Assembly (NCBI RefSeq): GCF_009914755.1
Contig: NC_060928.1
Length of the DNA stretch: 64,000 bases
Origin: the human T2T-CHM13v2.0 reference genome, Homo sapiens
Reading direction: 5' to 3' (one strand)
Position numbers and translations under genes: made by a program. Each line of letters begins with the position of its first letter. Position 1 is the first letter of the stretch. Shown in pieces: positions 1-64,000 of the stretch. The notes beneath the pieces are model-generated. The model was not told where the DNA came from and searched no databases. It saw only the letters and a list, made by a program, of their open reading frames with translations.

Positions 1-351
1 GAACTGATAGACCTAAACAAAAAAAATTAAGAGCATAGATGACCTGAAGAATACTGTACTATTAACCACCTTGATCTAATTTCACATTTATAGAACAATT
101 AATCCAACAACAAAGAATATACATTTTTTCAAGGGAATGAAGTCAATCACCAAGATAGACCGTAGACCATAAAACATGTCTCATTGAATCTAAAAAAATC
201 AAGATCACACTGAGTGTATTCTCTGACTACAATGGAATTAAATTACAAATTAATCAGTAATAAGATATCTAGGGAAACCTCAAATACCTGGCTATTAAAC
301 AACATTTCTAAATAATTCATAGGTGAGAGAAGAAATTACAAGGGAAATTAG

Positions 352-2378
<2,027 letters not shown>

Positions 2379-3353
2379 TTATCCAAAACTTTCCCCAGAA
2401 TAAAGCTCTTGAGACAGATGGCTTCACCAGTGAATTCCATTAATATTCAAGGAACAAATAACACCAACTTATTAAACTTTTTCAGGAAATAAAGAGAGAC
2501 CACTGCTCAACTTGTTTTATGAAGCTAACAAAACCTTAATGTTAAAACATGACAAATATATCTTTTTTAAAAAAGGGAAATCATAGTAGCAGTAATAGGA
2601 GTTTAGATATATATAAAATAATTAATCAAATAAGTACAAATATTAAATTATACATGGAATAACATACAGCTAAATTTCTTACTGTTAAAGAAGAGAATAG
2701 TAAACTAGGCCAAACCTGGGTGTTGGATTCACAATTAGAGGTATCTTTGTAGATTTCAGTAACCATAGGTAGAAATAGAAATAAACTCACAGTAAATGTG
2801 TATGTATATACATATGTCTATGTACCTAGCTCTGTCCACTAAGAGGGCCTTGGAACAATGACTCCCCCCAAATCAGTGGACACACCTAGAGCCCAGATCT
2901 TAATTTCTAAATATGATTTTCTACTAAAGGAAATTAGGGATCCTTAGAGAGATGGCTGATTTCTGGCTGGTACAAATCCATCTGCATTATCTGTTGTGCC
3001 AGATAGCAAGGAATTCCTCAAAGAATGATGAGGACTTGTCAAAAGGAGACAGAAGCTACCTTGAAGGGGATCCCACTAGAAAAACTGGACTAATTTGAAC
3101 ATCAAAATAAATAATGACTCAACAATGTGAAAACAAACAACCATTAAAAATGGGCAAAAGATTTGAGCAGATATTTCATCAAAGAAGATATACAGCTCTC
3201 TCATGTGCAAATAAGCACATGAAAAGATTCTCAACATCTTTGTCGTTAGGGAAATACAAATTAAAACCACAATGAGATGCCACTTCACACCTATTAGAAA
3301 GGCTAAAATTAAATTGACAATACCAAGTATTGGTGAGGATAAGGCACAACTGA

Positions 3354-3724
<371 letters not shown>

Positions 3725-4594
3725 GATAGTTTCTTATAAACATATACTTACCAAGTGACCCAGCAAATCCATTTTCAGGTATTTACCAACTAAATGTGAA
3801 ACTGTATATTCACACACAAAAAACACATTTACAAATGTTTATATAACACTTCACGTTTAATTGTCAAAAACTGCAAACAACTCAACTGTCCCTCAGCTGG
3901 AAAATGGATAAACAGATAAATAGACTCCATCTCTAAAAAAAAAAAAAATTGTGTTAGCTGGGCATGGTAGCCTGCACCTGTAGTCCCAGCTCCTTGGGAG
4001 ACTGAGGTAGAAAGATGGCTTAAGCCCAGGAGTTCAAGGCTGCAGTGAGCTATGAGCATGCCACTGCACTCCAGCCTGGGCAACAGAGCAAGACCATGTG
4101 TCCAAAAAAAAAAAAAAAGAGGCCAGGTACAGTGGCTCATAGCCAGGTGTGTTGGTGCACTCCCGTGGTCCCAGCTACTCAGGAAGCTGAGGTGGGAAGA
4201 TTGCCTAAGCCCAGGGGATCAAGGCTGTAGTGAGCCATGATGTTGCCACTGCACTCCAGCCTGGATGACACAGCAAAACCCTGTCTCAAAAAAAAGAAGT
4301 AAAGAAGTATATAAGAAATGTATTGATACTCTATGGTTCCTAAATGTGGAATCTGTGACAGTGATTATCTCTTCACATGACAGGAATTTGTTCAGTTTTA
4401 ATTAAATGTTGCTATAGAAATTGTTGGCAAGAGATAAGGCAAAGCAATCACGGCAATAAACCCTTTCATCAGCATCTCTAGATAATTTGTTATCCTCACA
4501 GTAACACTACTCCTTTGTAGAGCTCTACAGAACTATTGAAGAGTTAACAGTGAGGCTGGGGGCAATGCCTCATGCCTATAATCCCAGCACTTCA

Positions 4595-4858
<264 letters not shown>

Positions 4859-5939
4859 TTAACAGTGGAAAAAGCATCACCGTGGATAAAGAACAACATA
4901 CAGGAAATCTCTATGAAATGGAAATGTGTTAATAATGAGGATGGAGAATTAATTCTAAAACAAAAGTTGCCTAGCTTCAAGCAAAGGTGAAAAATCTGTC
5001 TGAAGCAGTAAAAGGAAAGTACAATGTCCATAGCCAAAGTTTGTAGCTAGTTATGGTTGGCTAAGGAGATTTAAGTTTGCCAGTTTTTTCAGTGTAAAAA
5101 TGAGTGATATGGCTGTTGATATAAAGGTAATAGAAACACATATATTCTGAAAAGTTAAGAGCAATGATAGAAAAAAATGACTATATGGAATAGCAAATCT
5201 TTAACATGGATAAAATGGATTGTCTTGGTGAAAATATGTCAAATAGATAATCTATTCTGGAAGAATAAAAACAATTCCAGAGTTTCTCCCTTTGAAAGGT
5301 AGGTTGTTTATTACTTTGGAGTTAATGTAGTGAAATACTACGAAATATAAAAAAAACCCCAGTAGCTAACAAAAACTGTAGCTAGGCTGCATACCCAGAC
5401 ACACACATTTTTAACCTATAAAAAATGGATTACTGGCCAGGAGCCATAGCTCACATCTGTAATTCCAACACTTTGGGAAGCTAAAGCAGAAGGATCGCTT
5501 GAGGCCAGGAGTTTTGAGACCAGCCCAGGCAACATAGCAAGGCCTCATCTCTACAAAAAATTTAAAAATTAATTAGATATGGTGGTGCATGCCTGTAATC
5601 TCAGCTACTTGGGAGGCTGAGGTAGTTGGATTGCTTAAGCTCAAGGGTTTGAAGCTGCAGTGAGCTGGGATCATGTTACTGCACTCCAGCCTGGGCACCA
5701 GAGTGAGACCATGTCTCTAAAAAAAGAAAGTATTATGGGAAGTTAGGAAATGTTTATGTAAATATATATGTAATAAAGGTACTAAGTGCAATGAATCAAA
5801 CAACATTTGCAAGCAAAATGTTATAGATCCCACCAATAAACCTGCACAATTCTTAAGAGCAAACTCTCCCTAAAATACTTTACTAGTAAGTAAGAGAGAG
5901 ACCCGAGTTCTGTCCATCCTATAAAGAGTATTTCTGTAC

Positions 5940-6046
5940 CTGATGTAATGTAATACTGGGGGTGTGCAGGTCAATAGCAGCCAGAGAAGGAATTCGAGAT
6001 TCTGAAAGAATTTTGCTCTCTTTCTTTGTTAGCCTGGAATTTCGAG
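5940..6046 (-). CDS. CDKL2: CDKL2 exon 12 (alternative, long isoform C-tail)
   Basis: tctatctag|CT CGA AAT...CAT CAG|gtacag; 107 nt, phase 1 to 0; [35 protein letters not shown]; open and in frame with exon 11. Confidence 0.88.
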
Positions 6047-6266
6047 CTAGATAGAAATGACCATAAACACAGTGAAAATATTAGACATTTTGTTAGTTTT
6101 TAGTTTTTCACATTCTCTACGTGTTCCTCAGTATGTACTTATTATAACAGGTATTTACATACTTAAATATGTAAAGTTAGTATGAATTTTTATTTTTAAA
6201 TTCTGTCTAACATACATTTTAAATAATCTAAACAGACTACACAAAGTAAAAGCATTATCAACACAC

Positions 6267-6390
6267 CTATGCCTCCCAGTGCTCTTAGTTCAGGGAGATG
6301 ATTATAGTTTAGTTCAGGCAAACGGACATCTGTCCTGGAGTATTCTCTTCTTTTCTTACTTGCCCAAAAGAGGTTTTTTTCACTAGAGAC
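6267..6390 (-). CDS. CDKL2: CDKL2 exon 11 (alternative, long isoform C-tail)
   Basis: gatattag|GTC TCT AGT...GGC ATA G|gtgtgt; 124 nt, phase 0 to 1; [41 protein letters not shown]; resembles the long CDKL2 tail as I recall it from mouse. Confidence 0.85.
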
Positions 6391-8279
6391 CTAATATCAT
6401 CAACATAGTCAACAAAAAAGAATTAGTTTCAAGGTTAGCTAGGCTTTCCTTCTTCTGTAACTCCTATGTTCATATCCTAAAATTTGTGAAATTGAAGGTC
6501 TATAATAAAAAATTTGAAGGACATTAATAATACAAAAAAAATTCATCCAATTATTTCAAATGTCTTCCTCATTAAATTCATTAAAATTGCTAACAAGTAG
6601 ATAACTTGAGTGCTATGAGTTTCTCCTTCTTCCTTTGCCAATTATCAGTGTGTAAGTCCCAGCAAGTAGTAAAAGGTTAAAAGATGGGCATTGATGCGCT
6701 GGTTCTTCAGGCCAGCAAGGTCGGGCCTTACACTTCCTAGGCTTTTCAGCAAATAGTTGCTGTTGTCTTCATAAATTTTGAACAGTTTATCTTCACATGT
6801 ATATCATATCTCCCCCTAGCTTATTTTTCACTTTCCCAATATAATTTTGTTGTTCATTTTTCTATATATGTCCTTGTCTTGCTCCTCAGAGTTAGAATAT
6901 AATACTATCTTCCCAGGAATACAATTTATTAAGACACAGAAAGAATTATAACTTCAATTATTTTCCTGATCTTTCTTAGTACTATTATTTCACAGTTGAT
7001 AAAGTCAGAAAAAATAGTGAGGAATAGCAGCAGCACTTCAATTCTGCATCCTTATGAATTTGACACTTTTCCAATATTTTTCATTCGAGAATCACAGAAA
7101 GCCTGTATTCATATGTATGTATAATGAGCTACATACACACAAACATATGTATAATGACATTAAGTTATGGAGGTTCCTTGATGCCTCAAACTTAATATTC
7201 TGTGAATTATGCCATTCTGGCTACCAGAAAGTCTTCAAGAGTCCTGCAGTGAGCTTTTGAGTTTCTTTCTTTTGGATGTTTCTGCTTACTCTTTTCATAG
7301 AACAAGCGCTAAGGCTATTGGTTCAAGTTGGTTATAAAATAAAATAGTTAAAGAAAACTATATGCAAGTACAAAAAATAAAATTTAAAAATGAGTTTAAA
7401 CTACCAGATTAACATATTCAAAGAGTGAAAATAAAACATATATAATATATAATATAATATATTTATTCACACATCAGAATGGGGGCATAAAGCATGGGAG
7501 AGAGGTATTGATCTTTAACATACAAGTTGAAGAAAGTCTAGGCTTAGCTCTGCTTGCATTAATTTTCGTTAAGGAAAGACTCCACTGGGTCTTCACCCTC
7601 CTAATCTTCACCTCCTCTCTTGATTACCTCTTCCAAAGAAGAATAAATTACCTCTTCCAAAGAAGAATAAATCAGATCTAAAATTATCAGCCAGCATTGA
7701 TTATGCAATACCTGAAAGCAGGTTGATATCAGTTCTGGCAAAATGGTATTGAACCAGCTATTTTGAAAAGCCTTCCTGATTAAAATAATCTTCCAAAGCA
7801 AATCAGGATTTTAAAACACAAATATCCACAAAGAAACCAAAAAAGAAAGTACTATTGGCACAGAAATTATAAACTAAGAATAATTAAAAGAAAAACAAAT
7901 ACAATGTCCAAATCATGAGAGAGATGAAAAGGCTGTATTTTTCAGCTCTGAAGATAGTGAGAGAAATAGAGAGGGAAATTTGTCTCACACACACACAAAC
8001 ACACACACACAAGGAATATTCCTTTGGGAATACATCCATACCTCCCTTTGTTGTGAAAAGCATTCATTCATTCAGTATGGAGTCTTTCCTTAATGAAAAT
8101 TAATGCAAGCAGAGATAAGCCTAGACTTTCTTCAACTTGTAGGTTAAAGGACAATACCTCTCTCCCATGTTTTATACCCCCATTCTAAGGTGTGAATAAA
8201 TGTATTATTATAAATATTTATTTTGTGTTTTATTTTCACTCTTTGAATATATTAATCTGGTAGTTTGAACTCATTTTTA

Positions 8280-8663
<384 letters not shown>

Positions 8664-9770
8664 CTAGCTGGGGGAGACAGACAATATATAAATAAGAGTA
8701 TATAGACGATGTCAGGTAAATGCAATGGAAAAAAAAATAAGCAAGGAGAAGGCATCGAACATAAAGGGAGGCATAATGAGTTACAAGACTTCACAGTAAG
8801 GTTTCATGTGAGCTAAGAAGAGAAAAAGCAAATCCATTGGGTTATCTGGGGGAAGAATGTTCCAAAGCAAAAGAAATAGCAAGTGCAAAAGCCCAAAGGT
8901 GGGAGTATGTCTGACTATGTTCCAGGAATAACAAGGAAATCAGTGTGGTAGAACAGATTGATGGAGAAAGAGTAGGTGGAGATGGGATAGAGGGTTGGTT
9001 GGAGTCAATCCTGCAGGCACTTATAGACCCTATAAGGACTTTGGCCTTTCCTCAGTGATAAGAAGCTAATGGAGGAAGTTTAGCAGAAGAATGATGAGGG
9101 TTTCACCTAACTTCAAAAGAGAAACATTCTGGAGGCCATGCTGAGAATAATAATGGTCCTTCCTGTGCTCTGTCTAAATACAATATGATACTATGCTTTA
9201 ATTTGCTGATCCTCTAGATCATGAAGTCCTTGAAAAGAAAGATTGACTTATTTATTTCCAGTGTCTCACACATAACGATTGATAAATATTTATTATATAA
9301 ATAAATAGAATCGTTTCTTTCTTCTTTTTTTTTTTTTTTTGAGACAGGGTCTTGGTCTGTCACCCAGGCTGAGGTGCTGGGGCACAATTACAGCCACAGC
9401 TTACCACTGTAGCCTCAACTTTCCAGGCTCAAGCAACCCACCCATCTTAGCCTCCCAAGTAGCTAGGACTACAGTCATGTGCCACCATACCCAGCTAACT
9501 TTTTAAAAAATTTTTTGTAGAGACAGGATCTTGCTATGTTGCTCAAGCTTGTCTCAAACTCCTGGGCTCAAACTATCCTCCCACCTCGGCCTCCCAAAGT
9601 GCTGGGATTATAGATGTGTGCTACTGTCCCTGGCCAATAGAATACAGCCACCAAAAATCTGGTGTGGGTGAGATAAGACAATTTATCTTTTCATCTACTC
9701 TAAAAAAGAACTGACCAGCAATCATCAAGTTGAGAAAATTTACTATGTTACTAAAGAAAAAATAAAACAA

Positions 9771-10198
<428 letters not shown>

Positions 10199-10371
10199 TC
10201 AGAATTTCACGTTTATGACTATGATGGGTTGGGATAATATATGCACAATTAAGGTTTCACTTTATGTGTATCCAAACAAAATTCTCAATACTTCACTATC
10301 ATATTTAATTTTAATAAAAGTCTAGAGCTGACTGGTGTTTGCTCTTCTACTACTGAGAACTGCTTACTTAC

Positions 10372-10465
10372 TAATGTGGTCACATTAATGTTATAAATGC
10401 CTGATGGGGAATGTCTGTTCGGTTTAACAAATGGAATAGAACACTTCTTAGTTTTCTCATCCACT
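10372..10465 (-). CDS. CDKL2: CDKL2 exon 10
   Basis: ttacag|A GTG GAT...ACA TTA|gtaagt; 94 nt; [31 protein letters not shown]. Confidence 0.93.
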
Positions 10466-11059
10466 CTGTAACGACAAAAAAAAATGTTTTTAAGTTAGAA
10501 CCAGCAATAATTATTTTTTCAAGCACAAAACTAAATGACACAGCACCAACTAACAAGCAGTTTAACCAGAGTGTAATGTCTATTCTCAAATATACAATGC
10601 ACATAAATCTGGTGAAACATTCTATTCTTTAACACTACCCTCATGCCTCCCAGCAGCCCCCAACTCCTACCAAATACATTACCCTCCTTTCAGCAAAATT
10701 CCCAAATGGAGCTTCCTTATACTACTATAGGCTCACAGTCACACCATGCAGCAGCAGCCACTCAAAAATTATCTCTTTTAGTATGACAACCTGCTTTCAC
10801 ATTATTAGACTATATAGCTGTAGATTCTCTTCACCTTAAGCAATAAAACCCTACTTTCTCAGGACTTTGGTGAATTGTTTTGATCAAATGCTAATAATCT
10901 TCATCACACAGCCAAAAAGTCTTTTGAAACAGCTACCTGACAAGAATGAATAGCATCCAGAATTCTGAGAATAAAAACAATGTGGATGAATTGACAAACC
11001 CTTGCAATTTGCAAATATGTCCTTAAACACTTTTTTGATCTTATTTTACTAATTCATAC

Positions 11060-11361
11060 CTGTAACCCTGAATTGGTATAGTCTCAGTCCCCATTCCAGA
11101 ATTAATGCTGGGAGCAACTGCAGAAAGATTGTGTGTAAGTGGGGGAATTGCCACGCTTGGATTCCTTGTGTGGTCCACGCTGACATTGCTGCAGTCTTTG
11201 AGGCTTGTTGAAGGCACTATTTTGTTGTGGCTTGTCCTACTGTCATGGAGACAGCTGGCATTTGAAGCTCTATTGCCTTTTTCAGCTTTTTCTCCATCAA
11301 TTTTTGAGCCTTTTATTTTAAATAGTTTATAATCCTTAATTTTGGGATCAGCATTGGTATC
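11060..11361 (-). CDS. CDKL2: CDKL2 exon 9
   Basis: gatcag|GAT ACC AAT...TAC AG|gtatga; 302 nt open frame [20 protein letters not shown]...IPIQGY. Confidence 0.93.
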
Positions 11362-12201
11362 CTGATCATTAACAAAAATATTAATAAGGTTAATGATCTG
11401 AAGAGAATGAAAATTTACCTCTTCTTATAAAGTACTTGTCAACTAGAGCAGAATATCATAAGTATCACCTTTTTGAAACTGTTTTCTTTATTCTTCCTAG
11501 GGGATTAAAATTAAAGCCAGATTCTTATTCAGATAGTTATTGGGAAAATACAAAAAGAATGGAAATGCAATTCACACAGCTCACTCAGACACACACACAC
11601 ACACATACACACACATCAGTGGAAAAACTCATGGAAGAGGAATCAAGAATTCCACTTTTGTTCTTACATATTCAGAGTCATGGAACACAAAACTGATAAC
11701 TCTTTCTTCTTTTGGTGTACTTGATATAAGTGGATTGGTGGTGGATTTGAATTACCTTATCAAGAACAGATCCTGGGTAGTTCACCAGGAAAAGCAAACC
11801 TAAGTTAAGTATCCAAATCTCACTTTTCAAATTTTTACTTCATATAAATTTCTACAGACAATATTTTTCACTCATATCCTTTAAGAAAGATAAGTGGGGT
11901 GAGGGTTGTTTGTTCCATGTGTCTGTGTGTATATGTGTTCATGAAAACACATATCTAGATGTTCTTGGATGAATGTGATTTAAGCACTGTTGCACAGTCT
12001 GGCACATAACAGGTACTCAAAACATGATATGTTAAGTTTTCTAAACAGGTAATATCTACTGAGAAGATACATTTTTACAACTAAACTAAAAGTTAACAAT
12101 TTGCTCACTGCTCAGAAAACTTTTTTCAAAATCATATTTTTTCTCAAAAAATTTAAAAAAATAAGTATATTAAATCTAAAATGTGAAACATGAACATTTA
12201 C

Positions 12202-12337
12202 CTGTACCACAAGTGTTTTTCTTTCTTCAACTAAGGAATCATCTTTTTCTTTTTCCTTCTTTCTGTTTTGGGATTTTTTAGATAAAGAAACATTTCTGGC
12301 ATCTTTCTGTACTTTTAACTGTAGTTCTTGGGAAAAC
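12202..12337 (-). CDS. CDKL2: CDKL2 exon 8
   Basis: tatgtag|G TTT TCC CAA...GTA CAG|gtaaat; 136 nt; [45 protein letters not shown]. Confidence 0.94.
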
Positions 12338-12477
12338 CTACATAAAAATATAATAAAATAAAATTGTAAGACATGGATAAACCTACAAAAAAATTGACTT
12401 TCAAGATATTTATTTTTTAAAAATTGAATGTTAAACTAGTCTATGTTATTAAAAATGAGAAAAATCCTGGCCTAGAT

Positions 12478-13880
<1,403 letters not shown>

Positions 13881-14405
13881 TACTGCCACTCATCTCACTA
13901 TTCTTTGTTTCGTCAGCTGCACTGTTGCCAGCAGCTTGAGCAGCACAGAAGACCATGCCAGCAACTCTGGCACCCACAGGTTTGGCATATCAAGGTCTCC
14001 AACACATCAGCAGTGTCAGCAGTATCAAAGGACTTGGTGTGGTATGAGTTTGGCAGCAATAGGAGATGGCACTTTTGTAACTACATCAGCATCTAAGATG
14101 ATGGCATCACACAGTTGGTAGCAACATAGAAATCAATGATCTGACTGGTAGACGTCACCACAGGGAGACAGAAAGAAGACATAAAATGACCGCTTCATGA
14201 AAACCAAGAGCACTAATTTAGTAAATGTAGGAGACCACCCCTAGGAACTGCATTATTGCTAAGGGAATATGGGGGTAGAGTGGTAGATATCTGAGATCCT
14301 GCAAAGTAGGTGGGAACAGAAATAAGAGAAGTGCTATTTGTGACTATTGTGGAAGACTTTAACCCTAGGTTGGTATGGCCTGAAAAACATGGGTAAGTAC
14401 TATAC

Positions 14406-14494
14406 CTCTCAGCAAATCCATCCATTTGAAAGAAATCATGGTGTAGGAGCTCAGCACAGAAGGGTCTTTTGTCGGGGTCAATATGTAAGCATTT
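14406..14494 (-). CDS. CDKL2: CDKL2 exon 7 (kinase subdomain XI)
   Basis: tttcag|AAA TGC...GAG AG|gtatag; 89 nt; [29 protein letters not shown]. Confidence 0.95.
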
Positions 14495-14589
14495 CTGAAA
14501 AATTAAGAACACTTAGAGTTCATATCAAGAAAAACTACCTACATTTAAATTTATAAATATAGAAAAAAAATCCTCTTTATAGTCAACGA

Positions 14590-17048
<2,459 letters not shown>

Positions 17049-17112
17049 TAATGTGTTTTTCAGTGAGGATGTTTTCACATTTACAAAATGCTAGATAACA
17101 ATAAATGGTTTC

Positions 17113-17424
<312 letters not shown>

Positions 17425-17573
17425 AATAAATGGTTTCTTAATGAGTGTTAAAACAGGTAAAATTTTCAGTCCTTTTTCTCTGAAGTTACCCCCATCAAAT
17501 TATTTAAATTGTTTCTAAATGTACAAAAATTAAAATTATTAGAGGAAATTGTTGACCTAAAAGATCAACTAGA

Positions 17574-19525
<1,952 letters not shown>

Positions 19526-19646
19526 CTACCTTCACTTAAAACATATATAATCTTTAATGCAACAGCTTAAAAAATCACAAACACACAGGCACAAACAAAT
19601 ATGCAGAAAAATCTCTAAAATTTAAAATGCAGATGTGTAACCTTAC

Positions 19647-19759
19647 CTAAACACATCATAATATGATATAGCTGATCAATATCAGAATCTCCAGGAAATA
19701 GGGGTTCCCCCATGAACATTTCAGTTACCAGACAACCAATGGCCCACACATCAACAGCC
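19647..19759 (-). CDS. CDKL2: CDKL2 exon 5 (kinase subdomain IX)
   Basis: tttcag|G GCT GTT...TTA G|gtaagg; 113 nt; [37 protein letters not shown]. Confidence 0.96.
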
Positions 19760-19794
19760 CTGAAAGAAAAGCAATGTGGTGTAAAATCTGGCAT

Positions 19795-20006
19795 CCTAAT
19801 ATGCTCCAAAACCCAAAGCTTTTTGAGCACTGAGGTGATGCTCAAAGGAAATGCCAACCAGAGCATTTCAGATTTCAGATTCTCAGATTTGGCATGCTCC
19901 AATGGTATAATGCAAATATCCCAAAATCCAAAAAAAAAAAAAAACCCATCTGAAATCTGCAACACTTCTGGTCCCAAGCATTTAGGATAAGGAATACTCA
20001 ACCTAT
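19795..20006 (-). mobile_element. MER46/Tigger4-type DNA transposon
   Basis: Terminal sequence (reverse complement) aggttgagtattccttatcctaaatgcttgggaccagaagtgtt. Confidence 0.75.
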
Positions 20007-20325
20007 AGTAAGCCTTAAATTACCCATGAAATGATTTTTCCCTATTAAAATTCTAACTCCCAATTTTACATAAGTGAGCTTTCCAGAAACTTCAATCATG
20101 TGACATAAAAGGGAAATGCCTTCTGAAAAGCCAAAACAGTTATTATGTATACTTTATTCTGGAAATAAAACTCTCAGGCTCCATTTAGAGCCTATTCATT
20201 CTTTGTTTACGCATAACTCTAGCAAGCTTGACCAATCTATGCTATGCCATCATACACTGAAAACAGCATACCAGAAAGAGGAGGTGGCTGCTAAGGATAA
20301 ATACAGTAACAATGAAGAGAACTGA

Positions 20326-28236
<7,911 letters not shown>

Positions 28237-28379
28237 TTAATAGATGCACAGATGAAGTATTTAGTGTTAAAGTATACTGATGTCTGCAACTTATTTTCAA
28301 ATGCATAAATCAATAAGACAGATTAAAGGATTAATGAATAAATATGTGATAAAGCAAATTATTTAAACCCAATACTTAC

Positions 28380-28574
28380 ATTGTGACTGTGACAAAATCC
28401 AATTCCATTAATAATCTGAAACAAATACTTTTGAACTACTTGGTAGTCTAGTCCATTTGGAAAGAGCTCCAAGTCATCAAGAATTGTGTGGTCAACAAAT
28501 TCAAAGACTAGGTACCATCGTTTTTTTTTCTTACACACTTCCAAGAGATTCACCAAGTTTTCATGCCTAAGTTG
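28380..28574 (-). CDS. CDKL2: CDKL2 exon 3
   Basis: taacag|CAA CTT AGG...CAC AAT|gtaagt; 195 nt; [65 protein letters not shown]. Confidence 0.96.
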
Positions 28575-29837
28575 CTGTTATTAAAAAATGCAAAATAGCT
28601 GTTATTTAAAAATGCAAAATAGTTTATATAAACTAAGATCAAATTATTAGCAATTAATTATTTAAAATAGATCTCAGCGTAAGAAAAATATATAAATAAA
28701 ATGCATACATAGTGTAAATTGTAAAAGCATATTCTGGTTTTTAAACTACAATTGAGAGACTATATTGCTCCTTTCTCCTCTCAGAGAACAAAATAAAGCT
28801 AATAAGAAAAATAAGTGTAACTCCATCTTTGCTAAAACTAAGAGGGATCTATGACCCCCTACTCACAACAAATGAGATGGGACTACTAAATCTAATCACG
28901 GTCAAACAGGAGTATAGGAAGGCACCAAAAGATCATCTGTGGCTACAAAGCTGGAAGCGTAAGAGTTCTCTGAAGCCAGTGACATACCCTGAAAAGACAA
29001 AAAAGTCCTCCTTTAATATAATGGAAAACTATGTATACATATATATAGTATATATATATATGTATATTCATATATATATATACACTATATATATATGAAA
29101 TAAGGCTCATAGACAGCAGTGAAAACATCCCTAGAACTGAATGGCACCAAGAAACAGCATTGGGGAAGGGCTGGATAAGGAATCACACAGAAACACATTT
29201 GCTGGAAACAATCTCTCAGTGAGGCAGTGTAGAAGGCAAAACAATTCATTATGAACAAGCCTGCAACTGCAAGTTTTAGAGAAATTAAACCTAATAGAAT
29301 TAAATCCCACACTGAGGCATATGTGATAAGGAACACCATTGTGAATTATGGTAAATTCCTGCTAGCCTGGAACAAAGTCATGGCCTCTCCCCAGAACCTC
29401 CTACAAATAGTCCTCCAAAGACTCAGACTTTATTATAAGAAACAATCAAAAAGGAACCAATCAAGGATCTATTCAAAGATGTAAGAAATGGGGAAGAAAG
29501 GAGAAAGAAACATAAATGGTAGATTAACACTCACCAGAAAAAAATGTTGCCACCTTTAAAGGGAAAGAAACCAATGGAATGCAGAATACAGCTCTCAAAA
29601 TCCTCAAGAAAATCCAAGTATGATCCAGGAACTTTATACCCAACCAAACTGTCATTCAAGTAAAAGCATGAATGAGCATTCAAGTAAAAACAACATGAGC
29701 ATTGAATCCATTTAAGGCAGGACTAAATCTTATACAAATGTGGGCATCATGGTTATGAAACAGAAAGTGAACATTTTAAATGCAACAATGCACAAATGAT
29801 ATAGAAGATGTAAACAAGATAAAAGTGTATATATACA

Positions 29838-30847
<1,010 letters not shown>

Positions 30848-30883
30848 TCAAAAATCATATAGAAAAATGTTTTTTAAAGAGTT

Positions 30884-31336
30884 ATACATCATAGAATATT
30901 ATGCAGCCATAAAAAAGAATGAGATCATGTCCTTTGCAGGGACATGGATGGAGCTAGAAGCCATTATCCTCAGCAAACTAATAGGAACAGAAAACCAAAT
31001 ACCACATGTTGTCACTTATAAGTGGGAGCTAAATGATGAGTGCACATAGAGGGGAACAACACACACTGGGGCCTACCGGAGGGCAAAGGGTGGGAGAAGG
31101 GAGAGGACCAGGAAAAATGACTGACAAATAATTGTTTAAACCCAAGACTTACATCGTGACTGCGACAAAATCCAATTCCATTATTAATAATCTGAAACAA
31201 GTACTTTTGAACTAGTTGGTAGTCTAGTCCATTTGGAAAGAGCTCCAAGTCATCAAACCCCATGACACATGTTTACCTATGTAACAAACCTGTACATCCT
31301 GCACATGTACCCCTGAACTTAAAAGTTAAAAAAAAA
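30884..31336 (+). mobile_element. Older primate L1PA/PB 3' end (ORF2 end, 3'UTR, polyA) interrupted by a CDKL2 exon-3 copy
   Basis: YYAAIKKNEIMSFAGTWMELEAIILSKL; ends catgtacccctgaacttaaaagttaaaaaaaaa. Confidence 0.92.
31130..31256 (-). pseudogene. Partial duplicate of CDKL2 exon 3 plus donor and intron start, embedded in an L1 3' end
   Basis: Aligns to 28357-28480 with 6 substitutions and one 3-nt insertion; translates [34 protein letters not shown]|gtaagt. Confidence 0.92.
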
Positions 31337-31946
31337 CACAAACTTCTACCCTGCCTTCCCTTAAAACAGACATTTTACAATGTAAAAGAAGCGTTGCCAA
31401 GAAAAAAATAAAAGTTATAAAAGAGTATGATATTATACATAATAATAACTAATACTTACACAATGCTTACTATGTTCCAGGTACTATTCTAAGCACAAAA
31501 GCCTTATGAAATAGGTACAATTATTATCCTGCTTTATAGCTGAAGCAACTAACTCACACAGAGGTCAAGGAACTTGTCCAAGGTCACACAGCAATAACTG
31601 GTAGAGGCATGATTAAAACACCTTCTCAAAAAAACCAAAAAAACTAAACAAACCAACAAAAATGCCCCAAAACCCACAAATTTCATATCCTAATGGAACT
31701 ATAAATTCTGACAAGTTCTATTTTATCAAATTAAGAAATCTAAATAATACTAGAATGTCACTTGTTCCATTGGGCTGTTTTGGCACATTTCTAATAGAAG
31801 AAAACATTACACTAAAACTTTTTACTCTTTAAAAATTCACACTATAGCACCAGATAATTTATCTTTCTCTACTCTATGTCAAGTCCTTCTTGCAAAGATT
31901 TCCACAGTAGCTCCAAACCTGCAATCATAATTAAAACAGACTATCG

Positions 31947-32691
<745 letters not shown>

Positions 32692-32699
32692 TAAAAGTT

Positions 32700-39720
<7,021 letters not shown>

Positions 39721-39927
39721 ACAAGTCATCAAATCTGGGGTGGTCTTTGGGACTCCTAACACAGACTATAGATAGATGATTGATAAATACACAGAAAGAT
39801 ATAGAGAGAAGGAACAAACACTTTTAAAATCAGGTTTACATTCACCAGATAAATGAATTTGCATATCTAATCATTGTATTTCTTCTTATTGCCAAAAAAG
39901 AAACTTATACTCATATTTTTTGATTCA

Positions 39928-40119
<192 letters not shown>

Positions 40120-40509
40120 TTAAAGTCCGTAGAAACTTTTTGCTGTGAAAACCAAAACATAGATTTAACAAAGTTGAGTACGTTAATTTCCTCCGCCTTC
40201 CCAGCAAATTAATTCTTCCCTGCTTGTTTTCCATATTAGTCACTGTGTTCATGGCTGTCCTGTATTAATTCACAATTTCCTAGTGTTTCTACATGTAAGC
40301 TATGTTTCAAAATGGTCACACACATTAAGCTATGTTTTCAAAATGGTCACACACATTTCATAATAGACAACGCAAATGGAATTGAAGCCATTAACTTTAA
40401 ATTACTAAATGTCATGTTAATGAAATTCCATATATTTTTAATTCCAATAAAGCAATACTTGAGCTATCACACATAACAATTACAACTCACTTTAAAAAGC
40501 ACAATTCCA

Positions 40510-44158
<3,649 letters not shown>

Positions 44159-44168
44159 CTATACTTAC

Positions 44169-44690
44169 CGTTTCTTCAATCCGTTCGCATAGAAAGACCC
44201 AAAGGTTTTCAACTTGGAAACAAATTTGAGGTGAAATGCATATGGTTCGCAGGTCCAAAAGATGCTGCCTAGCAAACTAGCAATTCCAGCGCTGTTGTGA
44301 TTTCTTCTGCGGACGCAGTCACGAGTCCAGGGCGAAGCAGGCAGGGAGGCAGGTGGGCCTCGGTCCGCCGCAAGCTCACACTTAGGAGGACCACGGGCCG
44401 CATGCTGTCGTCGTCAAGGCAACGACCTCACTCTGTCCCCAACCATAGGCACAAAGTCTTGGGAGACAGATACGGCCCAGGTCAGAATGCGTTCACGGCA
44501 GGCACCAACACCTGTGAAGGCCAAGGGCTAGAGAGCAATTAGCTGGGTGAGAGGCACCACCTCCCAGCTCGTAAGGCGCCCAGTACCTGGAGCCTGGGAA
44601 CCTGCACCGCTCCAACTACCCCTGGGCGAAGGCGTTGGCCGCGGAGCTGCAAGGGGGGGCGGTTTCTCACCCGCCCCGAGAGCGCCAGGC
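44169..44690 (-). other. CDKL2: CDKL2 non-coding exon 1 (5'UTR); 5' boundary approximate
   Basis: Consensus donor AACG|gtaagt at 44169/44168 at the edge of the CpG island, downstream of CCAAT and GC boxes; TSS inferred. Confidence 0.7.
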
Positions 44691-45070
44691 CTCCCTTCTT
44701 CTGATTGGCCGAGCCGAGTCGTCACGAGCCATGATTGGCTCAGGGCCAACCACCCCGCCCCTTCACCTAGGGCTCGGCCCAGGTTCTGCTCCCTGACACG
44801 CAGAGGCCCTGCGTCCCCACACGCCTTGGTTCTCGTCAGGAGGCGCCTTTCTGCCTTCCCCAGCGGGAGGAGGCGATTGTGATGCCCACGCGAAGGGTAA
44901 AGGTGGCGGTTATGTAGGACTGCGAAGACTATGCAAAATGCGATACGGTTTCCCTCATAGCATCGCCGCTGGGGCAGGGGCGGGCGCCGGGCGCCCTGAG
45001 TCGCGTAGGCGCGGCCTGACCGGGATTCCATGCTTCCTTTCTGTTCTGGGCGGTGGGGCCAGTGTGAGCC
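44290..45070. promoter_or_regulatory. CpG island / CDKL2 promoter with tandem CCAAT boxes and GC boxes
   Basis: Only GC- and CpG-rich non-Alu block in the window; ATTGG at 44704 and 44734; GC boxes ccccgccc ~44753 and ggggcggg ~44977; no TATA seen. Confidence 0.9.
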
Positions 45071-46168
45071 AGGTAGGAGATAACGGTGACAGTTTAGGAG
45101 GTGATGATTAGTAGGCGAGGCAAGGTGGAAGAAGGTAGGTGATGACAGACCTGACGTTAGGAGGGACCTTGGGAAGGCCAGTCTGGCCATTGAAAGTGAG
45201 GGAAAACACTGAGATGGAGGAAGGGGAAGAGAGGGCATGAGTGGAATGGGAAAGCGCTGGGATGGCTGGGGATCTGGAGGACACGCACAACACCCGCGTA
45301 TGGCAGCCAAATGGGGTGGAGTTAGGGCTTGCGATAAAACTTGCCTTAAATGCAAAAATGCAGCTCAATCCACGACTGAGCAAGACTGGTAGGTCAGAAT
45401 CATGCACAGGCTTAAATCACACAGGAACAGAGCTTACCCCATTTTCAAAGAATCTGAGGCAGCGAGGAGGCCATAAGGCCAGTAAAATAACACTTTCAAT
45501 CATGATAACTAAATGTTCATGATCATTTTGGTCTCGAAACTACTTTGATTTAGGGAATAGAGTGTCCTGGATAGACAAATGTCTACCATATACCCTAGTC
45601 AATATTAAGGTATTAATCATTAATGTTAAGGTATTGATTCCTTCTTGTACATTAAGAAATAGACATTCTTTTTATAGTCTTTTGTGAGTTTGGTTAGTTT
45701 GCATTAATCTCCCAGTGGTTAATTACCTTGGTCAGACTGCTTAAAATCTAGTTCCTGAACCTGTAATATTGAGAACCAGACCTGAGGCCTAGTTATGGAA
45801 AGAATAGAATTATTTGGTCAATTCAAGATGTGACTCTTAGTGTAGCAATTAGCTCTGTCCTTAGCTGTGTCCAAGTTGCGAGAAGCCCTGTCCCATTTGG
45901 TACCTCTATAGGCTATAAGAGAATCTGATGAACTTCTTTTATATGGGGGTAGATTCAGTTTTGTTGGGCCTGAAGCTTAAGAACAAGAGCGCAAAACTAT
46001 TTTACTTTTGCAACTTTATAATCATATTCAACCGTATAACATTTTAAGGCCCCTTCATGCAAGAGGCCTAGAAGCTTCAATAATCTATTTATATCTCACA
46101 GGGAACCAAAGGATAAAGACTGAAAATACTGGATTTGGCGAACAAGTGATGCTTTAGGAAACAATTTC

Positions 46169-55621
<9,453 letters not shown>

Positions 55622-56909
55622 TCAGTTAATTTGGCCATTAACAGAAAGCTAGTAATGTTTCTGTTATTACTTAATTCTGAATCTGCACTTACAGTATTTT
55701 GCCCAATATTTGATAATGCTAAAAAGACTTTTGAAAAATTTCGTAAATTCTAAACTTCTTATATTTCCGAAGCATATGAAACATAATGTGTACAGGTACT
55801 ACATAGATTAAAAGATTTTATTCCTTATCAAAAACTGCCAGAAACTTCATTATTTAGGAACTGATAATGTTGCAAATTATTTTCTATGTGAACATATTTA
55901 AATCACAAATTTCTTTCGTGACTTGTTTATCCAGTAATTGTAAATAAATAAAGAGCACTGGCATCAAACTGATCAAAACAGTCTTCTAACTAGGAAGTCT
56001 TATAAACACAAAATTAAAAAAAATCAAGGGTCTCTATTGATCTGTAGCTAAAATATAAGTTATGATGAGCAACTCAACCTCTTGAGTGGCTAAGGTTTTC
56101 AAATACGTTGTTCATATAAATTCCCGGGACCAAGTAATAATTTGCTCTTTTAAATTTGAACCTATTTTCAACAGTGTGAGATATACATTTTATCCCCTTT
56201 AAAAAATGTTTTTCCATTGCCAGAGTTGGATAAATTACATTATAATTAGAAGTCAGTTTACAAAAGGTTTAAGTCTTCCTTCCCCCCTAAGATGAAGCAA
56301 TGGTTATTCTGGTTTCTCCCCAGTACAAGTTTGTGAAGACTGATTTAGAAATCTTAGAGTGTTATTAATAGCAGGTAAAATTCAACTATATCATCCCCTT
56401 TTAGGAAGGAAAAGGTTCAAGTTCTGAAATTACACATGCCTTAGGACCTCATTTTTCATTGAAAGCATGACTAAATATGGCTAATGGTTACATCAATATT
56501 TTTGGAGAGCTTGATAAATTAGTTCCAATTTCTGAACTTGAGTCATGTCCATTAACTTCAGGTAACCTCAATCTTCTCATCCCTTCCCTTCTCCTTTCTT
56601 GTGAGATGCAAGGCAGAAAATACTTTAGAAAATCCAAGGTTGTAATCTGCTTTAGATCATTCTCATCATTCTTACTACTTATTATTCTAACATTCAACCT
56701 GTATACCAGCAGTCTAACTGGACGGAATAGATCTCTTACAATGGTCAAGTGTTACTTAAATGTTTTACTTTTTTTATACGTATCAAATTTCACAAATAAA
56801 TTGTTTTAAAACCCAACTGCTTATTATTCCCACTTAGTTTGTATGAAATGCAACTGGGAGAAAACATTTGGGAACAATAAAAACTATAGATTAAATTAGG
56901 GACATAGAT

Positions 56910-59556
56910 AAATGCTGCAGACATCAGTAGTTTATTGTTTGTTTAGTCCAAACACATTCAATATGGAAACTCAAAGAATACTTTCCACCTGAAACAATTA
57001 AACTAGATTCTACTAGCATATAATGCTTAACACATTACAGCAATAAAGATGGTAATCCATTGTCTTCTATACCTACTAAAGCCAAGATGGTAAAGCCAAT
57101 TTGGTTGCAATAGTGTCATAAGGATAGAATATTACCATCAAAAAATAAAACAAAATCAGCAAATAACAGTAATGGTAGATGAATATTTTTACTCTGTTTC
57201 ACTGAAAAGAGGACAAAATGTTAAAACTCCACAGTACTGCAGGTGAACAATCACCATGTAAACTTCTCCATATGATGTTTTAATGTTTTATTCATGGTAT
57301 GTAAAGACTGAAGCTGAATGGCTCTTTGCTCTACTTTTCTATTATTACACTTAACATTTGTCATTACTTTTGGTGCCAGAACAGTTTTCATGGATGGCAG
57401 GGCAATATCCTGAATTGGAAATTATATATATATATATATATATGGAAACAGAAATACAAGAAAATATGCTTGGGGGAAAAAAAACATTGACAATAAAACA
57501 ACTGCTTCTTTAAAAGTAGTATTAATAAAGGCTTCAAAACTCCAAAGTAATTTTCTGGTAAGAATTTCAAGTACTATATCAGAAAGTATAAAACTGTTTC
57601 AAACAGAAAAAAAAAAAATCCTTAAGCCCCCCAAAAATGGAAACTATGAAAATCTGTGTCCCCAAAATATATGCAATAGTGCAAGACTTTCCCTCAAACA
57701 TGGAAGACCTCATTCAAAGGGGGAAAAAGGGACAGATTTTACTCATATTGCCCAGTACATGAAAAACAAAATACATGCATCATTTGCTAGTTTACTAAAT
57801 AGCAAACAGTTGCATAATTCAGAACCAATTTGCTACTATGTCAAGTGCATATCTTGTCTGTTTTACAAAGATAGAATGGAGAAGTCTTCCATGCTAACGA
57901 GCAGCTTTAAGTGGTCACACTTATTTACCCCACTCCTGCCTGAAACATCAGAAACTGGTATGTACTGACTGCTCCAAGCATAAAATTGGATAAGCTTTGC
58001 CATACTTGTGGTTTACTGGAACTTGCTATAAAGACAGACAATAATCCAGCAGCTACAAACTTTGCTCACAGAATTGTTTAAAGATTCATGTAAAAATAAA
58101 AGATGTCGTCCCAGACTTAAATTCAGGAGCCACTCGGGTGCTGACATCAGTTCAAGAATTGTGCAAAATGAATGACAGTTCCCTGCCCCCCAAATAGAAA
58201 ATGCAAACACTTAAAGAGCTGCTGTTCTTTTCTCCGAAAATTGCAGTATCCTCACTTCAGGCTTACTTGCCATTTATAGAATCTGACTGCTTTTAAAATG
58301 TCACTAAAAATGTACGTCAAGTTGACTGACTTTTCCAAGCCCTGAAGTGATATGTTTCAACGTCCACATTCAGGCTAAGAGAAAAGTCAACTAGAGGCTT
58401 ACTCAAATAACTGACTTCCTCCTTCCCTCTCCCCACAAACACACAGGACTCCCTCCCTCCCACAGAGAACACAAAGTTGTTAACTGAAGAACAAGATAAA
58501 TAATATGCTAGTCCATTTTACTGATTTTAAAGATACTGCAATTTTTATACATTTCGATGATTTTTCAACATTTTGCAGCTGTTTGGCTTTGCAGCACAGC
58601 AATTCATACACTATACTGTACAAAATTACCAGCAAGACTGGAATGATGTATTAATAGAAGGCACCATCATGCTTATTACATTACCAGAGAACAAAAATAC
58701 AGTAAAGACAATTTTCACTGTACACAGCTTAAAGAAAGGAAAAAAGGGGAGGAGGAGTGTGTTGAGCAGCCAGCCATCCCTGTACTGAAGAGGGGCAGGT
58801 AGAAAAATCTTAGATATGGAGCTACTAAATCTGGTCTAATAGTCAAGACCATCGCATTTGAAGTTCTAATTTTTATTATTTAGTTCATAACTAAAATGAT
58901 TTCCTTCTGGAATATACTTGTAGTCTTGTTAAGGTTTATGTGTACACACGCTGGTCACAGCAAGCAGATAAAATGCCCTCATCATTTCACAAACTATTTT
59001 CTACTGGAAAAGAAGATGAGATTTTTTCCCTGTTGCCTCCTGTTGCAGATGTCAATGTTAATGAGTTCAGAGTACCCATTAGTACATTTTGATGAGTGCA
59101 TAACAAGTTTCTGTTGGTTTGTATTTTTGGGGGGAGCCAAGAAAAAAGGCAAGATTCTCCAATTGCACAAATTGCACTATTTGTGTTCCCAGCATTAACA
59201 GGCAGAAACAGTAACACTTAAACAAAATGTGCAGCAGAAGATTTTTTTTTTACTCAAAGGACCTGAATTCAGTGGGCATGTCCTTTTAAGTTCACTTTGT
59301 CGTAGATAGTTTAAGATATGGTCATTTCTCAGTCCTTAATTCTCCAAGTCTAGATTTATAAATTAACAATGTGAATCCTGTTGTGAAATTGGGGAAATAA
59401 TGTCCACCTCAATTTAACTGATAACCAAAGATGCTTTTCACATCAAAGAAATGATCAAAAAGGCTGTGTCACATTCCAAAGCCAAAAAAAAAATTAACAA
59501 GAATGCAAACACGATGAATAATGTACCACTGCCAAGACTTTGCCAACAGTGGAGCT
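56910..59556 (-). other. G3BP2: G3BP2 3'UTR
   Basis: Follows the TGA at 59559-59557; ~2.6 kb with no Alu or other recognisable interspersed repeat, ending near an AATAAA. Confidence 0.85.
56931..56936 (-). terminator. G3BP2 distal polyadenylation signal AATAAA
   Basis: tttatt on the + strand, followed on the minus strand by a U-rich downstream element (~56860-56900). Confidence 0.7.
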
Positions 59557-59853
<297 letters not shown>

Positions 59854-60464
59854 TTACATGGGCAGGTTAGACAGCAATAGAAATGATTACTCTGAACAGG
59901 TCAGTCAGATAAGCATAAGGAATAAAACACTTTTATCAGCCCCCCACCCCCCAGAGATAGGGTCTCAGCTGTCACCCAGGCTGGTGACAGCCAGTGGCAC
60001 AAGCATGGCTCACTGCAGCCTTGACATCCTGGGCTCAAGTGATACTCCCACCTCAGCCTCCTGAGTAGCTGGGATTATAGGTGTCTACCACCATGGCCGG
60101 CTATTTTTCTTTTTTTGTAGAGACAATGTCTCACTGTTGCCCAGGCTGGTCTTGAACTCTCCTGGGCTCAAGCAATCCTTCTGCCTTAACTTCCCAAAGT
60201 GCTGGGATTACAAGTGTGAGCCACTATACCCAGCCAAAATTCTTAACATGCAATCTTGCAATCTTTCCCACCTTCTTCAGCAAAGCAAGTAACAAAATTT
60301 AAAATGATCTGCAAACTAACAAATCTTTATTCTTTGCATAAATACCATTTAATAACTATTTTTAGCTTTATTATTAAAAGATTTTCTATGGTTTTTAAAT
60401 ACCCCAAATTAATATATACAACAGAAATAATAAAGTCTTGAATTATGCCCTTTAAATCACTTAC

Positions 60465-60583
60465 TTTTGCAATTAAGATTCTCTGAACTGGTTCAGAGTC
60501 ATCAAAAACCACAAAACCAAAATTTGGAAGCTTTCCCCCAACACCCTTGGTATTGATGCGAAGTTCCACAACGTTTCCAAAAC
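60465..60583 (-). CDS. G3BP2: G3BP2 RRM exon (RNP1)
   Basis: ttcacag|GT TTT GGA...GCA AAA|gtaagt; [39 protein letters not shown]. Confidence 0.97.
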
Positions 60584-61150
60584 CTGTGAAAATATACATT
60601 ACATCAAGGGTTAAATATTTTTAACAGAATACCTTGATGGCTCTAATTGTTCAGGATGAATATCGTTATCTCCCCGATCCATTTTAAAATAAAACTCGCA
60701 AGCTTCTACACACAGTGATAGCCAAGGTACGTTTACTCAAGCAGGCAATCCCCTAAGATACCAAGTAGCCTGCCCGCCTGCTGTGTTACCTTTCTGCATC
60801 TTTGGTAGTCCTTTCATAAGTAAAGTTAACTGCATAATTTTGGAAAGACAATGTATTTTCTCCTAATATATTGACCCATTTGCCAAATGAATCCTTTATC
60901 TCTGAATTTATGACTGATTTATCCAGCTGTTTCTTCTAAACACTACTGAGCCAGGCCAAATCAACACTAAGCAGTCACTGAGAAACATGTGAGATAAGTC
61001 ATCTACTCCCTTCTGCACAATTAAGGTGGGTCTGGTAGCTGGACACAGTATAAAGAGAGAAACATTTAAAAAAAATAGTTATTAAAAAAGCTCCATATGC
61101 CTCTTGCTTAATTTAAAATAATTTAAAAACTCCAACAGCAAAATAAATCA

Positions 61151-61315
<165 letters not shown>

Positions 61316-62257
61316 TTACAATATCATAAAAACTACTTCAAAGGAGTGAATGTAAAAATCACTTAATATTGATATTCCTGTTTTAGTTTAATAAGACTAG
61401 GTGAGCTTCTTGAAAAAGAGGCAAAAGTACTTATTACTAGTAGGTTAGAAAACAGCATGACACTAAAATGTAAAGTGAGGACAATGACTAGGTTGCTAAA
61501 ATAGCTTCTTCTAGATCTACTGGATTATACAAAAATCAAATATTAGTACTACAGGTATTCCTCCTTAACCAAACTGTTGCCATCACCCAGGAACCAAGCA
61601 GATTTCAGATAGTGAGGTATAGCTTACTAAATATTTGCTTAGTTTTTTGAAATTCAAAATTCTTTGGCTTTATGACATTACAGCAATCAGTAAATTTTAA
61701 CAGCAATCATCACATTTATGCAGTCTATACATATTAAGTGTGTATGTATATAGATATACATAAAATCTTATTTGATTCTCCCAATAACACAAGGAACACA
61801 GTGAGGAAAATAGGCAATACAAGAATAATTTGTGTAATATTTGACATAAAAGAAGCTCAGAATTTAAGGGTTTCACTCAAGATCCCAAGTTTAATCACTG
61901 ACAAATTTAGGACTTCTAGTTTGGTAACATATCACTTTAAAAATTCACATTGTAAATGTGATATATACTATCTCCATCTCTCCCATCTCCTCCCCAAAGC
62001 AATCTAAACATTCTTACAGAGTTCAAATAAAAGTATTACATGTGTAGCTAACAAGGTAAACAAGTCAAAAATCATGGCAACTTACTTAATACCTAAGAAT
62101 CAAAATGGGCTTATTGTTTATCTGTAAAGAGATAAGACTGCTAAGAGAGTAGGTTATTGGCAGCTTGGTTTTGAACTCTTAAAACCAGTGACTAGGCCGG
62201 GCACAGTGGCTCATGCCTGTAATCCCAGCACTTTGGGAGGACGAGTAGGGCAGATCA

Positions 62258-62551
<294 letters not shown>

Positions 62552-62748
62552 TCAAAATATGTCACCATGGCATGTCAACCAATCCTCCCTAAAAATTGGT
62601 TATTTGGCCCCAGACACTATTTAGCAGGTTGCTCACATCACATCTTTAAGCAATTTGAGACTATATGGGTCTGTGTATAGAACGCATCATAGTTTTTTGT
62701 TTAAGTTCAGTCTTTTACAGCCTTACAAATGTTAAATGCTAAAGGCTA

Positions 62749-62868
<120 letters not shown>

Positions 62869-64000
62869 CTAAAATATAAAGAAAAAAAAACATTATAAAA
62901 AACACTCCACTGGAGAAAAACCAACCAAAGCACCTAACGACAAGTCACTAGCAGACATAACAGTAGTTTTAAGTTTAGAATGTTTTTAACATAGTGTCCT
63001 ATGTATGAGAAAAATAAATTTTTATCAAGATATTCTGTACCAATCTAGGACTGTAGGTAGCTTTTGTTTTCCCACTTAATGCTGTGTAACTCACAATAAG
63101 TTGCTTTTTACAGTCACATTTTTTCATTAAAGTTATATCAACACTGAAATAGCATAAAAGGTATTGCTACCAAAAAAAAAAATCACAAAAATGCAAGATG
63201 AACCACTCCATGTAAATACATAAACAAAATTAAAAGCCATCTTCATCTTAGACAAGAATACATAACACATAATTTCTGAAAATCTAATTTGCTATCCTTC
63301 AAATGTAACAGTGCTCAGTAGTATTGCCTAAATCTCTGCCCATAACCTTAAAATCAGTATTTTTATAGTTCAAAGTATAAAAATTAGCTTGCTCTAACAC
63401 CTGAAATTGCTACCTGTAAGGTTAAAATGCATGTTAAAAAAATGACAGAAACTTATAGGAACTTGTATGTAGCATCTCAAATAGTTAAAGTCCTTTAGCT
63501 CCCTACTGTTCTTCCTTATGAGAAAAATATGCATTTGAAGTATTGGTCCCAACGATTTTCCTTAACTAGGGGTCTGGGAGTAATAGGACAGTTTAAGATG
63601 CCTCCCAAAAGTTTCTGCCAACTGCTGAATTAAACATATAATTATTTTTAAAACAAAATTACATCGGCGTCTGCTATTACCTTTTCCTCAAGACAACAGC
63701 ATTTTCAGTATTCCCAACCTCTTCAGACCTTCTACTACCCAAATATTTATGGTCCAAGGAGAGACAAATATATGAGCCTACAAAGGATGCTGAAAACACC
63801 CAACAGGATATGGAGAACATGTCCTCAACTCAGAAAGCTAGTAATTTCAGTCCCATCTTTAAAGATGGTCATCTCCATGTAATCCCAGCACTTTGGGAGG
63901 CCAAGCTGCGCGGATCACCTGAGGTCAGGAGTTTGAGACCAGCCTGCCCAATATGGCGAAACCCAGTCTCTACTAAAAATACAAAAAATTAGCTGGGTGT

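What the first reader, a model, noticed from the sequence alone, without database searches (positions are those of the whole stretch)
30884..31336. A copy of CDKL2 exon 3 pasted inside an L1 3' end in the gene's own intron 2
Seen: 31130-31256 is a direct-orientation copy of 28357-28480 (3' half of exon 3, the GTAAGT donor and ~20 nt of intron) with 6 substitutions and one in-frame 3-nt insertion. L1 3'UTR sequence stops at ...ggaaaaatgact and resumes at caaaccccatgacac, with 'caa' shared at that junction. From my recollection of the consensus, about 50 nt of L1 is replaced. The copy includes intron sequence, so it is not a processed-mRNA retrocopy, and it has no polyA or TSD of its own. Inference: either templated break repair using DNA 2.8 kb away, or a double template switch during L1 integration. 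Either way a kinase exon fragment was captured in cis.
Basis: partly seen in the sequence, partly recalled or inferred. Interest (0 to 1): 0.8.

Follow-up and report, generated by a model that had tools for sequence, protein, structure and literature searches.

The report
Exon fragment patched into intronic L1
A 127-base copy of part of a CDKL2 exon, with its splice donor, sits inside an old L1 repeat 2.8 kb away in the same gene; it is most likely the decaying scar of an ancient DNA break repair, which is a known kind of event.

Summary
Window 31130-31256 is a direct copy of 28357-28480: the last 101 nt of CDKL2 exon 3, the GTAAGT donor and 23 nt of intron. It differs by 6 substitutions and one 3-nt insertion.

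It lies inside a 5'-truncated L1 3' end (30883-31336, + strand). Aligned against 29 other genomic copies, this L1 lacks 47 nt exactly where the insert sits. The insert occurs nowhere else in the genome except at its source, so it is a local event and not a mobile chimera.

The right junction shares CAA. The left junction holds 7 nt that match neither partner. The insert has no poly(A) or target-site duplication of its own. The copy has 3 replacement changes and 1 silent change, two of them at residues that paralogues keep, so it is decaying neutrally.

Best reading (0.55): a break or stalled fork in a resident L1 was mended by copying nearby DNA. This matches templated insertion by end joining or replicative template switching. 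Rivals are a patch copied from pre-mRNA, capture during L1 integration, and duplication followed by deletion. The age comparison could not separate them (4.0% against 7.3%, p = 0.35). This is a known kind of event, of low to moderate interest.

The parts
28357..28480 (-). Donor sequence: the last 101 nt of CDKL2 exon 3 (28380-28480), the GTAAGT donor and 23 nt of intron 3 (28357-28379).
   Evidence: and the hub annotation. The exon translates as a kinase-domain segment. CDKL3 on contig C5 has a paralogous exon with the same borders, so the exon is the ancient copy.
30883..31122 (+). Left part of a 5'-truncated L1 3' end, stopping at ...AAAAATGACT.
   Evidence: 39 other genomic matches at 84-88%; alignment with 29 copies; homology starts at 30883 in 25 of 35 alignments; 17 of 239 sites differ from the column majority.
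31123..31129 (.). Seven nt at the left junction (GACAAAT) of unclear origin. They are either filler, or 2 nt of filler followed by 5 more donor bases (CAAAT = 28355-28359) and a 3-nt AAT duplication.
   Evidence: No template longer than 8-9 nt was found within 25000-37000 on either strand.
31130..31256 (-). The copy: 23 nt of intron-equivalent sequence (31130-31152), the donor ACTTAC on the + strand at 31147-31152, and 104 nt of exon-equivalent sequence (31153-31256) that includes a 3-nt ATT insertion.
   Evidence: The translation differs from the exon by V>L, +N, H>R and N>D plus one silent change.
31254..31256 (.). CAA shared by the end of the exon copy and the point where L1 resumes (3-nt microhomology).
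   Evidence: Random junctions in this window show 3 nt or more of microhomology in 6.0% of 20000 trials.
31257..31336 (+). Right part of the same L1 3' end, with its A-run at 31328-31336.
   Evidence: matches at 91-97%.; 5 of 61 sites differ from the majority, similar to the left part.

Best explanation
A 5'-truncated L1 3' end was already resident in CDKL2 intron 2, antisense to the gene. In an ancestral germline a double-strand break or stalled fork arose inside its 3' UTR, and about 47 nt of L1 were lost.

Proposed sequence of events (all inferred):
- The right-hand end carried a 3' tail on the - strand that ended in the complement of CAAACCCC.
- That tail paired through the 3-nt CAA with the + strand of exon 3, 2.77 kb to the left. 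Long resection of the other end, or a sister or fork template, could have exposed that strand.
- A polymerase copied about 124 nt across the exon-intron border.
- The new strand came off and was joined to the left end with 0-7 nt of filler.

The product is a direct-orientation, intron-bearing copy of half an exon inside the L1. It has since drifted neutrally and has no shown function.

Shown: the structure, its uniqueness in the genome, the direction of copying, the junction features and the neutral decay.
Inferred: the break, the order of the steps, the enzymes involved and the timing relative to the L1 insertion.
For: 1. The structure is one insertion plus deletion: 131 nt replace 47 nt of L1.
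2. Both L1 flanks belong to one element. They are collinear, and they differ from the column majority at 17 of 239 and 5 of 61 sites, i.e. 7.1% and 8.2%.
3. The donor is intact, and it is the only other copy in the genome (2 of 2 candidates scored).
4. No homology could have driven recombination. No other L1 3' end was found in the window, and the junctions share at most CAA.
5. The insert has no poly(A) and no TSD. There is a microdeletion at the acceptor, microhomology at one junction and unmatched bases at the other. These are the junction features listed for class 2 templated insertions (PMC5110952, whole text parts 1-2 read). They are also reported for templated inserts copied from nearby sequence by end joining (PMC4490562, passages) and by replicative switching, with inserts from 7 bp to 13 kb (PMC5120786, passages).
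6. Direct orientation is what the model requires if one 3' tail pairs with the other end's resected strand.
7. The exon is the ancient copy. CDKL3 has an exon with the same borders. The copy has 3 replacement changes and 1 silent one, and it has lost the H and N that CDKL3 and a CDK5-like locus keep.
Against: - Timing is not shown. The insert's exon part differs from its source at 4 of 101 sites (4.0%, 95% CI 1.1-9.8%). The L1 differs from the majority of its relatives at 22 of 300 sites (7.3%, CI 4.7-10.9%). Fisher p = 0.35. The L1 may or may not be older than the insert.
- A 3-nt microhomology occurs at 6.0% of random junctions here, so it is weak evidence.
- The left junction shows no clear microhomology.
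- By my recollection, inserts made by polymerase theta are mostly tens of bases, copied from within about 100 bp of the break. An insert of 124 nt copied from 2.77 kb away would be at the long end.
- No tool here could show a break, or tell a DNA template from an RNA template.
Confidence: 0.55

Rival explanations
1. The break in the L1 was patched with a cDNA copied from unspliced, locally tethered CDKL2 pre-mRNA. This would be a class 2 templated sequence insertion whose donor happens to be the host gene's own nascent transcript.
For: The junction features match class 2 insertions: no TSD, no poly(A), a microdeletion, microhomology and unmatched bases. Experimental inserts of that class were 73-414 bp, were enriched for transcribed sequence, and were reduced by reverse-transcriptase inhibitors (PMC5110952). 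The donor is a transcribed exon-intron border, and the break lies in the same transcription unit.
Against: That class is defined by donors from distant regions, whereas this donor is 2.77 kb away. Nothing in the sequence separates RNA from DNA as the template, because the piece is unspliced. A free patch could be ligated in either orientation, so the direct orientation is a 1-in-2 outcome under this model and not a requirement.
Confidence: 0.15
2. The fragment was captured while the L1 was integrating. The L1 reverse transcriptase (or second-strand synthesis) left the L1 template, copied local genomic DNA or nascent host RNA for about 124 nt, and then returned to the L1 template 47 nt further on.
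For: The ages of the L1 and the insert are not separable. Template switching by LINE reverse transcriptases yields chimeras, including tripartite ones (PMC2104539, seen as search listing and abstract start only; Law and Burns preprint 10.1101/2025.02.02.635956, abstract and passages).
Against: The catalogued L1 chimeras carry the foreign part 5' of the L1, not inside it. Here the insert is internal and antisense to the L1. First-strand synthesis would need an antisense CDKL2 template, and no such transcript is annotated in the hub table. It would also have to return to the same L1 RNA (inference). No TSD of 7 nt or more flanks the L1, so even standard integration hallmarks are not visible.
Confidence: 0.1
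3. Two separate events produced the structure. First came a 2.77-kb tandem duplication running from 28357 to the L1 breakpoint. Later a deletion of about 2.7 kb removed everything in the second copy after its first 124 nt, together with 47 nt of L1.
For: The layout A-B-A'-C, with A' exactly abutting the end of B, is what such a duplication junction would leave. Both observed junctions are compatible with it.
Against: It needs two independent non-homologous events whose endpoints happen to leave a clean 124-nt remnant. No trace of a second copy of 28481-31122 remains: the only other repeats found in 27000-33000 are Alu-type repeat families and one short AT-rich pair. Tandem repeats usually collapse by homologous recombination, which would restore the original (established knowledge).
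Confidence: 0.12
4. The insert is an assembly artefact.
For: None was found. I could not inspect reads.
Against: The copy differs from its source by 6 substitutions and a 3-nt insertion. It has clean junctions inside a repeat. A mis-join of reads would produce identical sequence.
Confidence: 0.02

Closest known systems
Class 2 templated sequence insertions (Onozawa and Aplan; PMC5110952)
   Same: A patch of about 100-400 bp copied from an intact donor sits at a site that shows a microdeletion, microhomology and unmatched bases. It has no TSD and no poly(A). It is heritable.
   Different: Those donors lie in distant regions or on other chromosomes and are thought to be RNA-derived. Here the donor is 2.77 kb away in the same gene, in direct orientation, and the template type is unknown.
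Templated inserts of polymerase-theta-mediated end joining (PMC4490562; PMC7165422 seen in listing only)
   Same: The insert is identical to sequence near the break. Priming uses minute base pairing between 3' tails. There is a small deletion at the break. Inserts of this kind are seen in germline and evolutionary indels.
   Different: By my recollection such inserts are usually much shorter and are copied from within about 100 bp. This one is 124-126 nt copied from 2.77 kb away. Enzyme dependence cannot be tested on a fossil.
FoSTeS/MMBIR templated insertions at rearrangement junctions (PMC5120786; PMC8421209)
   Same: Switching to a nearby template and back, with short microhomology. Insert sizes from 7 bp to kilobases are reported. 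Germline MMB-TI events are held to build up over evolution.
   Different: Those were mostly described at junctions of larger copy-number changes, or as short inverted events near quasi-palindromes. This is an isolated, simple, direct insertion with a 47-nt loss.
L1 chimeric retrocopies made by template switching (U6/L1 type; Law and Burns preprint; PMC2104539)
   Same: Non-L1 sequence is fused to an L1 3' end.
   Different: In the known chimeras the foreign RNA lies 5' of the L1, usually in sense orientation, within one TSD-flanked insertion. Here the foreign piece is internal, antisense and carries intron sequence, and no TSD is visible.

Membership tests
Class 2 templated sequence insertion | No target-site duplication and no poly(A) at the insert. 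| tested here: met
   the flanking L1 is deleted by 47 nt, not duplicated, and neither end of the insert has an A-run.
Class 2 templated sequence insertion | Microdeletion, microhomology or non-templated bases at the junctions. | tested here: met
   47 nt lost. CAA shared at the right junction. 7 unmatched nt at the left junction.
Class 2 templated sequence insertion | The donor stays intact at its own locus. | tested here: met
   Exon 3 is intact and annotated as coding (translation; hub table).
Class 2 templated sequence insertion | The donor lies in a distant genomic region. | tested here: not met
   The donor is 2773 nt away on the same strand.
Polymerase-theta end-joining templated insert | The insert matches sequence near the break, with at least 1 nt of homology at a junction and a small deletion. 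| tested here: met
   However, 'near' here means 2.77 kb, which is far for this class (the size norms are recalled, not taken from a call).
Polymerase-theta end-joining templated insert | Dependence on POLQ. | not testable with these tools
   This is an ancient germline event.
FoSTeS/MMBIR templated insertion | Microhomology at every template switch. | tested here: inconclusive
   The right junction has 3 nt, with a chance expectation of 6.0%. The left junction is blurred by 7 nt.
L1 chimeric retrocopy (template switch during integration) | The foreign part lies 5' of the L1 part, within one TSD-flanked, poly(A)-ended insertion. | tested here: not met
   The foreign part is internal, with L1 on both sides. 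No TSD of 7 nt or more was found.
L1 chimeric retrocopy (template switch during integration) | The L1 and the foreign part arrived at the same time. | tested here: inconclusive
   4 of 101 against 22 of 300 differences, p = 0.35. Orthologue alignments were not available.
Processed retrocopy | Spliced sequence without introns, a poly(A) tail and a TSD. | tested here: not met
   The copy holds the donor and 23 nt of intron, and has no poly(A).
L1 3' or 5' transduction | Flanking genomic sequence is carried at an end of the L1 copy. | tested here: not met
   The piece lies inside the 3' UTR. The chimera is found at no other locus.

The most novel reading that the evidence does not exclude
The fragment was taken up while the L1 integrated. 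On this reading ORF2p, or second-strand synthesis, left the L1 template, copied about 124 nt of local host DNA or nascent CDKL2 pre-mRNA, and then returned 47 nt further on. That would be an internal, antisense, intron-bearing L1 chimera. The catalogue I read does not cover this form, because it searched only 5' of L1 copies.
Probability: 0.1. Interest if true: 0.6.

Novelty: new member of a known kind. Interest (0 to 1): 0.25.

Why it matters
It is a clean, datable fossil of an unusually long templated patch: about 124 nt copied from 2.77 kb away in the germline. It is useful as a worked example for surveys of templated insertions in T2T genomes.

It also shows how an intact 5' splice site and half a coding exon can be seeded inside an intron. 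Here they sit next to the pyrimidine-rich, AG-bearing antisense tail of an L1, which is raw material for a cryptic exon. As read here, every such exon would carry a stop codon, and no RefSeq transcript uses it. No effect on CDKL2 is shown.

Tried and rejected
1. Relative dating. The L1 differs from the column majority of 29 relatives at 22 of 300 sites. The insert's exon part differs from its source at 4 of 101 sites, and the whole insert at 6 of 124. Fisher p = 0.35 and 0.40. No decision is possible. The relatives were the top hits to this copy, which may make the L1 look younger than it is.

2. Template for the 7-nt filler. Only 8-9-mers were found within 25000-37000, in AT-rich DNA. I rejected these as evidence.

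3. TSD of the L1. Nothing of 7 nt or more was found apart from A-runs.

4. A homologous partner near exon 3. No other match to the L1 query was found in the window, so ordinary gene conversion or unequal crossing-over is rejected.

5. A 9-nt word, AATAATCTG. It is shared by the lost L1 segment (17 of 29 relatives share a word of 9 nt or more with the source) and by the middle of the copied exon (28410-28418). 38 of 1018 real 124-nt windows, and 26 of 2000 shuffles, reach 9 nt. This was noticed post hoc and is weak. It may have helped the first pairing, but the final structure does not need it.

6. Mobile chimera. Rejected.

7. Coding use of the copy. The 34 codons are open, but with 3 replacement changes to 1 silent one, and with conserved H and N lost. 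I found no sign of constraint.

8. Print search.
- CDKL2 + LINE-1 found 14 papers, 10 listed. Nine are on DNA methylation in liver cancer by their titles, and one is an unrelated preprint on chromosome anomalies.
- CDKL2 + cryptic exon / pseudoexon / poison exon: none of the 8 listed papers holds CDKL2.
- 'Exon fragment' + templated insertion + intron + retrotransposon: nothing relevant among the 10 listed.

9. Earlier findings of this scan were not open to the session.

10. Primate orthologues, repeat-family naming (Dfam/RepeatMasker) and RNA-seq were not available in any tool.

Full report
**1. What is there**

The window's + strand at 31130-31256 repeats 28357-28480 in direct orientation. 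The repeat finder reports two adjoining pairs, 59 nt at 92% and 74 nt at 97%, with spacings of 2773 and 2776. MAFFT and blastn give 127 columns, 6 mismatches, one 3-nt gap, 92.9% identity and E 5.6e-50. The next best hit in the 64-kb window has E 0.11.

By the hub's annotation, CDKL2 exon 3 is 28380-28574 on the - strand. The repeated piece is therefore the last 101 of its 195 nt, the GTAAGT donor, and 23 nt of the following intron. The copy lies in intron 2, 2.77 kb upstream in gene terms.

**2. The host repeat**

30884-31122 matches 39 other places in the same genome at 84-88% over nearly its whole length (40 of 3140 candidates scored, one being itself). 31251-31320 matches many places at 91-97% (40 of 1442 scored). 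Homology starts at 30883 in 25 of 35 alignments. An A-run ends the element at 31328-31336.

This is a 5'-truncated L1 3' end on the + strand, antisense to CDKL2. The identification as L1 and its likeness to older primate subfamilies rest on my recollection of L1 3' ends. No tool here names repeat families. No TSD of 7 nt or more was found.

**3. The junctions**

In an alignment with 29 other copies, L1 runs to ...AAAAATGACT (31122) and resumes at CAAACCCC (31254). Between these two points, 24 of the 29 copies have exactly 47 nt; the others have 32, 37, 38, 48 and 49. The window has 131 nt there.

- Right junction: CAA can belong either to the exon copy or to L1. Random junctions in this window show 3 nt or more of such microhomology in 6.0% of 20000 trials.
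- Left junction: seven nt (GACAAAT, 31123-31129) match neither partner without gaps. Alternatively, five of them (CAAAT) continue the donor, if a 3-nt AAT duplication is allowed. No longer template for them was found within 12 kb.

The two L1 flanks differ from the column majority of their relatives at 17 of 239 and 5 of 61 sites. That fits one element.

**4. Local and unique**

A genome-wide search with the insert and 12 nt (left) and 6 nt (right) of flank found two candidates, both scored: the insert itself and the exon.

An assembly error is unlikely, because the two copies differ at six sites and by an indel.

**5. Direction and fate**

The exon is the original. A CDKL3 exon on contig C5 matches all 65 residues, with the same borders.

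The copy reads ...[22 protein letters not shown] where the exon reads ...[21 protein letters not shown]. That is three replacements, one added residue and one silent change. The H and the final N that the copy has lost are kept in CDKL3 and in a CDK5-like locus, so these changes fell on the copy. I see no sign of constraint.

**6. Timing**

The exon part of the insert has 4 changes in 101 nt (4.0%, CI 1.1-9.8%). The L1 has 22 in 300 (7.3%, CI 4.7-10.9%). Fisher p = 0.35.

With recalled primate neutral rates of about 1-2.2e-9 per site per year, the insert is roughly 20-40 million years old and the L1 is the same age or older. The data do not separate them.

**7. Mechanism**

The anatomy is this. 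An intact donor lies nearby. The insert is 124-126 nt and has no poly(A) or TSD. The acceptor has a 47-nt loss. One junction has short microhomology, the other has unmatched bases. There is no longer homology anywhere: one search finds no other L1 3' end in the window.

This is the anatomy of a templated patch at a break. It fits three descriptions in print:
- Class 2 templated sequence insertions, in every listed junction feature but not in donor distance (PMC5110952, parts 1-2 of the whole text).
- The 'templated inserts' copied from sequence close to a break by polymerase-theta end joining, where minute pairing of two 3' tails primes synthesis (PMC4490562, passages).
- Replicative template switching, with reported inserts of 7 bp to 13 kb from nearby loci (PMC5120786, passages; PMC8421209, passages).

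My preferred reconstruction is inference:
- The right end's - strand 3' tail paired at CAA with the + strand of exon 3, exposed on the resected left end or on a sister template.
- About 124 nt were copied.
- The new strand then detached and was joined near the left end.

This model requires the direct orientation that is seen.

**8. Rivals**

- (a) A cDNA patch from unspliced nascent CDKL2 pre-mRNA. The sequence does not exclude it, since intron sequence excludes only spliced mRNA.
- (b) Capture during L1 integration. The known L1 chimeras carry the foreign part 5' of the L1 (Law and Burns preprint, abstract and passages; CDKL2 is not mentioned there). Here the piece is internal and antisense. 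First-strand synthesis would need an antisense template and a return to the same RNA.
- (c) A 2.77-kb tandem duplication followed by a 2.7-kb deletion gives the same layout but needs two events.
- (d) Artefact, which is unlikely.

**9. Side observations**

The lost L1 segment, as seen in 17 of 29 relatives, shares a word of at least 9 nt (AATAATCTG) with the middle of the copied exon. 38 of 1018 real windows, and 26 of 2000 shuffles, do as well. This is a weak, post hoc hint that it helped the first pairing.

On the gene strand, the copy's intact donor lies downstream of the L1's antisense T-run and AG dinucleotides. Candidate exons of 165 and 160 nt (starting at 31317 or 31312) both meet a stop codon. 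No RefSeq transcript in the hub table has an exon there.

**10. Verdict**

The mechanism is most likely a templated repair patch, which is a known kind of event.

This locus did not turn up in my searches of the literature. Supplements were not consulted. Interest is low to moderate.

Noticed in passing
window 31153-31317, - strand: There is a potential cryptic exon. The copied GTAAGT donor is intact, and the L1's antisense T-run with AG sites gives acceptor-like sites at 31317 and 31312 (exons of 165 and 160 nt). Both readings hit a stop codon, so inclusion would truncate CDKL2. No annotated transcript uses it.
   Followed up: partly
window 28410-28418 and 31186-31194, and the L1 segment missing between 31122 and 31254: A 9-nt word, AATAATCTG, is shared by the copied exon and by the 47-nt L1 segment that was lost (seen in related L1 copies). 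The chance level is about 1-4%. Its meaning is unclear.
   Followed up: partly
window 30884-31122: The L1 left part is about 10 nt shorter than most relatives: 239 query bases align to 249 subject bases. Separately, the copies that best match the right part (95-97%) match the left part at only 76-83%. The last 80 nt of L1 therefore seem to be conserved across subfamilies.
   Followed up: no
L047 (G000:C8:123900632-123900826 and flanks): An uninterrupted 154-residue open frame resembles a CDK5-type kinase across what should be several exons. It looks like a processed retrocopy. It turned up as a weak hit to the exon 3 peptide.
   Followed up: no
window 27900-28215 and 30500-30842: Alu elements lie close to both partners. 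One ends about 140 nt before the donor segment. Another ends 40 nt before the L1's 5' end. Neither breakpoint lies in an Alu.
   Followed up: no
window 31080-31122: The hub's masked stretch ends at 31079, but alignment with 29 L1 copies carries L1 homology on to 31122. The mask therefore understates the L1 left arm by about 43 nt.
   Followed up: partly
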